This document shows, in pieces, positions 1-64,000 of a DNA stretch of 64,000 nt. The notes beneath the pieces are model-generated. The model ran no database searches, had not been told where the DNA came from, and worked only from the letters and a program-made list of their open reading frames with translations. The stretch lies in sequence record MH550421, one strand, 5' to 3'. How positions within the stretch are numbered: the stretch's first letter is position 1; each line of letters begins with the position of its first letter. This DNA comes from Enterobacteria phage T6. Made by a program: the position numbers and the translations under genes.

Positions 1-2178
1 TTAGGCCGCAAGGGCCTTCATAGTTTTAGCGATTTGGGAAACTTCATCATCACTTAAAGAGTTGCGATAACCGATGAAGTCGGAAACAATACGGAATTTC
101 TTGGTAAACTCAGCAACCATTTTATCACTGTTTTTTGAAGCATTATTTGATAATACATCAAAAAGATTAGTTACTGTCCAGATGTCATGACCGATGGTAT
201 CTTTTCCACCATTAAAATATACACCCTGTAATGAACTAACCATATTAGCAAGTCGTGTATATTCTTCAGAAACTTCATCTACACTGAAGTACTTCATCAT
301 AAAATCTAACTCAGGATACTTGATAATTTTATCAATATATCGTTTAGCTGAACTTGAATAACCTACATACTTATCATAATCTACATCATCAAAAGCATCT
401 ACATATAAATCACGCAAAGCTTCAAAAATACATTGGCACTGACCGAGTTCTTTTACCTTTTTCTGCAAAAGCGGACGAATAACATAAAATTCATTAATGC
501 CAATAAGATTAGCCATACGAATCAAAATATTCATAGATGGATGACAAAGAGATGTAGTACCATCCATAGAGAAAATATCAGAACGATGCATATACGCTAC
601 ATAACCAGTAATTTCATCTGCTTCTGATGTGAGCGTAAATAGTTCCTCTTTTTCCCATCGCCCATCTTTAATTTCAAACTTAAATGCTGTAGCAGCTTTA
701 GGACGAGGAGCTTTACTTTTAACTACCTTTGGAATATAGCTTTTAACTAAAGCTTCAATTTCTGACAAATAATGAATGTTAACTTCATCACTTTCAAACA
801 TCGCCATAATATCAGGAAGCAAATCAATCTGCGATTCTACTTCTGGATTAATAAACAGAAGGCGTTCGTTGTGATGAATATTCAAAGTGTTATTAAATTC
901 ACTATCATCTAACGCATGTGCTAATCCACGGACAATATTAACACGATTTTTAATATTATCAATAACGATATTAATTTTTGTTGTATTAATACCAAACAGA
1001 CGATAACTTGATGCAACGGCTGAAGTTTCATGACTTTGCTTAATGCGCTTCAGTCGAGGGTCAAGATTTACTTCATACACAACTCCTGCATTGCATAACT
1101 TACTGTCAGGTTCAAACATGCTCTGCATCTTTTTATATGACAGATTTTTAGTCGTGAATTTTACTGAATTGCTAATCATATAATCTCGAGCAGAATACCC
1201 CATCTTCATCAATTCACGATATGTGTGACGAGGAGATGTAGATTCTTTAAATCGTTTTACATCTTCATTAAATGCTTTCTCACTAAGTTCTTTAACTCGT
1301 TCAATAATATTTTTACGAGTACGATCATCCAGTGAAAGAGCCTCACGAGATGGAGCAATATCAAGTGAACCCATTGGAAACTTAATATAATTCACTTCAT
1401 TGCGAATGCTTAGCCAGTTACGGTCTCTAATAACACCATCGATAGGATAAACAATACCGCCATAGATAGCATATAATCCACCACGATCAGGCCAGTATCT
1501 TTCTGGATTTACACCATAATAGTCATCAAAATCCGGAAAATAATCAATTTCGCGGTCAAGACCATTAATGATAGCCAAATCTTTGAACGGTCGCATGATA
1601 TAAGAAACTTCATAAGCAAAGTTTCTAAAGTCTTTTTCTTCAACTGGAACTACGATTTCAATACCAGTTTTATCATCTGGACCCATTTCTTTTACGAATG
1701 TAGGTTTAATCTGTGGACCATCACCATCCATGTAAGCTACATAACCACGAATTTCACCTTTATGATATGAAGTAATACTAAACGTATCAGTATAACTAAA
1801 CGGAGATTTAGAACCTAAACCAAATCCGCCAATGAAATCGTTAGATTCAGCCTTAGATGAACTGAAGTATGAATTATACAGACCAGGAGAATTATCATCA
1901 CCCTGAATATCAAAATCACTCATACCCGGACCAAAATCTCGGCAAACAAATCGCGGGTCTAATCGTCCAGGAACTTGTATGATAAATTTTTCAGGATTTC
2001 CATTGAGAGCATGAGCATCAATCATATTAGTAATCAATTCACGAACTACTGCGCGAATCTTGTTTGTATACAAGTCAGATGACAGAATTTTAAATACTTT
2101 AGGAGATGCTGTGATGCTAAATGCTTTTGATTTAGAACCATTACCAAGAATTGTTTCTTTTTCAGTGGTGATAATCAT
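1..2178 (-). CDS. rIIA: rIIA protein (membrane-associated, 725 aa)
   Basis: 725-aa ORF, size matches T4 rIIA; sits beside topo II gene; stop codon at window position 1-3. Confidence 0.8.
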
Positions 2179-2188
2179 AATTTCCTCA

Positions 2189-2392
2189 TTAATTCATATT
2201 ACGTTTAATAACTTCGGCAACTTCTAGTAGTTCATCTTTAGTTGCGGTGTCGGATTGAATTTTATCTCTAATATCCTTAAAGCGGTTTTTAAATTCTTCG
2301 GCTTCTCCCATATCGAAAAAGCGTTGAATGATTCTATATTCTCGATGAACTGCTTTATCAAAAAGTTCTAAATTTACTTTATATGATTTCAT
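2189..2392 (-). CDS. hypothetical protein (rIIA.1 position), 67 aa
   Basis: small ORF directly upstream of rIIA, preceded by early promoter. Confidence 0.5.
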
Positions 2393-2417
2393 TTCAATAT
2401 CCTCATTTGCCCAATTA

Positions 2418-2447
2418 ATTATACCACATCCTTGTGGTAAAGTAAAC
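2418..2447 (-). promoter_or_regulatory. sigma70-type early promoter (GTTTAC-N18-TATAAT)
   Basis: minus-strand GTTTAC at 2442-2447 and TATAAT at 2418-2423 with extended TGG; same motif recurs across the window. Confidence 0.7.
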
Positions 2448-4264
2448 TACTGGCTCATCCATTCTTTACGAAGGTCAGCATTATCTCCCATGAGCATTTC
2501 AAAAAGCTCTTTCCAGTTCTCAGGAAGTTTAACAACATCATATACTGGATTTTGAATCATCTCACGATATTCAGATTTTTCCAAAGAGCCAAGTCCTTTA
2601 ATATAACGGATGCTATGTTTAGGTAGAGCATCTTTGGCACTCTCATATTCAGCGACTGTATAAAACCATTCTTGTTTTTTACCGACATGAGCGATGATTA
2701 CAGGAGTTTTGACAAAGCGAATTCGTCCTTGCTCAAACAATTCTGGCCAATTACTAAAAAATCCAAGCAGAGAAGGATAAATGCTTCCTAGACCATCATG
2801 GTCAGCATCAGTCATAATAGCGATATTGTGATAATTCAAGTTTTCAGCTTTTTCACCGAGAACTAATCCAGTGATTGCGCAAATATCAAATAGTTCTTTG
2901 TTTTTAAGCATATCTGCATAAGACATACCCCAACTGTTGAGAACTTTACCACGCAATGGATAACCACCGTGAAGTTCTTTATCACGAACATCAATAAGAT
3001 ATCCGATAGCCGAATCACCCTCAGTCAAGAAAAGAGTAGTGTCAGCATCTTTACCACAAAGATTCGCTTTGATATGTTTATGAACCTTAGCTTTAGAAGC
3101 TTTTTTAGCTGCTTTAGTTTCTGCTGCTTTTTCTGCCGCCAATTTACGAGCCAACGCAGCTTCAATAATCGGCATCAAAATCGCTTCATTGTTTAAAATA
3201 GCGCGTGAAATCTTTTTAGCATCAAGCTGAATATGACTACGGATTTCGCCAAATGGAGAAGTCAAACGCTCTTTAGTTTGAGAATCAAATCGCATGTTTT
3301 TCATATCACGAACAAACATAACGATAGTCAAACATTCTTTAACGCGTGCTTTAGTCACATCAATTTTGAACTTACGTTTGATTTGTGGAATAAGGTCTTC
3401 ACAAATATCATCCATAACACAGTCAATGTGATGGCCACCATTCTTAGTGTGAATGTTATTCACATAAGTTAATTGACGAAAACCATCCGGTGAACGACCA
3501 ACCGCAATAGAACAATTTTCTTGTTCTTGAACAATAGCATGCTCATCATATTGGCGTGCATATTTCTTAAAATTGCCTTGAACCTTTTTACCATTAAAGG
3601 TAAATTGAATATCGGGATAAACTACTGCAAGTGTCTGGAGACGATCTAGTGTAATGTCAAGATAAACTTGGGACAGCTCATTAGTTTCAAATGACATAAA
3701 ATCAGGAATGAAAGTAACACGAGTTCCTTTCCATTTTCCAGGAATAGTTTCCCATGATTTATTTTCCATGCCATTTGAACAACGAACTACAATATTATTT
3801 TGACCATCACCAGTTTCACCGACAAACATCACAGAAAAAATGTTTGTTAAACTAGAACCAACACCATTCATACCGCCAGTGACACGTTCTTTATCATCAC
3901 CAAAGTTACCACCTGCTTTTGGAATAGTCCATGCAGCAACAGGACCAGGAATTTCTTCACCGGTAGGTGTTTTAACCATCGCCTGCGGAATACCACGACC
4001 GTTATCTTCAACTGTTACTTGATTGTTTTTAATAGTAACATTAATTTTATTTGCGAATTTAAACTTAGTACGAATACCTTCATCTACTGAGTTATCGATA
4101 ATTTCATCAATAAGCTTAACAAGACCAGGTACATACTGAACACTTTCCCATTTACCAAACAGAAAGCGCTCATGCATTTCATTAGCTGAAGAGCCAATGT
4201 ACATGCCACTACGCTTTTTGATATGTTCAATATCGCTCAGAATTTTAATTTCATTCTTAATCAT
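2447..4264 (-). CDS. 39: DNA topoisomerase II large subunit gp39 (GyrB-like ATPase plus toprim), fused 39+60 form
   Basis: GHKL N-box IDNSVDEG, toprim EGDSA and DxD (TDADHDG) motifs; single ~605-aa ORF; ATG at 4264, track start 4267 looks like GTG. Confidence 0.9.
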   Translation of the reverse strand: MIKNEIKILSDIEHIKKRSGMYIGSSANEMHERFLFGKWESVQYVPGLVKLIDEIIDNSVDEGIRTKFKFANKINVTIKNNQVTVEDNGRGIPQAMVKTPTGEEIPGPVAAWTIPKAGGNFGDDKERVTGGMNGVGSSLTNIFSVMFVGETGDGQNNIVVRCSNGMENKSWETIPGKWKGTRVTFIPDFMSFETNELSQVYLDITLDRLQTLAVVYPDIQFTFNGKKVQGNFKKYARQYDEHAIVQEQENCSIAVGRSPDGFRQLTYVNNIHTKNGGHHIDCVMDDICEDLIPQIKRKFKIDVTKARVKECLTIVMFVRDMKNMRFDSQTKERLTSPFGEIRSHIQLDAKKISRAILNNEAILMPIIEAALARKLAAEKAAETKAAKKASKAKVHKHIKANLCGKDADTTLFLTEGDSAIGYLIDVRDKELHGGYPLRGKVLNSWGMSYADMLKNKELFDICAITGLVLGEKAENLNYHNIAIMTDADHDGLGSIYPSLLGFFSNWPELFEQGRIRFVKTPVIIAHVGKKQEWFYTVAEYESAKDALPKHSIRYIKGLGSLEKSEYREMIQNPVYDVVKLPENWKELFEMLMGDNADLRKEWMSQ

Positions 4265-4316
4265 CACTTATCCTCGTTTGGTTTCAGGAATATTATACTC
4301 CGGTAATCATAAAGCT

Positions 4317-4338
4317 AAAGGCCCGAAGGCCTTTTATT
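4317..4338 (-). terminator. hairpin terminator (GC stem, tetraloop)
   Basis: aaaggcc-cgaa-ggccttt palindrome right after stop of lipoprotein ORF. Confidence 0.6.
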
Positions 4339-4603
4339 TAAAACGAATAGTCGAATCCTTGAAGAATAGACTAGAACACACTGTTCCTTCTACTTTCTGC
4401 CCGGTAGGTCCAATAGCACGAAATCCAGTATGCTGGAAATCATTTTCAGAGCAACCGAACCAATTATATCCAGTGATTTCAATATTAGTAAAACCGCTTG
4501 AAGACAAAACTTTGGTTGCGTTATCAGCATCAGTACATCCTACTAAAGACACTGCTAATACTAATGCTGCGATAGAACGATTAATATATTTCATAATTTT
4601 CAC
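4334..4603 (-). CDS. predicted lipoprotein, 89 aa
   Basis: N-terminal signal with lipobox LVGC. Confidence 0.5.
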   Translation of the reverse strand: MKIMKYINRSIAALVLAVSLVGCTDADNATKVLSSSGFTNIEITGYNWFGCSENDFQHTGFRAIGPTGQKVEGTVCSSLFFKDSTIRFK

Positions 4604-4971
4604 TTAAATTTAATGGCTTGAAGGAGACTAATAACTCTCAAGCGACTTCTTTCATCTTTAACTGTAAAAGAAAGAGGGTCACCAGATTTCATAGTGATAG
4701 TGCATTCAAAATCAAAATCTTCTGTAACTTCTTCGAAGAAGTCAAATTCTTCGTCATAAATTAGAACATTACTCTGATGACTGTGAAGAATTTTTCCGTC
4801 ATTTCCAGATGCTGTACTAATCATTGTAACATTATGACCTTTCATATCTTCAACGATAAATTCGCTTGTAGATATTACATTACTAATAGAACCATTCCTA
4901 TAAATAGCAGAAAATAGATATTTCTTTTCTTCACCTTCGCGAATGCGATATTTCTTACCAATTTTAAACAT
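4600..4971 (-). CDS. hypothetical protein, 123 aa
   Basis: ORF in operon context; start overlaps next gene stop. Confidence 0.45.
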   Translation of the reverse strand: MFKIGKKYRIREGEEKKYLFSAIYRNGSISNVISTSEFIVEDMKGHNVTMISTASGNDGKILHSHQSNVLIYDEEFDFFEEVTEDFDFECTITMKSGDPLSFTVKDERSRLRVISLLQAIKFK

Positions 4972-5152
4972 AATTACCCTTTAAGTAAGTCGTAAAATCC
5001 ACCATTCACATGCTTAGGAGCGGAAACTAACCGAATAGCAATCCGATGACAATCAGGACATACATCAGTATCCCTTTCAGAAATTTTCTTGATTTTTTCA
5101 TATTCTTTTGCGCAGTCTTTGGATTGACATTTATAATCATAAAGCGGCATAA

Positions 5153-5566
5153 TTATTCCTTAAAGTGAGCTTTCAACATCTGATACAAAGACCATGCCTG
5201 TTCATTATTTTCAATAGTAACTTTCATGATCGGGAATTCAGATGGTTCAGTTACTGGTGCAGGGTCTTCCTGCTCTTCAGCAGCCTGATATGGATTTTCC
5301 ACTTCATTAAAGAACTCGGCTTCGTTGCTAGAAAGCCAGATAAAGTTTTCGTCAATGACTGTACCTCGTGATGAATATCCAACTATGCCAGTAGATGTCA
5401 CAATTTTAGTAGGACGCCCGTAATAGTCAACATCTAAAATTTTAAAAGGTTCCATACCTAAACGCCGCGCATAGATTCCGTTATCAGTATGGTCTTTAAT
5501 AAAAGATTCTTGAGCTTGTTTATTTTTGAATTGATACCATTTATTAACTTCAAATTTAATAGCCAT
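5153..5566 (-). CDS. hypothetical acidic protein, 137 aa (goF position)
   Basis: ORF at the position between gene 39 and motB; identity not verifiable. Confidence 0.45.
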
Positions 5567-5784
5567 TAATAAATTTCCTTCCAGTAAGTTGTGCCATCTT
5601 CAGTAATTTCACGAAATACACCGTAAATTGGCTGTTTATCACCGACTTTCTCATACACATAAACCGAAGTCAAGTGAGTAAACTTGATGGTGTGTTCCTT
5701 TTGAACTACTACCAAATCTGGATCGAATAATACATCTTCAAATTCATCATTAGTGCAATTCTGAACAATTTTACGTTTCATCAT
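5566..5784 (-). CDS. hypothetical protein, 72 aa (cef position)
   Basis: small ORF whose stop overlaps the start of the next gene. Confidence 0.4.
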
Positions 5785-5880
5785 AATTTCCTCATTAATT
5801 GAACATTGGAGCGATGCGTTTCAGAAGAGTATCAGCACCTTTAACGAATTATCCATTTTATTCTTCAAGTTGTTTTCTGT

Positions 5881-5923
5881 ATCAGTAGTTGATATTGATA
5901 TAGTACCATAATCAACTACTGAT
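5881..5923. repeat. 13-bp perfect inverted repeat flanking a promoter-like -10 element
   Basis: atcagtagttgat ... atcaactactgat separated by 17 nt that contain rc TACTAT. Confidence 0.6.
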
Positions 5924-5953
5924 GTATATAGTTTTATGAAAAAATTTTAAACT

Positions 5954-6445
5954 TTATGCATAGCGAGCTTTGCTGTAGTGTTTAATCCAACTTTCAGGAA
6001 TGACTTTGTATGTTCCTAAAAATACCGCGTTGTATAACTTAACGCCATCTTCTACCCATTGATCAGTAATGTATGCACACATAGCGCGAGTACGCCGAGG
6101 AAGTGGTTGTCCACCTTCGGTAAATTCAAACTCATAAGGAGCAATGAACTTGATAGCTTGACCAAGTTTCCACTTAAAGTCTACACCTACATGCGAAGTA
6201 TCAATCGTTTCAATTCCTTTAGCGGGAACAGCTTTCAAAAACGCAGGCTCAAGAAATTTCGCACGAACATAGCCAAACTGAGGTTTAGACTTTCCATCTT
6301 TAGGAATGATACGAACTTTTATTTCAGAATCTTCATCTTTAACACCGTGTTTAAGCTGAATGCTTACAACTTCGACCAATTTTCCTGCTGCTTTAGAACG
6401 GGATTTATCAGATACACGAGCAATTTCGCCGATATTAATATTCAT
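5954..6445 (-). CDS. motB: MotB-like protein, 163 aa
   Basis: size and position match T4 motB; C-terminal region paralogous to the next ORF. Confidence 0.45.
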   Translation of the reverse strand: MNINIGEIARVSDKSRSKAAGKLVEVVSIQLKHGVKDEDSEIKVRIIPKDGKSKPQFGYVRAKFLEPAFLKAVPAKGIETIDTSHVGVDFKWKLGQAIKFIAPYEFEFTEGGQPLPRRTRAMCAYITDQWVEDGVKLYNAVFLGTYKVIPESWIKHYSKARYA

Positions 6446-6489
6446 AATTATCTCTCACTTGTTAAAAAGATTTTATACTCCACAGGACC

Positions 6490-6519
6490 ATTATACTCTG
6501 GTCCCAAGAGTTTGTAAAC
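6490..6519 (-). promoter_or_regulatory. sigma70-type early promoter
   Basis: rc GTTTAC (6514-6519), 18-nt spacer, TATAAT (6490-6495). Confidence 0.65.
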
Positions 6520-6521
6520 TA

Positions 6522-7064
6522 TTAATTCAAAATAGCTACCACTGCACTACGAGGTACTACGCTAAAATCACCTGCATGAACAACGTTCAGAAGTTCAACA
6601 CCATCTTCAATCCACTGGTCTGTTACCCAACCACAGACCGAAATAAATGGGGTCTTGATAGCTACAGCACAAGTCAAAAGGTCAGTAGGATCGCATTCTT
6701 GGAAGAGGATAAGCTCTGCTTCAAAGACTATAGTTTTAATTACTTCATCATTATCTAAGCGATGTGCTCGAATCACGTAAGCTTTATTCTTATCATACCA
6801 GTTACTTTTTGAAAAACTTTTAACCACAAACTCGCCTTCACCAAAAACACTGGTCAATGCTTTATAACCCAAATTTAGTTCAGTAGTTTTAATTTCAGTT
6901 TCAACCAGTTTGTAGGTTTTGCCAGTTTCGATGGTCCGAGCAGTCATAAATGTTTCCTTAATTTCTAATGGTTTAACAAGAGTGCCGTACATGCTTGCTA
7001 TATCCATATCAAACGGTTTATCTACAGGATTCGGTGTGTATTCAGGATTATAATTAAATTTCAT
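6522..7064 (-). CDS. MotB paralog, 180 aa
   Basis: C-terminal motif TDQWIEDGVELLNVVHAGDFSVVP matches ITDQWVEDGVKLYNAVFLGTYKVIP of the 163-aa ORF. Confidence 0.5.
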   Translation of the reverse strand: MKFNYNPEYTPNPVDKPFDMDIASMYGTLVKPLEIKETFMTARTIETGKTYKLVETEIKTTELNLGYKALTSVFGEGEFVVKSFSKSNWYDKNKAYVIRAHRLDNDEVIKTIVFEAELILFQECDPTDLLTCAVAIKTPFISVCGWVTDQWIEDGVELLNVVHAGDFSVVPRSAVVAILN

Positions 7065-7066
7065 AA

Positions 7067-7579
7067 TTATCTCATTTCAATAAAATCTACAAGTTCAGCA
7101 TGGGATTTACGGAACATTACTTGGTGTCCGCCAATAATAACTTGATCATCTGGCACTTCATAAATCGCAATGTACATTCCACGATCTTTTAAGTCTTCAC
7201 GCTCTTCTCGGGTGAACCATCTCATCATATCATATTCACTAGCGAAAGCAAAATGATATAATGCAATAAGCCACAATGGAATATAATTTTCAAATTGTGA
7301 GTAATCTTTATTCCATTTAGTTTTAATAGCATCATTAGCATTTTCAACTAATAACTTATCATCATGCGGAATAGGAATACTTTCATGACTTTCATAATTA
7401 TCGCTATGATGATGAAATGATGATGAATTAATACCGCAAAATTTTAGCCAAGTTCGAGTTTTCATAGAATCAAATCCACGATAAGGAGTTGATTGAACGC
7501 ATAACTCTTGCCTAATTTTCATTATACCACTATCATCATTTAATGCACTAAACGATGATTCAACACGATAAATTTTCAT
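7067..7579 (-). CDS. hypothetical protein, ~170 aa
   Basis: ORF; start trimmed to ATG at 7579 with GAGGA SD because the longer N-terminus is translated promoter sequence. Confidence 0.45.
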   Translation of the reverse strand: MKIYRVESSFSALNDDSGIMKIRQELCVQSTPYRGFDSMKTRTWLKFCGINSSSFHHHSDNYESHESIPIPHDDKLLVENANDAIKTKWNKDYSQFENYIPLWLIALYHFAFASEYDMMRWFTREEREDLKDRGMYIAIYEVPDDQVIIGGHQVMFRKSHAELVDFIEMR

Positions 7580-7642
7580 TTTATTATCCTCAGTAGCTAT
7601 GGTGTTATAATACCACAACTAACCGAGGAAGTAAATAACTTT

Positions 7643-8326
7643 TTATCGTTTTGTCGGAAGAGATAGAGGATCGCATTCTTCCTCTGATGGAGCATCTTCA
7701 AGACCCATAGCGTATCGCAAAGCATACTTCATCATCAGAATATCTTTCGCACAGTCATGAATAGAATCATGGGCAACGAATCCATCTAAAGTTCCTTTTG
7801 GAAGAGGACATATGGTCATATCACGAACAAGCAGAAGTGCTTCAATTCTGGTACGAATATCACGCTGATTCCAGAATTTGCATGGTTCTAACTTAAATGT
7901 GTCAAGCTCATTCTCGGAAACGCCGTTAAGACGTTGAATATCACGAATGAGATCGACTAAAATTGGAAAATCAAACGACATTCCACGACACCAGCCTTGA
8001 GATTTCCAAGGATCGATATTATGTGCATTGATGTAATCATTAAATTTTGCAATACCGTCGATAGTGCTTACATCTTCATCGGATGGTGCAATATTTTTTC
8101 GAGCTTCAGGGGATTGATTCTTCCACCATTCGATAGTGCTTTTAGTAAAAAGACGGTGTCCTTTTTGGCTTTTTAAATCAAATTTGATTTTAATGCCACG
8201 TGAAACTAATTCATCAAACGTTTCAACTACTTCTGGGTTAGGGTCAAAAGCAATTACAGCTAAATCAATAACAGCTGCTTTTTCACCACTTCCCATTGTT
8301 TCAAAATCTATAATAAAATCAAACAT
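7643..8326 (-). CDS. dexA: exonuclease A (DnaQ-like 3-5 exonuclease)
   Basis: 227 aa; N-terminal DFET exo motif; position between motB and dda. Confidence 0.8.
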   Translation of the reverse strand: MFDFIIDFETMGSGEKAAVIDLAVIAFDPNPEVVETFDELVSRGIKIKFDLKSQKGHRLFTKSTIEWWKNQSPEARKNIAPSDEDVSTIDGIAKFNDYINAHNIDPWKSQGWCRGMSFDFPILVDLIRDIQRLNGVSENELDTFKLEPCKFWNQRDIRTRIEALLLVRDMTICPLPKGTLDGFVAHDSIHDCAKDILMMKYALRYAMGLEDAPSEEECDPLSLPTKR

Positions 8327-8583
8327 TAAATTTTCCTCGCTAAATCACGAATTTGACCTACAGTATAGTCTTGAATATAAACTTTATTAATAGGCTCATC
8401 AATAAATTTTGCCATAGATTCAATGTCTTTTTGTATCTCTTCAAGACTGTATACTATCTTTGAAGCTTTTTCGCGAATAGTAATATTTTCAGGACCCGGA
8501 TTTTCTTCAATGACAGCTTTAACATTTGTCATAAGAGATTTAAACTGATACCAACTCAATTCAATCATTAATAATCGCCTCAT
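8326..8583 (-). CDS. hypothetical protein, 85 aa (paralog pair member)
   Basis: shares LEEIQKDI / DYTVGQIR motifs with the adjacent 86-aa ORF. Confidence 0.45.
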   Translation of the reverse strand: MRRLLMIELSWYQFKSLMTNVKAVIEENPGPENITIREKASKIVYSLEEIQKDIESMAKFIDEPINKVYIQDYTVGQIRDLARKI

Positions 8584-8821
8584 AAAGATATCTAATTTCG
8601 CCTAAAATGTAATCACTGATTGTAACAGTTTTTACTTCACCACAAAAGAATTCTAACGCAATTAAATCCCGTTCAATTTCTTCTAATTGAAGCATCAACT
8701 TGCTAGATTCAATTTTTACAGTTTCACGATTTTTGCTATAAGCTATTTCATAAATTTCGCTTACTTTATCTTGAAGAAGATAAAACTGATCTTTAGTTAT
8801 TTCCACGAATAGCTTCCTCAA
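8561..8821 (-). CDS. hypothetical protein, 86 aa (paralog pair member)
   Basis: LEEIERDL / DYILGEIR motifs parallel to the 85-aa neighbour. Confidence 0.45.
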   Translation of the reverse strand: MRKLFVEITKDQFYLLQDKVSEIYEIAYSKNRETVKIESSKLMLQLEEIERDLIALEFFCGEVKTVTISDYILGEIRYLYEAIIND

Positions 8822-9053
8822 ATTTAATCAATAATTTACAGACGCTTTCATCTAATGTAATTACCGTATCTGTATTACTATGATATGATTGTTTTTCAAT
8901 TCGTTTAATTGCTAATATAGTATCACTTATAAGATAAAGCTTATGAAGGAGCTCAGCTCCTGTTACCATAACATTAAGATTATCTTGCTTATTAGTATGC
9001 TTCCTTATACCATCTATTAGACGATTTAAATATTTTGAATTGATGTTAATCAT
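8793..9053 (-). CDS. hypothetical protein, 86 aa
   Basis: ORF in dda operon. Confidence 0.4.
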   Translation of the reverse strand: MININSKYLNRLIDGIRKHTNKQDNLNVMVTGAELLHKLYLISDTILAIKRIEKQSYHSNTDTVITLDESVCKLLIKFEEAIRGNN

Positions 9054-9059
9054 ATATCC

Positions 9060-10379
9060 TCACACATAAAATACATCATAACGACCACGAGTAACACCAA
9101 CATAAAGAAGTTGTTGAGCCAATTCAGCATCTGCATAATGAATACAAGGCGTATAAATGAAAGCACGGTCTACAGACATGCCCTGTGCTTTATGGAATGT
9201 TGATGCAGGAAGTGCTTTCACTTTACTAAACTGTGATTTAGCATCCCAAAAATCACTCCATGGAGCTTTTCCGCCTTTGTTCCAATTTTTATAAGTTTCT
9301 GCCGTTTTACCTAAAAATAGGTTAAACTTATACAGTTCTTCATCAGATGAAATTATTTTAATCTTTTCACGATAATATTCATCATCGCCATAAGTTTCTA
9401 CTGTTAAATCCCAGTGACGAATTAGATATTCTCCAGGAACACCACGAGCTTTAACAAACGTCGATGTATACTCTGCTTCTATAATACGAACTAATTGCCC
9501 GTTATTAAAAATAATTTCTGACACAGGCTTTCCATCAATTTTATATGTTTTAATTAATGGTTCCTGCATTACAATAATTTCACCGACAATAAAATCTTTA
9601 TCAGTTTCAAAAATCTTTTTACGAATAATGCTATTTAACTTGTCAACAGATTTATTCGTAAATGCCATTACGCGATTTTCAAACAAATCATCTAGTGATT
9701 TTACGATTGAAAAATAATTTACCATAAAATCTCGTAAAGCGGTACCACCAGTAAATCCACGTACTCCATGCCCGTCAACAATTTTATCATAAATCCACTT
9801 ACCGTTACGAACATCAGTAGCTACATCAATAATAGGAGCATTACTGCGTTTAACTTCAGTGAGTTCACACTGATAAAAATCTTTATGCGTAAAGAATGGA
9901 CTGATATAAGCAGTATTTTCTCCTGGGTCAACAGGTCTAATTTGCTTATTATCACCTATTCCAATTATAGTACACCACGGCGGGATAGTTGAAAGCAGAA
10001 TTTTAAATAGCTTTCTATCATACATTGACACTTCGTCGCAGATTAATACCCTGCATTTAGCTAAATCTGGTACTTCCTTCTGTTCAAAAAGAACATTTTC
10101 TTCATATGTTACTGGGTTAATTTTAAGAATACTATGAATAGTACTTGCTTCTTTCCCTGATAGTTTTGAAAGAATCTTTTTAGCTGCATGCGTAGGAGCT
10201 GCTAAAATAATACCAGTTTCACCTGTAGATATTAGGGCTTCAATAATGAACTTAGTAAGAGTAGTCTTACCGGTACCAGCAGGTCCATTAATAGTTACAT
10301 GATGTTTCTTTTCTTTAATAGCCCTCATAACAATGTTAAAGGCATTTTTCTGGCCTTCGGTCAAATCATCAAATGTCAT
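9060..10379 (-). CDS. dda: Dda DNA helicase (SF1B)
   Basis: 439 aa; Walker A GPAGTGKT; size identical to T4 Dda. Confidence 0.9.
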   Translation of the reverse strand: MTFDDLTEGQKNAFNIVMRAIKEKKHHVTINGPAGTGKTTLTKFIIEALISTGETGIILAAPTHAAKKILSKLSGKEASTIHSILKINPVTYEENVLFEQKEVPDLAKCRVLICDEVSMYDRKLFKILLSTIPPWCTIIGIGDNKQIRPVDPGENTAYISPFFTHKDFYQCELTEVKRSNAPIIDVATDVRNGKWIYDKIVDGHGVRGFTGGTALRDFMVNYFSIVKSLDDLFENRVMAFTNKSVDKLNSIIRKKIFETDKDFIVGEIIVMQEPLIKTYKIDGKPVSEIIFNNGQLVRIIEAEYTSTFVKARGVPGEYLIRHWDLTVETYGDDEYYREKIKIISSDEELYKFNLFLGKTAETYKNWNKGGKAPWSDFWDAKSQFSKVKALPASTFHKAQGMSVDRAFIYTPCIHYADAELAQQLLYVGVTRGRYDVFYV

Positions 10380-10687
10380 CGTAAATTCCCTGCAATTGGT
10401 ATACTAACAATACGCCCAGTATCTAAAATTCGCTGATATAATCTTTGTGTGTCTACATCAGGCTTAACATGTTTAACTTCTATTTTATTAAACCAAAACT
10501 TGCGCGGAGTCTCAACTAATCTCGGAATTCCCATACCTAAAGCTAGTCGATACTGCTCTTTAAGAGTAGTAAATACTTTATCAGCGATCTCCCTTTCAAA
10601 AAATACAGCAGGACGATGTTCATCAAGTGGAACTGGCGCCGTAAATCCGTCTTTGTCTCGGTAAACTATCGCGTATACATAAACCAT
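10376..10687 (-). CDS. hypothetical protein, 103 aa
   Basis: ORF overlapping dda start. Confidence 0.45.
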   Translation of the reverse strand: MVYVYAIVYRDKDGFTAPVPLDEHRPAVFFEREIADKVFTTLKEQYRLALGMGIPRLVETPRKFWFNKIEVKHVKPDVDTQRLYQRILDTGRIVSIPIAGNLR

Positions 10688-10688
10688 A

Positions 10689-11435
10689 TTATCCTCGGAT
10701 AAGTTTAAAAATTGAACAATTTAGCGGGTATCCTCTTTTCAGTTTAAGTTTATCAATAAAAGACAAATTTTGATACCGCTCTACACCTTGAATAATTTTA
10801 TCACACATATCATATTGCATTTCTGCTTCTGACAACTTTTTCACAATTTTCCAATCCGAGCCTTTAAGAAGAACGTTCAATTTAACAACTTCAGCGCCTT
10901 CTGCTATGCGAGAACCATCAATACGAGCTTTGAGTGCTATAATCCTTAGCTTAATGTCAGATGTCTGTTTTGATTTAGAAAGCTGAGAAATGTGTTCAAT
11001 TCGGTTTTCACGTTTTTTCTGTATAGCTTTAATTTGATTATAAGTCTTTTTGATTTTAGCCCATTTCTTTTCATCTAAATTTAGTTTATGAACTTTTTTC
11101 GCAGATGAACGACCAATTCGCAAAGCAAATAAATCACGCTTTTCAATCAACTCTTCTAAAGTATAATCAGAACGAAATGTATTATACTTTTTCTTTACTG
11201 CAATAACATTCCCTTTAATGTATCCAACGTTATTATCAAAACGTTCTAATGATAATTTCTCTCCTTCAATACGATTATCAAAAGGTTCTCCCGAGTAAGC
11301 ACAAACTTTCTGATCTAAAATGTTCTTAATGTAATTGAAGTCTAAGTTAAAATCTTTAGAACGTCTTTTTGCAGATGCCTGAGTATGCTCTAGACGACGT
11401 TTAATTTTACGAATTTGATTATTAGACAGCTTCAT
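10689..11435 (-). CDS. basic protein, 248 aa, Srd-like by position
   Basis: Lys/Arg-rich; sits between dda and modA where T4 srd lies; also has an LSLERFDNNVGYIKGN stretch reminiscent of an HNH-type fold. Confidence 0.4.
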   Translation of the reverse strand: MKLSNNQIRKIKRRLEHTQASAKRRSKDFNLDFNYIKNILDQKVCAYSGEPFDNRIEGEKLSLERFDNNVGYIKGNVIAVKKKYNTFRSDYTLEELIEKRDLFALRIGRSSAKKVHKLNLDEKKWAKIKKTYNQIKAIQKKRENRIEHISQLSKSKQTSDIKLRIIALKARIDGSRIAEGAEVVKLNVLLKGSDWKIVKKLSEAEMQYDMCDKIIQGVERYQNLSFIDKLKLKRGYPLNCSIFKLIRG

Positions 11436-11471
11436 ATTTTTCTCACATCTTACGGACGGTTAACTACTTAT

Positions 11472-11501
11472 ACTATAACATTTTTACCTTAACTTGTAAA
11501 C
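11472..11501 (-). promoter_or_regulatory. sigma70-type early promoter
   Basis: rc GTTTAC (11496-11501), 18-nt spacer, TATAGT (11472-11477). Confidence 0.6.
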
Positions 11502-11557
11502 AACTTTATGAAAAATGCTTTAAAACTTTCATGGTATAATGAATCTAAGTCCTTCCA

Positions 11558-12160
11558 TTATAGATTAAATCCTTCAAAATCAAGAGTATAGATAGTGTAT
11601 GTTGAATACTTTTTGTACTCATATCTATCTGCAATTCTAAATACACTTCCAGCTGGTATCATTACTTCTTGTTCATCTGAAACTAATTCCATATTACGAT
11701 AACGATGACTATCCGGAAACTTAAAGTTTGGATTGTATTCTTTACACCGTAGAGCTTTTATAGCATACTCCTGGAAATTGAATACCATAGGAGCTTTGAA
11801 TTCAAAAATAACTTGTGTGTTATACTCTAAACCAGAAGCAAAATGTAGAGCTATATTTTTATCATATGAAGCTGATACGACTTTATCAAATGTAATAATA
11901 TCAATTCCTTGATTTAATACTTGTTTAGTCTCAGCTGGAACACCTCTCCAAAGAGGTTTATCGTTTGGTTCCAAACGAGATTTGATTATTTCATTTAACC
12001 AAGTATGGTCATCTGGTTTGTTGGTAATACAATGAATTAAAAGTTCAATTTCAGATAAATTAAACCCTTCAGAAAGTAATTCTTCACGAATAGAAGCACG
12101 CACCGATGCATCCATTGATTTTATTTTAAAATCTTTTAGTTGCATTACTGAGTATTTCAT
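11558..12160 (-). CDS. modA: ADP-ribosyltransferase ModA
   Basis: 200 aa; tandem with paralogous 207-aa ORF; size and order as T4 modA/modB. Confidence 0.7.
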   Translation of the reverse strand: MKYSVMQLKDFKIKSMDASVRASIREELLSEGFNLSEIELLIHCITNKPDDHTWLNEIIKSRLEPNDKPLWRGVPAETKQVLNQGIDIITFDKVVSASYDKNIALHFASGLEYNTQVIFEFKAPMVFNFQEYAIKALRCKEYNPNFKFPDSHRYRNMELVSDEQEVMIPAGSVFRIADRYEYKKYSTYTIYTLDFEGFNL

Positions 12161-12780
12161 TCAACTACCTCAATATCATATACTTTAAATGTTCCAAATG
12201 AATCGTGTAATTTTTCTTTTGAAATAGAAGTTATTCTATACTTTCCAATTGGAATCATCCATTCTTGTTCACGCACGATCATCATTAAGTTATCAGTACG
12301 CTCTGAATCTAGCCCATCAGTATCTTCATACGTGTACTTAAACTCAGTATTAGGAGAAGAAAGTATAATATCGCTGATATGGTCAGAATAATTAAAAGCT
12401 TTATCAGTTTTTAAGCGAAATATTATTTCAGTGAAATACTCAACATAAGAAAAACCACATGCTGTGTGCAAACTAGTAGTAAATGAATCTACCCTGTTCG
12501 TTGAAAACACTTCTCCAACTTGTAAATCTTTAATGAGTTCTTTTGTCGATTTTGATATACCACGATATAACTGATAAGGTGATTTAGTTAAATGCTTTTT
12601 AATGATTTTATTCAACTGCCTATGAAGAGCTTCATTCTTTTTGGCTTCCATACATTGCCAAAGAACGGATTGTTCAAAGTCAGTAAATTTTTCACAGACT
12701 TTTTTATACATATCATATTGAAAATCGACGCTTTCAGCTTTTATAGATAACTGTTCAACATCTTCAAGATTAATAATCAT
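12157..12780 (-). CDS. modB: ADP-ribosyltransferase ModB
   Basis: 207 aa paralog immediately upstream of modA. Confidence 0.7.
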   Translation of the reverse strand: MIINLEDVEQLSIKAESVDFQYDMYKKVCEKFTDFEQSVLWQCMEAKKNEALHRQLNKIIKKHLTKSPYQLYRGISKSTKELIKDLQVGEVFSTNRVDSFTTSLHTACGFSYVEYFTEIIFRLKTDKAFNYSDHISDIILSSPNTEFKYTYEDTDGLDSERTDNLMMIVREQEWMIPIGKYRITSISKEKLHDSFGTFKVYDIEVVE

Positions 12781-12847
12781 GATAGCCTCCGTATACTTCA
12801 GAAGCTATCATATCATTGTTAGAAAGGAAAGTAAACAACTTTTTGAA

Positions 12848-13030
12848 TTATTTTGCCCAGGGAGCCCAGGGCGGAGGGTCAAGATGGTATGAAGCTAGTT
12901 CTTCTAGAAGAGCATCTGGGGCTTCAATTCCATAATTCTGTAATACTATACGGTACTCTTTCTTATAATCACTAGAATCATTCTGGATATTCGTAGAATG
13001 ATTATCTTCTAACATCTCAAATAAATCCAT
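12848..13030 (-). CDS. hypothetical protein, 60 aa
   Basis: small ORF. Confidence 0.35.
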   Translation of the reverse strand: MDLFEMLEDNHSTNIQNDSSDYKKEYRIVLQNYGIEAPDALLEELASYHLDPPPWAPWAK

Positions 13031-13038
13031 ATTAATTC

Positions 13039-13509
13039 CTAGCGATAAAAACCAAATTGACGATTAGCTTCAATAATCTTTCTTTCTTCTTCGGACATTC
13101 TCCAGCGTAGTCCAACGTCAAAATGAGCCCAGACCATCTTAACAAATGCATTTATATCTTTAATATCTTCAATAATGAATGTTTTACTTTTCGAAGGTTG
13201 ACTCGCTAATTTAACCTTATCATCTTCAAACAGGTCAAAAAGACCATATTCATGAGCTCTTTTATAGCCTTTAATAGTTAAAGCTTCAGAAGAAGAAAAC
13301 GGTGAATCAGTATTCTGCAAAATATCTTCAGTATGCTTTATAATTAGAATAACATTTTCTGGATATTTTCTTTCTTTTATATCTTTAATTAAAAAATCCG
13401 GATTTTCTGCTAAAGGAATAATCAATGAGCAATTTTTATCAAGCGTATTTACTGATTTACCTTCTTTAGACATAAATTCTATTGAATAGTGTTTTGCTAC
13501 TTCAATCAT
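13039..13509 (-). CDS. hypothetical protein, 156 aa
   Basis: ORF in modB-soc accessory interval. Confidence 0.45.
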
Positions 13510-13662
13510 GTGATTTCCTTTTGCCTACTAATGGACCATCAGGAATTTTGTTTTCCTGGATGTATTTCTCATTTTCTTCCATCATTTTACTGCCGATTTT
13601 AAGAAGCAAATCCAGTGCTTCATTTGCTTTTGCTTTAGCCTCTTCTAACGTTATATCTTTGT

Positions 13663-13866
13663 TCATGATTTATCACCATAGATGTCTCTCATCAATTTAA
13701 GCGCTGAGCGTTCTAATTTCTTTTCTTTCTCAGCACTAATCATTGATTTCATCCATTCTTCCGATTCGTTCTGCATTTCTTTATTTGCTTGTTCAACCCA
13801 ACCATCATCAATGTACATTGAGTTTGGTCTACTAAACCATTCAAGTATTTTCTTCAGAACTTTCAT
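13663..13866 (-). CDS. hypothetical protein, 67 aa
   Basis: small ORF. Confidence 0.35.
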
Positions 13867-14338
13867 TTGTTTTACCTAAAACGACAGTAGGAGCATCGTC
13901 AAATTCATGAATTTTTAGCAATTTTGGATTTAAATTATTCCATACATAATAAATAAAGTATGATAAAGCATCTTCACTCGCAATTATAAATTTATTTCCT
14001 TCATTTATTTTCCAGTCATATACTGAATCGTACGAATAAAAAGATAAAGGATTACCATTATATTGTTCTGCGCTAACATTAATGTATTCGGATTTAGTAA
14101 ATGCTTCAATTGCTCTAAACGGACTATTTGGCACAGTTTCAATAATTCCGATCTTTTTAAGTTTTATTTCAACATCTTCTGGAACTGGCATTGAAACGAA
14201 ATTTTCTACGAGATACATAGGGTTACAATAACCCTTATCAATCACTACGGCTACAGTAATTGGAACATCTTTAGCAAACGACATGCTATTACTGCTAATA
14301 TACATTTCAAACAAAATTGCTTCCATAATTTTCCTCAA
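13841..14338 (-). CDS. hypothetical protein, 165 aa
   Basis: ORF. Confidence 0.45.
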
Positions 14339-14667
14339 TCACAAGATGTAGATGAACAACTAGAATCACAAGAACTTCCGCATGAATCACCTGCCCATAC
14401 ATGAACAGGGACATTTGTATCATATGAAGAATTAGAACTTTTAACTTCGTTAGAAGATGTAGGTGTTGACCAGCGCCAGGGATTTTTATAATATTCCTGG
14501 GCTTCTTCATAAGTCATAGTGACTGCTTCTACTGTTCCATCTCCCATATAAACATACTCAACTACAGTTAAAGGAAGGTAGTCATTTGAAATAGGAACTA
14601 CACCTTCTCCAGGAGTCGTAGAGAAAAAATCCGTAAAGAAACTTTTAAACCAATTAAAGATAAACAT
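14335..14667 (-). CDS. hypothetical protein with Ser/Cys-rich C-terminal tail, 110 aa
   Basis: C-terminus [18 protein letters not shown]. Confidence 0.45.
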
Positions 14668-14873
14668 TACAAAAAGCCTCTTTTGAATTCGACTTGTTTA
14701 CCGCCATAATCATATCGGATCTCTGCATTAAATTCAACAGAACCATCTGCATACATCATAAATGAATGTACAACAACTTCTGTAGACCATGGTTGTAGTT
14801 CATATTTCTTCATTACATGTCGTGAAATGATAATATCTAAATCTTCATTCGGTTTAATCCAACGATTTAACAT
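14667..14873 (-). CDS. hypothetical protein, 68 aa
   Basis: small ORF. Confidence 0.4.
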   Translation of the reverse strand: MLNRWIKPNEDLDIIISRHVMKKYELQPWSTEVVVHSFMMYADGSVEFNAEIRYDYGGKQVEFKRGFL

Positions 14874-14899
14874 AGCGCTCTCCTCTATAAGATAATTCT

Positions 14900-14929
14900 A
14901 TTATACCATACTCATTTTGGAAAGTAAAC
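14900..14929 (-). promoter_or_regulatory. sigma70-type early promoter
   Basis: rc GTTTAC (14924-14929), 18-nt spacer, TGGTATAAT (14900-14905). Confidence 0.65.
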
Positions 14930-14940
14930 CGTTTAAATGA

Positions 14941-14968
14941 AAAAAGGACTCCCGAAGGAGTCCTTGAA
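14941..14968 (-). terminator. hairpin terminator downstream of soc
   Basis: ggactcc-cgaa-ggagtcc flanked by A/T runs, right after soc stop. Confidence 0.7.
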
Positions 14969-14969
14969 T

Positions 14970-15215
14970 TTATTCACCAGTTACTTTCCACAAATCTTCA
15001 TTTGCAGCAATCCATTCAGTACGTTGATTTTCTTCATATACTGTAGAATATGCTGCTTTTTCTGAAGGGAATGTCTGGTAATGAGCACCAGAAATTTTGT
15101 GAACGTCAGAATAAAGAGGGAAAGCTACGGAAATTTCCTTTCCTTCAATTTTCTTATTTCCATCTAATTTCTGCTCAAATGTTTTGATATTAACATAACC
15201 GCGAGTACTAGCCAT
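14970..15215 (-). CDS. soc: small outer capsid protein Soc
   Basis: 81 aa starting MASTRGYVNIKTFEQKLDG, recognised as T4 Soc. Confidence 0.9.
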   Translation of the reverse strand: MASTRGYVNIKTFEQKLDGNKKIEGKEISVAFPLYSDVHKISGAHYQTFPSEKAAYSTVYEENQRTEWIAANEDLWKVTGE

Positions 15216-15231
15216 GTAATTCTCCTTTTAT

Positions 15232-15441
15232 TTAAATTACATGATTATTTATAATAAATTCTCGCGGAACGTTAAAATACCCAATTTTAGTTAATATAAC
15301 AACATCGCCGTTAATAATTACCGGAGAATAATCGGCTGGAGCATTAAATTTCCAATGGGCTCTAATATTATATCCATCAGAACCAAATGCTCGACTAGCC
15401 GGTCTCCCGGCTTTTTGCCATGCATAAAAATCAAATTTCAT
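15232..15441 (-). CDS. hypothetical protein, 69 aa
   Basis: small ORF. Confidence 0.4.
   Translation of the reverse strand: MKFDFYAWQKAGRPASRAFGSDGYNIRAHWKFNAPADYSPVIINGDVVILTKIGYFNVPREFIINNHVI
15246..15253 (-). promoter_or_regulatory. late promoter TATAAATA upstream of soc
   Basis: rc TATAAATA about 30 nt upstream of soc ATG. Confidence 0.55.
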
Positions 15442-15641
15442 TTTGAATGCTCTATAATTAATTTTAAGGCTTCTTCACGCACCAACTTGTCTAATGGTAT
15501 ATGCCCAGTTTTAATTATGTAAGCTTTGTGGAGCTGATTAGATAAGAGCTCACATACGAGCTCCTTGTCATAATCTTTAAATAGCTGGTCAATACGTTTC
15601 TTGCGGGCTTTCTTGAGCTGACGTTTATTTAAACGAGCCAT
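15438..15641 (-). CDS. hypothetical basic protein, 67 aa
   Basis: small ORF overlapping gene 56 stop. Confidence 0.4.
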   Translation of the reverse strand: MARLNKRQLKKARKKRIDQLFKDYDKELVCELLSNQLHKAYIIKTGHIPLDKLVREEALKLIIEHSK

Positions 15642-16159
15642 TAATAACCTCGGTCTTGACGAGCGAAATTTTCAGCATTTTTCAGATAATAAAGTTTAAA
15701 GATTTCTTCAGCTGACATTCCAAGAGCAATGAATTTATTCATGAAAAAGTGAAATTGGTCAATTAGTTCAAATTTAATTTCAAGTTGATCTTCAGGAGAT
15801 AAATCTTGAATTTTCTTGGATTGCATTTCAGAATAACGTTTCTTCCAAGGTTTCCATACGGCAGAAGCTTCTTTTTCACCATTACTCATACCACCAAGAG
15901 AAGTATATAGCTCGCGAGTTTCATCTGCGATATAATCGTCTTGGTTTCGCAACCAAGCAAGAACTTCTCCTGCAGTTTCAAGTGAATCAGGATGACGATT
16001 TGTTTCTGGTTTATCATTAGCCAAACGAATCTGTAAAGACCGCTGCATATCAAGCATAACCTGCAATGGGTCAATATTGTGCATAATATTCTCAGCATAT
16101 GCACGAGTTGCTTTATCAACACCTTCGATCAAATGAGCACATTCATTAAAGTGAGCCAT
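15641..16159 (-). CDS. 56: dCTPase/dUTPase gp56
   Basis: 171 aa from ATG at 16159 with GGAAAGG-type RBS (MAHFNECAHLIEG...); longer track ORF is an upstream extension. Confidence 0.85.
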   Translation of the reverse strand: MAHFNECAHLIEGVDKATRAYAENIMHNIDPLQVMLDMQRSLQIRLANDKPETNRHPDSLETAGEVLAWLRNQDDYIADETRELYTSLGGMSNGEKEASAVWKPWKKRYSEMQSKKIQDLSPEDQLEIKFELIDQFHFFMNKFIALGMSAEEIFKLYYLKNAENFARQDRGY

Positions 16160-16245
16160 TATTTTTCCTTTCAATTCATGGATTAATAGATTAATTATAC
16201 AATAAATATATAAAGCAATAAGGAGGACATATTGTACAAAAATTA

Positions 16246-16431
16246 ATGGCACTTGTTAATGCCATCAAAGGTAATAAAAAGCGTATAGCTTTTACTATTT
16301 CTGCTATGGTAGGAATTTTACTCTGGAACTTTATTTTATCACCTGTTGCAATTGCACATGGTATTAATATTCCAGTAGTTACTCTTGATACATTCGTAGA
16401 TTTAGCATTTGCTTTAGTTGGGTTAATTTAA
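16246..16431 (+). CDS. possible small hydrophobic protein, 61 aa (plus strand)
   Basis: only ORF in the 56-61 intergenic region; AAGGAGGA lies 18 nt upstream; could be chance ORF in AT-rich DNA. Confidence 0.2.
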   Translation: MALVNAIKGNKKRIAFTISAMVGILLWNFILSPVAIAHGINIPVVTLDTFVDLAFALVGLI

Positions 16432-17456
16432 ATCTTGGCATATTTAGATAGCCGCATTTTAGCCATCAACCCCTGTGCAATATTATTTTTCATATATTCC
16501 ATAATTTGTTCAGGGGTTGCACCTTCCTTTCTAATCATATCATTAACATCTTTTGATTTCCAGGGAGATTTATCCCAAAACATAACTCTTTCTCCTGCAT
16601 CAACTAATTTAGTCATTCGCTTAATAGTGTCAGGATGACGAGGTTCATTATCTAAAACCCACACACGTCTATCTTTAAATGGAACAACTTCTAGGTCTAA
16701 TTGACCACCCGTAATAGCTATACCATTTTCAATAAAAAGTGAATCTATAGGTCCTTCTAGAACATATACATCACCATCTTTAACTCGTTCGACTCCATAG
16801 ATTTTTGTTGCCTCAGGATAAGCTTTGATGGTGATATATTTTTGAGGAGCATCTTTCTTTAATGCACGTCCTTGAAAAGACTCAGCTTTTCCATTAACAT
16901 TATAAATTGGAATAACAAGACGAGGCTCAGGTATTTCCTTTTTATATGTTCCTGGAGCTATACTATTAACTAATTTAGACCATTCGGTTGTAAACCAAAG
17001 ATATTTCCATTTATCCTTTGGAATACAACGAGCTTTTACATATTTTATAATTGGATGGTCTTCCGCCAGTTTATCTAATCTAACACATGACGGAAGAGAT
17101 TTAATTATTTTCTTCTCAGGTTGTTTAGGAAGTTCTTTAGGTTTTTCTACTGGACGACTTTTACCTTTTTCTTTTCTTATTTCAAAGATATACTCACGAT
17201 ATAAATCAGGTTCAAACTCCTTTAAATATATTCCGATTGGTGCATGATAGTTACAGTTATAACAATGAATATTTCCTTCATTATTATCACCATAATACCA
17301 TCCACGGGCTTTATTTTGGTCGGTTTTTGAATCTCCACACACTGGGCATCTAAACCGTAATTTAAAAGTTGAACTATTATTTACTTGTGTGAATTTAGGT
17401 AAATGAGCTAATGCACGGTATGCAAACTCATTATCAATCCAAGGTATTGATGACAT
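16428..17456 (-). CDS. 61: DNA primase gp61
   Basis: 342 aa; zinc ribbon CPVCGDS...CYNC; toprim-like core. Confidence 0.9.
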   Translation of the reverse strand: MSSIPWIDNEFAYRALAHLPKFTQVNNSSTFKLRFRCPVCGDSKTDQNKARGWYYGDNNEGNIHCYNCNYHAPIGIYLKEFEPDLYREYIFEIRKEKGKSRPVEKPKELPKQPEKKIIKSLPSCVRLDKLAEDHPIIKYVKARCIPKDKWKYLWFTTEWSKLVNSIAPGTYKKEIPEPRLVIPIYNVNGKAESFQGRALKKDAPQKYITIKAYPEATKIYGVERVKDGDVYVLEGPIDSLFIENGIAITGGQLDLEVVPFKDRRVWVLDNEPRHPDTIKRMTKLVDAGERVMFWDKSPWKSKDVNDMIRKEGATPEQIMEYMKNNIAQGLMAKMRLSKYAKI

Positions 17457-17622
17457 TTTTACTCTTCTTTTTCTTTAGATTCCTCTTTTTCTTTTTAGGA
17501 ATCTGTTCAGGACCTTTATTTACTACAGCGCCTGACGTTGTTCCAGTAGAGATATTTTCAGGATTACCACCTGAATCTCCAGCGACCATATCTTCTTTGA
17601 TAAATTCTTTATATGTTTTCAT
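17434..17622 (-). CDS. hypothetical Lys-rich protein, 62 aa
   Basis: small ORF overlapping primase start. Confidence 0.4.
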   Translation of the reverse strand: MKTYKEFIKEDMVAGDSGGNPENISTGTTSGAVVNKGPEQIPKKKKRNLKKKKSKNVINTLD

Positions 17623-17623
17623 A

Positions 17624-18250
17624 TTAACCTCTATTCATAAAAGCATTAAAAATTTGGTCATCAATAGAAACATTTACTTTAGACTGTTTTTCAGATGGCA
17701 ATTCATATCCACATATTACAATTTTATGATCAATATCAAAATACACAGAAGCAATATGATTAATGATATTTTCAGTGAAGTCTAAATCAACATCAATGTC
17801 TTTTTGACCAAAGCCCAAAGGATAAATAATGCGAGTAATTCGATTATCTTTAACAAAGATTCCACCGACATACTCTGTGCTGCGTTTAAAGTCTACACGC
17901 CGACGAAATAAAAAATATTCAGGCTCTTTATGAGCTCGGCTCATAGGGCACAACGAATAACTAGAATAAGAGATGTCAAATCCTACGCCTTCAATATGAA
18001 CTAAATTGCCATGATTAAACCAATTATAATCATATGCCAAGTCCATTAGATTGTCATATGTGAAAGGCACCGGATTAACATCATTGGTCACAAGCATATA
18101 ATTGGCAACTGCTATAATTTCATTATTTTTAACGAATACAAACCGTGATTGATGCGAATGACCTGGACCTGTGTTTTCACGATTAATGATATAACACTGG
18201 GCACCTTTATATTTGTATGTGTCTTTACACTTGTGCATTTGATAAAGCAT
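17624..18250 (-). CDS. hypothetical protein, 208 aa (T4 61.2-like)
   Basis: size and position match T4 61.2. Confidence 0.5.
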   Translation of the reverse strand: MLYQMHKCKDTYKYKGAQCYIINRENTGPGHSHQSRFVFVKNNEIIAVANYMLVTNDVNPVPFTYDNLMDLAYDYNWFNHGNLVHIEGVGFDISYSSYSLCPMSRAHKEPEYFLFRRRVDFKRSTEYVGGIFVKDNRITRIIYPLGFGQKDIDVDLDFTENIINHIASVYFDIDHKIVICGYELPSEKQSKVNVSIDDQIFNAFMNRG

Positions 18251-18543
18251 TATTCACCTACCACTTCAGCGATGATATTTTTATTATTAAAGTTTTTATC
18301 GCAATACAGAACATAATTATACTGCATTACACCGCCAGACTTAAGTTGTTTTTGCACTTCAGCTTTCATTTCAGGACGATCGCGCTCAACGATATTCATA
18401 ATATCTGCTTCAATTTGGGTTTCAACCTCAGTCTGATCCGCAGTCATAGACCATTCGCACAAATCTTTATCATAGCCTGCCATGGCAGGTTGAGCAGCGC
18501 AAGAAGCTAAAGCAAAAATTGTGGCAAAGATAAATTTTTTCAT
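18250..18543 (-). CDS. sp: Spackle periplasmic protein (superinfection exclusion)
   Basis: 97 aa with cleavable signal peptide; position 61.3. Confidence 0.75.
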   Translation of the reverse strand: MKKFIFATIFALASCAAQPAMAGYDKDLCEWSMTADQTEVETQIEADIMNIVERDRPEMKAEVQKQLKSGGVMQYNYVLYCDKNFNNKNIIAEVVGE

Positions 18544-18571
18544 GATAATCTCCTCAGTAGTTTATGTTTAT

Positions 18572-18601
18572 ATAGTATCTCAATTTCCAACAAAAGTAAA
18601 C
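18572..18601 (-). promoter_or_regulatory. sigma70-type early promoter
   Basis: rc GTTTAC (18596-18601), 18-nt spacer, TACTAT (18572-18577). Confidence 0.6.
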
Positions 18602-18603
18602 AG

Positions 18604-18903
18604 CTATTTTAAAACTTTTGCATAATCACATGTTACAAACTGTTTCTCTAGATTGACGATTTTACGAAAGTATCTTTTGCATTGGCGAATCTGCCGCTTC
18701 GTAGGGCGAACAGCAAACTTAATAAATTCCACTCGACCAAATGGAGGACTTTCTTCTGCTGGAATATCTAACACCAATTCCCACGTATCTGCAATAAGTG
18801 CTTTGAATTGCGTATTTTTCCTGACGTTATACGGAGTAGGTTTAAATAAAACAATATGCATATTATCCTCGGCAATCCACTTCACACACTTTCTTGTCAT
18901 CAA
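18604..18903 (-). CDS. hypothetical protein, 99 aa (61.4 position)
   Basis: ORF. Confidence 0.45.
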   Translation of the reverse strand: MMTRKCVKWIAEDNMHIVLFKPTPYNVRKNTQFKALIADTWELVLDIPAEESPPFGRVEFIKFAVRPTKRQIRQCKRYFRKIVNLEKQFVTCDYAKVLK

Positions 18904-19045
18904 TGAAAGCTTTAACTAATGCTTTATTAACTTCAGCATATTGAGTAGTAGCCCATTGAACGTCATCTTTCATCATTGTGATTTCTTTAGTAAACATGCT
19001 TTCATTCTTAAACCACCCCATAAAAACTACCTTTACCAATTCCAT
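18863..19045 (-). CDS. dmd: Dmd antitoxin (inhibitor of RnlA/LsoA toxins)
   Basis: 60 aa MELVKVVFMGWFKNES..., recognised as T4 Dmd. Confidence 0.85.
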   Translation of the reverse strand: MELVKVVFMGWFKNESMFTKEITMMKDDVQWATTQYAEVNKALVKAFIDDKKVCEVDCRG

Positions 19046-19074
19046 AACAATCTCCTCATTTAACCAACAGGACT

Positions 19075-19104
19075 ACTATACCATAGTCTTGTCAGCTTGT
19101 AAAC
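19075..19104 (-). promoter_or_regulatory. sigma70-type early promoter
   Basis: rc GTTTAC (19099-19104), 18-nt spacer, TGGTATAGT. Confidence 0.65.
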
Positions 19105-20531
19105 TAAAATTTTAATTCATTCGCCAAAGCATCTAACTGAGCTCGAGTCGATTCGTTTCTTTGATAGCGATTCTGCTCAGCTTGTATCTGTTGTGAACCT
19201 GCTACCTCACTCACTTCAGTTGGAGTAGAATCTTGTTCAATTTCTACCCATTTCTGATTTCCTTTTTGAACACCCATCAAAAACTTATTCCATTTATTCT
19301 TATCACCATATCGTGATTTGATTTGCTTAATAAGTTGTTGTTCAGCAGCTGCTAACTCCTCGGTTTCAATGACCGCAAGCATAAAATCAGCTGTTGCTGG
19401 AAGACCGGCAGATTCTGCAATATCGCTCATGTTAACATCAGAAGAATCCCAAGCTTGTTTACCAACCTGTGCTGCAGTCCAAAGAACAGTTTCGGTTTCA
19501 ACAGCAAGAGCACGTAATTCCTCTGCAATGGCTTTAACAGTTGTGTAACTATTTTCTGAGTAAACTCTAATGCGGCAAGATTTACAAATACCTAGATAGT
19601 CGACAATAATGATTGTTGGAACAAAATTCTTCTTGAGCTTCAATTCGTTTAAAAGTGATCGAAATGTATTAGCGTCTGCTCCACCAGTAGGATACTGTTT
19701 AACGATTAAACGACCAAGAGTAGATTTCTCACGCCATTTTTCCATTTTTCCTTTATACTCAGCGTAAGAAATATGCCCATCATCAATGTCATCAAGAGAA
19801 ACATCAAGCATATTAGCATCAATACGTTTAGCACAGACTTCTTCTGCCATTTCCATGGAAATGTAAAGAACATTGTGTCCGAGCTGCAAATAATCTGCTG
19901 CCAATGAACACAATCCTAATGACTTACCGACGTTAACGCCAGCCATTAAAACGTTCAGTGTTCCAGTCTCAGCTCCGCCTTTAGTAATTTTGTTTAGAAT
20001 TCTGAGTTTAAATGGAACCTTGCGAGCTTTATTCATATAAGATAGCCAACGTGCTTCGTAGTCATCCATCCAATCATGACCAACGTAGCTATCAAATGAA
20101 ATAGATAATGCCTGGCGCATGATGTCAGGAATAGCACCAACATCCGGCATTTTCTTATTTCGTTTTTCCGGAGGAAGCTCAGCATTAGTTTGAATTTCGA
20201 TTATTTTAGACGTAGCATTAAACATCGCCCTTTGCTGAACATATTTTTCTGTTTCTTTTATTAACCAACTGCGGTCTTCTGGAGAATCAGCTAGTTTTGA
20301 AATAAGTGTTTTTACACCAGAATATTCTGTTTCAGTAAATGAACTATTTTCTAATGCAACATTTAACGCATTAATAGATGGAACGCTATGATACTCATTA
20401 ACATGGGATTTAATTAATTTGAATGTATTTTTAGCTGGACCACTTTCAAAATATTCTGAATCCATATATGGCCAAACTTTTGAAAAATAAGCTTGATCAA
20501 ATATGAGATGAGAAAGAATAATTTCTACCAC
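19104..20531 (-). CDS. 41: replicative DNA helicase gp41 (DnaB-like)
   Basis: 475 aa; Walker A GVNVGKS. Confidence 0.9.
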   Translation of the reverse strand: MVEIILSHLIFDQAYFSKVWPYMDSEYFESGPAKNTFKLIKSHVNEYHSVPSINALNVALENSSFTETEYSGVKTLISKLADSPEDRSWLIKETEKYVQQRAMFNATSKIIEIQTNAELPPEKRNKKMPDVGAIPDIMRQALSISFDSYVGHDWMDDYEARWLSYMNKARKVPFKLRILNKITKGGAETGTLNVLMAGVNVGKSLGLCSLAADYLQLGHNVLYISMEMAEEVCAKRIDANMLDVSLDDIDDGHISYAEYKGKMEKWREKSTLGRLIVKQYPTGGADANTFRSLLNELKLKKNFVPTIIIVDYLGICKSCRIRVYSENSYTTVKAIAEELRALAVETETVLWTAAQVGKQAWDSSDVNMSDIAESAGLPATADFMLAVIETEELAAAEQQLIKQIKSRYGDKNKWNKFLMGVQKGNQKWVEIEQDSTPTEVSEVAGSQQIQAEQNRYQRNESTRAQLDALANELKF

Positions 20532-20540
20532 ACTTACTCC

Positions 20541-20903
20541 TTAAAAGAATTTAAATTTTTTCTTTGACCTTTTATTAAATGCATCTTGCAGTTGCATTGT
20601 AATACATTTTTCTACATGAGGAGCTAACTCAGCTTTTCTTTCTTGGTCAAGAACAGCAAAGTCCATTACAACCTTTCCATCAACCCAATCCAGTTTAGTT
20701 ACATACACTATATGCGTAGAACCATCTTCTAGTTTAATGACAATCTCCTGGATAACATTTTCCATAGCAGATTTAATTATCTTAAGAGACTCATTAAAAA
20801 GACGTTCTTTTCTTTCTTCTTCCCCCTCCGAAGAGGGGGATTCATCGATAATTTCTAGATCTAAATCTAAATCATCTTTATTCATTAAATTCTTCCATAT
20901 CAC
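20541..20903 (-). CDS. 40: gp40-like acidic protein, 120 aa
   Basis: position between 41 and uvsX; acidic. Confidence 0.55.
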   Translation of the reverse strand: MIWKNLMNKDDLDLDLEIIDESPSSEGEEERKERLFNESLKIIKSAMENVIQEIVIKLEDGSTHIVYVTKLDWVDGKVVMDFAVLDQERKAELAPHVEKCITMQLQDAFNKRSKKKFKFF

Positions 20904-22059
20904 TTAACTGCTCTAGGTCAGTTTCTAAATCAGCAGCTGATTTACTTTTACTTTCTGGAGATTTAAATTTTTCAACCTTTGAGTTAATCAATTCATCAAC
21001 TTCAGCTTCAACAATTTCATTACTATCAATAGCACCTAACTGATAAGCACGTTTAATAGCATCTCGGAATGGTTGATGCTTAAATAAAGGACCCCAGAAT
21101 GTAGTGCAGTTAGTATCTTTTGCACGCCAAGATTTTTCTTCGCGAATCATCTCGCCAGTTTCTTCGTCAAGAAATTCACGAGCATACCAGCCATTTTTTG
21201 GTTTTACTACAAATCCTAATTCTAGAGCCATATCTAACAATCCAGAATAAGGATCGATACCACCGTCAAATTTAACATCAATAAAGAATTTACTTTTTTC
21301 TTTAACGGTACGAGATTTTTCTACATTTAGAACAAATTGATACCCCTGAAGATCAGAACCATCTTTAATCTGACGCTTACCGATAATGAATACAGTATCA
21401 GCCGAATACATTACGCCTGTACCACCTGTCATCACGGTTTTACTAAACATTTCAATTGTTTCAATTGTATGGTTAACCGCAACACATGGAATATTTTTAA
21501 TGCTAAAATAAGGAGTAACAATACGGAATAATGACTTCAGTGATTTAGCACGAGTCATATCTGCCACAGATTTTTCATTCAAGGCATCTTCCGTTTCTTT
21601 CTTGGAAGCCATATTACCAATTGAGTCGATGAATACAATAACTTTTTCACCACGCTCAATAGCTTCAAGCTGGTTCACCATATCAATTTTCAGCTGTTCA
21701 ACTGACTGGATTGGCGTATGAATTACACGTTCCGGGTCAACTCCCATGGATCGCAAATAAGCTGGAGTAATACCAAATTCGCTATCATAGAATAGACAAA
21801 CCGCGTCAGGATATTTGTTCAAATACGCTGCAACCATAGTCAAAGACATATTTGATTTAAAGTGTTTAGAAGGCCCTGCGAAAATAGTTAAACCAGACTG
21901 CATACCGCCATCAATCGCACCAGAAATAGCAATATTAAGCATTGGGATTTTTGTACGGATTACATCCTTTTCATTAAAGAATTTAGATGTAGTCAGCTCA
22001 GCAGTCATTTTAGAAGTGGAAGCTTTAATCAAACGGGATTTTAAATCTGCAATAGACAT
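20878..22059 (-). CDS. uvsX: UvsX recombinase (RecA-like)
   Basis: 393 aa; N-terminus MSIADLKSRLIKASTSK; RecA fold motifs. Confidence 0.9.
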   Translation of the reverse strand: MSIADLKSRLIKASTSKMTAELTTSKFFNEKDVIRTKIPMLNIAISGAIDGGMQSGLTIFAGPSKHFKSNMSLTMVAAYLNKYPDAVCLFYDSEFGITPAYLRSMGVDPERVIHTPIQSVEQLKIDMVNQLEAIERGEKVIVFIDSIGNMASKKETEDALNEKSVADMTRAKSLKSLFRIVTPYFSIKNIPCVAVNHTIETIEMFSKTVMTGGTGVMYSADTVFIIGKRQIKDGSDLQGYQFVLNVEKSRTVKEKSKFFIDVKFDGGIDPYSGLLDMALELGFVVKPKNGWYAREFLDEETGEMIREEKSWRAKDTNCTTFWGPLFKHQPFRDAIKRAYQLGAIDSNEIVEAEVDELINSKVEKFKSPESKSKSAADLETDLEQLSDMEEFNE

Positions 22060-22136
22060 TCATTTTTTCCATAGGCATCATTATATTTTCCTCACTGGTT
22101 AAAGATAGAGTAATTATAACACAATAAATTTAGGCA

Positions 22137-22922
22137 TTAATCAACTGCTATTGGATGAATAGCATTAAACTTATGAAATGCTTCTGATTTTTCTTTACGC
22201 GAAACACACATGCGAAGAACCTTTAGTGGTTCATCTTCTTCACCCAACGATTTTCGTTTTTCAATATTCGATGTTTTCCAACGAGCTTGCTCTGGAAACT
22301 CTCTATTGATTTGCTCAAGCGCTCTATTATGTTTAGAATTACTACGAATTGAACTGCACCCGCCAGGAGCTTGTGCTTTTCCAGATACAACCAGATATTT
22401 GAACAAGGCCAAATGCGGATAACCTTGATTAATTAAATTGAGAAATGCATACATATCTTCGCATAAATCAATTTTTCCATACCCAATTTGTTCTGTCGTA
22501 AGTTTTCCGAGGTCATACCATGTATTCGTGAATCCATATGAATTTTCACGATAATTACCCCAAGATGAAGTAATTTTAAAAATAGGTAGACGAGCATGGC
22601 CATGATAATACCCACAATCCATGGCATCCTCAACATATTGAATCAATTCATAGAACTGTTCATGAGTCAATTGATTGACTTTATCCACACAACGACGGTC
22701 ATCTCTTTTTCGCATTGAACTCATACGAATAGTAGTATCATCATCAATCATCCAGATTCGTTGACCTGCATACATATCAGTAATTGCTTTACGAGTTCCA
22801 GCAATTCCATTAACACCATCAGGAATAGTTATAATTTTAGCCCTAGACCCGTAAGCGTCATTATAAGCTTTTTCTTCGTGTTCACGCACTACAATATGAG
22901 GTTCATAATCAGTCGGAAACAT
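22137..22922 (-). CDS. glycosyltransferase, GT-A-like with DxD motif (candidate HMC-DNA glucosyl transferase of beta-alpha type)
   Basis: 261 aa; WMIDDD motif; occupies the beta-gt locus between uvsX and 42 but is shorter than and unlike T4 beta-gt. Confidence 0.5.
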   Translation of the reverse strand: MFPTDYEPHIVVREHEEKAYNDAYGSRAKIITIPDGVNGIAGTRKAITDMYAGQRIWMIDDDTTIRMSSMRKRDDRRCVDKVNQLTHEQFYELIQYVEDAMDCGYYHGHARLPIFKITSSWGNYRENSYGFTNTWYDLGKLTTEQIGYGKIDLCEDMYAFLNLINQGYPHLALFKYLVVSGKAQAPGGCSSIRSNSKHNRALEQINREFPEQARWKTSNIEKRKSLGEEDEPLKVLRMCVSRKEKSEAFHKFNAIHPIAVD

Positions 22923-22975
22923 ATCAAGGGCAGAAACTGCCCCTACACGCTAATAACTTGGAATTACGAATTGAA

Positions 22976-23716
22976 TCATTTCCACTCACCTTTATAGTCT
23001 TTTTTCACGATATGAGTTTCGCCAGTATTCCACCAATGATCAACCAAGTAAAAATGACGAGAATATACATGAAGACTTCCAACATTCCATATAATAGAAC
23101 CTGCTTTATACTGACGAGTTGGATCGCCTGCATTCAAATCAGATACTAATTTATCTAATACGTATTTTTGCCATGCATAATCATTACGGAATCCGAAGAC
23201 CACGTCATTTGAGCGCATGCTTACTACCGCATTGACTTTCTTATCACGAATCAGGTACTGTACTGTATTAGTACACATGAAATCTGACATGCCATCTTTA
23301 TTGTAATCAAATTGCATGGATGGACGAGTATAAATCATGATACCACGTCGAGAATCAGGATTTTGACCAAGTTCAGCTAAACACATATCATACTGAGCAT
23401 AGTTATCTTCTGACCAAATAGCCCAGCCATAATTCGAGTTAATTTCGCCTTTAGAAGATGCTACCTGCTGCCAAATCTTTGGTGTTTCACCTGGAATATC
23501 TTTAACAAACAGACTTTGAGACTTGTACCATTCAAGTTCACGCTGAATGTATTCATCATTAAGAGCGCCAAAAATAAAGGGTTCATCTGCTACAAATGAT
23601 GCGCCAATAATTTCAATAGTTTTAACACCAGTTTTATCAACTACGAAATCTTTTTCCTTTAATGCAAGCCCCAAATGAAGACGGATTTCTTCAACTGTCA
23701 TAGAGTCATTAATCAT
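22976..23716 (-). CDS. 42: dCMP hydroxymethylase gp42
   Basis: 246 aa; thymidylate-synthase-like; exact size of T4 gp42. Confidence 0.85.
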   Translation of the reverse strand: MINDSMTVEEIRLHLGLALKEKDFVVDKTGVKTIEIIGASFVADEPFIFGALNDEYIQRELEWYKSQSLFVKDIPGETPKIWQQVASSKGEINSNYGWAIWSEDNYAQYDMCLAELGQNPDSRRGIMIYTRPSMQFDYNKDGMSDFMCTNTVQYLIRDKKVNAVVSMRSNDVVFGFRNDYAWQKYVLDKLVSDLNAGDPTRQYKAGSIIWNVGSLHVYSRHFYLVDHWWNTGETHIVKKDYKGEWK

Positions 23717-23869
23717 TTAAACCTCAATTGATGCATTCATATTTAAATTGTAACAGTAATAAACCCCACCCTATGATAAGAGTTGGAATCATAGCAGGAA
23801 CTGTTACGCTATAGTATATACTTATTATAACCATCAAGATTAAAAGCAATGCTGCTATAATTTTGCTTT

Positions 23870-24121
23870 TCATTCCTTCTCTCTGATGATAATTACCTGA
23901 TTTGGCTGTGCAGACTTTTTAGTTTCACCAGCAATTGACCAAATAAATGTAATAAACCAACCAATAATTGACCAGTTAAACAGTAAAGATGTGAAAAAGA
24001 TTCCTACTGTCGATTTTGACCCACGCATCAAGGCGATGAACCATGGAAGCATGTATATAATAATAGCCAACACGCCTGAAACTAAAACCATAAAAATTGA
24101 ACCTGCTACTAAAGTTTCCAT
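23870..24121 (-). CDS. imm: immunity protein Imm (superinfection exclusion)
   Basis: 83 aa, two TM helices, METLVAGSIFMVLVSG... Confidence 0.85.
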   Translation of the reverse strand: METLVAGSIFMVLVSGVLAIIIYMLPWFIALMRGSKSTVGIFFTSLLFNWSIIGWFITFIWSIAGETKKSAQPNQVIIIREKE

Positions 24122-24128
24122 GTTTTCC

Positions 24129-24521
24129 TCACTTAGTCAAATTTTTTACGCATGAATTATAAGAATTCACTACATACTCCATCGGAGCATTTTTACCTGT
24201 GCGCCATTGGTAATTATTAGCCCAATTTGCCCAAATTTCGGCGCAGTAGTTTTCAATTTTTTCTTCGCGTGTAATTACATCAGAATTACGATATGCTTGA
24301 GCAGATTCATCTGGACGAATAGCTTCGTCAAAATTCGCCTGCATTTGTTCTACTGTCTGTTTTGGAGCTTCTTTATAACACTTGACATTAGGATTATAAA
24401 ACTTGCTTGAACAGTTTACAATTTTTCCTACATCAGACTGATTTACTACCGGTCCTTGAGCTACACAACCAGTAAGACCTAATGCAATAACCAAAATAGC
24501 GATTTTCATTTCATTCTCCAA
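24129..24521 (-). CDS. predicted lipoprotein, 130 aa (imm.1 position)
   Basis: signal peptide with lipobox LTGC. Confidence 0.5.
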   Translation of the reverse strand: MENEMKIAILVIALGLTGCVAQGPVVNQSDVGKIVNCSSKFYNPNVKCYKEAPKQTVEQMQANFDEAIRPDESAQAYRNSDVITREEKIENYCAEIWANWANNYQWRTGKNAPMEYVVNSYNSCVKNLTK

Positions 24522-24543
24522 ATCCGTATCAGTTGATAGTTGT

Positions 24544-24573
24544 ATAGTACCATGGAAGAACAGGGATGTAAAC
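24544..24573 (-). promoter_or_regulatory. sigma70-type early promoter
   Basis: rc GTTTAC (24568-24573), 18-nt spacer, TGGTACTAT. Confidence 0.65.
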
Positions 24574-24656
24574 AGTTTTGTGAAAAAATTTTTAGGGAAT
24601 TCTAAAGGTCCAGAATCATCTGTTTTTCATAAGTATAGATTTATATTACTTGTATG

Positions 24657-24680
24657 AAAAAGGGACCCGGAGGTCCCTAG
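24657..24680 (-). terminator. hairpin terminator downstream of gene 43
   Basis: gggacc-cgga-ggtccc with flanking A and T runs. Confidence 0.7.
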
Positions 24681-24690
24681 ATTTATTCTA

Positions 24691-27387
24691 TCAGCCAAAC
24701 AGGAAGTCTAACGAAGCTTTTTCTTCATAGTCCATACCAGCCGATTCACACATGCCTGCAAGCGGTTTAACAAACGATTTTTGGAACAAAGTTGAGTAGT
24801 CAATCCAAGATAGTACATCAGAACGAATTTCTTTTGGAAGTTCTGTACCCGACGGCCAAGCAATGCACTTGTCACCAAATGGATTTCCTTCACGCAATGG
24901 AAGAACCATTACTTTATTTCCATCCAAAATTGGAGCTACACCCAGACCACTAACAGCTCGACGATAAGTTAGCACACCGCGAATATGGAACGGACATTTA
25001 AATCCTGGCCAACCTTTATCATCATATTTCGCTATATCGTTCGCAGTTTTTACTTCAGCAATAACTTTATAGTCGAGTTGACGATATTCTTTCTCGAAGT
25101 TCTTGTAGTATTCTTGGACAGACTCTTCACCTTCCTGAAGAATACGACGAATACTTTCTTCAAGAGCTTCTTGTACTGCTTTTGGTGTTGAACTCTGCTG
25201 AGTTTCCATACCCATGATTTTTAGATGCGGTTCAGCAAATCGCTTATCTTCCATATCATAAACGTTCAGAGCATAACGTTTTTTCGCTTTCCAAAATCCA
25301 CCAACACCCTTTGAACCAAGCGGAGGGCAAGAAATAGCTTCACGGTCCATATGCATCAGATGCTCGCGATTATTCATATAATCACATAACTCACGATATG
25401 CAACATCAATCATAGGTTCCATCTTTTTCTTACCAAACTGATTCATGAATTCAACTAAATCATTTTGTTCTTTAAAGCGGTCAAGACCTACTTTTTCAAT
25501 TACTTTATCTACACAAACATATACCGAATCAGTATCACCTGCTGCAATGAAATCTTCGCCATTAGTTCCGCATACTTTATTCAGATATTCATTAATTTTA
25601 CGAGCAATCCACTGAATACCGACTTGACCAAAAATTGTGATAGCAGTAGCATTTCGCAAATCATAGTAACGAAAATGAATATTACCAAGAGCACCGTAAA
25701 GACTGTTAATAAGAATTTTACGGTTCAGCTGATTTGTGTTAGCAAGTGTAGCTGCTTTTTCACATTCTTCAATCAAACTATTGAGAACAGATTCGGTGTA
25801 ATTCGATAGTTCATTTAAGAAATCATCATTGAACTTAACATATCGTTCAACTTCCGGTTTAGTTGAACAAGACCCTGCACCTTTCATAATAATCTTTTTA
25901 ATAGCTTCGGCATTCATTTCTTCAGCGAACATTTTCTTTTTCCAGTCTTTACGCTGGAAAAATACTTTAGCGATTTCCTTTGGAATGATACCTTCTTGAT
26001 GCTTATCATACATCCATCCATTCGGAGAACAAGAATATTCATCACTCGGTTTAGGAGCTGTTCCTGCGATATATTCATGAATTGGATGAACTTTAAACTG
26101 CCCACGAATAGTCTCAGGACTAATGTTAACCTGACGAATAATGCTAGGATACAGAGACGTCAAGTCAAAACTCATAATGTATCGACGAGCAATTGGTTTA
26201 GGTTCAAATACAAATGCACCCGGAAAACTTTGTTTAACGTGCGAACCTTGTTGAGGAATAACCTTATGTTCACCTTTCAATGAGTTAAAAATAATAGCAT
26301 CCCAAGTTTTAATAGGACTCATTACACCAGAAAAAGGCATTTTAGCGTAATAAGACATACTTAAAACTAGATCGATAAACCCACGAATTTTATCAATTGC
26401 TTGAACTGATTCTACGTCAATGATGTTATAACTAATGTATCGTTGATGATTAGTCTCACGAAGTTTATTAATAGGACCGTCATATGGTAATTTACCTTTT
26501 TTGGTTTCATGTTGAGCAACTGATTCCAAAGAGAATGACGGCAAATTAGTAAAAGCGAATTTCTTGTACAAATCTAAATAATCAAGAATAGATACGCCAT
26601 CAATAGAATAAATTTCTTTGCTACCGTACATATTTTGAATTAGTTTAGATTTTACTCGACCGATTGGAGAAAAGCGTTTCATACTACGTTCACCGAGAAC
26701 CATTTTAACGCGATTCATGATATACGGAACGTCAAATCCCTCAATATTCCAACCAGTAAAAATAGCAGGTCGTTTCTGTTCCCAAAGATTGATATATTCC
26801 ATGAGCATATCACGCTCATTATCGAATGGCATATAAATTACTCGGTCAAGAATTTCTTGAGGAACTTCATCACCACCTTCACAGTCAAGCTTAGCAGCTA
26901 ACTTTGCATCCCATTTTGATACTGAACCGTACATTGAATTCAACAAATCAAAGACATAAAAACGATCGTCAATTGAATCGTAATGAGTGATAGCATCAAT
27001 TTCATATTCAGCTTTCATTGGGTCAGGAAATTTATCACCAGTAACCTCAATGTCACAGTTAGCTACACGAACAAATTTTCGGTCATAAACAATTTCTGAA
27101 CCGTATGTATCACTGATATAAGCGAGTTTAAAATCGTTCATACCGAGAGCTTCGAGACCGATGTCTTCCATTCGTTTCATCCAATCTCGAGCATCTTTCA
27201 TTGATGGAAATTTTTGAGGAGCGCAGTTTTTACCATAGATGTCTTTGTATTTTGACTCTTCCTTACAATGCCTAAACATAGTCGGAAGATATTCTACTTC
27301 ACGAGTACGTTCCTTTCCGTTTTCATCAATATAACGTTCAACAATGTTATTTCCGACTGTTTCGATAGAGATATAAAATTCTTTCAT
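24691..27387 (-). CDS. 43: DNA polymerase gp43 (family B)
   Basis: 898 aa; exo and pol motifs (DTDS region); size identical to T4 gp43. Confidence 0.95.
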   Translation of the reverse strand: MKEFYISIETVGNNIVERYIDENGKERTREVEYLPTMFRHCKEESKYKDIYGKNCAPQKFPSMKDARDWMKRMEDIGLEALGMNDFKLAYISDTYGSEIVYDRKFVRVANCDIEVTGDKFPDPMKAEYEIDAITHYDSIDDRFYVFDLLNSMYGSVSKWDAKLAAKLDCEGGDEVPQEILDRVIYMPFDNERDMLMEYINLWEQKRPAIFTGWNIEGFDVPYIMNRVKMVLGERSMKRFSPIGRVKSKLIQNMYGSKEIYSIDGVSILDYLDLYKKFAFTNLPSFSLESVAQHETKKGKLPYDGPINKLRETNHQRYISYNIIDVESVQAIDKIRGFIDLVLSMSYYAKMPFSGVMSPIKTWDAIIFNSLKGEHKVIPQQGSHVKQSFPGAFVFEPKPIARRYIMSFDLTSLYPSIIRQVNISPETIRGQFKVHPIHEYIAGTAPKPSDEYSCSPNGWMYDKHQEGIIPKEIAKVFFQRKDWKKKMFAEEMNAEAIKKIIMKGAGSCSTKPEVERYVKFNDDFLNELSNYTESVLNSLIEECEKAATLANTNQLNRKILINSLYGALGNIHFRYYDLRNATAITIFGQVGIQWIARKINEYLNKVCGTNGEDFIAAGDTDSVYVCVDKVIEKVGLDRFKEQNDLVEFMNQFGKKKMEPMIDVAYRELCDYMNNREHLMHMDREAISCPPLGSKGVGGFWKAKKRYALNVYDMEDKRFAEPHLKIMGMETQQSSTPKAVQEALEESIRRILQEGEESVQEYYKNFEKEYRQLDYKVIAEVKTANDIAKYDDKGWPGFKCPFHIRGVLTYRRAVSGLGVAPILDGNKVMVLPLREGNPFGDKCIAWPSGTELPKEIRSDVLSWIDYSTLFQKSFVKPLAGMCESAGMDYEEKASLDFLFG

Positions 27388-27444
27388 AGATATTCCTTAG
27401 TTTATAGCCCGAGTTATTAGGCTCTTGATATATTATACTCCAAA

Positions 27445-27464
27445 TAAGGGGCCGAAGCCCCTTG
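27445..27464 (-). terminator. hairpin terminator downstream of regA
   Basis: ggggc-cgaa-gcccc stem-loop. Confidence 0.6.
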
Positions 27465-27465
27465 C

Positions 27466-27834
27466 TTAATTACCAATCGTATATTTAGGAACGAGTTTCC
27501 ATTCATGTTTTTGTTTAAAAGAAATAACTCGGAAGTTATTAGTTAAATCTTTCATAAAAGTTCTTTGTCCAGGAACGATTTCAATCAGTCCCCAATCTTC
27601 TAACAACCATGCTATTGAATCACGACGAACTTCATCTTCTTCTGTCATTTCAACTTGGCGACCATCCATACGAAGCATTTCTTTAAAATGAACGATATAG
27701 TATAATCCTTTTTTCTGAAGAATATGACAGGACTGATACAGAACTTTATCTTTATTATTAGCAATTCCCATACGAGTCAAAGTTTCTTTTACTTTCAGAA
27801 AATCTTCAGGTTTTTTAAGAGTAATTTCAATCAT
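27466..27834 (-). CDS. regA: translational repressor RegA
   Basis: 122 aa MIEITLKKPEDFLKVKETL... Confidence 0.9.
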   Translation of the reverse strand: MIEITLKKPEDFLKVKETLTRMGIANNKDKVLYQSCHILQKKGLYYIVHFKEMLRMDGRQVEMTEEDEVRRDSIAWLLEDWGLIEIVPGQRTFMKDLTNNFRVISFKQKHEWKLVPKYTIGN

Positions 27835-27835
27835 T

Positions 27836-28399
27836 TTACCATTCCAATGCTAGTTTTTTGAGTTGTTTCTGTTCTTTTACGTTCTTAGTCACTTCTTTCA
27901 AAAAATCATCCGTGACTAATCCTTTTAGTTCTTTTAATACTAAAGGAAGTTTTCCATTTTTAGTAAGAATTGATTTATAGTTAATTGCATCATTTGTATT
28001 AACTTGATACCGCTTAGCAAGTAACTTAATAATCAATACTTCGGTGGAATCTTCAACCAGTTTTGCCCATTTACCATATCTTTTACCACGAGGAACTGCA
28101 GCCATTAGATAATTAAAATGAGCTTCATCACTTAAGCCTGATCCAATTAAATTCATAGCATATACAGCTGGCATGCACTCCGGAAATTGCGATAATGCAT
28201 TTTCAACCATGAATTTTGAATAATCTTTTTGAGCAATAGAGCATTTAGTTTTATTATTGATAGCTCCAATTATTTCAAAAAATTCATTTTCGGCTTTTTC
28301 TTTAAAAGAATCAGCAGCGGATTGGACAGCTGTCCAATCTTTTGAATACCAAGCAACTTGATGCTCGTTTAATTGAATATCATCTTCAAATAAGCTCAT
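27836..28399 (-). CDS. 62: clamp loader small subunit gp62
   Basis: 187 aa; between regA and gene 44. Confidence 0.85.
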
Positions 28400-28400
28400 A

Positions 28401-29375
28401 TCACTTCCACTGCATTTCGCATGCTAATTGAATGAAAAGATAAGCTAGATGCAATTCAGTATTAGCTGCAATACCATGATACTGATTATTTTCACCAACA
28501 ATTTCGTACATACGAATAATACTTTGTGGAGTTACACGTGAATAGATTTCTTCGGCAAGTTTACCCACGAACCACGAATAATCAGCTGCATATTTTGGTG
28601 CTAAAGCTCTGAGTTGTTTAACATCTTTATTTTTGAGAGACTCAAGAACATCATCAATAGCACCACGATCGTTAGTAACCAGTGATAAAATACCAGCATC
28701 CAAAACACCTTTAGATGAATAACTATCGAGCTCGCCAATAGTTTTACGAAAATCAGGAAAATTCTTTTTAACCAAAGCTGCTACAACTTTCATATCAGCT
28801 ATAGCAATTCCTTCATGCTTGCAGATTTCAGTCAATCGACGAATCATCTGCTTCATCATTTCAATTTTATCTTCATCAGTTGGTTGACCGAACGTAATAA
28901 CTCGGCAGCGTGACTGAAGCGGTTTAATAATACCATCAATGTTGTTAGCAGTAATAATAATACTACAGTTTGAACTATAAGCTTCCATAAAGGAACGAAG
29001 ATGTCGCTGAGACTCTGCTAACCCTGAGCGGTCAAATTCATCAATAACGATTACTTTTTGACGACCATCAAATGAAGCGGCGCTGGCAAAATTAGTCAAA
29101 GGACCACGAACGAAATCAATTTTACAATCTGACCCATTCACAAACATCATATCAGCATTTACATCATGACACAATGCTTTCGCTACAGTTGTTTTGCCTG
29201 TTCCTGGAGAAGGAGAATGAAGAATAATATGTGGAATCTTACCTTTACTTGTAATAGATTTAAAGGTTTCTTTATCAAAGGCGGGAAGAATACACTCATC
29301 GATAGTAGATGGACGATATTTCTGTTCAAGAATGTGTTCTTTTTCATTTACGGTAATCATAATTTCCTCATTCAA
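28401..29375 (-). CDS. 44: clamp loader AAA+ subunit gp44
   Basis: 324 aa; Walker [10 protein letters not shown]; Walker B DEFD. Confidence 0.9.
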
Positions 29376-29390
29376 GTTTTAGTGTAAATT

Positions 29391-29412
29391 ATAAAGGGCC
29401 GAAGCCCTTTAT
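29391..29412 (-). terminator. hairpin terminator downstream of gene 45
   Basis: aaagggc-cgaa-gcccttt. Confidence 0.65.
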
Positions 29413-30098
29413 TAAAAATCGTGGGTAGAATCAGCTTCAAGAGCTACTACATAATTCGCGTGTTCACCTTCAAATTTAGCAGCACCTTGTTTACCTTTTG
29501 CCCAGAGCAGAAGTTTATAATTTCCTGGTTGCATTTTCATATTTGCCATATTGATAATGAAATTAAATGTATTTTCACCATCATAATCACCAAGAGTCAA
29601 AGAATATTTAACACGGGTCAGAGCAGAATCTTCTACTTTATTAAAACCGTTAATTACGATTTTACCTTCTTTTACCGTGATAGCAATTGTATCAATTTGC
29701 AGACCACGAGATACACGCAACAGTTGTTGAAGGTCTTCAGCTTTAATTTCAGTAACAACAGATGCTACCGGGAATGGAATTGGTTTATTAGGAGCAACTA
29801 CTGTACTCGGATCGGCTGCTGGCCAAAAAATTGTTGAGCGGGCATCAGCAATTTTAATATTTCCATCTTCTGACTGGGAAATTTCTGCATCATCATTAAC
29901 TAGAGACAGAATACCGAGAAAACCGTTCAAATCGTAAATTGCTACATCAAAGTCAATAACGTCAGAAATATTTGCTTCCGCATAAGTTGTACCATTAACT
30001 GCACGAGTCATAATAAATTGACCTGATTTAAGCATAATACCGGAGTTAATAGTAGCGAAATTTTTAAGCAGAGCAGTAGTATCTTTAGACAGTTTCAT
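29412..30098 (-). CDS. 45: sliding clamp gp45
   Basis: 228 aa; acidic; position after gp44. Confidence 0.85.
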   Translation of the reverse strand: MKLSKDTTALLKNFATINSGIMLKSGQFIMTRAVNGTTYAEANISDVIDFDVAIYDLNGFLGILSLVNDDAEISQSEDGNIKIADARSTIFWPAADPSTVVAPNKPIPFPVASVVTEIKAEDLQQLLRVSRGLQIDTIAITVKEGKIVINGFNKVEDSALTRVKYSLTLGDYDGENTFNFIINMANMKMQPGNYKLLLWAKGKQGAAKFEGEHANYVVALEADSTHDF

Positions 30099-30153
30099 GT
30101 AATTTCCTTCAATTCAAATGAGATTTAATTTTATAACTAATTTAATAAAGCAA

Positions 30154-30543
30154 TTAACGATTAAAATCAGCCGCAATTGTTTCCGCAACAATTTGAGCAG
30201 CAACAATTAGACGTTCATCTGCATTACCGCAATAATCATCTTCAAGGCGTTCACCACATGAAGTCATAATAAATTTAGCACCAGCGTTTAGGGATTCTGT
30301 AGTATGTTTGCGCATTAGTTCAATCCATTTATTACTTACTTCACGATCGATAGCTTCATAATACGCATGACGAGCAGGTGCAGATTTAATTTTATTCTGA
30401 ATAACTTCCATTGCGTTATCAGAAAGAGACAAAACCCATGCTCGACGAATTTTATTTTGGTTTTGTGGATTTGATTCAGAACGCACGTGTTTTGGCTGAA
30501 TATCTTTTACATCAACAGTATAATTCACAGTAATTTTAGTCAT
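30154..30543 (-). CDS. rpbA: RNA polymerase-binding protein RpbA
   Basis: 129 aa; position between 45 and 46. Confidence 0.75.
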
Positions 30544-30552
30544 AATACACCT

Positions 30553-30741
30553 TTAGTCATAATAATCAGTAACAGTCCAAGCTTCATTTCTATTGGACAT
30601 TATTTTTGTATATTCTGCTTTAAATGCATTCCTAAGCATAGATTCAGTAACTATATGCTCTTCATTAGAAAAATTATTTCTCAGAATATATCGTTTTATT
30701 TCAGGAATAGTTAATAGATGCTGTCCAGTTGAATATTCCAT
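30553..30741 (-). CDS. hypothetical protein, 62 aa
   Basis: small ORF. Confidence 0.4.
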   Translation of the reverse strand: MEYSTGQHLLTIPEIKRYILRNNFSNEEHIVTESMLRNAFKAEYTKIMSNRNEAWTVTDYYD

Positions 30742-30796
30742 GTTTTTCCTCCATAGAGATTATACTCTAATAAATTAAAGCATAATCTCTTATAAA

Positions 30797-32479
30797 TTAA
30801 ACCATTACAGTAAATCGACCAACTTTCTTCATTTGAAGATGCTGACCATATTCTTGCGGGTCATGGTCTTTATGCGAAATTATAAAAACATTAGTGTTTT
30901 TCATTGAATTTATAATATTAGCTACACCTTTAATACCTTCGGCATCAAATGACCCATCAAACACTTCATCGAGTATTAATGTACTAATACTAACACCAGA
31001 TACGATAGAAGCAATATCACGCCAAGTAAATAAAAGAGCAATATCGATTCGTGCCTTTTCACCTTCACTAAATGAAGCATAACTAAAATCTTCGCGACCA
31101 CGGGATTTAATTGTCTCATTAAATTCTTCATCTAATGTAAACACATAATCCGCTTCCATTATTTTAAGATAATGGTTAATCTGCTTATTAAATAATGGAA
31201 TGTACTTTTTAATAATAGCACCTTTAATACCAGAATCTTTGAGCATATCAGTCAAAATTCCTCGGTGGTATTTTTCCATTACTAAATTAGTTTTTGTCTT
31301 AACAATTTTATCAAGTTCTTCTTGAAGCAGTGCTATTTCATCAGCATGGTCAATAAACTCAGAAGATGCTTTTTCTATAGCCGCTTTAACTTTTTTAGCT
31401 TTATCTACCGTCGTGATTAGAGATTGCTTTTTATTGCGAATATCATTCGCCAACGACTGCTGGATTTTAATATTATCTCGGTATTCATCAACAAGAACTT
31501 TTAAATTATCACGATGTGTTGAAAGCTGTTTAAACGAATGCGTACATTCAGAAACTTTATCTTTAATTTTAGAAACAACTTTATCACCGGAACTTAATTG
31601 TGACAAGCAGGTTGGACATAATCCACCTTCGTGATACATATTAATGACTTTATTATACGAGTCAATTTTTGATTTAATTAAAACTGCTTCTTGACCGATT
31701 TTATTAAATGCATCAGTCGGGTCTTCGTCTAAAACAATATTAACTAATCTTTCATTAGCTTCTTCTATTTCCGATTTTAGCGTTCTAGCTTCTTTTGCCA
31801 AATCATCATACATATTTTGCAGACGAGTAAGGTTGTCACCCGTTAATTTTTTCTGGCGTTCAACGTTATCATTATATATTTTAATTTGTTGGATAATACT
31901 ATCTTTTTTAACATCAAGTACTTGGTTCTGCGAATTTAATTCGCGTATTAGTGCTTTATTAAGCTTATCCATTTCAGCTAATGTTCCTACCTCGAGCAGG
32001 TCTTCCACAAGCTTTCTTCGCGAAGGGGTCGACAAACCCATGAAAGGGGTATACCCTGCTGTACCAAGGACAACAATCTGCTTGAAACTGGCATATGACA
32101 TTCCGATAAGCTGTTCAAATTCTGCTTGGAAATCTTTACTGCTGGCAGATTCATTAAGACGTGTACCGTTAACGGTGATTTCAAAAACGTTCGGTTTTTG
32201 TCCTCTTTTGATATAGTACTTTTTCTCATCATATTCCATCCACAGTTCAACTAAAAGTTCTTTCTTATTTGTGCTGTTTATTAATTGACCTTTCTTTACA
32301 TCACGAAATGGCTTACCAAAAAGCCCAAATGTGATGGCTTCTAGCATAGTAGACTTACCACCGCCATTTCGTCCAGTAATAAGAGTTTTTTGAACCTTAT
32401 CTAATTGAATGTCAACTCCATTTTGACCAACTGACATTATATTTTTATATTTTACTCTATTAAGTTTAAATGATTTCAT
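30797..32479 (-). CDS. 46: recombination endonuclease subunit gp46 (Rad50/SbcC-like)
   Basis: 560 aa; Walker A GRNGGGKST; coiled coil with CPTC zinc hook; signature/D-loop at C-terminus. Confidence 0.9.
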   Translation of the reverse strand: MKSFKLNRVKYKNIMSVGQNGVDIQLDKVQKTLITGRNGGGKSTMLEAITFGLFGKPFRDVKKGQLINSTNKKELLVELWMEYDEKKYYIKRGQKPNVFEITVNGTRLNESASSKDFQAEFEQLIGMSYASFKQIVVLGTAGYTPFMGLSTPSRRKLVEDLLEVGTLAEMDKLNKALIRELNSQNQVLDVKKDSIIQQIKIYNDNVERQKKLTGDNLTRLQNMYDDLAKEARTLKSEIEEANERLVNIVLDEDPTDAFNKIGQEAVLIKSKIDSYNKVINMYHEGGLCPTCLSQLSSGDKVVSKIKDKVSECTHSFKQLSTHRDNLKVLVDEYRDNIKIQQSLANDIRNKKQSLITTVDKAKKVKAAIEKASSEFIDHADEIALLQEELDKIVKTKTNLVMEKYHRGILTDMLKDSGIKGAIIKKYIPLFNKQINHYLKIMEADYVFTLDEEFNETIKSRGREDFSYASFSEGEKARIDIALLFTWRDIASIVSGVSISTLILDEVFDGSFDAEGIKGVANIINSMKNTNVFIISHKDHDPQEYGQHLQMKKVGRFTVMV

Positions 32480-32494
32480 TTTGTATCCAATTGT

Positions 32495-33349
32495 TCACAA
32501 TGAAGAAAATTCTTTAACTAAAGCCTGTAATGAAGCCTCTATTGGATATCCATTCTTAACTAACATTTTCCTAAACATCACATGTTTAGGACGATTATAT
32601 GATATCCACAATTCATACAATTTATCTTTATTATCCCAATGATAGCCTTTTCGTCGAGATGCTATATGAGCTTTTCTAATCTCCGGATTTTTCCAACTAG
32701 CAGCTACTGAATTTGATATAGCTATTTTATATTCAGGTTTTGATAAAGCAGCACGAACAGCCTTTTGGTGTTTAATTTTATTTTCTTCGTTATTAAACCA
32801 TTCCTTTGAAGCCATTGAAATTTTTTGTTTTGTTTTAAAATTATTTAATCTTTCTTTGTTATCTTTCCTATTTTTTGCTACTGAAAAATATTTTAATGCC
32901 CTTTCTCTAGCAGCATTTCTATTTTGCGGATTTGAATAATACTGTTGAAGCCTTTTTGATATTGTGTCGCTTACATCTTGTTTTATAAAACTATATTCAG
33001 CAGCTATTAAATCAACTTCGGCTAAAGATAAATTTTTATATGTTTTTCCTGACATCATTCTATTTAAAGCATTTAGCATTTTTCCATTTTTACCTTTTGC
33101 TAATAAGAAATGTGCTTTAAAATGATTAAAATGACTTAAATTAACTAAATTCCATGTAGATTTTAAATATTCAGGAAATATTGATTTAGGAAGCACGTGG
33201 TGTGCTTCCGTTTTACCTGGAGTTTTAACAGTTGAATTCATAGAAATAAAATTAATGTAAGACTTGGCGTCTTCTTCACTCAACGCTAATTTTTCAACTA
33301 ATTCCTTTATTAAAAATTCATCATTAATGTCAAGTTTAAAATTCTTCAC
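32495..33349 (-). mobile_element. free-standing HNH homing endonuclease (Mob-like) with NUMOD-type repeats
   Basis: HNH motif HHVLPKS...NLVNLS...H...AH; repeated basic helix motifs in C-terminal half; inserted between 46 and 47. Confidence 0.7.
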
Positions 33350-33609
33350 AAAAGATTCCTTTTAATGTATCTTTTAGACCATTCTATCATATCATCATAA
33401 TCTAAAAAGTATTCATCAAATTCAGCCATGCAAACAACGCCTTGTGCTGAATTTGATGTGATATAAATTATTCCAACATATCTAGAATCTTCTTCGGTAT
33501 AATCAATATTTGCTATGAATTCATCATTAATGTCAAATGTCGAAAACTTCACAGTATGCATCCTTAATACAAGATACAGCCATATCTCGCAATGATTTAG
33601 GTGTGTCAT
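33346..33609 (-). CDS. hypothetical protein, 87 aa
   Basis: ORF overlapping neighbour in another frame; true start may be internal. Confidence 0.3.
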   Translation of the reverse strand: MTHLNHCEIWLYLVLRMHTVKFSTFDINDEFIANIDYTEEDSRYVGIIYITSNSAQGVVCMAEFDEYFLDYDDMIEWSKRYIKRNLL

Positions 33610-33796
33610 TATCTAAAATGTTGAAGTTAAAAGATACAGCCCAATCAGTGCAGACCGTAACCTTTTTAATACAATTATCTTCAACCTCTAGTGGTTCAAA
33701 CCAGTATTCAATAATTTCTTTATGACCAATATCATCTTTTACTTCGCATTCAAAATGCTGACTCATCATAACATTTTTAAATTCATCAAAAGTCAT
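33533..33796 (-). CDS. hypothetical protein, 87 aa
   Basis: ORF overlapping gene 47 stop. Confidence 0.4.
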   Translation of the reverse strand: MTFDEFKNVMMSQHFECEVKDDIGHKEIIEYWFEPLEVEDNCIKKVTVCTDWAVSFNFNILDNDTPKSLRDMAVSCIKDAYCEVFDI

Positions 33797-34812
33797 TGTG
33801 TTGCCTCTACATATAGCTGATTTGCATATTGAATAAGTGCTTCACGGTCAGAATCAGTGATGTCTGGAATTGCATTAATATACTCTTCCATTAATGTCTG
33901 AAGCGATTGAACTTCAACTTCTTCACTATCATCTGACTCGACAGAGTTATCAATCTTTGACACAACTCGTAATGAATGCACAACTTTCTCTAGTTCAGAT
34001 TCGAACTTCGTCAGATTTTTGTCTATTTCAGTTACTATAACACGTACTGATAGATTTGTAAAATCTTTATAGTCAATTTTTCCTTTAAATGGATAATGAA
34101 TTCTACGATGCCAGGTAGTATTGTTTGGAATAAATTCCATTCGTTCTGTTTCTGTATCAAACATCCAGAACCCACGAGGGTCATTCTCGTCACCGGCAGT
34201 TAGTGTCCATGGTGTCCCAATATATCTGACGTTAGCAGCCTCAGAAATAGTATGGAAGTGACCAGACCACACTTCTTTATAAGTCTTAAGGAAATCAGGT
34301 TCAAGACCGTGAGATTTCATTCCTTTATAAAAATAAAATCCATTCAATTCCCAGTGACCAACACAAAAAGAAGCAGATGAAGTTTTGATATGCTCAAGAA
34401 TTTCACCAGTATTTTCTTCGCACATCCAAGGAATTAAATCAATCAAACACCCGTCAAAATCTACTGTAGTAGGCTTATCATATACTTTAACATTAGGATA
34501 TTTAGCCAAAAGCTCAGTAGAGGCATTTGGAGTTAAAGTATTTTTAAAGTGCATATCATGGTTTCCTACAACAGTATGTAGGGTAATACCAGCATCATCA
34601 AGCATTTGAACTATTTCACGAGCAAACTCCATAGTTTTATGCGTGATTGCTTTTCGCACATCAAAAATATCGCCGTATTGAATCCAGGTAGTAATTCCAT
34701 TTTTCTTAGAATATTCTATCGCTTGCTTAATTCCATCCAGCTGAATGGATTGAACCCACTCATCATCGGCTTTAACGCCTAAATGCCAATCACCTAAATT
34801 TAAAATTTTCAT
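33793..34812 (-). CDS. 47: recombination nuclease gp47 (Mre11/SbcD-like)
   Basis: 339 aa; phosphoesterase motifs DWH, GDIFD, GNHD, GHWE/GHFH. Confidence 0.9.
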   Translation of the reverse strand: MKILNLGDWHLGVKADDEWVQSIQLDGIKQAIEYSKKNGITTWIQYGDIFDVRKAITHKTMEFAREIVQMLDDAGITLHTVVGNHDMHFKNTLTPNASTELLAKYPNVKVYDKPTTVDFDGCLIDLIPWMCEENTGEILEHIKTSSASFCVGHWELNGFYFYKGMKSHGLEPDFLKTYKEVWSGHFHTISEAANVRYIGTPWTLTAGDENDPRGFWMFDTETERMEFIPNNTTWHRRIHYPFKGKIDYKDFTNLSVRVIVTEIDKNLTKFESELEKVVHSLRVVSKIDNSVESDDSEEVEVQSLQTLMEEYINAIPDITDSDREALIQYANQLYVEATQ

Positions 34813-34949
34813 ATATCAAGAACCGTCATTGAAATGCAAAATAAAATTATTGAAATAAATCCATCTAGAGTACTAAAGAACCCAATCCAACATGCTCTAG
34901 TGAATAGATAAAATGCAAGAAAAAGTATCACATATCCAAGAAATATCAT
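34809..34949 (-). CDS. small hydrophobic protein, 46 aa
   Basis: ATG at 34949; stop overlaps gene 47 ATG (ATGA coupling); below the track size cutoff. Confidence 0.35.
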   Translation of the reverse strand: MIFLGYVILFLAFYLFTRACWIGFFSTLDGFISIILFCISMTVLDI

Positions 34950-34970
34950 TATATCAAACTCCGTATAAAG

Positions 34971-34992
34971 CTAAAGGGCCGAAGCCCTTTAT
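34971..34992 (-). terminator. hairpin terminator downstream of alpha-gt
   Basis: aaagggc-cgaa-gcccttt. Confidence 0.65.
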
Positions 34993-36191
34993 TTTGTAAT
35001 AATGTCAAACTGTTCTTTAAAGCAGAAGCTTGAATCTTGATGTTGATACAAAAATTCATATGCTTTTTCTCGCTCACGGTCATAAAGAGCTCGGTCAGAT
35101 GACAGTTCTTTAATACGTTCAAATGTTGATTCCATGTCATTTTCATCAAACCAAATGATACCGCTATCATGCGAGGTCAAAGGAGTATTATCAACACGGA
35201 ATTTTAAATTTTCGCCAGTAGATTTCCAAAATGCCGGAATTGTTCCACATGCACCAAGCTCGAGATGAGTATATTCGAGTGAGCGTTGTAAGTATTTCTG
35301 GTTAAGTTTACTCAACTGATATCCAAAGCCAGATTTACTCATTCGTTCAAGCATTTCACTATTAATATAACAATCTAGGATTTGTGCCGGTTGATTTGGC
35401 GCGAGATTCATTTTATCAATCTCACGATTACCGTAATATTCATACGGAATACCTTTTTCCTTAATTGCAATAAAAGCAGGGGAACGTTCAAGACCTTCCA
35501 TTACAGTGGATTTACCAGCAGGTTTTAAGAATTTTTCATGAAAATCAAACATCTGATAAAAACCTTTCCATGTAGTCGTACGACCAATCCAACGGTTGAT
35601 ATTCATGTTAATTTCAGAAACATCTTTCCAGTAGGTTGATCGAACCTTCGCAATATCCATAGGAGGCTGAAAGTTATATACTGTCGGTGCTTCTTCAATA
35701 TCATCAAACAGAGAAACAGTTTCTGGATACCATTCTTTCATCAGAACTTTATTAAAATCACCATTATCAGAATGGCTAAAAATAACATCAGCTCGACGAA
35801 CAGTTTCTTCTAATCCCAAATTTCGACGCAAAGAAAGAACAGAATGATCATGCTGATAAACTACAACACGAATAGAAGGTTTAATATTATCTAAAAGTTT
35901 TTTATAGTTATTAATCGTGGCTTCTTGAACGGAAGTAGCAGGAACAGAATTAATAATTAGAATATCACAATCATTAATCAGTTTAAGTGCTTTATCGTAT
36001 TCTTTAGCTAAAATAACTGGAATTGAAAATGATTTGTGGTCATGAGAACTTGTACGAGTAAATGATTTATCTTTAGCATAAACCAAAGTTACTTCATGAC
36101 CATTTTTAATAAACCAATCACGTTGCTCAAGAGAAAATTTAGTTACACCACAGCCTTCAAGACCTCGAGCCATAAAAATACATACTTTCAT
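34989..36191 (-). CDS. agt: DNA alpha-glucosyltransferase
   Basis: 400 aa; size and position match T4 alpha-gt. Confidence 0.8.
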   Translation of the reverse strand: MKVCIFMARGLEGCGVTKFSLEQRDWFIKNGHEVTLVYAKDKSFTRTSSHDHKSFSIPVILAKEYDKALKLINDCDILIINSVPATSVQEATINNYKKLLDNIKPSIRVVVYQHDHSVLSLRRNLGLEETVRRADVIFSHSDNGDFNKVLMKEWYPETVSLFDDIEEAPTVYNFQPPMDIAKVRSTYWKDVSEINMNINRWIGRTTTWKGFYQMFDFHEKFLKPAGKSTVMEGLERSPAFIAIKEKGIPYEYYGNREIDKMNLAPNQPAQILDCYINSEMLERMSKSGFGYQLSKLNQKYLQRSLEYTHLELGACGTIPAFWKSTGENLKFRVDNTPLTSHDSGIIWFDENDMESTFERIKELSSDRALYDREREKAYEFLYQHQDSSFCFKEQFDIITK

Positions 36192-36242
36192 TTAATATCC
36201 TCTTTGTTTTGGTTTATTTTACCAAAAATTTATAAAGCAATA

Positions 36243-36260
36243 TAGGAGCCGAAGCTCCTA
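36243..36260 (-). terminator. hairpin (terminator-like)
   Basis: taggagc-cgaa-gctccta. Confidence 0.5.
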
Positions 36261-36347
36261 TCCGCATAATACACCATATAGAGGCTCATTAGAGCTTCTA
36301 AATTTTATGCGCTTATATGTTATAGTTCCTTCTGCTTTAGCTTTATC

Positions 36348-36371
36348 ATGAGACTCTTTAAAGAGTCTCAT
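36348..36371. repeat. perfect 24-bp palindrome
   Basis: atgagactcttt|aaagagtctcat in the intergenic region upstream of alpha-gt. Confidence 0.8.
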
Positions 36372-36434
36372 CATTTCCTCTTTAGAGGAACGAATTTTAT
36401 TATAATCTATTTCAGAAGTCTGGATGTTCATCTT

Positions 36435-36641
36435 TCACAGTTGCCACCATTTTTTAACTTGATAAGAATCAACCCACACTTTCATATTAGGGTCTGCTCT
36501 TACAATAGGAGGATTAACTTCTTTAATTGAACTATCATGGTATTCTTTTTCAGAAATTTTCACACAAAGATGACCATTCAAAGATTCAGTAAATCCTGCA
36601 TTAATTTTAAGACGCTTGAATTTTACGTGTGTAAGCATCAA
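36435..36641 (-). CDS. hypothetical protein, 68 aa
   Basis: small ORF. Confidence 0.4.
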   Translation of the reverse strand: MMLTHVKFKRLKINAGFTESLNGHLCVKISEKEYHDSSIKEVNPPIVRADPNMKVWVDSYQVKKWWQL

Positions 36642-36924
36642 TCATATCCTCAATCTGCGATCTAGTAGTCTTCCAAAGAATACTGATGAGTTCATCGTTA
36701 TATGGCTGTTTTAGAATATCCCGACTTTTCTTGATAGCATATTCGTATTGAGCAAAATTATTATTTTCAGCTGCGATCTGAGCGTGCTTATAAAGACGAT
36801 TCAGTTCGCGTTTGTTTTTAGACAATAACTTATTTGCTTTTCTTTCTGCTTCAAGACGGTTCTTTTCTTCAATAGAAGAAATAAGCTTTTCCACTTCATC
36901 ATTAATTTCGGGTTTATCAGTCAT
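36607..36924 (-). CDS. hypothetical coiled-coil protein, 105 aa
   Basis: ORF. Confidence 0.45.
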   Translation of the reverse strand: MTDKPEINDEVEKLISSIEEKNRLEAERKANKLLSKNKRELNRLYKHAQIAAENNNFAQYEYAIKKSRDILKQPYNDELISILWKTTRSQIEDMIDAYTRKIQAS

Positions 36925-36925
36925 A

Positions 36926-37144
36926 TTATTTCTCTAATATAAAATAAAAATCATCATCTGTTAAATGATACCGATAGTTTAATTCTACACCATTAGATTT
37001 AAAAGCGGTATCATACGGATTTTCTGGATCAATATCAATGTCAAGAGCTAAAACTTCCCTGAGATACATTTTAAGTAAATAGGGAATAGCTTCAACTTCA
37101 GGTATTTCTTCCAAGAATCCGGAGAGGTTAATCGTTAGCCTCAT
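36926..37144 (-). CDS. hypothetical protein, 72 aa
   Basis: small ORF overlapping gp55 stop. Confidence 0.4.
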
Positions 37145-37685
37145 ATAAAAAATCCAAACTAGGAGAATCGTCTACAACACTTTTCTTTTCAGCCCCCGGT
37201 GTTCTATAGGTTGATTCTTCGTAATGCGTCATTTTATCATAGATGTCTTGAATAAAAGTTTCATCTACTAACGCAACCATATCGTCGTCACGACTGTCAT
37301 AGACATTGTGAACGAAGTAACTATATTTCTTTGCAACTTCCTTACGTTCTTTTTTAATACGTTGGACGAATGCATTAAAACAAGCTTGAGTTATATACGC
37401 ATGTGGGTTTTTATATTTCGTTTCATCAAAATTATGAAGCCCCTTAATAGAAGCTTCTATACCATCTGCAATCATTTCTTGTTTCCAAGACTGGGTATAT
37501 CCTGAAAAGTTGAAACGTTTAGATAAGCCTTCTGCAATAAGCATAATGGCTAATCCGATAGTATCATTTTGACGAACTACTTTATTTGGGTCTTTATTAT
37601 TTGCTAATTCTGTTTTCCAATCAATAATAGCTTGTAAAAGCTCTTTATTGTTTACGTAATTATATTTAGGCTTAGTTTCTGACAT
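37128..37685 (-). CDS. 55: late-transcription sigma factor gp55
   Basis: 185 aa from ATG at 37685 ([20 protein letters not shown]...); track ORF starts two codons upstream at a GTG. Confidence 0.85.
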
Positions 37686-37767
37686 TTTCACCTCTTAGCT
37701 CAATTCATAGATCTATTATATCATAATATTTGAAGACCTATCTTAAAGCATAGAGGATGAATCAATT

Positions 37768-37983
37768 TCAAGCATTCATCAGCTTAGCTGCTCCAAGAGC
37801 TGCATCTAGTGAATCAAATTGGTCAACATATTCAATCAATTCGCCGTAATTAGCATATAACCACCATTGGCTAAATTCATACTCAAGGATGAATCCGTTT
37901 CCTTCAATTTGAGTTAAACCAATGCCATTTGTATTTACTTCATATCCAGCAAGACGTAAATCGTTAATAAGAGCTTCGTTCAT
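37768..37983 (-). CDS. hypothetical protein, 71 aa
   Basis: small ORF. Confidence 0.4.
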   Translation of the reverse strand: MNEALINDLRLAGYEVNTNGIGLTQIEGNGFILEYEFSQWWLYANYGELIEYVDQFDSLDAALGAAKLMNA

Positions 37984-37985
37984 AA

Positions 37986-38312
37986 TTATACCTTAGTAAT
38001 TTTCAGGTCTGCAAATTTTTTCTTACGTTGATTTTTCATGCGACGAATAGTTTTATCGGAAATTTCATGCTTTTGATAAGCTTTAGATTCTACACCAAAA
38101 GCTTTAACATCAAATTCTGACAAGATATATTGAACCAGCAATTCACGGATAGTATTGCGTCCAATCTTCTGATCATTCTGTTTCATCGTCTGATGAAGCT
38201 CTTTTTCCCATTTATCCAAAATTTGAGGAGTTACAATATCGCCTTTTTCTAACAAAGAAACTACTTTATCATATGCGTAAGAATTGATGGCGTTTTTAAT
38301 TTGAATAGTCAT
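37986..38312 (-). CDS. hypothetical protein, 108 aa
   Basis: ORF. Confidence 0.45.
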   Translation of the reverse strand: MTIQIKNAINSYAYDKVVSLLEKGDIVTPQILDKWEKELHQTMKQNDQKIGRNTIRELLVQYILSEFDVKAFGVESKAYQKHEISDKTIRRMKNQRKKKFADLKITKV

Positions 38313-38348
38313 ACATTATCCTCAATTACGTTAAAATTTTATTATCCA

Positions 38349-38368
38349 AAAAGGGCCGAAGCCCTTAG
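38349..38368 (-). terminator. hairpin terminator
   Basis: aaagggc-cgaa-gccctt. Confidence 0.6.
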
Positions 38369-38565
38369 CTAAACTTTTTGGCACCCTTCCAGCCTTCATA
38401 CATCATTGCGACTGACAATAACAAAGCTCCTTCGCATGCTGCATACTTATTATTCCAGAACCAATTTAGAAAAACTTCATCCTCAATACCATTGTGTTTC
38501 ATGTTCTGGAAAAATTTGGCGCGTTCTTCAGCAATTCGCTGCGATAATTTAGATTCAGGATTCAT
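38365..38565 (-). CDS. hypothetical protein, 66 aa
   Basis: small ORF. Confidence 0.4.
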   Translation of the reverse strand: MNPESKLSQRIAEERAKFFQNMKHNGIEDEVFLNWFWNNKYAACEGALLLSVAMMYEGWKGAKKFS

Positions 38566-38781
38566 TTAAATTTCCCAATTGCCATTTTCATCAATAAATT
38601 TAATCCAGTCATTTACTGACCACTTAGTTGTATCGCCTTTTGGAGCAACATTTAAAGTATATAGCCCTTGCTTAAAAAGCATTCGTTTGATATTCATATT
38701 TTCCTCAGCTGTAACGATAACACTCGTTTGATTTACGTTTAGCAACTCGTTGAGAAGTATTATAATCAAAATCATCATCAA
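38566..38781 (-). CDS. hypothetical protein, 71 aa
   Basis: small ORF. Confidence 0.35.
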   Translation of the reverse strand: MMMILIIILLNELLNVNQTSVIVTAEENMNIKRMLFKQGLYTLNVAPKGDTTKWSVNDWIKFIDENGNWEI

Positions 38782-39043
38782 TGTAAACTGATTTTTTCAA
38801 CTTTCTTACTTCACCACGTAATTGACGATTTAGCTCATCTTTAACTTCTGAATCAACACCTTTCATTCTACGCCATTTATCTGAGCGAAAAATGTTTTCA
38901 ACCATATCTTTATGACTTACACCGTCTGGAGCTTTACGCTTTCCGAAATAGTCATAATCACGCACTTTTAAGTCTTTACGACGATACGTTTTACCCATGG
39001 AGTTTAATTTCCTTAGCAACTGAACTAAATACAGCACGATCAC
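38705..39043 (-). CDS. hypothetical basic protein, 112 aa
   Basis: ORF overlapping neighbour in another frame. Confidence 0.35.
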   Translation of the reverse strand: MIVLYLVQLLRKLNSMGKTYRRKDLKVRDYDYFGKRKAPDGVSHKDMVENIFRSDKWRRMKGVDSEVKDELNRQLRGEVRKLKKSVYIDDDFDYNTSQRVAKRKSNECYRYS

Positions 39044-39173
39044 AAATCATACGTTTATGTAACTTGAGTATAAGATAGTAAACATCAAAACCATTTACAT
39101 AAGTAACACGAACGACATTACCATTCACGAGATAATACTGTCCCTTTTTAATTTCTTTATCAATCATAACCAT
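38991..39173 (-). CDS. hypothetical protein, 60 aa
   Basis: small ORF downstream of early promoter. Confidence 0.4.
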   Translation of the reverse strand: MVMIDKEIKKGQYYLVNGNVVRVTYVNGFDVYYLILKLHKRMICDRAVFSSVAKEIKLHG

Positions 39174-39203
39174 ATCAATTCCTCAAAGGCAATTCATATG
39201 TTA

Positions 39204-39233
39204 ATAATACCATAGTTTGAACTTGTTGTAAAC
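39204..39233 (-). promoter_or_regulatory. sigma70-type early promoter
   Basis: rc GTTTAC (39228-39233), 18-nt spacer, TGGTATTAT. Confidence 0.6.
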
Positions 39234-39311
39234 AACTTTGTGAAAAATATTTTAGGGAATGATAAGAAAGGAACGATAGCTTAGAATGGTAATATACAGA
39301 ATGTGAGAAAG

Positions 39312-39330
39312 AAGGGCCCAGAGGGCCCGT
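39312..39330 (-). terminator. hairpin terminator downstream of nrdH
   Basis: gggccc-aga-gggccc. Confidence 0.6.
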
Positions 39331-39331
39331 C

Positions 39332-39640
39332 TTAATCTTCTATGATATCTCTATCATATCCAAGTGAAATGAGAGTTTCTTTGAAGTGTTTAATGTTCTT
39401 TTGTCTAGAATCATTAATGAAAATGACTGGATAACGAATGTTAAGAGATGTGAATCCAGCGCGTTTAGCAAGAGATACAATCAGCGGACGATCATACTCA
39501 ATCTTACCATTATTTGTAAGAACTTTATAGAAAGTAAAAGGAGCATTAAGCTCCTTTAGAAGTTTTGTAACTGATTGACATCCAGGACAACGACCTACTT
39601 CATCTGGAATTCCATAGACTTCAATCTTATTTTGTTTCAC
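39332..39640 (-). CDS. nrdH: glutaredoxin-like protein NrdH
   Basis: 102 aa; CPGC redox motif. Confidence 0.75.
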   Translation of the reverse strand: MKQNKIEVYGIPDEVGRCPGCQSVTKLLKELNAPFTFYKVLTNNGKIEYDRPLIVSLAKRAGFTSLNIRYPVIFINDSRQKNIKHFKETLISLGYDRDIIED

Positions 39641-39642
39641 AA

Positions 39643-39855
39643 CTATTCCTTACTAAGAGCAGCATTCAGCTTGTTAGTAATTTTATCCAGACGCTCATTG
39701 AACTCACTAGAAGATAAGCCCTTTTCTGGAGAAATTAAACTAATCACGAAAAATATAGCAATAAATGGAATAAGGAAAATAGCTCCAACTGCCATAAATA
39801 GAAAGAATGTTACAGTTGTAAGAAAATCAGCTAAACCTTTACGAAATTTATACAT
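39643..39855 (-). CDS. small membrane protein, 70 aa
   Basis: one long hydrophobic helix. Confidence 0.4.
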   Translation of the reverse strand: MYKFRKGLADFLTTVTFFLFMAVGAIFLIPFIAIFFVISLISPEKGLSSSEFNERLDKITNKLNAALSKE

Positions 39856-39970
39856 ATTTTACCCTTAATTGATTAACCAAGCATTGATAATCACTAAACT
39901 ATACTGCGAATAAAATTCTGGACCAAAATGAAAAATCATATCATTTATAGTATCCATAATATAATTCAAT

Positions 39971-40462
39971 TTAATCATGTTTCCACACCCCATCGGTATT
40001 TGACCAAAGTCGCTGATTATCTGATCCTCGCCACAGCTTTTTAGTCGGAAGATTTTTCTCATACTTCCCATCAATAATAACATCAACATATTTAAGCATT
40101 TCTAGTTGTTTAATATCTTCAAACTTATATCCTGTCCACAACCAAATGCTTTTATTGGGATAAAGATTTTTTACTGTTTGAACAATGCAATGAATAACAT
40201 CTCGGTTATCAGGATAGAGAGGGTCTCCTCCAGTTATAGTTAATCCTTCTATATAATCATTATTCAAACATTCAATTAATTGTTCTAGTGTTTCACCAGT
40301 AAATGGAATACCATTTCTAGCATTCCATGTTGATTTATTATAACACCCTTCACATTTATGCAAACAACCTGTAACGAAAAGAACGGTCCTGCATCCAGGA
40401 CCATTAACAAAGCAGCACGGGTATATTCTGTCATAATTCATAATAATATCCAATTTTTCCAA
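39971..40462 (-). CDS. nrdG: anaerobic ribonucleotide reductase activating protein NrdG (radical SAM)
   Basis: CCFVNGPGCRTVLFVTGCLHKCEGCYN cluster. Confidence 0.85.
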   Translation of the reverse strand: MEKLDIIMNYDRIYPCCFVNGPGCRTVLFVTGCLHKCEGCYNKSTWNARNGIPFTGETLEQLIECLNNDYIEGLTITGGDPLYPDNRDVIHCIVQTVKNLYPNKSIWLWTGYKFEDIKQLEMLKYVDVIIDGKYEKNLPTKKLWRGSDNQRLWSNTDGVWKHD

Positions 40463-41268
40463 GCTTCATCAGTAGAATTACAGCGTTTTAGTATAAGATG
40501 TCTAGAAACTTTTATGGCATTTGAGCACTTTTTAATTGAATCATATTTAATACCGTCAACTGAAACGGTTTTGCTAGTTGGAGAAATTTTTCCATACATT
40601 GGATTTTTTGAACCAACTTGAAGTCCTTTTAAAGCTTTTGAAAGCTTTTGTCTAGATTCCAATGACATGGGAGAATTCTTTTTACCTTCAATAATTCGCT
40701 TGCGATGAAGTTCGCGTTCTTCTTCGCTCAAAGAATTGTAATATTTTTTAACACCGTTTGATATAGATAATTTATCTTTCTCAGACCGCTCTCCAACTAA
40801 TTTACTTCTAACATCTTTTCGCTTCATAGCTATGCTTACAGCTTTATTTAAATTTGCTTGATGCTCTGGCGTACGTTTATATTTCTTTAAAGCACGTGAA
40901 ATAGCTATTTTAGTTTTTTCTGTTTTCTTTTTACCTTTATTTGCTAAACTATTTTTGTGGCGATGTTCAAGTGTCTGTTCATAAGCAGTTCCACCTTTTC
41001 CACCAGGTTTAATATTATATGTATTTTCTTTTAGACAATACTCTTCGGTTACAAGTTCAGCTTCTTTATCATACATTTGTTTTTCATTATCAAAAACATG
41101 TAAAATTTCTTTATTAAAATTTTTTCTACCATATTTTAATAAAGAGGCACGAATCAATGTTCCTGACCCCATATAACCGTCATTTATGTTATCGGTGCTA
41201 TGCGCACCGATATATTCCTTTGAATTAATTATATTTGTTATTTTATAAATTATATAATACCTATGCAT
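40438..41268 (-). mobile_element. free-standing GIY-YIG homing endonuclease (Seg-like)
   Basis: IIYKITN...EYIG motif, DGYMGSG, conserved Arg/Glu/Asn; basic NUMOD-like C-terminus; overlaps nrdG start and nrdD stop. Confidence 0.75.
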
Positions 41269-43078
41269 GTTTTACTCGTTTTACCATTTCTTTCATTTTA
41301 CCTAAATTCCATGGAACAACGCTAGGAGTTCCAAGATAGCCACATGTTCTTCTTATGGTATTCATCTTTTTAGGATCAGTTTCTCCACAAATAGAACAAA
41401 CAAATCCGTTTTCAGTAGGAGTCATTTCATGGGTACTTCCACATGTAAAACATTTATCTACTGGCATATTAACACCAAAATAATCTAAATGTTGTGCAGC
41501 ATAATCCCATACGGCCTCAAGACCTTTTAAGTTATTTTTCATATCAGGAAGTTCAACATAAGAAATGTGACCACCTGTCGCAATGAAATGATATGGCGCT
41601 TCACGAGAAATCTTTTCAAACGGAGTAATATTTTCTTCTACTGAAACGTGGAAACTGTTAGTGTACCAGCCTTTATCGGTAACATCCTTTACACTTCCAT
41701 ATTTTTCTGTATCGAGTTTACAGAAGCGATAGCAAAGGTTTTCAGCAGGAGTAGAATATAAACTAAAAGCAAATCCGGTTCTTTCAGTCCACTGTTTAAG
41801 ATGAGCATTCATTTTAGTTAAAATTTCTCGTCCAATATCACGACCGACAAGAATATTCAATTCGTGAATACCAATGTATCCTAAAGATACTGAACTTCTG
41901 CCGTTTTTAAATAACTCAATTATGTCGTCATCAGGTTTAAGACGAACCCCGAATGCACCTTCTTGGTAAAGAATAGGGGCAACAGTAGCTTTAACTCCTT
42001 TTAAAGAACTAATTCTACACATCAAAGCTTCAAAACACAAATCCATTCGTTCATTGAATAATTCAACAAATTTCTGTTCATTGAATTGTGTTCCAATATA
42101 AGAATCTAACGCGATGCGAGGAAGATTCAGTGTTACAACACCAAGATTATTACGTCCATCAAGAATTTCATTACCAGTCGAATCTTTCCATACGCTCAAG
42201 AAACTACGGCAACCCATTGGAGAAACAGGAACAGATGAACCAGTGATAGCTTTATTATTCTTAGCTGAAATAATATCAGGATACATCCTTTTGCTTGCAC
42301 ACTCTAGAGCAAGCTGCTTAATATCATAGTTCGGGTCGTCTTTATAAAGATTAACACCTTCTTCAACGAACATAACAAGCTTAGGGAAAATAGGAGTTAT
42401 CCCATCACGACCAAGACCTTTAATACGATTTTTCAGAATTGCTTTCTGAATCATTCGTTCAGTCCAGTCAGTTCCCGTACCAAATGTAATTGTTACAAAA
42501 GGCGTTTGTCCGTTTGAACTAAAGAGAGTATTTACTTCATATTCATAAGCTTGAAATGCATCGTATACGTCTTTTTCTGTTTTAGATTGGGCATAATTCA
42601 ACGCATCAGCGATTTGCCATTTTTCTGCATCCTCAATATGTTTTGCATAGGTACGTTTAACATAAGGAGAAAGTACTTTATCTACATTCGCAAAAGTCGT
42701 TCCGCCGTATTGGTGAGAAGCAACCTGTGCAGTAATTTGTGCCATAATCGCAGTAGCAACGCCAATTGATTTAGGAGTTTCAATCTGTGCATTACCTAGC
42801 TTAAATCCGTTCTCAAGCATTCCTTTTAAATCTACTAAACAGCAATTAGTAAATGGAAGAGCAGGGGAATAATCAATATCATGGAAATGAATAATTCCGC
42901 TTTCATGCGCTTTCATAATAAAAGACGGGACCATATTTTTGGCAATGTGTTTAGACACAATACCAGCCATAAGGTCCCGTTGAGTTGGAAAAACACGAGA
43001 ATCTTTATTAGCATTCTCGTTTAAAAGGTCTTTATTAGTTTTATGAATCAATCCTTCAATTTCTTTTTCAATTGTCAT
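41261..43078 (-). CDS. nrdD: anaerobic ribonucleoside-triphosphate reductase NrdD
   Basis: 605-aa continuous ORF; C-terminal glycyl-radical region RRTCGYLG and Cys cluster. Confidence 0.9.
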   Translation of the reverse strand: MTIEKEIEGLIHKTNKDLLNENANKDSRVFPTQRDLMAGIVSKHIAKNMVPSFIMKAHESGIIHFHDIDYSPALPFTNCCLVDLKGMLENGFKLGNAQIETPKSIGVATAIMAQITAQVASHQYGGTTFANVDKVLSPYVKRTYAKHIEDAEKWQIADALNYAQSKTEKDVYDAFQAYEYEVNTLFSSNGQTPFVTITFGTGTDWTERMIQKAILKNRIKGLGRDGITPIFPKLVMFVEEGVNLYKDDPNYDIKQLALECASKRMYPDIISAKNNKAITGSSVPVSPMGCRSFLSVWKDSTGNEILDGRNNLGVVTLNLPRIALDSYIGTQFNEQKFVELFNERMDLCFEALMCRISSLKGVKATVAPILYQEGAFGVRLKPDDDIIELFKNGRSSVSLGYIGIHELNILVGRDIGREILTKMNAHLKQWTERTGFAFSLYSTPAENLCYRFCKLDTEKYGSVKDVTDKGWYTNSFHVSVEENITPFEKISREAPYHFIATGGHISYVELPDMKNNLKGLEAVWDYAAQHLDYFGVNMPVDKCFTCGSTHEMTPTENGFVCSICGETDPKKMNTIRRTCGYLGTPSVVPWNLGKMKEMVKRVKHA

Positions 43079-43548
43079 TTTAAACTCTTTCTAAGCTGCT
43101 TCTTAAATGAAGCTATTAACTGTGTTTTGGTGTCAGATTCATTATATTCAAATCCTCTTTGAAGCATCTCGGCCATCATTTCCTCTTTTCCTAAACGAGA
43201 AAATTCCTTTGATTTATCTCCAACAAAGTTAGGGTGAATATTATTTTGGGTGTAATCGGATTTTAAGTAAGTAAGTAAATTTTCTAACCATTCAAGATAA
43301 TCAACACCTTGTCCCTTTAAGCCAGAACGATTAAATTTGTGCTTCATTTGACCTTCTGCAGCATTACAGAGATTACAAAGCAATCCACGTACCTTTCCTG
43401 CTTTTGGTCCATTTAATTCATGGTCATGATCAAGATGATTAGCTTGAACATCAGGATTTAGTTCTCGTTGGCAAATTAAGCATTTACCGTTTTGTGCATT
43501 ATAAAATTTTTGTTTTTCTTCTTTGTATAATTTGCCAGTCAATAACAT
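43075..43548 (-). CDS. 49: endonuclease VII gp49 (Holliday junction resolvase)
   Basis: 157 aa; zinc-binding CLICQ...HLDHDH...CNLCN. Confidence 0.9.
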   Translation of the reverse strand: MLLTGKLYKEEKQKFYNAQNGKCLICQRELNPDVQANHLDHDHELNGPKAGKVRGLLCNLCNAAEGQMKHKFNRSGLKGQGVDYLEWLENLLTYLKSDYTQNNIHPNFVGDKSKEFSRLGKEEMMAEMLQRGFEYNESDTKTQLIASFKKQLRKSLK

Positions 43549-43589
43549 AATAAACCCTTACCTTAAATAGATAAGGGTATTTATTATTT

Positions 43590-44075
43590 TCAAGTATTGT
43601 AAAACATTTGATGCAATCGCTTATATTGCCGAATCTTTTGGTCAGAAAAAGAAATTTGAGTTTCAAGCCATTCAATGTACTCTGCAGCAGCTTGCATTAA
43701 ATTTCCTTCATAGCCATCGTTATTTTCTTGTGCAGCTAATTTAGCTAATGCGTATGAAATACGTTCACCTTGAAAATCGGCTTTAGGCTTCTGAACAACT
43801 TGATTAGTTCGCTCTACAACTTCTTCAATTTCGCCATTTTCGACTGATTCAGTATTCCACAAACACCAATACGTAATTGGCTTATCGTAGATGTTAATAA
43901 TCTTTCCATCAGAAAGTTCAATTTCAATAATTCCAGTATCAGGTTCTATATCATCTTCACATTCTTTTGCAAGTTCACGAACCTTAAAGACAGTACCTGC
44001 ACTAAGTTCCGGCCAGTAATTACACAGCCCTGTATCAGCACGATTAATTCTAAACCACTTATCTACTGTAATCAT
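43590..44075 (-). CDS. pin: PinA-like protease inhibitor
   Basis: 161 aa from ATG at 44075; size and position match T4 pin. Confidence 0.5.
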   Translation of the reverse strand: MITVDKWFRINRADTGLCNYWPELSAGTVFKVRELAKECEDDIEPDTGIIEIELSDGKIINIYDKPITYWCLWNTESVENGEIEEVVERTNQVVQKPKADFQGERISYALAKLAAQENNDGYEGNLMQAAAEYIEWLETQISFSDQKIRQYKRLHQMFYNT

Positions 44076-44197
44076 GTCCCATCTCCATATCAATTATGTC
44101 ATTTATTGTAGGTTCATTATATACTGTTTCTTCATCAGTGTAAACCGGTTCTTCCAGCTCTGGCTCTACAGTTTCCCATCTAGCCGCCCACCAAGGT

Positions 44198-44392
44198 TTA
44201 ACCCCGAAGCTTATTAAGTTCTTCATAATCAATCCAGGATTCTAATCCTGATGGCAAATCAGATTCAATTTCCCAAAGAAGCTCTTCAATTTTCTGAAGA
44301 CGATCTAGTTCTTCAGCTGGAATAGTAACCATTGATGGAGTTCTTGATACACTAATATCGTAAATCATATTTACCCCAGTTTGACCATGCAA
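44198..44392 (-). CDS. hypothetical protein, 64 aa
   Basis: small ORF. Confidence 0.4.
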   Translation of the reverse strand: MHGQTGVNMIYDISVSRTPSMVTIPAEELDRLQKIEELLWEIESDLPSGLESWIDYEELNKLRG

Positions 44393-44586
44393 TCACCGTA
44401 TTTCCACTTAGAAATAGACTTTTCACCATTAGAATAATAAACTTCGAGTTTAGCACGATTATTTTTAATTTGAATAACCTTGGCTGTCATCAAAGTTCCA
44501 TACCCATAATAAACTGCAACTTCATCACCTACATATACCGCGCTTCCGCGGTAATCATGGATATAATCAGTTCCTTCGAGCATCAT
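44371..44586 (-). CDS. hypothetical protein, 71 aa
   Basis: small ORF overlapping nrdC stop. Confidence 0.4.
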   Translation of the reverse strand: MMLEGTDYIHDYRGSAVYVGDEVAVYYGYGTLMTAKVIQIKNNRAKLEVYYSNGEKSISKWKYGDCMVKLG

Positions 44587-44846
44587 TTAAAGTATTCCCG
44601 CAATTGGTCAAATCCACCAATATGACTTCCATCAGGAGCAAATACCTGAGGCATCGTCAAACCAATTTGAGTATCACGACCTAGTTTCGTCAGAAGCTCA
44701 GCAATTTTCTCATCATCAAAAACACCTTTTTCCGGCATAATGTTGATAAATTCAAACGGCTGTTTCTTCACGGTCAAAAGACGTTTTGCATTATCACAAT
44801 ACACACATTTATGAATGTTGCTATCATAACCATATACTTTAAACAT
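44583..44846 (-). CDS. nrdC: thioredoxin/glutaredoxin NrdC
   Basis: 87 aa; CVYC active site. Confidence 0.85.
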   Translation of the reverse strand: MFKVYGYDSNIHKCVYCDNAKRLLTVKKQPFEFINIMPEKGVFDDEKIAELLTKLGRDTQIGLTMPQVFAPDGSHIGGFDQLREYFK

Positions 44847-44847
44847 A

Positions 44848-45090
44848 TTATTCCTTAATTCCTAGTACTTGTTTAAAAGTCTCGTCGTAATCAAGACTTT
44901 GGCCAGTTTGTTCTTTATGTTTGTATATAATATCACTTACTTCTGATAGCATATTTTTATATGAACGAGTTAAAGCTGATTTAAGCACGCTGTATCTATC
45001 AGGAAATTTACCATGTTCATTATAATAAGCTATTGCTAATTCACGGACTGCCTTTTCAGCAGTCTCCATATATTCTTTACGCTTGGTCAT
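44848..45090 (-). CDS. hypothetical protein, 80 aa
   Basis: ORF. Confidence 0.45.
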
Positions 45091-45092
45091 TC

Positions 45093-45461
45093 TTAATCCA
45101 AAATATTATTAGGCATTGGTTGAACACTCGCAAGTTCTTTAAAGAACTCAGTAGAGTCAGGTAATTTAATCATTTCCGGAGCATGCTTACTAAATTTATG
45201 TTTACAATGACGACATTTATATTCAAGCTCTGGTTTACGCCAATTAATCAATTGGACCTGTTCAGTACCGCACTCAGGACAATTAGGAACGTTTTTAGAA
45301 GCCCTTTCACGACGTTCAACCATAACCATAATAGCGTCCCATGCTGGAGGTTTAAAATCTAAATCGTCAGTAACTAACAGTCCTTTATCAAACCCAGCGC
45401 ATGGAGTCCATTCAGGAAAATCTGAAGCTTCTGCAATATCTTCTAATAGACGCTTTTTCAT
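45093..45461 (-). CDS. zinc-ribbon protein, 122 aa
   Basis: CPECG...CRHC four-cysteine motif. Confidence 0.5.
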
Positions 45462-46384
45462 TTCAATACCTCAATAGCATTACGTAAACCATTTGCTTTG
45501 GCGGTTAAAGCCTTAAGAACTTTAGTATGCTCTTCAATTTGTTTTTCAACTTCAATCAAACGAGCATTGAGATATTCGCGTTCTTCTTTCATAGTATCAT
45601 TCCCATGATTGAATTTTGGCGTAGGTTTAAATTCACTAGGGTCCTTTAATTTAATAACAAATTTAGTTTCAAACAGTGAAAGACCATAATTCGTATTATC
45701 ATCAAAGGATTCAACTACGTCCATTTTAGACAATAACGTACGAAGATTATAAGTCAAAGAACGAATCGTTTTATTATGTTTATTAGCTTCACATGGTTTC
45801 ATATATGGAAGATTTTTATATATTTCATGCGGAGCACAAACAATAATTGACAATTCAAATGGTCCATTCTGTGATGATGGAATGAATTTAGCCGTAACCC
45901 AATCTTTTACATTTACATTAATAGTACGATCATCGCCATGACAAAACAGTCTACGAGAATGCTTAAAAAGCATATTCACATTATTATTAAATTCGTGTGA
46001 AAACTCACTGGCAAATTTTTCTTTACTATTTTTAGAAAACCATTCTTCTAAATAAGTTCTTTTCACGTCATTAATAATATTAAATGTAACAACATTATCA
46101 TTTGATACATTAGTCTCAATGTAGCTTGGATACATAAATTTTTTAACATTATTAACAGCTATCACAGAAGATAGTAATCGGGAACGTTTGAACCACTCGA
46201 GCAAAGAACCAAGAGAATGTGAATATGCATTTTGTGTATCTTTACAAATATGGTTTTCCCATCCAATATAGTCTAAAAAATCACGAAGAATATTATTGAT
46301 TACTGCTCTGTGTCCTATCTGATAATTACGATGTTTAGTAATAAGACTGTCAAAATAATCAATATAATGTTTACGAGTTTTCAT
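45458..46384 (-). CDS. paralog family protein with C-terminal coiled coil, 308 aa
   Basis: C-terminal heptad-like segment ...LRNAIEVLK; starts MKTR like the 340-aa paralog. Confidence 0.55.
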   Translation of the reverse strand: MKTRKHYIDYFDSLITKHRNYQIGHRAVINNILRDFLDYIGWENHICKDTQNAYSHSLGSLLEWFKRSRLLSSVIAVNNVKKFMYPSYIETNVSNDNVVTFNIINDVKRTYLEEWFSKNSKEKFASEFSHEFNNNVNMLFKHSRRLFCHGDDRTINVNVKDWVTAKFIPSSQNGPFELSIIVCAPHEIYKNLPYMKPCEANKHNKTIRSLTYNLRTLLSKMDVVESFDDNTNYGLSLFETKFVIKLKDPSEFKPTPKFNHGNDTMKEEREYLNARLIEVEKQIEEHTKVLKALTAKANGLRNAIEVLK

Positions 46385-46436
46385 GTTCTTCTCACTTGGT
46401 TAATGGTTTATACTCCGAGCCATCCTTGGCTTTAAA

Positions 46437-47438
46437 TTACTTAATTAACTGTAAAGCTTGTTCAAGACGATCCAGGCGATTAACAGATTCTTCCCAAATC
46501 CTTTTAGCCTGCTCATATTCTTTCTGTGCTTTATTAGAAATTTCTAGAACTTCTTTATAAGCTTTTTCTAGTGCAATAACTTCTGGACGAATTTCTACCG
46601 GTTCAGGTGAATCGTCAAGACATTCCATTAGTTCCTCAAGGGTAGTTTCTTCTTTAGGAGTATTCACAATTTCATCACATTTTTGTTGGTAAATTTCTTT
46701 ATCAGTAGGTGAATAAGCACATTTCACTTCACGAAGACTAATTACAATTTTATATCCTTCCCAGCCGCATATATTCTTAAAAGGATATGTATGAATATTT
46801 TCTACTGTTTCCATACAAAGTAATGCGGTCTCTAATTGACGAGTTATAGTGCTAGCAATTGAGAAAAATTTATTAATATTCTTTTGGTTAGTTTCTGGTG
46901 TAAAAAATCCATAATTCACAAAAATAGCTACTTTATTTTTATCAAGTTCATATTCTTTTATGATAATCATATCAGAAGCCAAAGGATGAATTTGACGATA
47001 ATCGCCATAACATAATTTAGAAGCTGATTTTAGAAGTTGCTTCTTGAAAAGTCTGAAATTACTAACCCAACGACGAGTAAAAATATTCTCAGGGTCTTCT
47101 TTATTATTAAGATGATAAGAATTAACATCACCGAACCAATTGTATCCTACTACATCTTTAGTTCGTTTAATTTCTTTCCCAAATTTACTAAGAATATCTT
47201 GATTAACTAAATATGAAAGAAGACGAGACCCTTTAAAGGTTTCCTTAATATCATCTTTATCTGCACGACTAGAAATTTTATGAACTTCATGAATAAATTT
47301 GCTGGAAGAAACAATACTTGCATCAGTATTATTGAGCCATTGATTGATAATGGAAATAACGCTATTCTGACTAGACATAGGTTTAACTTTATCATCAATA
47401 ACGCTGTTGAATGATTTGATATATTCGTTACGAGTCAT
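46437..47438 (-). CDS. paralog family protein with C-terminal coiled coil, ~333 aa
   Basis: ATG at 47438 with GAGGAG SD; shared FRLFKKQLLKSASKL motif; C-terminal coiled coil. Confidence 0.55.
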   Translation of the reverse strand: MTRNEYIKSFNSVIDDKVKPMSSQNSVISIINQWLNNTDASIVSSSKFIHEVHKISSRADKDDIKETFKGSRLLSYLVNQDILSKFGKEIKRTKDVVGYNWFGDVNSYHLNNKEDPENIFTRRWVSNFRLFKKQLLKSASKLCYGDYRQIHPLASDMIIIKEYELDKNKVAIFVNYGFFTPETNQKNINKFFSIASTITRQLETALLCMETVENIHTYPFKNICGWEGYKIVISLREVKCAYSPTDKEIYQQKCDEIVNTPKEETTLEELMECLDDSPEPVEIRPEVIALEKAYKEVLEISNKAQKEYEQAKRIWEESVNRLDRLEQALQLIK

Positions 47439-47466
47439 ATTAATCTCCTCAGTAGAAAGTAAGAAC

Positions 47467-47496
47467 ATTATACCACATCCTTGTGGCAAAGTAAAC
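47467..47496 (-). promoter_or_regulatory. sigma70-type early promoter
   Basis: rc GTTTAC (47491-47496), 18-nt spacer, TGGTATAAT; near-identical to the 2418-2447 copy. Confidence 0.7.
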
Positions 47497-48518
47497 TAGT
47501 TTAGTGCATTTAGTGCATTTTTCAGTTTAGAACGTTGCTTCGTGAGATTTTTGACTTTTTCTTGAGCTTTTTCTAGCATCTTTTCAGCTTCTAACACTTC
47601 ATTAGTTGCTTTAACGAGTTCATCATCTACTGCCTTGATAGACTTCTCAATCGCATCCGCGTGCCATTTTTCAACAGGTTTAAGACTCGGATTTTCAATA
47701 GGAAGAAAATTCACTTTATTAAGTTTACATGCATCTATATTGCTTGAGCTATACATCCAAAATTTAGGATCGTTTGAGGAGTAATTAGATGAATTTAAGG
47801 TATCTTGCACTTCTTGCTTTTTCTCTTGCGGGACTTCGTCCTTTCTCAAAAAATCGTATTTAAATGAAACGACCATATCAAGTTCATATGTTGTTGTATG
47901 TTCCCAATTTCGCTCAAAACGAGGTAAAATCTTAGAATGAACAGTGGCAACAACATCCATATACTTAAATGCTTCTGTCAACTGTGATTTAAGGCATTCA
48001 CAAATTGAAAGAGAATTTTTTGTATTAGGTTTAAAGCTAATTCGTGCAGTTCTATTATTTTCTTTTAACGGTCTTACTTCCATCTGAAGAGTATAACCGT
48101 CAAATTTCAGATTCTTTAAGTTAATATCAGAACCTTTTAATCGACTAGCAGTAGACAAAATTTGCTTTAATTGTTTACGGAATAGAGCAATAAATCTCCA
48201 TTCAAGACGATAATGATTTGGATTAAAAAATCCAGTTGATAGATCGGTCTTACTTTGACCAACGCCTCGAACAAATAGAGGATTTTTATAATCAATAGTT
48301 TTACAGAAATCAACGAGCTGCTCGCGAGCAGTCATTTGTGTAATATACCCTGATTCATTAAAATTACGCACCCATTCACTGCTGTTCAGATGTTTAAAGG
48401 CGTGAATGGAACAATTAACTTTATTAAGGTCTAAATTATTTTCACACAAAAATGTCATAACATCACGAGTATAGCTGGCATTACGAACCATATCTTCAAT
48501 TTGAGAACGAGTTTTCAT
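47496..48518 (-). CDS. paralog family protein with C-terminal coiled coil, 340 aa
   Basis: RFIALFRKQLKQILSTASRLKG motif; C-terminal coiled coil. Confidence 0.55.
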   Translation of the reverse strand: MKTRSQIEDMVRNASYTRDVMTFLCENNLDLNKVNCSIHAFKHLNSSEWVRNFNESGYITQMTAREQLVDFCKTIDYKNPLFVRGVGQSKTDLSTGFFNPNHYRLEWRFIALFRKQLKQILSTASRLKGSDINLKNLKFDGYTLQMEVRPLKENNRTARISFKPNTKNSLSICECLKSQLTEAFKYMDVVATVHSKILPRFERNWEHTTTYELDMVVSFKYDFLRKDEVPQEKKQEVQDTLNSSNYSSNDPKFWMYSSSNIDACKLNKVNFLPIENPSLKPVEKWHADAIEKSIKAVDDELVKATNEVLEAEKMLEKAQEKVKNLTKQRSKLKNALNALN

Positions 48519-48526
48519 GGTGTTCC

Positions 48527-49438
48527 TTAAGATTTAAGTAAATCAACAATTTTAATTAACTTTTCACGCTCAGATTTAGCTTTACTACTCAATCCAGATA
48601 GTCTGAAAATTTCATCATCATATTGTTGAATAGAAATATTTAGCTCTTCAATTTGCTTATTAAAATACTCAATTTGTTCAGAATGTTTTTCGTTACTACG
48701 AACTGGTACAGGTTTTGTAGGCAATTTAGTTAAACTGGATTCATCCGGGCGATAAATTAAAATGCAATTTGAACCAATCGGGCATTTAGCACCAGACACA
48801 TATTCTAATGTTCCGGCTTCTTTTAAAACTTCAAAAGCTAAACAGAGATGATGCCCCATATTAACATAATCTGTAGAGCGAGCTCTGACGTAATAATCAT
48901 CGCCGCGAATACTAAATTTAAAGCATTTAAGGTCTTCTGTATTATTGGTCTTAAAAATCATTTGTTTATCTAGACCTTTAGCTAATCGAGCGCCTAATGC
49001 TAATAATCGTCGTTGATTTTCCAACAAATCCGCAATCATTTGATCGAATGATAATTTCGGCATTAGTCGACCATAAAGGTCATATCCTTTATTATAATTA
49101 CGAAGGATTTCACTCGCGTTAATACGAGACAACGCTCCAATTTTATTAAGGGCTTTCATAATGCGATTAGATAAACTCATTCCAGACCCGTTTGTTCGCT
49201 GTAAATGTTTTTCTAATCCAAATCCAATATCAACTTTAAATTTATCTAAAATTTTGGCATGAACATCTCTGTCAATAACATTCAAATCCAAAGTTGGGTT
49301 AAATCTATGAAAAAATTTATCTGGCTCTCCACGACGAAATACAGTCCATTCATTTAATTTTTTATTAACTAAAGATTTAATTACTGCATTGACATTATTA
49401 ATTACTACTGACATATTTTCCTCACTCAATTTTACCAA
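48527..49438 (-). CDS. paralog family protein with C-terminal coiled coil, 303 aa
   Basis: LLENQRRLLALGARLAKG motif; C-terminal coiled coil. Confidence 0.55.
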   Translation of the reverse strand: MVKLSEENMSVVINNVNAVIKSLVNKKLNEWTVFRRGEPDKFFHRFNPTLDLNVIDRDVHAKILDKFKVDIGFGLEKHLQRTNGSGMSLSNRIMKALNKIGALSRINASEILRNYNKGYDLYGRLMPKLSFDQMIADLLENQRRLLALGARLAKGLDKQMIFKTNNTEDLKCFKFSIRGDDYYVRARSTDYVNMGHHLCLAFEVLKEAGTLEYVSGAKCPIGSNCILIYRPDESSLTKLPTKPVPVRSNEKHSEQIEYFNKQIEELNISIQQYDDEIFRLSGLSSKAKSEREKLIKIVDLLKS

Positions 49439-49823
49439 TTACGCGGAATAAGATTGAACAGACTATATAAGTACCACATATAGATTGAACTAATGCCATT
49501 CCAAAGAACCAAACAATATTATCAAACCACGTCTGTTTTACGTCGAAAGGACGTAAACTTACAGTAATATTATCGCCTTTTTCTATTGATGAATACATCT
49601 CTGGTGAAATATATTCGCTAAATCTATAACCGTCTTTGAGTTCATATACGGCAATAAACGATAAACTAGACCCCTTTCCTTGAGTTCCTGTAAGGGTATT
49701 AACTACAGTAACATCATAATCTTTATAATGCATATAATCATTAATTGCGTAATAACCATATGCAACTACTACACATAAACAGCATATCAATAAATTCAAT
49801 CTTTTAATTATCAACTGTTTCAT
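49422..49823 (-). CDS. membrane protein, 133 aa
   Basis: N- and C-terminal hydrophobic helices. Confidence 0.5.
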   Translation of the reverse strand: MKQLIIKRLNLLICCLCVVVAYGYYAINDYMHYKDYDVTVVNTLTGTQGKGSSLSFIAVYELKDGYRFSEYISPEMYSSIEKGDNITVSLRPFDVKQTWFDNIVWFFGMALVQSICGTYIVCSILFRVIGKIE

Positions 49824-49878
49824 AATAATCTCAATTAAAAGGGCTTAGAACCATTATACCATCCTTGGTATAAAGCGG

Positions 49879-50406
49879 TTATGCGAGTACCGTCTTTAAC
49901 CGTTCTTCAAACTTCCGAAGAGTATTTTGGCGTTCAGCTCTTTGCTTTTTGTAAGTTTCAATACGCTCTGAAATGAGAGTGTATCGTTCATTTACTGATT
50001 CTTTCATAAAATCAGGAATTTCACGAGAAGCTTTAATCTCGTCAAATTTATCAATAACAGCTTGCTCTTCAGCAATTAAGTTATCATACATCAAAATATC
50101 TTTCTTGATGAACTCAATATCTTCTTGAGTTACACGAGATAATTTAGATGCTTTATCCTTTTTGTACTGTTCGTTAGTATCACGAGACCAGTGTAATGTA
50201 CGATTTTTATTCGTGTTCTTGTAAATTTCTACAATACCAATCTCATCAATAATAACGATCCAATTCCAACGGGATTTGTAAATTTGTCCTCCATCAACTG
50301 TGATTTCACCTCCGATTGAGATGTCATTAAAGAACTTGCTTTGTGCTTCAGATTTAAATTTACCATCGTTGTAATTTACCAGGTTGAAAATATCTTTAGC
50401 GTTCAT
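49879..50406 (-). CDS. hypothetical protein, ~175 aa
   Basis: ATG at 50406 with GGAGGA SD; longer track N-terminus is translated promoter. Confidence 0.5.
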   Translation of the reverse strand: MNAKDIFNLVNYNDGKFKSEAQSKFFNDISIGGEITVDGGQIYKSRWNWIVIIDEIGIVEIYKNTNKNRTLHWSRDTNEQYKKDKASKLSRVTQEDIEFIKKDILMYDNLIAEEQAVIDKFDEIKASREIPDFMKESVNERYTLISERIETYKKQRAERQNTLRKFEERLKTVLA

Positions 50407-50434
50407 TTTCTGTTCCTCCGTAGTTGATAGTTGT

Positions 50435-50464
50435 ATAGTACCACAGAGGAACGGTCTTGTAAAC
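50435..50464 (-). promoter_or_regulatory. sigma70-type early promoter
   Basis: rc GTTTAC (50459-50464), 18-nt spacer, TGGTACTAT plus conserved downstream caactatcaac. Confidence 0.7.
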
Positions 50465-50466
50465 AA

Positions 50467-50781
50467 CTAAAAGAAACTTCTTTCACAATTTTTTCCACTG
50501 AACCACGCGCTCACTGCTTTCTTAGTCTCAGGAGCAGTGTTATCCATAAACCATTCAAAGGCAGCCTTTTTATGATTCTGGAGGGCTTCTCGGGCTTTAA
50601 TCTGCTCGCGGTCTATTAACACTAACATATGAGCCTTTCTTGTCACCAGGGGCTTCTTATGATTTTTTGAATACTCCCAATCATTTGTCCATCGCATCGT
50701 TGTTGCGAATTGAAATACAGCTTCTTTAATCTTAGTTTCGTAAATTTCACGAGCCTTTGAGTATAACATCATTACCTCCAT
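50467..50781 (-). CDS. hypothetical protein, 104 aa
   Basis: ORF. Confidence 0.45.
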   Translation of the reverse strand: MEVMMLYSKAREIYETKIKEAVFQFATTMRWTNDWEYSKNHKKPLVTRKAHMLVLIDREQIKAREALQNHKKAAFEWFMDNTAPETKKAVSAWFSGKNCERSFF

Positions 50782-50851
50782 TTACCAGTTTAATTCTAGT
50801 CATCTTTTTGATGGCAGTCCATATAATCTATTTCTGAACTGCCTTTTTGTC

Positions 50852-51571
50852 TTAGGATTCTTCTAAATGTCTTTTCTGAAAAGTTGATACCATACTACGA
50901 TACGGTTCATTTGGATATCCGTGTTTTATAGCTTCCTTTGTAAATTTTCTCCATCCATATTTAGTTTCTTTCCAAAGCTCGAATAATTCATCTTCATACT
51001 GCCATATAGTTAAATGAGAACGCTTTGCAGCTTTAATTCCATTAATATGCTTTTCTTTTACTGTAGGATTGCTTAGTTTCTTTTTAATAATATTACTAAC
51101 TTTTCTAACAAAAACTGGGTCCTTATATCGTTGCGAAGTTTTTATTGAAGTGTTTAATTTAGCTTCCGGCGTGGATGTGACCTCTTTCATCTTTTTCTTC
51201 ATATGTTGTATATGATTAGGATTTTTCCATAAATTTATAGAATGCTTTTTGCATTTTATCCTAGTTTCATCTGCAACCTTTCCTCCTTCACCCCCGTATG
51301 ACAGGTTAACACAGTTTTTTCCATATTTCAATTTACCTGCCATGATATATAATATTTCAGCTTGTACCATTTTATCATAATTATCAAAAACTTCTAAAAC
51401 CGTTTTTGATAATATGTGGTCATTTGACACTTTTATACGTTCTATATAATTTCCACTACCAACATACGAATCATTGATGTTATTAGTTATATGTCGACCA
51501 TAATAGTATTTCTTAATACCTGTCTTTAAATTTAATATTTCAGTTTTATAGATAGTAAAATATTTTTTCAT
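50852..51571 (-). mobile_element. free-standing GIY-YIG homing endonuclease (Seg-like), paralog of 40438-41268
   Basis: TIYKTEI...YYYG and HITNNINDSYVGSG match the GIY-YIG core of the other copy; start overlaps stop of AAA+ gene. Confidence 0.65.
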
Positions 51572-52536
51572 TTTAATAATACCGTTTCAGCGATTTCTTC
51601 CCAACCGTTTTTGTCGGTCATAATAAAGTCAGCAAGATAAAGTGCAGTACGCAGTGAAACATTGCGTAAACGGTTAACATTGACTTTCATCCATGATAAT
51701 GCTTTATAAGTTTCTTCATCAGAAAGACCGCGTTTTTGCATCATGTCGGTTGAAAGAATAACATCTTCAACCCTGACCATAATTTCTTCATTAGTGTGAA
51801 CACCCAAATCCAAATAAACTGAGCGGGACACTAATGCTTGTAAATGTGGAGCAAGTTTAGTACCACGGTCTAATTCGCGGTCAATGTCAACGTTTGTGAT
51901 AAAAACAATCGTTCCTTTAAATTCAAACTCACGCTCAATGCCTTTTTCTTCTAAGTAAGAAGATGCAGTGCTCCAGCAGACTTTACGGGTCTCTCCAGTG
52001 TCCAGAGCAGCTTTCAGAAGATTAAGAATGTCCATATCAGAGAAAACATCCACATCATCAATCAAAAGGACAGAATTTTCTTCACGATTATTCCAGAGCT
52101 GTTCATAAAGACCGATACCAGAGATTTTACCATTAATGCTTTTATATTCAATGTATCCAATATCATTTGCTTTATTTAAAGCTTTATCTAAAGAATACGT
52201 TTTACCAATACCTGCCGCACCAGAGATAATTAATGAACGAATGTTTCCGTTAATAATACCGTTCGTCATCATTCCCATAACATTAAATCTTTTATTAATG
52301 CGGGTTTTCATATCTTCATATGATTCTTTAACTTCTTCAACTTTTACACCATCATATGAAATGTCTGATTTGTAAACCCAAACACCGCGACGCTTACCGT
52401 CAATTTCAACAAAAACTTTACCATCTCCTTGTGCATCTACCGGAGCATTGTCTGGGAACCATTCGCCTAAGAGCTCAAAAGTTCCAGAGATTTCTTTACC
52501 GAAGTAGATACCCTTATTGATAGTTACAGTTTTCAT
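51568..52536 (-). CDS. AAA+/P-loop ATPase, ~323 aa
   Basis: Walker A GAAGIGKT, Walker B LLIDDVD, sensor-1-like TIVFITN; ATG at 52536 downstream of promoter. Confidence 0.6.
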   Translation of the reverse strand: MKTVTINKGIYFGKEISGTFELLGEWFPDNAPVDAQGDGKVFVEIDGKRRGVWVYKSDISYDGVKVEEVKESYEDMKTRINKRFNVMGMMTNGIINGNIRSLIISGAAGIGKTYSLDKALNKANDIGYIEYKSINGKISGIGLYEQLWNNREENSVLLIDDVDVFSDMDILNLLKAALDTGETRKVCWSTASSYLEEKGIEREFEFKGTIVFITNVDIDRELDRGTKLAPHLQALVSRSVYLDLGVHTNEEIMVRVEDVILSTDMMQKRGLSDEETYKALSWMKVNVNRLRNVSLRTALYLADFIMTDKNGWEEIAETVLLK

Positions 52537-52570
52537 TTTATTCTCCAAATCCGTATCAGTTGATAGTTGT

Positions 52571-52600
52571 ATAGTACCATAAAGCTTTATGCTTGTAAAC
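52571..52600 (-). promoter_or_regulatory. sigma70-type early promoter
   Basis: rc GTTTAC (52595-52600), 18-nt spacer, TGGTACTAT. Confidence 0.7.
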
Positions 52601-52624
52601 AACTTTGTGAAAAATTTTTGAAAT

Positions 52625-52650
52625 AAAAAAAGGGAGCCCGAAGGCTCCCT
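52625..52650 (-). terminator. hairpin terminator downstream of NTase gene
   Basis: gggagcc-cgaa-ggctccc preceded by A-run. Confidence 0.7.
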
Positions 52651-52651
52651 A

Positions 52652-53665
52652 TCATTTATAATAACTTCGGTGGTTTTCAAGATAGACCTTCTCAAGGAAG
52701 TCATCCCAGAAACCCATGTCTACTTTTTGCTGCATACCGTTCTTAGAAGCTTCAGTAGATGCTGCTTCTACTTGATCGACCACATCTTCCAAAAACTCTT
52801 GAACTGTTTTAAACGGATATTTACCCAACTTCACGTCGAGAATAAATGGAGCATCTTTGAGTGGATAGACTAAGTCACCAGTTTTGTAAATTTCCAATAG
52901 TTGGAGTCCACCACGACAAGCATGACTCAAAGCTTTCCAGTCAATGCCTTCGTTGGCTTCGGCCTTACGAGCGCGTTCACCATATTCAGCATCTAATTTG
53001 TTCAGTGACTGCTTAAGCTCAATAAGAGAAAGCGTTGTCTGATATTTACGACCCAACACAGTGTAGAACGTTTGTGGGCCTGTTTTCTCATGATTATGGA
53101 ACACCCATTCACAGAATTCGTTTTCTGGAAGACGATGCTTAATATCTTCAACTTTAGTGCGACGCTGCTTAATAGAACCATCTTCTTGGTAATCAACCCA
53201 TTGCTCAGGGATTTGATTAACTACTTTCAATACATCACGTAATGCAGCCAAACGAGAACCCTTAACACCGTATTTAGAAGCTTGCTTGCGGACATATCCT
53301 AAATAGGATTTCATGTTAGTCGTATAAAAACGAGAACGGTTGTCTTGAATAAACTTCCACACATCAGGCAAATCAGATTTAACCACTAGTTCAGGTGGAG
53401 TGTGAAGCATATCCAACGCTACAGTTTCACCATCTGCTGCTAATTTAAAGAAATACTTAAGACTGTATAGTTCATGGTCAATATCATCTTTAGTGTTTTT
53501 AGATGATGTGTTGTTAGTGTTTTTGCTCATGTGCTCTTTGACGTTTCCGATAAGAATATCGCGAGCAGGAGGAACAAAGATTTCTTTAAAATCTACATCA
53601 GATTCTGGGGTAGAAGTTCCATAAAGATGACTACCAAAATAGCTTTTCATTACTGTTTTCATCAT
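52652..53665 (-). CDS. polymerase-beta-superfamily nucleotidyltransferase, 337 aa
   Basis: N-terminal GS-x10-DVD (FGSHLYGTSTPESDVDF) and downstream acidic residue (VALDMLH); start overlaps upstream membrane ORF. Confidence 0.55.
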   Translation of the reverse strand: MMKTVMKSYFGSHLYGTSTPESDVDFKEIFVPPARDILIGNVKEHMSKNTNNTSSKNTKDDIDHELYSLKYFFKLAADGETVALDMLHTPPELVVKSDLPDVWKFIQDNRSRFYTTNMKSYLGYVRKQASKYGVKGSRLAALRDVLKVVNQIPEQWVDYQEDGSIKQRRTKVEDIKHRLPENEFCEWVFHNHEKTGPQTFYTVLGRKYQTTLSLIELKQSLNKLDAEYGERARKAEANEGIDWKALSHACRGGLQLLEIYKTGDLVYPLKDAPFILDVKLGKYPFKTVQEFLEDVVDQVEAASTEASKNGMQQKVDMGFWDDFLEKVYLENHRSYYK

Positions 53666-54123
53666 TCAGCCTTATATTCAATAACAGGACATACTTTAGC
53701 TTTACGAGCTTTTAAAAATTCAACGATAATCGATTTCTTGGGTTGAATAGGAGGTAAACCTTTATACGCTCTATCAATATTTTCTACGTGTAAAGCATAA
53801 TCCTTTTTCCATTTATAATCTTTATATTTTTCACGCAAATGTGCAGGAATAACAAATGAACCGATAATAAGTAAAACAACCAAAAGCGCAAGTATAAATG
53901 CCGATGGAAGAAGAGTCCATAAACTACCGAAAATAAGCCAACGTTGTAGGCTTTCTGCACAAATAATTGTTAGACCTACGAGTATAGCACACCCAAAAAT
54001 AGAAACGAAAAATGTAGGAATGGCAATAGACCAAAAATATGCGCATAGTGTCTTAGGTCGTTGCCATTCATCGTTAAACAATTTGAATAATTTATAGTGC
54101 CAAGAGTTTTCATTAATAATCAT
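53662..54123 (-). CDS. membrane protein, 153 aa
   Basis: two or three predicted TM helices; translationally coupled to NTase. Confidence 0.5.
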   Translation of the reverse strand: MIINENSWHYKLFKLFNDEWQRPKTLCAYFWSIAIPTFFVSIFGCAILVGLTIICAESLQRWLIFGSLWTLLPSAFILALLVVLLIIGSFVIPAHLREKYKDYKWKKDYALHVENIDRAYKGLPPIQPKKSIIVEFLKARKAKVCPVIEYKAE

Positions 54124-54125
54124 AA

Positions 54126-54647
54126 TTATCCTTTCATTGAAGGCGTAACGATTGTTAAATACTTAATCATAGCTTCAGCTTCTGATTTTGATAATGAAAT
54201 TTCTCCATTGTTTTGACGAATAGAAATAAAATCCGGATGACGGTCACCACCAGCTTTTAAAACACACATATAAGTATCAACTTCGCCTTCAATATTTGAA
54301 ATGATTGAAGCAGTTCCACATGAATGTGGTTTTTGATAAATCAATACAGCTTTTCTTCCGCCATTTGACTGCTCATAGGCTTTTAATACATCAAACAAAT
54401 CGCTTCTTTTATCAATAGCTAAAATGTTATTTTCATCTTCAATGTTAAATCCTTCAGATACTTCATAAAGCGTTACCCATAAATCACCAATATCAATAAC
54501 AGCATTTACTTTTCCACGGCTTTCAAGAGTATGACAAATTTTCTTGATTTCGTCATAACTCATTTTAATAATATCATCTCCTTGACTAAGGAAGATGTCA
54601 TTTTTAAATTCAACACGAATTAAACCGCTTCCACTTGAAATAAACAT
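54126..54647 (-). CDS. hypothetical protein, 173 aa (paralog pair)
   Basis: shares GFNIEDEN and C-terminal EAEAMIKYLTIVTPSM motifs with next ORF. Confidence 0.5.
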   Translation of the reverse strand: MFISSGSGLIRVEFKNDIFLSQGDDIIKMSYDEIKKICHTLESRGKVNAVIDIGDLWVTLYEVSEGFNIEDENNILAIDKRSDLFDVLKAYEQSNGGRKAVLIYQKPHSCGTASIISNIEGEVDTYMCVLKAGGDRHPDFISIRQNNGEISLSKSEAEAMIKYLTIVTPSMKG

Positions 54648-54653
54648 ATTTCC

Positions 54654-55217
54654 TCACTTTGAAATCATAGTTGGAATAACAGAATCAAGATAAGTCTTTA
54701 GTGCAATAGCTTCGTCTTTGGTAAATGTGACAATATGTGCTCGAGAATCATCAATTTGGCGAATAGTTAAGACATCTCCTTCTTCATAACATTTTGATAC
54801 ATTTAAAACAGTTTCATCATTCTGATCGCACTGATCGCAAGCGTTAGTAATAATAGCATTGCAATTTTTAAGCCATTTTAAACTATGTTTTCTTTCATTA
54901 GAATAATAAAAATATTTAATGTAAGTTATAAAATTATCCCAATTATTAATTGATAAGCATATTGACTCGCTTTCAATGTTAAATCCTGGGCATAAAGAAT
55001 AGAAATGAATTTTATGCTCATCATTAATGCTTACAATTTTATCAGTGTAAGGTTTTTCAATTTGGGTTAAATGAATAATTTCGCTAGGCGTAAAATATAG
55101 CATATCGTCTTCTTGCGTCAAACGATACATATTATTTACTTTTTCTATAGCCAATTCACCAAAAAGTGAACTAACTTCTAATACTAATCGTTTCATATTA
55201 ATCCTTTTTATTGGCAT
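54654..55217 (-). CDS. hypothetical protein, 187 aa (paralog pair)
   Basis: GFNIESES and C-terminal EAIALKTYLDSVIPTM motifs. Confidence 0.5.
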   Translation of the reverse strand: MPIKRINMKRLVLEVSSLFGELAIEKVNNMYRLTQEDDMLYFTPSEIIHLTQIEKPYTDKIVSINDEHKIHFYSLCPGFNIESESICLSINNWDNFITYIKYFYYSNERKHSLKWLKNCNAIITNACDQCDQNDETVLNVSKCYEEGDVLTIRQIDDSRAHIVTFTKDEAIALKTYLDSVIPTMISK

Positions 55218-55476
55218 GAATTTGTTCTAAAATTTTAGAATATTCCTTTGTATCAGATTTACGTACAATTGATACACTATAAGGCATACTATCGGTGTCT
55301 TTTATAAAGCGTTCCAAATGACACTCTAACAAAATTTCTGGATTATAAATCGTGTACATCAAATTACCTGTTGCTCCACGATATTGGCAGATTTCTACTG
55401 ATTGAACATCATTCCATAATTTTGTTAAGACTAAATCACCTACTTCTAATTTAGGAAAGCCCATGTTATTCACCAA
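55198..55476 (-). CDS. hypothetical protein, 92 aa
   Basis: ORF. Confidence 0.45.
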   Translation of the reverse strand: MVNNMGFPKLEVGDLVLTKLWNDVQSVEICQYRGATGNLMYTIYNPEILLECHLERFIKDTDSMPYSVSIVRKSDTKEYSKILEQIHANKKD

Positions 55477-55651
55477 TTAAAGTTTCAATATAAGAATCAA
55501 GATTTACTTTAGCTTCTTCCATAAGAGTTTTGTATTTAATCTTGTTAGCATGTCCGGAGAAAGCTGATTCATCAATAATTGTTGATGTATGAACAGCTTT
55601 ACTATACGTCTCAATTAATTCTCTTAATTTAAAAGCCTGCTCACTTGTCAT
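55466..55651 (-). CDS. small acidic protein, 61 aa (small paralog family)
   Basis: MTSEQAFKLRELIE... shared N-terminal pattern. Confidence 0.45.
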   Translation of the reverse strand: MTSEQAFKLRELIETYSKAVHTSTIIDESAFSGHANKIKYKTLMEEAKVNLDSYIETLIGE

Positions 55652-55783
55652 TACATACTCCTTTGAATAATATCAATAATGTTGTTCACCAGATTATAAG
55701 TAAACATTGGGTAATTATATTGAATCATCACATACACAACAAACAAAACTTTCATTCTCTTCTCCTTGGCAGTTGACAAGATT

Positions 55784-55813
55784 ACTATACCATAACCTTG
55801 CCAACTTGTAAAC
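55784..55813 (-). promoter_or_regulatory. sigma70-type early promoter
   Basis: rc GTTTAC (55808-55813), 18-nt spacer, TGGTATAGT. Confidence 0.65.
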
Positions 55814-55989
55814 CATTAAATGACGTTTTCGATAAAATTCTGAAGCTTTGTATGAGCATCAACCATGATTTTCATTTCTTCTTTGGCGAAAGCTGTACCT
55901 CTTTCCCGAGAAGAACACTCATAGTCAGAAACTGCATTAGCATATTCTTCAATTAACTTCATTAAAAACATCTGCTTTTCAGTTTTCAT
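55813..55989 (-). CDS. small protein, 58 aa (small paralog family)
   Basis: MKTEKQMFLMKLIEEY...; ATG at 55989; below track cutoff. Confidence 0.35.
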
Positions 55990-56173
55990 TATTCCACCTA
56001 ATCATTTCAAGATATTGAACTAACTTAGCTTTGGATTTATCCAAATCCTTTTTAGCTGCTTCTATACCGTCGTATGAATATCCTTCACAATGCTCAACTG
56101 CTAATTGATATGAATCTATTTCAATATCACGTGCTAATTTAATGATTTTTTCAAACTGTTCGCGTGTTAGCAT
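55979..56173 (-). CDS. small acidic protein, 64 aa (small paralog family)
   Basis: MLTREQFEKIIKLARD... Confidence 0.45.
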   Translation of the reverse strand: MLTREQFEKIIKLARDIEIDSYQLAVEHCEGYSYDGIEAAKKDLDKSKAKLVQYLEMIRWNNEN

Positions 56174-56175
56174 AA

Positions 56176-56379
56176 TTAAACTCTCGTATTATGATCGATA
56201 ATTTCATCAAGAAACATATCTAACGCTTCTACAGCATTATTAACTTTAGCTTCAAATTCTTCAATACTTTTATTTGCAATGCCTGACGAAAACCAAGCAA
56301 AGTCACTAAGTTCCTCATCTGCTTTACGAATTAAAGCTACTAATTCCTTAATTTTATCCGCTTGTTCGATACTAATCAT
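56176..56379 (-). CDS. small acidic protein, ~67 aa (small paralog family)
   Basis: [16 protein letters not shown]... from ATG at 56379, coupled TAATG overlap with upstream gene. Confidence 0.45.
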   Translation of the reverse strand: MISIEQADKIKELVALIRKADEELSDFAWFSSGIANKSIEEFEAKVNNAVEALDMFLDEIIDHNTRV

Positions 56380-56567
56380 TATTCCACCACATATGAAAGA
56401 GAGAATATTGCACACGCCATATGAGTTGCAGCTTCATCACACATATTATAACGTTTCTTAAGAAGTTCTACAAGCTCTTCACTGGTAACTTCATCCATGT
56501 CGACGAAAAAATCACCATTAATGATGACGTAGATATTTCCTTCTTGATTAAGTGCTTCAATTTTCAT
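56379..56567 (-). CDS. hypothetical protein, ~62 aa
   Basis: ATG at 56567 with GAGGAG SD; longer track N-terminus is translated promoter. Confidence 0.4.
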
Positions 56568-56595
56568 GATGTTCTCCTCTTTATCTGATAGTTGT

Positions 56596-56625
56596 ATAGT
56601 ACCACAGCTCAAACGGAAAGTAAAC
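56596..56625 (-). promoter_or_regulatory. sigma70-type early promoter
   Basis: rc GTTTAC (56620-56625), 18-nt spacer, TGGTACTAT. Confidence 0.7.
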
Positions 56626-56633
56626 CGGTAAAA

Positions 56634-56660
56634 TGAAAAAAGTCTCCCGAAGGAGACTAA
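56634..56660 (-). terminator. hairpin terminator
   Basis: agtctcc-cgaa-ggagact preceded by A-run. Confidence 0.7.
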
Positions 56661-56662
56661 TG

Positions 56663-57049
56663 TTATTCGAGGGAAAGAAGATATTTACTTTGGTAAAACA
56701 TTCCAGTAATATCATCTATCGTGCTTTGGATGGCTGGAGGCATTTCTTTATAAATGCTGTTAGATTGGTCTAGTATGCGATCAATCATTTTAATTGTGTC
56801 GGTAGGAAGTTTACTGGCATCTGGAATTGAAGGTGTGTATTTTCTACCAGAATACCCCAAATATTGCTCACCAAATTTATCAATCAAATCTGGCAACTCG
56901 GAGAAAATAAAATCGTATGCTTTGTGTCTAGCATAACTTTTAGTTTCAAAATGTGCAGAATGAAAATAAGCTTGTGCAGCCATTAATAAACCTAAGTATT
57001 CATCTGCCTTTGAAGGTTTTCCACTTTGTGAAAAGTCGCTGAATTTCAT
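56663..57049 (-). CDS. hypothetical protein, 128 aa (rI.-1 position)
   Basis: ORF immediately downstream of rI with overlapping stop/start. Confidence 0.5.
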
Positions 57050-57339
57050 TCAGTCTCCAATTTAATGTTCATAATTCTAGCGTATGATTGTGCCATCTCC
57101 GCGCCTCGCTCTATACATTCAAAATCAGAAGAGCACGGGTCATTTTTATAGGTCGTTCTCATAAAACTATAGAATTGTTCAGACGATTCTACGCTTTTAT
57201 TTTCAAAAAGCATATAAACGTGCCTAATACCAGATTCCATAAATTTATCAAAATGAGGATCGACATTCGCTTCAATCGGTGGAGATAAAACAAATGACAA
57301 TCCTAGCATGGCAAATAGTGCCGTTGCTTTTAAGGCCAT
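57046..57339 (-). CDS. rI: lysis inhibition regulator RI
   Basis: 97 aa with signal-anchor MALKATALFAMLGLSFVLS..., recognised as T4 RI. Confidence 0.85.
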   Translation of the reverse strand: MALKATALFAMLGLSFVLSPPIEANVDPHFDKFMESGIRHVYMLFENKSVESSEQFYSFMRTTYKNDPCSSDFECIERGAEMAQSYARIMNIKLETE

Positions 57340-57351
57340 AAAGGCCTCCTA

Positions 57352-57564
57352 TCATTTTTGTCCTGTATTTACTTTATGCCGATGCACGGCCTTAACTTTA
57401 TCAAGGTATTTTTCAAAATTTCGCAATCTAGTATAGTCTGCCGGAGATTGGTTGAGTGATACTTCTCGACGCAAAGCTGAAATGATATTTCCAACTTCCC
57501 TACGAATTTCATCTAATTGAAGCACAGTAAGATTGCGAAGTTGCTTTTCAGTTAATTGTAGCAT
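57352..57564 (-). CDS. hypothetical protein, 70 aa (rI.1 position)
   Basis: small ORF. Confidence 0.4.
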
Positions 57565-57604
57565 ATACCCCTTTAGTTAGATAAACCTATTTATAACTTT
57601 TGCA

Positions 57605-58186
57605 CTAACCGAGCTTTTTAGTTAATTCATTCCAATGTTTTCTACACAAAGAAACATAAATTTCATCACCAATACAGATTTGATTACCTTCTTTAACTGG
57701 TGTTCCATCTTCCATTAATCGAGCTGTCATAATCGCTTTTTTGCCGCAATGACAAACTGCCTTTAGTTCAATAAGTTTATCTGCAATCGCTAAAAGTTCT
57801 TTAGAACCTTCAAACAATTTTCCAGCGAAATCAGTCCTTAATCCATAAGCCATAACAGGAACATTATATGTATCAACAATTCGACTTAATTGATGCACCT
57901 GTTCAGTTTTTAAAAACTGAGCTTCATCTACAAATACGCAATGAATATCTTTTTGTGCTTCAGCCCATTTATAGAACTCGAAAATATCCATATCATCTGT
58001 AATAATATTCGCTTCCTGCTTAATTCCAATGCGAGAAACAACTTCACAGACAGAATCGCGAGTATCAATAGCAGGCTTAAGAACTAATACACTCATTCCA
58101 CGTTCTTTATAATTATGTGCAGCAGTTAAAAGAGAAGCAGATTTTCCAGCATTCATTGCTGCATAAGTAAAAATTAAACTCGCCAT
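57605..58186 (-). CDS. tk: thymidine kinase
   Basis: 193 aa; P-loop NAGKSASLL; zinc cysteines near C-terminus. Confidence 0.9.
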   Translation of the reverse strand: MASLIFTYAAMNAGKSASLLTAAHNYKERGMSVLVLKPAIDTRDSVCEVVSRIGIKQEANIITDDMDIFEFYKWAEAQKDIHCVFVDEAQFLKTEQVHQLSRIVDTYNVPVMAYGLRTDFAGKLFEGSKELLAIADKLIELKAVCHCGKKAIMTARLMEDGTPVKEGNQICIGDEIYVSLCRKHWNELTKKLG

Positions 58187-58187
58187 C

Positions 58188-58376
58188 TTAGTCCTTAGTT
58201 AAATTTTCTAAATATGTTTCTAAATCATTTTCAGCTTTATCGATAGATTTTACTAATTCGTAATATGTTTCGGCATCTCCATATTCAGAAGATATTTCAA
58301 AAGACAAATCCTTTTCTAAACTAATAATTTCACCAACTAAAAATAATATTTCGTTCTTTTGCTCGCGAGTAATCAT
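58188..58376 (-). CDS. small acidic protein, 62 aa (small paralog family)
   Basis: MITREQKNEILFLVGEII... Confidence 0.45.
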   Translation of the reverse strand: MITREQKNEILFLVGEIISLEKDLSFEISSEYGDAETYYELVKSIDKAENDLETYLENLTKD

Positions 58377-58558
58377 AAGGAATTTATATAATCAATGAGT
58401 TCTTGTTCTTTATTATCGAATTCTTTAGAAAGTTCTTCGTACTCGTTTGCACTAAAAGGACCGCATTCATTACAAACTTTTTCCAATTCACTATTTTTAT
58501 CCATAACTTCGTGGATAAGAGAAAAGAGTTTGTCTTTTTGTTCTTTGCTTAGGCTCAT
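58373..58558 (-). CDS. small acidic protein, 61 aa (small paralog family)
   Basis: MSLSKEQKDKLFSLIHEV... Confidence 0.45.
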   Translation of the reverse strand: MSLSKEQKDKLFSLIHEVMDKNSELEKVCNECGPFSANEYEELSKEFDNKEQELIDYINSL

Positions 58559-58728
58559 ATATTAATTTCCAAAAGTTTTAAAATAATTCGCTTTTGCTTA
58601 AATATTTCCACAGTTAAATGATCAGTATCTTTTTGACCAATTCCAATGGCAAAACCTTTATTAACAGCGAGTTCAATTAAATTATCAAGTTCACGTAACA
58701 CTTCATATTGTAACTCAGAACTATTCAT
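58555..58728 (-). CDS. small protein, 57 aa
   Basis: ATG at 58728; stop overlaps next start (ATATGA); below track cutoff. Confidence 0.3.
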   Translation of the reverse strand: MNSSELQYEVLRELDNLIELAVNKGFAIGIGQKDTDHLTVEIFKQKRIILKLLEINI

Positions 58729-58952
58729 TTCGGTTTACCTTCTTTAACGAAATCTGGATAAGGATAAAATCCCGAATAAAATCCTTCACCTTTATGATTG
58801 ATACATCCTTTATTAGAACAATAGCACCAATAATCGAAATCACAAGCCATTTCATCGTTGCATAAAGCAAAAACAACCGGCCATTTACACTTTTCACAAT
58901 GGGCATTTTTAAGAATACTAGTTTGGCTCATAACCATGTAACCTTTAAGCAA
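58725..58952 (-). CDS. Cys-rich small protein, 75 aa (possible zinc binding)
   Basis: multiple Cys/His: CEKCKW...CNDEMACDFDYWCYCSNKGCINH. Confidence 0.45.
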   Translation of the reverse strand: MLKGYMVMSQTSILKNAHCEKCKWPVVFALCNDEMACDFDYWCYCSNKGCINHKGEGFYSGFYPYPDFVKEGKPK

Positions 58953-59155
58953 TATTCTTCTACATGCTGTTTACGACCTTTCTTATCAATAAAGGTATAT
59001 TCAACGAATGTTCCAATGTAGTCTTTATCTACATCATGTGGACTATTAATTGGACATTTAGTACGGCAAATGCGTTCCCATTGACGAATAATTACTGCCT
59101 TATTCTTTGGGTCATATGGATGTGGATAATGTATATTCATAATAATGGTTCCCAA
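58928..59155 (-). CDS. hypothetical protein, 75 aa
   Basis: small ORF. Confidence 0.4.
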   Translation of the reverse strand: MGTIIMNIHYPHPYDPKNKAVIIRQWERICRTKCPINSPHDVDKDYIGTFVEYTFIDKKGRKQHVEEYCLKVTWL

Positions 59156-59604
59156 TCAACAATCACAATTTCTAATTTAGAGGAATATGTATCTAAAATC
59201 CCCTCAATAATATCCCAGTTCCCTTTACCTATGCCTGCACCAATCCTAGGCATATAGATTGTAGGTTTAATCAGTTTATTTTCACCAAACTCATTTAATT
59301 CTAACATACAATTCATTAAAGCGGAATACTCAAAATTTGGCCCTGGTTGAAATTGAGTATAAAGATTAAAGCAGTAAGCTTTATGAGTCCTAAAGTATTT
59401 TTCATAGACTGAATAAGAACCAAGTTTAGTTACATCACCCCATTCAGTCTGTAATTTATCAGCTTCCAAAATTTTAGGGAAAGCTTTGGTTAATTGACCT
59501 GCGACTCCAGCTTTCATCGTGTGAAAACAATTACATCCATGCGCAATATTTTTACCTTCAGCGAAAAGGGCGACAATATCGCCCTTGATATATTTTACAA
59601 TCAT
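59137..59604 (-). CDS. macrodomain protein, TARG1/DarG-like (candidate ADP-ribose hydrolase)
   Basis: 155 aa; KGDIVALFAEGKNIAHGCNCFHTMKAGVAGQL and RIGAGIGKG motifs resemble the OARD1/TARG1 macro fold. Confidence 0.55.
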   Translation of the reverse strand: MIVKYIKGDIVALFAEGKNIAHGCNCFHTMKAGVAGQLTKAFPKILEADKLQTEWGDVTKLGSYSVYEKYFRTHKAYCFNLYTQFQPGPNFEYSALMNCMLELNEFGENKLIKPTIYMPRIGAGIGKGNWDIIEGILDTYSSKLEIVIVDWEPLL

Positions 59605-59948
59605 CTAGTACTCAATCCTCGATTATAAGAATCTACCAAACGGTCAACCATTGAATGACAAGCGGCTTTATCTTTCTCCTCCGCAACTGAGCATTCTAAG
59701 GTATTCCACTTTTTAGCATATCGTTTTAACAATGTATCGTTTTTGTATCTGCTTGATTTATCTCTTTCTCCGTCTTTATATGCATATATTAATTTCTGTG
59801 CAAATTCAGCTTGGCATGCTTTATTTTTCCCACAATAATCTGCCGCAGTGCGGTTTACATATTCTCTAATTTCAGTATATGATGTATCTGCTGACGCAGA
59901 AGCAGAAAATGAAATTAATCCTATACATAAAACCAAAATTTTAGTCAT
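59601..59948 (-). CDS. secreted protein, 115 aa
   Basis: cleavable signal peptide MTKILVLCIGLISFSASASA; four Cys. Confidence 0.5.
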   Translation of the reverse strand: MTKILVLCIGLISFSASASADTSYTEIREYVNRTAADYCGKNKACQAEFAQKLIYAYKDGERDKSSRYKNDTLLKRYAKKWNTLECSVAEEKDKAACHSMVDRLVDSYNRGLSTR

Positions 59949-60486
59949 TTACTATTTCCAAAAGTTTATTATTTTTAAGGTAATTAGCCTTTTCTAGGAC
60001 TTCAGAAGCATATTTAGAACCAGCTTTAACATTCCATCCCGAATTATAAGAGGATATTGCTTTTCTTATATCGCCCTTATGTATATTTAACCAATAAGAA
60101 AGTTCAATGTACGCCCAGGAAGCTGAATTGGATCGTTTATTCAACATTCTTTTTATTTCAGCATCGGTCATATTATAACCAAGTTCCTTAACTCTCGCTC
60201 GCATAGTAGGCAAATAATTTTGGAACATTCCGTAGGCGTGATGCTTTGGTTTAGATTTTAAATTAACTCCGCCAGAGCTTTCTTGCCATATAATGGCTGC
60301 CATTATATGGCCTAATCCGCTCTTGTGGATGTTTTTGTGTGTTTTATATTTTCCATCCTTAGAAAATTGTTCCCCGAATTGATACGCGTAACGCATGTTA
60401 TCGAGTTGGACATTACTGAAAGTATGCTCGGAGCTATGTGCCATCATTGAAATGGCCAATAGACCAGCGAGTAGTGCTTTTCTCAT
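59941..60486 (-). CDS. secreted lytic transglycosylase-like protein (SLT domain)
   Basis: signal peptide; SLT motifs WQESSGG (catalytic Glu), YGMFQ, YNSG. Confidence 0.55.
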   Translation of the reverse strand: MRKALLAGLLAISMMAHSSEHTFSNVQLDNMRYAYQFGEQFSKDGKYKTHKNIHKSGLGHIMAAIIWQESSGGVNLKSKPKHHAYGMFQNYLPTMRARVKELGYNMTDAEIKRMLNKRSNSASWAYIELSYWLNIHKGDIRKAISSYNSGWNVKAGSKYASEVLEKANYLKNNKLLEIVND

Positions 60487-60493
60487 GCTTACC

Positions 60494-60955
60494 TCATTGA
60501 GTTTTAATTACTGCTTTAGAAGCCTTTCCTGGTAAACGACGACTGTTGATAATTGCCATCCTACATTGAAGTGACGGGTCTTTGAACTTCTCATTAGGTT
60601 TACAAACTGTAAATCCAAGCCAAAGATTTCCATCTGTGATTTCTAAACGTCCAGGACGATATTCAACCCCATCAATAAAATCCTCGTCAATGTCAGGACG
60701 CGGTGGCATACTCAGGAATTCATTAACTTCTAAAACATGGTCTTTTATTTTATGGAATAATTCAAAAACGTATGTCTCATCAATCTCCCGTTGAATTGCA
60801 CGATCAAGAAGATGCTGAGAATATTTTAGATGAAACGATGAGACTCCTGCTGCTTTTGATGCCTCACGAATCTCATTGTTAATTTGACGAAACTCCGACT
60901 CAAAGTGGCGACGAAGCTTATTTCGACGGATAAAAACTTCTGTATTGATAGTCAT
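60494..60955 (-). CDS. regB: RegB site-specific endoribonuclease
   Basis: 153 aa MTINTEVFIRRNKLRRHFE..., recognised as T4 RegB. Confidence 0.85.
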   Translation of the reverse strand: MTINTEVFIRRNKLRRHFESEFRQINNEIREASKAAGVSSFHLKYSQHLLDRAIQREIDETYVFELFHKIKDHVLEVNEFLSMPPRPDIDEDFIDGVEYRPGRLEITDGNLWLGFTVCKPNEKFKDPSLQCRMAIINSRRLPGKASKAVIKTQ

Positions 60956-60982
60956 GTTGTTCTCCTCTTAACTGATAGAAAA

Positions 60983-61012
60983 ATTATACCACAGTCAAGA
61001 GGAAAAGTAAAC
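60983..61012 (-). promoter_or_regulatory. sigma70-type early promoter
   Basis: rc GTTTAC (61007-61012), 18-nt spacer, TGGTATAAT. Confidence 0.7.
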
Positions 61013-61016
61013 AACT

Positions 61017-61985
<969 letters not shown>

Positions 61986-62004
<19 letters not shown>

Positions 62005-62474
62005 TCAGTGATAAAGTTATTTAAATTTTGAGCATATTTCTTTTCATCAAAAATCTTTTGCTGTCTGCGTAACCGCCATGGCATTTCAATGAACATGCGC
62101 CATATTTCTGATAATACTGCTGCTGTAAAAATATTAACAAGTATGGTTAAAAGAACCCAATCTCCTATTCTGTCCATTGGATTTTTAATAAAAAAGTAAA
62201 ATACGAACGATGATATAGGAAGACTAATGATATACCACAGAATAAGCTTCTTATCTGTGAACCAATCAGCATTCGTTAACTTAGCGCGACCATTTTGAAT
62301 ACACACGAATTTATCATCTGTTACAGTAAATGGCTTAGCTGCTTGATATCCCATTCTAAACTCCCTAATTAATCGTTTCTTTGTATCTTCGGAACAACCA
62401 TTCCAGTCAACTCTATCAACTGAAATGCCATCATCCCCATCATCTAAATCATACCAACGAGTTTTTAAAATCAT
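61986..62474 (-). CDS. membrane protein, 162 aa
   Basis: two central TM helices. Confidence 0.5.
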
Positions 62475-62833
62475 TTAATTTTCCTACAATCGCTCACAAA
62501 CTCTTTCATTGATTCATTTTCAATATAAGACATGTAGCTATTATATTCTTTTAATTGTATTTTGTAATCCTTTTTTCTTTGCCAATTTATTTTAAAATTA
62601 TCATAATGAAAATATAACATAGTACCAAAGAATGAAAACAATGAAATAATTTTAGTATAACGAAGTTCACTCCAAACCTCTGTTATATCTACTGTACCAC
62701 TGATTTTTAAAATAAAACAGTCAATTAATAGTCCAATAAGACTACCTATAAGAGCTGCAGCCAACGCCACGGACACAATTAAAAATGACTCAGAAAACGA
62801 ATATTTGACTTTATTTAGTTTTGGCTTTTGCAT
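62471..62833 (-). CDS. membrane protein, 120 aa
   Basis: two TM helices. Confidence 0.5.
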   Translation of the reverse strand: MQKPKLNKVKYSFSESFLIVSVALAAALIGSLIGLLIDCFILKISGTVDITEVWSELRYTKIISLFSFFGTMLYFHYDNFKINWQRKKDYKIQLKEYNSYMSYIENESMKEFVSDCRKIK

Positions 62834-63228
62834 CGTGATTCCTTAACAAATTTCATAATTTCATTAAATTCATACATATCTAGTTTAAGCTGGTATTCCT
62901 TTTTAATCTTTTTGCACTGGGCTTTCCAATCACGTACGCGTTTACGATAATGTCTTCCTTGATACCAGTATCCTACCCAATTTACAGGTACTAATAAAAG
63001 CGGAACTACCAATGGAAGAATTAGTGTTGCTCCAAATATTACACCAGATTCAATATCAGTCATAACGTCTATAACCATTCCAGCAATCAGCAGAATCACA
63101 AATGATACAGCTACCACAGGACCTATTAACACATCAGTAGAAATTATCTGACGCTTTAATTCATACTTCAACGGTTTACTTGGAAGGTATAGTGATGGTT
63201 TTGACATATTCTCTACATTCCTTAACAA
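62815..63228 (-). CDS. membrane protein, 137 aa
   Basis: two TM helices. Confidence 0.5.
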   Translation of the reverse strand: MLRNVENMSKPSLYLPSKPLKYELKRQIISTDVLIGPVVAVSFVILLIAGMVIDVMTDIESGVIFGATLILPLVVPLLLVPVNWVGYWYQGRHYRKRVRDWKAQCKKIKKEYQLKLDMYEFNEIMKFVKESRCKSQN

Positions 63229-63784
63229 ATTTTTCTAATAATAAATCGCTTTCAAAATTGGGATTTTCTACGAATTTATCAAAAAGATCATCAACAATAG
63301 TTAAGATATTCTTTTTACTAAGAATACGTTTATTTTCATGCTTCGTTTCAGAATCAACTATAAGAGTAAAGAAATATTTCTTGCCCTGAAATTTTACCGT
63401 AGTATCAATATAAAATAAATTTGACTTTTGTAAATTACGTTTAAACCATGCGTCACTTAAACTATAAACGCCGAGATAATCATAATCGTCGTTTAAATAA
63501 CAAACTGTCCATTCAGGAGAAATGAAATCAGTAAATTCAACATCAAAATCGCATGTCAATGAATGAATTGATTCAATACTGTTAATAAGTATTCCAGGAC
63601 GTATTAAAGACTTTTTACCTCTAGAAAATCTTCCAGAAAGACTTTCATCAGTTTCATATGAAGAACCCCAATAATAATTACGTCCTTCTGCCATACGTTT
63701 AAGAGCATTTAATAATTGGTCTGGAACATCAACTTGTCTTTGGAATTCTTCAAACATTGAATTAAAATCACTTTGCATTTTCAT
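63176..63784 (-). CDS. hypothetical protein, 202 aa
   Basis: ORF. Confidence 0.5.
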   Translation of the reverse strand: MKMQSDFNSMFEEFQRQVDVPDQLLNALKRMAEGRNYYWGSSYETDESLSGRFSRGKKSLIRPGILINSIESIHSLTCDFDVEFTDFISPEWTVCYLNDDYDYLGVYSLSDAWFKRNLQKSNLFYIDTTVKFQGKKYFFTLIVDSETKHENKRILSKKNILTIVDDLFDKFVENPNFESDLLLEKFVKECREYVKTITIPSK

Positions 63785-63801
63785 TCCTATTTACTCCAAG
63801 T

Positions 63802-63823
63802 AATAGGGGCCGAAGCCCCTTAT
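63802..63823 (-). terminator. hairpin terminator
   Basis: aggggc-cgaa-gcccct right after the stop of the partial ORF. Confidence 0.6.
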
Positions 63824-63825
63824 CA

Positions 63826-64000
63826 TTATTTCAGAGAATTAATGTATTCCTGAACATCAGCAGAAGTAGTTTCAACCCCAGAAATATTACCATTAAAGGT
63901 TTCAACTCGAGCAAGAGTATCTTCAATATCAACCTTAGTCAGTGCTGCAATTTCAACTACATCATCAGCAGTACTAATTCCAAGGGCATTTGCTGCACGA
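63826..64000 (-). CDS. hypothetical protein, C-terminal fragment (runs off window end)
   Basis: open minus-strand frame from window edge to TAA at 63826-63828; ends ...VQEYINSLK. Confidence 0.4.

Follow-up and report, generated by a model that had tools for sequence, protein, structure and literature searches.

Ancient paralogues nrdC.3 to nrdC.6 of phage T6 and their likely role in counter-defence

Four consecutive genes of Enterobacteria phage T6, nrdC.3, nrdC.4, nrdC.5 and nrdC.6, represent, at a rough probability of 0.6, ancient paralogues of one Straboviridae-specific family of accessory early genes that are dispensable in the laboratory and code for counter-defence binders. The gene array is confirmed as a real feature that was partly known already. 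A preliminary description of this DNA had read it as a tandem expansion under diversifying selection with a possible anti-defence role; as a whole, this interpretation is partly supported.

Gene identity and annotation

The window, the whole stretch of 64,000 nucleotides that was analysed, matches phage T6 AP018814 with 100% identity. The four ORFs correspond to nrdC.3, nrdC.4, nrdC.5 and nrdC.6 of T4. All are intact and located on the minus strand, in an early region flanked by nrdC and nrdC.10:

45458..46384, minus strand: nrdC.3, 308 aa, 36.2 kDa; first family member, ORF with phrog_1435
46437..47438, minus strand: nrdC.4, 333 aa, 38.9 kDa; second family member, ORF with phrog_1435
47496..48518, minus strand: nrdC.5, 340 aa, 39.7 kDa; third family member, orthologue of the T4 anti-Dsr1 gene, PF23882
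48527..49414, minus strand: nrdC.6, 295 aa; fourth and most divergent family member, phrog_2257

The preliminary description had delimited the ORFs in the same way, except that nrdC.6 began at TTG 49438 (303 aa). The start is most likely ATG 49414 (295 aa), which is preceded by a GAGG ribosome site at a distance of 7 nt and is also used in the T6 record. Product labels in that record are visibly shifted: nrdD is named RNA ligase there.

Dozens of GenBank records carry 'thioredoxin' as the label for all of nrdC.1 to nrdC.10, propagated from the name of the neighbouring gene nrdC. Accessory proteins of redox or nucleotide metabolism would agree with these records, and the chance of this is negligible. 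None of the four proteins has a CxxC motif, a thioredoxin or glutaredoxin Pfam match was absent, and the predicted fold is not the thioredoxin fold; the thioredoxin identity is thereby refuted.

An own early promoter had been ascribed to one of the copies. This was borne out, and the copy is nrdC.4:

47467..47495, minus strand: early sigma-70-type promoter of nrdC.4, GTTTACT-N17-(TG)TATAAT, 10/12 consensus and extended-minus-10 TG

The spacer includes a stem-loop, and the 30-mer is identical in six of the fetched loci (T4, T6, T2, G9062, G3F6 and W143). The promoter matches the promoter-early stem-loop (PeSL) consensus of PST/T4, TTTACW-N17-TAYWAT (PMC4122927).

Domain architecture

Each protein appears to consist of a variable N-terminal helical domain, motifs A and B, a sandwich, a proline-rich linker and a C-terminal amphipathic helix, in this order. 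The features are listed with nrdC.4 as reference:

47181..47243 (nrdC.4), 46136-46198 (nrdC.3), 48306-48368 (nrdC.5), 49094-49156 (nrdC.6), minus strand: motif A, F/L-K/N-x-S/G-x-L-S/T...L..F/Y, conserved in the alignments
46995..47069 (nrdC.4), 45926-46003 (nrdC.3), 48120-48194 (nrdC.5), 48965-49039 (nrdC.6), minus strand: motif B, conserved basic helix, colinear in merged and hhalign alignments
46734..46967 (nrdC.4, residues 158-235), 47862-48089 (nrdC.5, residues 144-219), minus strand: alpha/beta sandwich, strand-strand-helix-strand-strand, predicted tail-terminator-like fold
46440..46586 (nrdC.4), 45461-45592 (nrdC.3), 47499-47669 (nrdC.5), 48530-48688 (nrdC.6), minus strand: C-terminal heptad helix, from heptad scores and models

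The N-termini read MKTR in nrdC.3 and nrdC.5, in line with the two copies claimed before, and MTR in nrdC.4. The central basic motif, first described as shared by all copies, is literal in nrdC.4 (FKKQLLKSASKLCYG) and nrdC.5 (FRKQLKQILSTASRLKG) and degenerate in nrdC.3 (NMLFKHSRRLFCHG) and nrdC.6 (NQRRLLALGARLAKG). It corresponds to motif B, which would form a basic helix pair. The net charge of this segment is +6 in nrdC.4, +7 in nrdC.5 and nrdC.6, and only +1 in nrdC.3.

A proline-rich linker precedes the heptad helix, which occupies 45-57 residues at the C-terminus of all four proteins. Positions a and d are hydrophobic in 7-8 of 8 cases in nrdC.3, nrdC.4 and nrdC.5 and in 6 of 8 in nrdC.6. 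The C-terminal heptad scores of the four proteins are the top four among the 52 ORFs of the window with at least 150 aa. AlphaFold2 predicted a single long helix for residues 285-332 of nrdC.4 and 281-339 of nrdC.5. Heptad scores and modelled helices thus uphold the C-terminal coiled coil of the preliminary description.

The nrdC.4 model had a pLDDT of 84.9 and a pTM of 0.67. The nrdC.5 model had a low overall confidence (pLDDT 59) and is usable only for residues 104-220 and the C-terminal helix; for its core, an identical topology to that of nrdC.4 was independently predicted. Conservation across the paralogues concerns hydrophobic or basic positions of helices. Signs of an enzyme were absent from all four proteins (no Pfam, NCBIfam or PDB sequence relatives).

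The modelled sandwich domain resembles solved tail terminators. The closest folds are tail terminator, gpU, DUF3168 and SPP1 gp17-like proteins (for example 3fz2, 6tba_4A, 9mu2_D, 8bcp_C and 9oab_Fa). Some GenBank labels ('tail sheath stabilizer', for example) and this fold match would fit a role in structure or assembly, as relatives of the tail terminators. Such a function is very unlikely. The sequence identity is 5-12% and a profile match to tail terminators was not obtained. The nrdC proteins have an additional N-terminal helical domain and the C-terminal coiled coil. A late structural-gene context was not found: the genes occupy the early region bounded by nrdC and nrdC.10 and follow an early promoter, phages can do without them and often lose them, and the product labels of the T6 record are shifted, as described above.

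Paralogy of the four genes

The proteins nrdC.3 and nrdC.4 are 26% identical over 270 aa in BLASTP (E = 3e-5), and both have full-length matches to the PHROG profile phrog_1435 (E = 1.3e-101 and E = 3.9e-167). PF26897 is present on all nrdC.4 relatives. T6 nrdC.5 is orthologous to T4 NrdC.5, with 88% amino-acid identity and the same position, and matches Pfam DUF7235 (PF23882) over residues 1-340 (403.6 bits, E = 7.9e-121). Membership in DUF7235 was defined as a full-length match above the gathering score of 30 bits; nrdC.3 reached 14 bits, with the C-terminal helix only, and the profile did not match nrdC.4 and nrdC.6. A full-length profile match assigns nrdC.6 to phrog_2257 (E = 7.1e-151), and its relatives carry PF26899. 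nrdC.3, nrdC.4 and nrdC.6 share architecture and core motifs with T4 NrdC.5, but the paralogues are only 13-26% identical to it and belong to other Pfam and PHROG families (PF26897, PF26899).

Profile alignments with hhalign were calculated after removal of the coiled coil. nrdC.5 aligned with nrdC.3/4 over 144 columns with a probability of 87% (P = 4e-6, z = 11.5), and none of 30 block-shuffled controls reached the score. nrdC.5 versus nrdC.6 gave P = 0.0025 and z = 4.4, again with 0/30 shuffles reaching the score, in an alignment that spans motifs A and B in order. The comparison of nrdC.3/4 with nrdC.6 was marginal (P = 0.03, z = 3.2, 1/40 shuffles). A similarity that is only compositional is ruled against, since nrdC.5 surpassed all shuffles with nrdC.3/4 and with nrdC.6 in the absence of the coiled coil.

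A family of only nrdC.3, nrdC.4 and nrdC.5, with nrdC.6 as an unrelated protein whose resemblance is limited to the C-terminal coiled coil and to a helical and basic composition, is improbable. The marginal alignment with nrdC.3/4 speaks for it, as do the separate families in Pfam and PHROGs, a BLASTP result limited to a 21-residue match to nrdC.5 (E = 0.007) with nothing further to the other three, and the nrdC.3/4 profile, which did not retrieve nrdC.6 relatives in an exhaustive HMMER search. It is opposed by the nrdC.5-nrdC.6 alignment and by the nrdC.4 AlphaFold2 model, which matched JS10 NrdC.6 in BFVD over the full length (Foldseek E = 1e-4, probability 1.0). In addition, the order of motifs A, B and C, proline-rich linker and C-terminal L..A(I/L)..LK ending is the same throughout, and the adjacent position of nrdC.6 is conserved in four genera.

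All four genes are paralogous and have a common architecture. For nrdC.3, nrdC.4 and nrdC.5, the support for this early claim is strong (BLASTP, PHROG, hhalign and predicted core topology); for nrdC.6, it is moderate (hhalign and Foldseek). The results suggest one shared clan for the Pfam DUF families PF23882, PF26897 and PF26899.

Age and evolution of the array

Among the four copies, DNA similarity did not exceed 14-23-nt repeats of chance size. Arrays of two to four copies beside nrdC are present in Tequatrovirus, Mosigvirus, Dhakavirus, Gaprivervirus and the Acinetobacter phage Acj61; across phages, 1 to 4 copies occur. The duplications predate the genus splits, because arrays occupy the same position in other Tevenvirinae genera and in Acj61. 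A recent four-fold expansion, if the preliminary description is taken in this sense, is contradicted by these arrays, the 13-26% identity and the missing DNA similarity.

Orthologues of the four genes, with dN/dS of 0.11-0.46, change 3-10 times as fast as the genes around them. With the domain-wise values included, dN/dS was 0.06-0.46 versus 0-0.1 in flanking genes and never exceeded 1. Of the proposed diversifying selection, only the accelerated protein evolution stands. With values below 1 throughout, relaxed constraint fits as well as an arms race. Within Tequatrovirus, nrdC.3 occurs in two allele classes; the gene is mosaic and includes a Mosigvirus-like cassette. In T2, nrdC.4 and nrdC.6 are both pseudogenes. 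Gene loss, chimeras, one internal duplication and cassette exchange were also seen in the array. T2 tolerates the loss of two copies; therefore, a target may currently be lacking for some members.

Probable function in counter-defence

T4 nrdC.5 lets a deletion mutant plate again on cells with Dsr1, and plasmid-expressed nrdC.5 alone suffices for this rescue (Srikant, Guegler & Laub, eLife 2022, PMC9391042). The authors termed nrdC.5 an early gene. The original remark that the function is unknown no longer applies to nrdC.5, and the guess at an anti-defence effector is correct for at least this copy. Dsr1 has a sensor that detects the major capsid protein (bioRxiv 10.64898/2026.01.04.697583). 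Because the paralogous nrdC.5 disarms Dsr1, nrdC.3, nrdC.4 and nrdC.6 are good candidates for immune evasion.

The four proteins are likely a family of counter-defence binders. They would be produced early, in part from the dedicated promoter before nrdC.4. T4 nrdC.5 neutralises the NAD-depleting host protein Dsr1, as shown by others for T4 only. We infer that the proteins act as stoichiometric binders, not as enzymes, and occupy or lock a host immune protein. The C-terminal helix is expected to form a coiled-coil oligomer, and this may supply multivalency against oligomeric targets. Specificity may reside in the variable N-terminal domain of nrdC.4 and nrdC.5 and in an exchangeable cassette of middle part and sandwich in nrdC.3. 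The other three copies could cover other defence proteins or variants thereof. Copies that cover different defence targets would account for the retention of the array despite its fast evolution and repeated reshuffling.

Early factors for host takeover or nucleic acid binding, acting on host RNA, DNA or transcription, would explain the strongly basic motif-B segment of nrdC.4-nrdC.6 (+6 to +7) and the whole-protein pI of 9.1-9.4 in three of the four proteins. Rescue from Dsr1 would then be indirect, for example via the timing or level of capsid protein or via NAD metabolism; the literature searched contained neither a direct NrdC.5-Dsr1 binding nor a mechanism for NrdC.5. This explanation is unlikely. 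Plasmid-borne nrdC.5 alone is sufficient for rescue (PMC9391042), and accessory status, pseudogenisation, cassette swaps and variable copy number typify host-range and counter-defence genes, not core takeover functions. A similarity to RNA polymerase alpha is confined to ~70 residues with a generic two-layer sandwich; nrdC.4 did not show it.

For the proposed counter-defence binding, DSAD1 of phage SPbeta may serve as a model by analogy: it reportedly suppresses DSR2 by binding it. In both cases, the phage would use a protein of its own to block a SIR2 NADase that senses a virion structural protein. DSR2 is activated by the tail tube protein and suppressed by DSAD1, according to the abstracts of PMC10973363, PMC10981675, PMC11087589 and others, whereas Dsr1 senses the major capsid protein. 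DSAD1 has no sequence relationship or detected fold relationship to the nrdC proteins, and a tandem paralogue array is not described for it in these abstracts. A more far-reaching version, to which we give a small chance, would have the superfamily as Straboviridae-wide early decoys with an exapted tail-terminator-like domain. Each coiled-coil oligomer would plug the sensor of a different Dsr1/Avs-type pattern-recognition protein before the late structural triggers appear. If so, the best-studied phage has a four-member 'anti-sensor' battery with one known target, Dsr1.

T4 and T6 are reference phages for defence and counter-defence, and nrdC.3, nrdC.4 and nrdC.6 are still named 'hypothetical' or, wrongly, 'thioredoxin'. 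Paralogy to the one known Dsr1 antagonist nominates them and their Straboviridae relatives as candidate counter-defence genes. The domain map can be used for the design of truncations, and the two nrdC.3 alleles, the chimeras and the pseudogenes are natural variants for specificity mapping.

Other accessory clusters of T-even phages shuffle fast, overcome host defences and set the host range: the T4 internal protein (IP) cassette and the dmd-tifA-adfA 'anti-TA island' (PMC9391042; PMC4122927). Shuffling of the IP locus is PeSL-mediated (PMC4122927). These clusters comprise unrelated small proteins, whereas the nrdC.3-nrdC.6 cluster consists of paralogues of one multidomain protein of ~300-340 aa.

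Identity of the nrdC.3 to nrdC.6 genes

The 3,981-bp array region is 100% identical to the phage T6 record AP018814 (record coordinate + 6 = window coordinate) and shares about 95% identity with T4 and T2. The four ORFs were named by comparison with annotated T-even records, namely those of T4, RB5 and RB69:

45458-46384, minus strand, nrdC.3
46437-47438, minus strand, nrdC.4
47496-48518, minus strand, nrdC.5
48527-49414, minus strand, nrdC.6

At one end the array is flanked by nrdC (glutaredoxin), nrdC.1 and nrdC.2, and at the other end by nrdC.7 to nrdC.11. The preliminary description had placed the nrdC.6 start at a TTG at 49438. The ORF was retained, but the TTG is less likely as a start than the annotated ATG at 49414, which has a GAGG ribosome site.

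Annotations of the region require caution. Product names in AP018814 are shifted or scrambled across 41261-52536 of the window; for example, 'RNA ligase 1' is the label of nrdD and 'tail sheath stabilizer and completion protein' that of nrdC.5. In many other records the name of the gene was propagated, so that the entire nrdC.1 to nrdC.10 block is called 'thioredoxin'. A thioredoxin identity of NrdC.3 to NrdC.6 was rejected; they have no thioredoxin features.

Domain plan and paralogy

All elements listed in the preliminary description were found: similar N-termini, a basic motif, a C-terminal helix and a promoter. NrdC.3 and NrdC.5 start with MKTR, NrdC.4 with MTR. NrdC.4 and NrdC.5 contain the central basic motif literally, NrdC.3 and NrdC.6 in a degenerate form. 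In NrdC.4, NrdC.5 and NrdC.6, the net charge of the surrounding segment is +6 to +7. A heptad helix of 45-57 residues, preceded by a proline-rich linker, ends all four proteins, in agreement with the proposed coiled coil. Their C-terminal heptad scores are the top four among the 52 window ORFs of at least 150 aa, and the last helix turns, L..A(I/L)..L(K/N), are common to all. AlphaFold2 predicted one long C-terminal helix for both modelled proteins, NrdC.4 and NrdC.5. The NrdC.5 input was its own shallow family and the global model was poor (pLDDT 59); its core and C-terminal helix alone were used.

The identity between NrdC.3 and NrdC.4 is 26% across 270 residues (E = 3e-5); the two align cleanly over the full length and belong to one PHROG family (phrog_1435). 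Judged from their sequences, they are certain paralogues. Pairwise BLASTP did not provide a convincing link of NrdC.5 or NrdC.6 to other members. When 1.84 billion representatives were searched exhaustively by HMMER, the NrdC.3/4 profile retrieved only nine proteins, and none resembled NrdC.5 or NrdC.6. Pfam and PHROGs hold the four proteins as three separate families, and early hhalign runs between the families were weak.

The profile comparisons were repeated without a natural nrdC.5::nrdC.3 chimera (P0056) in the NrdC.5 family, because its inclusion gave false NrdC.5 HMM matches on RB5-type NrdC.3. Families were enlarged with orthologues from RB69, one Dhakavirus and one Gaprivervirus. Linker and coiled coil were cut off so that composition would not drive the result. 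NrdC.5 then matched the NrdC.3/4 profile with a probability of 87% (P = 4e-6, 144 columns, z = 11.5 against block-shuffled controls). A purely compositional similarity is opposed by this signal above the shuffles. All profile alignments were colinear and ran through the conserved core motifs A, B (the basic helix motif) and C.

For NrdC.6, the alternative is that it is unrelated to the other three. The comparison with NrdC.3/4 (P = 0.03, reached by 1 of 40 shuffles) separates the two readings less clearly than that with NrdC.5 (P = 0.0025, z = 4.4, reached by none of 30 shuffles). Structure prediction adds to the case for kinship: a Foldseek search of BFVD with the NrdC.4 model found the NrdC.6 model of phage JS10 (E = 1e-4, probability 1.0), an orthologue of T6 NrdC.6 (49%). 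The four proteins form one superfamily; the proposed four-fold paralogy has strong support for NrdC.3, NrdC.4 and NrdC.5 and moderate support for NrdC.6. Motifs A and B, the linker, the coiled coil and a long helix of the sandwich make up the scaffold conserved among the paralogues. Searches of PDB sequences and of NCBIfam produced no match for the four proteins, and no enzyme family was detected.

The nearby nrdC.8 (49879-50406, minus strand, 175 aa) also encodes a long charged helix at its end (...KFEERLKTVLA). It was rejected as a fifth member: hhalign P values were no better than 0.07, and its high conservation, with 83% identity even to RB69, sets it apart from the four.

Age and distribution of the array

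A recent origin of the four-fold expansion is contradicted by the absence of longer DNA similarity and by the presence of the array at the equal position in other groups. Among the copies, only short matches of 14-23 nt were detected, none indicating recent duplication or gene conversion. The corresponding locus of Mosigvirus RB69 comprises nrdC.6, nrdC.5 and nrdC.3; in Dhakavirus ABTNLsp5 and in Gaprivervirus UPEC01 it comprises nrdC.6, nrdC.5 and nrdC.4. In Acinetobacter phage Acj61 (Twarogvirinae), the adjacent genes p120 and p121 lie between nrdC and nrdC.10. These appear to encode the two Acj61 proteins matched by Foldseek (E = 3e-7 and 4e-6), because lengths and order agree. Acj61p118 was tested as a third member in this phage and was unsupported.

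All 19 Foldseek matches with E ≤ 1e-3 and a named source came from phages of Gram-negative hosts (Pectobacterium, Klebsiella, Enterobacter, Erwinia, Serratia, Yersinia and Acinetobacter). We take these phages to be T4-like (Straboviridae), with the taxonomy confirmed for Acj61 and JS10 alone. The Acj61 locus (L012, 1229-3938) also encodes a nicotinate phosphoribosyltransferase and a PRPP synthetase for NAD salvage, which could be another route around NAD-depleting defences.

Divergence and rearrangement

Within Tequatrovirus, the flanking genes have 97-100% protein identity to T6 and dN/dS values of 0-0.1. The values are 0.24-0.46 for nrdC.3, 0.14-0.27 for nrdC.4, 0.23-0.35 for nrdC.5 and 0.11-0.17 for nrdC.6. 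Of the diversifying selection proposed earlier, the accelerated evolution was observed (0.11-0.46 versus 0-0.1), but no domain exceeded a dN/dS of 1. Within nrdC.4 and nrdC.5, evolution is fastest in the N-terminal helical domain and slowest, or nearly so, in the C-terminal helix.

Two allele classes of nrdC.3 exist: 139 records show at least 90% identity and 359 records about 62%. The common allele has a mosaic structure: it matches T6 exactly over residues 1-40, while over residues 81-280 it has 64-92% identity to Mosigvirus RB69 and only 36-55% to T6. In ACG-C40 (locus L004, 6802-7213), the array is reduced to nrdC.6 and a 72-aa remnant in which the N-terminus of nrdC.5 is fused to the C-terminus of nrdC.3. 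The chimera P0056 is an out-of-register fusion, nrdC.5(146-270)::nrdC.3, and NrdC.6 of Sf25 (P0058) contains an internal duplication of about 83 aa. In a T2 laboratory strain (PV958097, locus L006, 4696-9366), nrdC.3 and nrdC.5 are intact, and nrdC.2, nrdC.4, nrdC.6 and nrdC.7 are each broken into two ORFs, which look like frameshift pseudogenes. Frequent rearrangement and fast divergence constitute the pattern of an accessory, host-range-type locus; this pattern does not prove positive selection.

Promoter of nrdC.4

The early promoter ascribed to one copy was confirmed for nrdC.4: TTTACT-N17-TATAAT with an extended-minus-10 TG at 47495-47467, matching the consensus in 10 of 12 positions. Six of the T-even loci compared share an identical 30-mer here. 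No MotA-type middle promoter was found in 45-50 kb of the window. The nrdC.4 promoter agrees with TTTACW-N17-TAYWAT, the consensus of the PST/T4 'PeSL' promoter/stem-loop recombination elements (PMC4122927). A 7-bp stem-loop, TGCCACAAGGATGTGGTA (47471-47488, minus strand), lies within the promoter spacer, whereas in PeSL elements it is located upstream of the promoter (PMC4122927).

Function

The preliminary description regarded the function as unknown, which is outdated for nrdC.5. Evolved T4 clones had lost nonessential DNA, and one was unable to plate on ECOR17 (Srikant, Guegler, Laub, eLife 2022, PMC9391042). Deletion of the host dsr1 restored plating, cloned dsr1 shielded MG1655 from the mutant, and expression of T4 nrdC.5 alone restored infection (PMC9391042). 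Dsr1 is a SIR2 NADase defence protein. Its sensor domain, common with Avs7, is triggered by the phage major capsid protein (2026 preprint, bioRxiv 10.64898/2026.01.04.697583). The suggested anti-defence function holds for T4 nrdC.5; the other three genes are candidates. Literature on nrdC.3 to nrdC.6 is sparse, with four papers naming any of them: none was found on the mechanism of NrdC.5, on a structure or on the paralogy, nor on DUF7235 (the Pfam family of NrdC.5), anti-Dsr1 or nrdC-mobD.

In the best-supported reading, which takes the action of DSAD1 on DSR2 as its analogy, the products may be oligomers without enzyme activity that are made early and bind host immune proteins. NrdC.5 would be aimed at Dsr1, and NrdC.3, NrdC.4 and NrdC.6 at other targets or variants. 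For NrdC.4 and NrdC.5, variability is greatest in the N-terminal domain; NrdC.3 has its middle and sandwich region exchanged as a cassette. Rival explanations are that the four proteins act indirectly or bind nucleic acid, or that they have a structural role; binding of immune proteins is preferred to both.

The array is real, and its gene names and the role of nrdC.5 were already known. New is that the four genes form one superfamily, ancient and evolving fast, whose domain plan is defined across T4-like phages. Membership in one superfamily with nrdC.5 therefore turns three 'hypothetical' T-even genes, nrdC.3, nrdC.4 and nrdC.6, into concrete counter-defence candidates.

Neighbouring genes

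Directly downstream of the array, nrdC.2 (45093-45461, minus strand) is hypervariable, with 45-78% identity among phages in which its neighbours are 97-100% identical. T6 has the longer version of 122 aa with a zinc-ribbon CPEC...CRHC motif.

A 239-aa ORF (50852-51571, minus strand) between nrdC.9 and nrdC.10 occurs in T6, RB5 and W143; T4, T2, G9062 and ACG-C40 lack it. In the RB5 record the ORF is labelled intron-like DNA endonuclease. The N-terminus resembles GIY-YIG (YYYGRH...YVGSGNY), with no Pfam match at E = 0.01. The ORF is probably a mobile homing-endonuclease insertion.

Upstream of nrdC.10, a strong hairpin rich in GC, with a T run after it (AGGGAGCCTTCGGGCTCCCT TTTTTTATTT, 52631-52650, minus strand), is likely an intrinsic terminator. 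In G9062, a terminator is annotated between the nrdC.11-like and nrdC.10-like genes. NrdC.10 itself (51568-52536, minus strand) is highly conserved, with 99-100% identity within the genus, and has weak, sub-threshold Pfam matches to AAA_14 (5.8e-5) and nSTAND3 (4.9e-4), of the AAA/STAND-type NTPases.

Follow-up and report, generated by a model that had tools for sequence, protein, structure and literature searches.

What are the small acidic open reading frames (ORFs) that lie around rI and tk in Enterobacteria phage T6, do they belong together, and what might they do? An earlier note on this DNA, a 64,000-nt stretch of record MH550421 (hereafter the window), had proposed that six of them form a dispersed family of tiny early proteins. 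Window coordinates equal those of the T6 record plus 6 (AP018814.1 / NC_054907.1; 100% identity).

Six genes and their common profile

All six ORFs were recovered on the minus strand, five of them with the coordinates originally given; mobD.2a spans 55816-55989 and not 55813-55989 (3 nt off). The six genes are:

55466..55651, minus strand: RB14ncORF101c (ORF101c), 61 aa, DUF7438 member, PF24219 57.8 bits
55816..55989, minus strand: mobD.2a, 57 aa, DUF7438 member, PF24219 56.5 bits
55979..56173, minus strand: mobD.3, 64 aa, DUF7438 member, PF24219 64.1 bits
56176..56379, minus strand: mobD.4, 67 aa, DUF7438 member, PF24219 56.9 bits
58188..58376, minus strand: tk.1, 62 aa, DUF7438 member, PF24219 55.6 bits
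58373..58558, minus strand: tk.2, 61 aa, DUF7438 member, PF24219 68.6 bits over residues 3-61

A single Pfam profile, DUF7438 (PF24219; gathering threshold 25 bits, 57 model positions), matched every one of the six end to end, with scores of 55.6-68.6 bits, E-values of 6e-19 to 7e-15 and coverage of model positions 1-56/57. Pairwise BLASTP comparisons were mostly insignificant, the best being ORF101c with mobD.4 (36% identity, E 2e-4) and mobD.3 with tk.1 (30%, E 1e-3). Profiles built from five copies nevertheless retrieved the sixth, which ranked top among the non-training ORFs (910 ORFs in the window) at E 2e-7 to 9e-4, with 2.3e-7 for tk.1. The similarity extends beyond composition, since in these leave-one-out HMMs the left-out copy scored 5-18 bits higher than every one of some 1000 shuffles matched in composition. 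The motifs described in the earlier note agree with the family consensus, which reads M-I/L-T/S-x-E-Q-x-x-K-I/L...L at the N-terminus and L-x-x-Y/F-L/I-E-x-I/L at the C-terminus. Judged by these profile matches, the six ORFs are old, diverged paralogs of one family. DNA-level repeats were looked for among the six copies and none were found, indicating that no recent duplication or gene conversion has taken place.

These paralogs make up a previously catalogued family, not a new one: they correspond to Pfam DUF7438, and four of the copies share phrog_653, which takes in mobD.3 (2e-25), mobD.4, tk.1 and tk.2. PHROGs places mobD.2a apart in phrog_2758 and ORF101c in phrog_4859, with cross-matches of ORF101c to both phrog_653 and phrog_2758. 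No mention of DUF7438 was found in the literature searched, and PADLOC models gave only scattered single-member matches (E >= 5e-4).

One ORF (mobD.2a), not two as in the earlier note, is shorter than 60 aa. All six proteins are acidic (pI 4.2 to 5.3, net charge -2 to -10), strongly so in tk.1, tk.2 and mobD.4 (-8 to -10 in about 60 residues) but mildly in ORF101c, mobD.2a and mobD.3 (-2 to -3). The proposed translational coupling of several copies can be read in the sequence: ATGA overlaps connect RB32ORF110c with tk.2, whose start lies on the ORF110c stop, and tk.2 with tk.1, and TAATG overlaps connect mobD.5 with mobD.4 and mobD.2 (34 aa) with ORF101c. In addition, mobD.2a overlaps the mobD.3 stop by 11 nt, mobD.4 and mobD.3 are 2 nt apart, and the gap between the tk.1 stop and the tk start is 1 nt. 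Because early ORFs in T4-like genomes are as a rule small and overlapping, this coupling is weakly informative.

Occurrence, variation and expression in T4-like phages

Searching 1.84 billion representative sequences recovered 31 clusters at E <= 1e-3, nearly all of them 50-76 aa long, and all 24 family representatives matched PF24219 alone. No domain fusions were found in a search of the family; the one apparent candidate, P0015 (936 aa), proved to be a protein of 23-residue tandem repeats in which only the N-terminal helix motif matched. The largest family-bearing contigs are about 165-173 kb, as T4-like genomes are, and the named sources are Tequatrovirus, Dhakavirus-type, Kanagawavirus and Enterobacter phages. 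DUF7438 members are thus, across the proteins recovered, stand-alone and restricted to the T4-like phages (Tevenvirinae). A divergent metagenomic member, P0034, lies on contigs of 0.9 and 1.8 kb with no informative context.

Copy number and alleles vary both between and within genera. Counted in regions of tk +/- 6 kb, T6 has six copies, T4 four intact and one frameshifted, Dhakavirus three, Mosigvirus two, Jiaodavirus one and Karamvirus none. The frameshifted T4 copy is mobD.2a, which is split in NC_000866 and has relatives in Mosigvirus (RB69p108-like) and Dhakavirus (VR5_095); orthologues of mobD.3 occur in Dhakavirus VR5 and in phages VR7 and VR20. Among phage records, tk.2 is present in 741, tk.1 in 194 (tblastn) and ORF101c in 192, with tk.1 absent from RB3 and ORF101c from T4, and within the genus both tk.1 and tk.2 are polymorphic. 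A variant of mobD.4 with a shorter loop is found in T4 and RB3; mobD.4 varies by loop indels, while its surroundings (tk, rI.1 and rI.-1) show 100% identity. Similarly, tk.2 of T6 and RB3 share 56% identity, with amino-acid changes mostly in codons 17-50. The dN/dS of the tk.2 alleles is about 0.29 overall and about 0.68 in the central region; as the latter does not exceed 1, it points to relaxed constraint or old allelic divergence and not to demonstrated positive selection.

Three candidate regulatory sites accompany the genes on the tk-distal side:

55784..55812, minus strand: promoter-like site of the sigma-70 / T4-early type (TTTACA, 17 nt spacer, TG-TATAGT), between mobD.2a and mobD.2/ORF101c
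56596..56625, minus strand: promoter-like site (GTTTAC, 18 nt spacer, TGG-TACTAT), upstream of mobD.5-mobD.4-mobD.3-mobD.2a
56641..56658, minus strand: terminator-like hairpin and T-run, just past the rI.-1 stop

The consensus scan gave the first site 10/12 consensus matches plus the TG, and it may serve as a promoter. The second was read from the sequence and is absent from the scan output; in T4, the "mobD.5 promoter" and its transcript serve as an RNA control (PMC1702504). The hairpin, a 7-bp stem with four GC pairs followed by TTTTTTCATTT, sits between the tk-rI unit and the mobD.5 unit.

Time-resolved omics of T4 classes mobD.3 and mobD.4 as early RNA and early protein, tk.1 and tk.2 as early RNA and middle protein, and mobD.2a as early RNA with no protein call (PMC9697503). 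Since mobD.3, mobD.4, tk.1 and tk.2 have protein classes, they were detected in the T4 proteome (PMC9697503). The description of a multi-copy family of tiny early proteins is therefore borne out by the single curated profile that covers all six copies, the early RNA of the T4 orthologues and the early-type promoter-like sites upstream. Two genome-wide screens scored the five T4 genes as "Not Fit" (CRISPRi-ART) and "Non-essential" (HIDEN-SEQ, where tk is likewise non-essential), and a T4 nrdC.11-mobD.3 deletion is viable. Knock-down, insertion and deletion are thus all without phenotype, and the five orthologues are individually dispensable in laboratory hosts. The text of a toxicity screen of early proteins from Mosigvirus AV110 does not name the family genes. 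The copies typify the uncharacterised genes of the best-studied lytic phage group in being tiny, early, dispensable in the laboratory and variable among isolates.

Predicted fold and possible role

Family members, some 60 residues long, are each predicted to form one antiparallel two-helix hairpin, as in the AlphaFold2 monomer model of tk.2 (pLDDT 92.6; helices 5-30 and 34-60). Across the family, hydrophobic residues are spaced in an a/d pattern; d positions in mid-helix hold Ala or Ser, and additional hydrophobic positions occur close to the termini. The ends of the alignment are more conserved than its middle, both in column entropy (1.94 vs 2.72 bits) and in identity among the six copies (29% vs 13%); the corresponding permutation result (1/10000) is post hoc, because the partition into ends and middle was picked after the alignment had been viewed. 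As the conserved N- and C-terminal segments are at opposite ends of the chain, they would come to sit next to each other where the predicted hairpin is open. The loop-proximal half is poorly conserved and mostly acidic, and this variable middle forms the tip.

Neither sequence nor structure searches recovered a related solved structure or an annotated family: the PDB profile search returned nothing below E 0.26, and fold searches against PDB and viral models matched nothing but generic hairpins or uncharacterised phage proteins, none at E <= 1e-3. Phytoplasma PHYL1/SAP54 (6inr) and the AvrRps4 C-terminal domain (4b6x), both of which act by binding host proteins, are small two-helix hairpins with TM 0.73-0.77 to the model; coming from unrelated organisms and at Foldseek E 1.6-3.4, they offer a functional analogy only.

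We tentatively favor the possibility that these Tevenvirinae-restricted hairpin paralogs, early and dispensable, act as small protein-binding accessory factors with specificity residing in the variable half. The DUF7438 copies would then be small stoichiometric binders, serving as accessory host-takeover or counter-defense factors and not as enzymes or nucleic-acid binders. The conserved termini might hold the hairpin together as a structural clasp, and perhaps also provide a dimer or common docking surface, and the variable half could give each paralog or allele its own partner. We hold each of these steps with low confidence. The conserved termini may also be purely structural. Inhibition of host proteins, as proposed in the earlier note, is a possibility that these results neither support nor contradict.

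Other readings of the same data appear less probable. ColE1 Rop, an RNA-binding homodimer, is, like the tk.2 model, an antiparallel helical hairpin of about 60 residues, and together with FrmR/CsoR and designed hairpin oligomers it is among the best Foldseek neighbors in the PDB (1nkd, 1rpo; TM 0.84-0.85). The T6 hairpins could accordingly assemble into nucleic-acid-binding or regulatory four-helix bundles, either as homodimers or as heterodimers of neighboring paralogs; the extra hydrophobics beside the a/d seam near the termini and the coupling of neighboring paralogs would fit such assemblies. We nonetheless consider them unlikely: all structural matches have E >= 0.76, as expected of generic hairpin geometry, no PDB chain matches in sequence, the net charge of all six copies speaks against direct nucleic-acid binding, and heterodimers cannot be the ancestral state because, in the regions examined, several genera carry just one copy beside tk. 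Membership in the Rop family itself was rejected by the PDB profile search and Foldseek, in which Rop shares 15% identity with the model at E 1.6-1.8, has no sequence relationship to it and differs from the acidic T6 proteins. Acidity raises instead the prospect of nucleic-acid mimics, decoys in the manner of Ocr/Arn that would block restriction or other DNA- or RNA-binding defense proteins. The charge of tk.1, tk.2 and mobD.4 suits this role, and early expression, dispensability and a variable repertoire are expected of anti-defense genes. It too seems improbable, given that ORF101c, mobD.2a and mobD.3 are only mildly acidic, that a hairpin of 60 residues would make a small DNA mimic, and that neither known mimics (Foldseek, PDB search) nor defense-related models show similarity.

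The genomic position of the family raises the further idea that the copies modulate or scaffold phage proteins, such as thymidine kinase or the dNTP-synthesis complex, in place of host targets. One member lies just upstream of tk in Tequatrovirus, Mosigvirus and Jiaodavirus, with the T6 spacing (tk.1) of a single nucleotide, no gap in JD18 and one of 9 nt in Mosigvirus; an inserted homing-endonuclease gene separates the family member from tk in Dhakavirus. Four of the six T6 copies, however, are separated from tk by 1.2-2.1 kb that include rI.-1 and the terminator-like hairpin, Karamvirus ZX13 has tk and no member within 6 kb, T4-like early regions generally keep synteny, and tk is itself non-essential, all of which leave an internal partner quite unlikely. 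Finally, individual dispensability, the frameshift of mobD.2a in the T4 reference and the variation in presence and absence might suggest drifting, non-functional remnants in a hyperplastic region. This is highly improbable: at least four genera retain intact ORFs and motifs, with 40-60% identity, the tk.2 alleles show the low overall dN/dS given above, four T4 orthologues are detected as protein, and the predicted fold is of high confidence.

The preferred account of small protein-binding accessory factors can be taken further, into a version that we regard as doubtful. Here DUF7438 would be a phage "mini-binder" scaffold with an invariant terminal clasp and a variable half diversified into specific binders, so that each paralog and each recombining allelic cassette (such as the two tk.2 types, or tk.1 present or absent) would neutralize a different host factor or defense protein. 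The relevant targets would be absent from laboratory strains, which would account for the lack of single-gene phenotypes. If such a scaffold-plus-variable-tip reading were true, the family would represent a compact natural set of protein binders and a tractable route to new host-takeover or anti-defense targets in E. coli.

Further candidates and record annotations

The possible seventh member suggested at 58555-58728 (RB32ORF110c, phrog_3452) did not hold up: it had no Pfam or HMM match, and hhalign gave it a probability of 2.3% against the family. Like the family members, it is short (57 aa), is predicted to form a two-helix hairpin (pLDDT 83) and is coupled to tk.2, but its conserved core differs, with a NKGFAIGIGQKD loop and a basic second helix. 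The acidic mobD.5 (62 aa) likewise has no family match and belongs to another PHROG. We also rejected rI.1, a candidate basic relative that two leave-one-out runs picked up weakly (E 0.12 and 1.9): its hhalign probability was 7%, and it had no Pfam match. Elsewhere in the T6 genome, no confident member emerged among 2359 ORFs; a pseT.2-like ORF outside the window, alone and marginal and with no match to PF24219, is a likelier distant seventh than ORF110c.

The main practical value of the analysis lies in correcting several misleading annotations in T6 and T4 records. ORF101c carries the wrong label "kilA / helicase loader" in T6 records; as a gp59-type helicase loader (the label of phrog_4859 and of T6 KMB99_gp099) it was rejected, its best BLASTP match to T6 gp59 (217 aa) having E 0.9 over 8 residues and its sole significant Pfam match being DUF7438. 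The same holds for mobD.4, named in T4 RefSeq as the molybdopterin-guanine dinucleotide biosynthesis protein MobD: DUF7438 is again the sole significant Pfam match, and the name is probably a gene-symbol artefact. The identical 204 nt of mobD.4 are annotated in RB14. The T6 RefSeq record has tk.2 as a 43-aa truncation only, and the gene is annotated at 61 aa in T4 and RB14.

The six-copy family and its candidate members

The 3.4-kb region was 100% identical to Enterobacteria phage T6 (AP018814.1 / NC_054907.1; T6 record coordinate + 6 = window coordinate), and ~480 further Tequatrovirus genomes matched it at ~97% identity. The minus strand carries every gene of the region, in this order of transcription:

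First part (minus strand): tk.4, tk.3, RB32ORF111c, RB32ORF110c, tk.2, tk.1, tk, rI.1, rI, rI.-1
After rI.-1 (minus strand): terminator-like hairpin, mobD.5, mobD.4, mobD.3, mobD.2a
After mobD.2a (minus strand): promoter-like site, mobD.2, RB14ncORF101c, RB14ncORF100c, mobD.1

The six ORFs that an earlier note had proposed as paralogs are RB14ncORF101c (ORF101c), mobD.2a, mobD.3, mobD.4, tk.1, and tk.2; the coordinates assigned to them were correct for five, and the stop of mobD.2a was off by 3 nt. Past rI.-1, a perfect 7-bp GC-rich hairpin (AGTCTCC-TTCG-GGAGACT, window 56641-56658) has a terminator-like score on both strands. A T4-early-type promoter-like site is located upstream of mobD.2/ORF101c in T6. 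Directly downstream of it lies the hydrophobic 34-aa ORF mobD.2 (MKVLFVVYVMIQYNYPMFTYNLVNNIIDIIQRSM; window 55651-55755, minus strand), which has a strong Shine-Dalgarno sequence (AAGGAGAAGAGA), is coupled to ORF101c via TAATG, and may encode a small membrane peptide.

Most BLASTP comparisons between the six copies were non-significant; two pairs gave E 2e-4 and 1e-3. The family claim therefore rests on profiles. All six matched Pfam PF24219 (DUF7438) end to end, at 55.6-68.6 bits (cutoff, 25 bits). In PHROGs, mobD.3, mobD.4, tk.1, and tk.2 belong to phrog_653, ORF101c belongs to phrog_4859, and mobD.2a to phrog_2758; weak cross-hits link the three groups. In a leave-one-out analysis, we built an HMM from five copies and scored the sixth against 910 window ORFs. 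The sixth copy was the top non-training ORF in every one of the six runs (E 2e-7 to 9e-4), and left-out copies outscored ~1000 composition-preserving shuffles by 5-18 bits. Since the left-out copies ranked first and above the shuffles, the similarity, evident also from the PF24219 matches, exceeds acidic helical composition. The N- and C-terminal motifs described in the earlier note proved to be the family consensus.

We searched all 2359 ORFs (>= 30 aa) of the T6 genome (the window plus the remainder, L003-L005) with a family HMM of 24 sequences, which recovered the same six copies at E <= 1e-16. The sole further match was marginal (hmmsearch, E 0.005):

L004:20572-20802 (NC_054907.1 134371-134601; outside the window), minus strand: pseT.2-like ORF, 76 aa, MISWHQFEHLKGLIYESE...DLHDYIQSLVEKNK

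This ORF had no match in Pfam and aligned end to end with the family profile in hhalign (80% probability, E 1.4e-5). It is plausibly a distant seventh DUF7438-like member with a longer inter-helix segment. The seventh member previously suggested at 58555-58728, RB32ORF110c (ORF110c), is unrelated by sequence (hhalign, 2.3% probability) and was ruled out; rI.1 and mobD.5 were also rejected. For ORF110c (57 aa, phrog_3452), AlphaFold2 also predicted a two-helix hairpin (pLDDT 83); this protein is highly conserved among Tequatrovirus phages (79-98% identity), and T4 lacks it. The T6 RefSeq calls it 'rI antiholin', a label for which a 'similar to ... rI antiholin' record note is the only source given.

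Among the proteins matched by the family profile, a 936-aa metagenomic/genomic protein from outside the window (P0015) contains ~18 tandem 23-residue repeats (LSSEQRSTLTELLHTIESTSETT) in its C-terminal half, where the N-terminal helix motif was matched in 12 stretches (E 2.5e-11). This match is probably convergence at the motif level (S/T-x-E-Q helix cap and amphipathic helix) and not homology. One DUF7438 representative from the family alignment (A2) also matched Pfam DUF2524 (E 1e-4), which may indicate a remote link to another uncharacterised family.

Predicted hairpin and conservation pattern

With the six-sequence alignment as sole input, AlphaFold2 modeled tk.2 as two helices (residues 5-30 and 34-60) at pLDDT 92.6. 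An a/d seam of hydrophobic positions runs through the whole family; mid-helix d positions hold small residues, and further hydrophobics occur close to both termini. The top conserved residues (E6, Q7, L14, L54, and Y57 in tk.2 numbering) are found where helix 1 begins and where helix 2 ends, and therefore neighbour each other at the open end of the predicted antiparallel hairpin. Column entropy was 2.72 bits in the loop-proximal half versus 1.94 bits in the terminal part, and identity among the six copies was 13% versus 29%; because this ends-versus-middle partition was picked after the alignment had been viewed, the permutation result is post hoc.

Distribution and allelic variation

Only 31 clusters among 1.84 billion cluster representatives matched at E <= 1e-3, nearly all of them 50-76 aa long, and no family match was fused to another domain. 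The named sources are Tequatrovirus, phages VR7, VR20, and VR25, Edwardsiella phage PEi20, and Enterobacter phages; for many clusters, the longest contigs were ~165-173 kb, as in T4-like genomes.

Family members counted in the tk +/- 6 kb regions of the examined phages
T6: six members
T4: mobD.3, tk.1, tk.2, and a short-loop mobD.4; mobD.2a frameshifted in NC_000866; no ORF101c
Dhakavirus VR5: three members
Mosigvirus PhAPEC2: two members
Jiaodavirus JD18: one member
Karamvirus ZX13: no member within tk +/- 6 kb

Judging from these sequences, the paralog duplications are old, because the paralogs share no DNA-level repeats and single paralogs can be matched to orthologues of their own in other genera. 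In the T4 reference, the frameshift splits mobD.2a (L006:3997-4178, minus strand) into a 38-aa ORF for the N-terminal part and a fragment for the C-terminal part; each of the two matches the family HMM. The T4 annotation in the HIDEN-SEQ preprint gives mobD.2a as 174 nt, the intact length (bioRxiv 10.1101/2025.11.20.689424); the discrepancy may stem from strain variation or from a sequencing error.

The tk.2/tk.1 locus (window 58373-58558 and 58188-58376) is, on sequence comparison, dimorphic within Tequatrovirus. Searching with tblastn, we found tk.2 in 741 records, 573 of them at < 60% identity, and ORF101c in only 192. The T6/T4-type tk.2 occurs in ~170 records, and tk.1 in a similar number, only 194. 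RB3, the sole example examined of the divergent tk.2 type (~570 records), has no tk.1. Between RB3 and T6, identity is 56% for tk.2, versus 100% for the flanking tk, rI.1, and rI.-1 and 95% for ORF110c. Amino-acid changes between the tk.2 alleles are concentrated in codons 17-50, and synonymous changes extend along the whole gene (dS ~1.24, versus 0.08-0.17 in flanking genes; overall tk.2 dN/dS ~0.29). The gene-wide synonymous changes and a dS far above that of the flanks point to an old allele exchanged by recombination, and not to local hypermutation. In mobD.4, the indels between T6 and RB3/T4 are limited to the loop. The tk.4 gene (window 59137-59604, minus strand; A1pp phosphatase motif according to the T4 record) shares only 55% identity with its RB3 counterpart (L013:1468-1947), with neighbouring genes at 93-100%; it looks like a further allelic cassette in the same hyperplastic stretch.

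Expression, proposed role, and annotation

In time-resolved T4 omics (PMC9697503 supplements), mobD.3 and mobD.4 have early RNA and early protein, tk.1 and tk.2 early RNA and middle protein, and mobD.2a early RNA and no protein call. Translation of the tiny ORFs, a check named in the earlier note, is thus documented for the T4 orthologues of four copies. For the sub-60-aa mobD.2a, a putative coding gene, coding is supported by a Pfam match and by conservation in several genera. In PMC1702504, the promoter and transcript of T4 mobD.5 serve as an RNA control. CRISPRi-ART knock-downs of mobD.2a, mobD.3, mobD.4, tk.1, and tk.2 were all scored 'Not Fit' (5/5; PMC11879866 supplements). The HIDEN-SEQ supplements list the same five T4 genes as 'Non-essential' (5/5), and a comparison table of that preprint reports no significant effect for them (adjusted p = 1; bioRxiv 10.1101/2025.11.20.689424). 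T4 phage deleted from nrdC.11 to mobD.3 is viable (PMC9825161).

Fold, PDB sequence, Pfam, and defence-model searches tied the family to no enzyme, no nucleic-acid-binding fold, and no defence or anti-defence model. Overall, the family combines a small stand-alone hairpin, early expression, dispensability, lineage restriction, and variable copy number and alleles. We infer that such a signature usually goes with accessory phage proteins whose targets are host or defence proteins, and we favour this role with modest confidence. The conserved termini would form a clasp for the fold, possibly also serving oligomerisation or a common docking surface, and the variable half would determine specificity. 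We are highly confident of the family, the fold class, the early expression, and the dispensability. The binding mechanism of the DUF7438 copies is a tentative proposal that we consider rather doubtful, and identity and mechanism taken together as one statement fall only a little on the doubtful side.

Several rival readings bear on the same observations. The copies might build Rop-like four-helix assemblies; Rop was among the generic hairpins that were the only hits of the fold search (with FrmR/CsoR, designed oligomers, PHYL1, and Mediator Med11/22), none of them below E 0.76. The fold search of viral models gave only uncharacterised phage proteins of ~55-60 aa, and the PDB sequence search no related chain. 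The copies might instead be acidic nucleic-acid mimics. As a further alternative, their partners might be proteins of the phage itself, such as Tk; the position directly upstream of tk is filled by a family member in four genera. Finally, the dispensable copies could be non-functional filler.

The observation in the earlier note is correct but already catalogued: records of T4, RB14, and T6 annotate the genes, DUF7438 is the curated family, and one PHROG holds four of the copies. The T4 tk-region ORFs are named 'ORF 59.7' and 'ORF 59.9' in GenBank X04567.1. Our analysis adds the rejection of the proposed seventh member, pseT.2 as a candidate distant member, the conserved-ends/variable-middle architecture, the tk.2/tk.1 polymorphism within Tequatrovirus, and several annotation errors. 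Several public annotations look wrong in NC_054907.1 / AP018814.1 (window 55466-58728) and for mobD.4 in NC_000866. T6 tk.2 is annotated at 43 aa, and its Pfam match spans residues 3-61 of a 61-aa ORF. ORF101c is labelled 'kilA / helicase loader' in T6 records and has no similarity to gp59. The name 'molybdopterin-guanine dinucleotide biosynthesis protein MobD', given to T4 mobD.4 and T6 gp097, apparently derives from the gene symbol.

What the first reader, a model, noticed from the sequence alone, without database searches (positions are those of the whole stretch)
59137..59604. TARG1/DarG-like macrodomain protein in a phage that encodes ModA/ModB ADP-ribosyltransferases
The 155-aa ORF has the macrodomain ADP-ribose-binding signature in its TARG1/OARD1-like form (KGD..., HGCNC, RIGAGIGKG). 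TARG1-type macrodomains, including the DarG antitoxin, remove ADP-ribose from protein or DNA. A phage copy could reverse host ADP-ribosylation defences such as DarT-type DNA ADP-ribosylation, or tune the phage's own ModA/ModB modifications. From memory (uncertain), the anti-DarT factor AdfA was mapped to T4-like gene 61.2, whose homolog is at 17624-18250; the window may therefore hold two independent anti-ADP-ribosylation functions.
Basis: partly seen in the sequence, partly recalled or inferred. Interest (0 to 1): 0.6.

Follow-up and report, generated by a model that had tools for sequence, protein, structure and literature searches.

The report
Phage T6 anti-DarT2 macrodomain (tk.4/AdfM)

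Summary

A 2025 preprint (HIDEN-SEQ) found T4 tk.4 to be the single gene needed on DarTG2 hosts and named it adfM. The 61.2 ORF at 17624-18250 is AdfA (Pfam PF23813, 447 bits) and carries the DarT1-neutralising His allele.

One refinement. Tk.4 is not a DarG or TARG1 in active-site terms. The catalytic Lys (TARG1 K84, DarG K80) is an invariant Gln84, and TARG1 Asp125 is Gly126. DarG models score it at only 25-30 bits, against 133-138 for PhiKZ "AdfM". Gln at this position matches SCO6735, a proven Lys-independent ADP-ribosyl-thymidine hydrolase, but Tk.4 lacks that subclass's long mobile loop and has its own invariant Asp49. The family is widespread and free-standing in phages and bacteria, with no DarT neighbour found.

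Enzymatic activity of the Tk.4 type has not been shown. A role in tuning ModA/ModB has no support.

The parts
59137..59604 (-). tk.4 / adfM coding sequence, a 155-aa single-domain macrodomain protein. Its ATG overlaps the stop codon of vs (ATGA), and its stop overlaps the start of tk.3.
   Evidence: ORF, sequence. T6 record CDS YP_010067267.1. 153/155 identical to T4 Tk.4. Pfam Macro. AF2 pLDDT 96. Fold matches.
59500..59541 (-). Codons for residues 22-35 (HGCNCFHTMKAGVA), loop 1 of the ADP-ribose pocket. N25 is invariant and aligns with DarG N22 and PhiKZ AdfM N23. K31 and A32 are the only two differences from T4 (G31, S32).
   Evidence: Family conservation. Residue mapping. DarG N22A and PhiKZ N23A reduce activity (PMC5179494; PMC13309987). 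T6/T4 comparison. The K31 allele is cluster P0001 with 122 members.
59458..59460 (-). Codon for Asp49. It is invariant in the Tk.4 family (75/75 phage-type and 80/80 bacterial relatives), but the aligned residue is Tyr in DarG2, PhiKZ gp104, BT1257 and SCO6735. Its role is unknown.
59353..59355 (-). Codon CAA for Gln84. It is invariant in the family and sits at the position of the catalytic Lys of TARG1 (K84), DarG (Taq K80, E. coli K76) and PhiKZ AdfM (K78), and of the essential Gln85 of SCO6735.
   Evidence: hhalign of A1 against A2, probability 99.6%, E 8e-24. HMM alignments to BT1257 and TARG1. Combined MAFFT. SCO6735 sequence and numbering. Literature.
59215..59250 (-). Codons for residues 119-130 (PRIGAGIGKGNW), the diphosphate-binding loop 2. 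Gly126 sits where TARG1 has Asp125.
17624..18250 (-). Gene 61.2 / adfA (208 aa), the second and mechanistically unrelated anti-DarT factor in the window. It is a DarT1-binding inhibitor, and His165 aligns with RB69 AdfA residue 164 (the neutralising R164H allele).
   Evidence: ORF. 98.1% identical to T4 61.2 and 67% to RB69 gp61.2. Pfam PF23813 AdfA at 447.5 bits. Literature.
11558..12780 (-). Context only: two adjacent ADP-ribosyltransferase ORFs of 200 and 207 aa (ModA/ModB type).
   Evidence: ORFs. The T6 record annotates both as 'RNA polymerase ADP-ribosylase'. PHROG 832 at E 8e-34 and 6e-42. No Pfam hit.

Best explanation
The ORF is T6 tk.4, the orthologue of T4 adfM. It is a free-standing ALC1/TARG1-class macrodomain made from the vs.1-vs-tk.4-tk operon. 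Its most likely job is to erase the ADP-ribose that the host toxin DarT2 puts on thymidine N3 in single-stranded phage DNA, so that replication can proceed in DarTG2-carrying E. coli. The chemistry is probably not the Lys-dependent one of DarG and TARG1. The catalytic position holds an invariant Gln84, as in SCO6735, where Gln85 is essential and a water-mediated, Lys-independent hydrolysis of ADP-ribosyl-thymidine has been proposed. What is shown: ORF identity, macrodomain fold, residue mapping, family conservation, and a DarTG2-specific requirement for the T4 orthologue (published genetics). What is inferred: that the T6 copy behaves like the T4 copy (two substitutions, both in loop 1), that protection works by hydrolysing ADP-ribosyl-DNA, and that Gln84 is the key residue.
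Against: No biochemical assay of any Tk.4-type protein was found; the preprint itself says enzymatic removal 'seems likely'. The source is a preprint, and its phenotype was measured at 30 C in minimal medium. T6 itself has not been tested as a tk.4 deletion. T6 carries Lys31 at a loop-1 position that is Gly in T4 and in every reference enzyme, although this allele is common in nature. Tk.4 lacks the extended mobile loop, with Lys89 and Lys93, that the SCO6735 authors link to high DNA activity. The curated DarG models score it far below family level.
Confidence: 0.75

Rival explanations
1. Tk.4 protects mainly by binding and blocking DarT2, acting as a stoichiometric inhibitor, and hydrolysis of modified DNA is secondary.
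For: Catalytically dead SCO6735 Q85A still inhibits DarT in vitro, more strongly than DarG K80A or TARG1 K84A (PMC9411070). AdfA, the other T-even factor, works by binding DarT1. The catalytic Lys is absent from Tk.4.
Against: Active-site residues (N25, Q84, and the Gly residues of loops 1 and 2) are invariant across phage and bacterial members that have no DarT partner, which fits a conserved enzyme better than a toxin-specific binder. Tk.4 lacks the C-terminal DarT-binding domain of DarG, being 155 aa against 323, and the Taq DarG macrodomain alone (K80A) did not inhibit DarT.
Confidence: 0.1
2. Tk.4 is a small-molecule enzyme, either a Poa1p-like ADP-ribose-1''-phosphate phosphatase or an O-acetyl-ADP-ribose deacetylase as the database labels say, and the DarTG2 phenotype is indirect.
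Against: The T4 gene is dispensable on K-12 and becomes required specifically with DarTG2. The annotation is only a domain-name transfer dating from 2006. From established knowledge, T4 RNA repair (Pnkp/Rnl1) does not generate 2'-phosphate junctions, so no Appr>p source is evident. Poa1p has Ser where the family has an invariant Gln.
Confidence: 0.05
3. Tk.4 erases protein or RNA ADP-ribosylation, for example by trimming the phage's own Alt/ModA/ModB marks or reversing other host ADP-ribosyltransferase defences. DarT2 would then be one of several targets.
For: ADP-ribosyltransferase ORFs of the ModA/ModB type are present in the same genome. SCO6735 and TARG1 also remove Glu/Asp-linked protein ADP-ribose, and ALC1-class enzymes reverse phosphate-linked nucleic-acid ADP-ribosylation (PMC8883491). 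The family is widespread and free-standing in bacteria without DarT neighbours, which hints at a broader substrate.
Against: From established knowledge, Alt, ModA and ModB modify arginine, a linkage handled by ARH1-type enzymes and not by ALC1-class macrodomains (one search lists the specificities). No phenotype of tk.4 was reported without DarTG2. There is no direct evidence either way.
Confidence: 0.07

Closest known systems
T4 Tk.4 = AdfM (anti-DarT factor Macrodomain), HIDEN-SEQ preprint 10.1101/2025.11.20.689424
   Same: It is the orthologue: 153/155 identical, same length, same position between vs and tk.3. All family-invariant residues are shared.
   Different: T6 has K31/A32 where T4 has G31/S32, in pocket loop 1. 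The DarTG2 phenotype was measured only for T4.
Streptomyces coelicolor SCO6735 (PDB 5E3B) and Bacteroides BT1257 (2FG1/2AFC), Gln-type ALC1-like macrodomains
   Different: Identity is only 20-28%. Tk.4 lacks the 5-6-residue longer mobile loop carrying Lys89 and Lys93 that defines that subclass. It has Asp49 where they have Tyr, and Ala/Ser32 where they have the loop-1 Lys (K34).
DarG2 antitoxin macrodomain (E. coli WP_016239483, Taq 5M3E, Mtb 5M3I)
   Different: The invariant NFPTK Lys is replaced by NLYTQ Gln. Tk.4 has no C-terminal DarT-binding domain and no adjacent darT. It scores 25 bits on NCBIfam DarG (cutoff 250) and 30 bits on PADLOC DarG.
PhiKZ gp104 'AdfM' (Cell Rep 2026, PMC13309987)
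   Same: It is a phage-encoded macrodomain that counters DarTG2, and it carries the same name.
   Different: It belongs to a different subfamily. gp104 is 38-39% identical to E. coli DarG2, keeps the catalytic Lys (FPTKDNW) and scores 133-138 bits on the DarG models. T6 Tk.4 against gp104 gives no significant BLASTP match (E 0.018). gp104 has direct in vitro activity data; Tk.4 does not.
Human TARG1/OARD1 (4J5S)
   Same: Top Foldseek hit (6e-10). The spacing between the catalytic position and the following conserved Tyr is identical. It removes dT-ADPr.
   Different: The catalytic dyad K84/D125 is Q84/G126 in Tk.4.
Yeast Poa1p (6LFQ-6LFU), ADP-ribose-1''-phosphate phosphatase
   Different: Poa1p has Ser at the Gln84 position and acts on a small-molecule substrate. 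No genetic evidence points to that role in T4.

Membership tests
Macrodomain (Pfam PF01661) | Profile score at or above Pfam's gathering threshold | tested here: met
   25.0 bits against a cutoff of 22, E 1.9e-5, residues 22-132.
Macrodomain (Pfam PF01661) | Three-layer alpha/beta/alpha macro fold | tested here: met
Macrodomain (Pfam PF01661) | ADP-ribose binding or hydrolysis | not testable with these tools
   Needs purified protein. Gly-rich loops 1 and 2 are conserved.
ALC1-like (TARG1/DarG/SCO6735) macrodomain class | Closest structural and sequence neighbours fall in this class and not in the MacroD, PARG or viral classes | tested here: met
DarG antitoxin (NCBIfam NF048014 / PADLOC DarG) | Score at family level on the curated model | tested here: not met
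   25.1 bits (cutoff 250) and 29.7 bits. The controls score higher: E. coli DarG2 230 and 268, PhiKZ gp104 138 and 133.
DarG antitoxin (NCBIfam NF048014 / PADLOC DarG) | Catalytic Lys in the NFPTK motif (Taq K80) | tested here: not met
   Invariant Gln84 aligns with invariant DarG2 K76.
DarG antitoxin (NCBIfam NF048014 / PADLOC DarG) | C-terminal DarT-binding domain and an adjacent darT gene | tested here: not met
   Tk.4 is a 155-aa single domain inside the phage vs-tk operon. E. coli DarG2 is 323 aa and lies next to DarT.
TARG1/OARD1 | Lys84/Asp125 catalytic dyad | tested here: not met
   Q84 and G126 occupy the aligned columns. The reference sequence was verified against PDB 2LGR.
SCO6735/BT1257 subclass of ALC1-like macrodomains | Gln at the catalytic-Lys position | tested here: met
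   Tk.4 Q84 = BT1257 Gln = SCO6735 Q85. It is invariant in 155 family sequences.
SCO6735/BT1257 subclass of ALC1-like macrodomains | Mobile loop about five residues longer than in TARG1/DarG | tested here: not met
   T6 has 8 residues between Q84 and Y93, the same as TARG1 and DarG2. BT1257 and SCO6735 have 5-6 more. Bacterial relatives of Tk.4 mostly have 3 more.
SCO6735/BT1257 subclass of ALC1-like macrodomains | Hydrolysis of DarT-made ADP-ribosyl-thymidine | not testable with these tools
   Shown for SCO6735. No assay was found for Tk.4.
AdfM in the T4 sense (tk.4) | Orthology to T4 tk.4 by sequence and synteny | tested here: met
   153/155 identical. The vs-tk.4-tk.3 order is the same.
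AdfM in the T4 sense (tk.4) | Required for growth on DarTG2 hosts | not testable with these tools
   Shown for T4 only. Needs a T6 tk.4 deletion.
AdfA (Pfam PF23813), for the 61.2 ORF | Profile score above cutoff, and His at the RB69 R164 position | tested here: met
   447.5 bits against a cutoff of 27. T6 H165 aligns with RB69 R164. The significance of the allele comes from PMC11257639.

The most novel reading that the evidence does not exclude
T4/T6 Tk.4 may stand for a distinct third flavour of ALC1-class macrodomain. It combines an invariant Gln84 and an invariant Asp49 with a short mobile loop, and it is free-standing in thousands of phages and hundreds of bacterial genomes. Under this reading it removes ADP-ribose from DNA by a chemistry unlike both DarG (Lys) and SCO6735 (Gln plus long Lys-rich loop). 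It would then be a general ADP-ribose eraser (DNA, and perhaps RNA or protein) that phages share with bacteria, and not a captured DarG antitoxin. The two proteins now both called 'AdfM' (T4 Tk.4 and PhiKZ gp104) would be independent solutions to the same defence.
Probability: 0.35. Interest if true: 0.5.

Novelty: already known. Interest (0 to 1): 0.3.

Why it matters
DarTG systems stop phages by ADP-ribosylating their DNA. T-even phages turn out to carry a layered set of counter-measures: AdfA and AdfN against DarT1, and Tk.4/AdfM against DarT2. This window holds two of the three. For annotation, T6 tk.4 and its many relatives should be labelled as an anti-DarT2 macrodomain and not as 'phosphatase'. 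For mechanism, the useful point is that the T-even enzyme lacks the catalytic Lys of DarG and TARG1. It therefore offers a simple, abundant model, alongside SCO6735, for Lys-independent hydrolysis of ADP-ribosyl-thymidine. The name AdfM also currently covers two different subfamilies.

Tried and rejected
(1) A five-sequence MAFFT alignment placed BT1257 Lys/Asp opposite Tk.4 T83/Q84. Profile-based alignments showed this was a misalignment caused by BT1257's longer loop, and the BT1257 Gln aligns with Q84.

(2) I considered that K127 (in GIGKGNW) or K31 might stand in for the missing catalytic Lys. Neither is conserved: Gly is the family consensus at both positions.

(3) The word-index protein search suggested a purely phage-borne family. 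Three 'bacterial MAG' hits were in fact T4-like phage contigs. The genome scan corrected this impression with more than 500 bacterial loci, some on megabase-scale chromosomal contigs.

(4) I looked for a DarT partner next to the bacterial relatives. tblastn and phmmer with E. coli DarT2 found nothing, while the positive control was found, and no neighbour family recurs in more than 10 of 80 loci. Sensitivity for very divergent DarTs is limited.

(5) The sigma-70 promoter scan around the operon gave no enrichment (15 sites against 17.1 expected), so no promoter is claimed.

(6) The primary AdfA paper (LeRoux 2022) is not in the held library. The 61.2 = AdfA mapping was taken from two other papers and from Pfam.

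(7) Pfam finds nothing for the two ORFs of the ModA/ModB type. They are identified by PHROG 832 and the record annotation only.

(8) I could not obtain model coordinates, so the spatial position of Asp49 relative to the pocket was not determined.

Full report
**What is there.** The window matches Enterobacteria phage T6 (NC_054907 / AP018814) at 100% identity over the kilobase tested around the finding. It lies in the T-even order regB, vs.1, vs, tk.4, tk.3 ... tk. Its ATG overlaps the stop codon of vs, and its stop overlaps the next start, so it belongs to a tightly packed operon. The T6 record calls it 'phosphatase'. Sister phages call it tk.4, 'macro domain protein' or 'Poa1p_like'. The macro/A1pp nature of tk.4 was noted as early as 2006 (PMC1524935).

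**Is it a macrodomain?** Yes.
- Pfam Macro scores above its gathering threshold.
- PHROG 335 matches at 1e-64.
- An AlphaFold2 model built on a 75-sequence alignment has pLDDT 96 and pTM 0.91.
- Foldseek against the PDB puts TARG1, Poa1p, BT1257 and DarG on top, at E 6e-10 to 3e-7.

**What is already known about its function.**
- T6 Tk.4 is 153/155 identical to T4 Tk.4.
- A November 2025 preprint (HIDEN-SEQ, 10.1101/2025.11.20.689424) infected DarTG2-expressing E. coli with a T4 transposon library. tk.4 was the single significant hit. A clean knockout became DarTG2-sensitive, and the gene was named adfM. The authors state that enzymatic removal of ADP-ribose from DNA 'seems likely', so the mechanism is inferred and not shown.
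- This fills a gap left by Johannesman et al. (PMC11257639). They showed that AdfN (gp30.3, NADAR) counters DarTG1 only. T4 lacking both AdfA and AdfN is still DarTG2-resistant, and they noted that the T-even phages must have another strategy.
- A separate 2026 paper (PMC13309987) used the same name, AdfM, for PhiKZ gp104. It showed in vitro removal of DarT2-made ADP-ribose from DNA.

**The second gene.**
- The ORF at 17624-18250 (-) follows the primase gene 61 and a small ORF.
- It is 98.1% identical to T4 61.2 and 67% identical to RB69 gp61.2.
- It matches Pfam PF23813 'Anti-DarT factor A' at 447 bits.
- Two papers state that AdfA is encoded by T4 gene 61.2.
- T6 has His165 opposite RB69 Arg164, which is the naturally DarT1-neutralising allele.
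- AdfA acts by binding DarT1, and its deletion from T4 has no phenotype.

The window does therefore hold two independent anti-DarT functions. They are aimed at different DarT types and work by different means. ORFs of the ModA/ModB type are also present at 11558-12780.

Tk.4 does not carry the TARG1/DarG catalytic signature. I retrieved the E. coli DarTG2 locus using a cloning primer printed in PMC11257639, built a 39-member DarG2 macrodomain alignment, and compared it with the Tk.4 family profile.
- hhalign gives 99.6% probability (E 8e-24) and aligns Tk.4 N80-L-Y-T-Q84 with DarG2 N72-F-P-T-K76.
- HMM alignments to TARG1 and a combined MAFFT of both families plus references agree: Tk.4 Q84 = TARG1 K84 = DarG2 K76 = PhiKZ gp104 K78, and TARG1 D125 = Tk.4 G126. 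The TARG1 reference sequence was verified against PDB 2LGR.
- That Lys is the main catalytic residue. Taq DarG K80A is inactive and fails to rescue DarT toxicity (PMC5179494), and TARG1 shares 'the same catalytic lysine' (PMC8883491).
- Gln84 is invariant in all 75 family members sampled down to 35% identity, and in all 80 bacterial relatives.
- On the curated DarG models Tk.4 scores 25 and 30 bits. PhiKZ gp104 scores 138 and 133, and genuine DarG2 scores 230 and 268.
- Tk.4 against PhiKZ gp104 gives no significant BLASTP match, whereas gp104 is 38% identical to E. coli DarG2.

The two 'AdfM' proteins are therefore different subfamilies. PhiKZ's looks like a DarG-type macrodomain, and the T-even one does not.

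**Why a Gln-type enzyme is still the best explanation.** Streptomyces SCO6735 (PDB 5E3B) is an ALC1-like macrodomain with Gln85 at exactly this position.
- It removes DarT-made ADP-ribosyl-thymidine faster than DarG or TARG1.
- It rescues E. coli from DarT.
- It is dead as Q85A or Q85E.
- Even when inactive, it inhibits DarT by binding (PMC9411070).

Tk.4 nevertheless fails one defining feature of that subclass, the mobile loop five residues longer and carrying Lys89 and Lys93. T6 has the short TARG1/DarG-length loop. It also has an invariant Asp49 where DarG2, gp104, BT1257 and SCO6735 all have Tyr. It works like SCO6735 at the key position but is not a member of that subclass.

**Distribution and origin.**
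- tblastn finds relatives in 2733 phage records, across T4-like, Felix-O1-like, Klebsiella, Vibrio, Acinetobacter and Pseudomonas phages.
- A scan of one genome per bacterial species found more than 500 loci, including megabase-scale chromosomal contigs of cultured Pelagimonas and Calothrix.
- All 80 loci examined keep N25, D49, Y82 and Q84.
- Their neighbours are varied housekeeping genes, no family recurs in more than 10 of 80 loci, and no DarT2 homologue is nearby.

The family is thus free-standing, like SCO6735. Nothing here supports the view that the phage gene is an orphaned DarG.

**A T6-specific caveat.** The only differences from the tested T4 protein are G31K and S32A, both in pocket loop 1. 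Position 31 is Gly in T4 and in every reference enzyme. The Lys allele is nevertheless common: it is the representative of a 122-member cluster, and the surrounding 81 bases are matched at 98.8-100% in phages such as AR1 and wV7. It is probably functional, but the T6 allele has not been tested.

**Rivals.**
- A binding-only inhibitor of DarT2 is possible and could coexist with hydrolysis. However, invariant pocket residues in partner-less bacterial copies argue for catalysis.
- The 'phosphatase' reading is a domain-name transfer and does not explain a DarTG2-specific requirement.
- Tuning ModA/ModB marks is unsupported. From established knowledge those enzymes modify arginine, which this macrodomain class is not known to cleave.

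**Verdict.** The function is already described for the T4 orthologue, so novelty is low. What remains open is the enzymology: a Lys-less, short-loop, Asp49-bearing macrodomain acting on DarT2 damage, with no in vitro data yet.

Noticed in passing
window 59941-60486 (-): The full vs.1 ORF is intact in the window (181 aa, the same length as T4 vs.1 at 546 nt). The T6 RefSeq record annotates only its last 231 nt (record 59935-60165), leaving about 320 bp apparently unannotated.
   Followed up: partly
window 58555-58728 (-) and 58725-58931 (-): T6 has two extra small ORFs between tk.3 and tk.2 that T4 lacks at this spot. One is Cys-rich (CEKCKW...C...C.C..KGC). RefSeq labels them 'rI antiholin' and 'tail assembly protein', which look like mis-transferred names.
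   Followed up: no
window 60494-61511 (-): In T6 regB directly abuts e (lysozyme). In T4 the gene upstream of regB is vs.3. T6 therefore appears to lack the vs.3-and-onward block at this position, a T-even plasticity region.
   Followed up: no
window 17624-19045 (-): The 61.2/adfA gene sits in the 'anti-toxin-antitoxin island' described for T4: adfA, sp (18250-18543), a 61.4-position ORF (18604-18903; tifA in T4 from my own recollection, labelled 'DNA primase/helicase' in the T6 record) and dmd (18863-19045).
   Followed up: partly
whole window against NC_054907: The coordinate offset between window and record is +3 at 17.6 kb but +6 at 59 kb. The window therefore differs from that record by a small indel somewhere in between, or comes from another T6 assembly.
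   Followed up: no
L005 41-3739 and L007 69-3159 (T4-like phage contigs binned into bacterial MAGs): In distant T4-like phages the Tk.4 homologue sits in a different neighbourhood: DUF4326, an Rnl1-type RNA ligase, an unknown ORF, the macrodomain, then a Dda-type helicase. These contigs are labelled as Bacilli or Cetobacterium MAGs but are clearly phage.
   Followed up: partly
literature: The name AdfM is in use for two non-orthologous proteins, T4 Tk.4 (Gln-type) and PhiKZ gp104 (DarG-like, Lys-type). The two papers do not cite each other in the text searched.
   Followed up: yes
window 59566-59586 (+): A terminator-like hairpin followed by a T-run lies on the strand opposite the 5' end of tk.4. 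Five such sites were found in the region against 2.1 expected, so it may well be chance.
   Followed up: no
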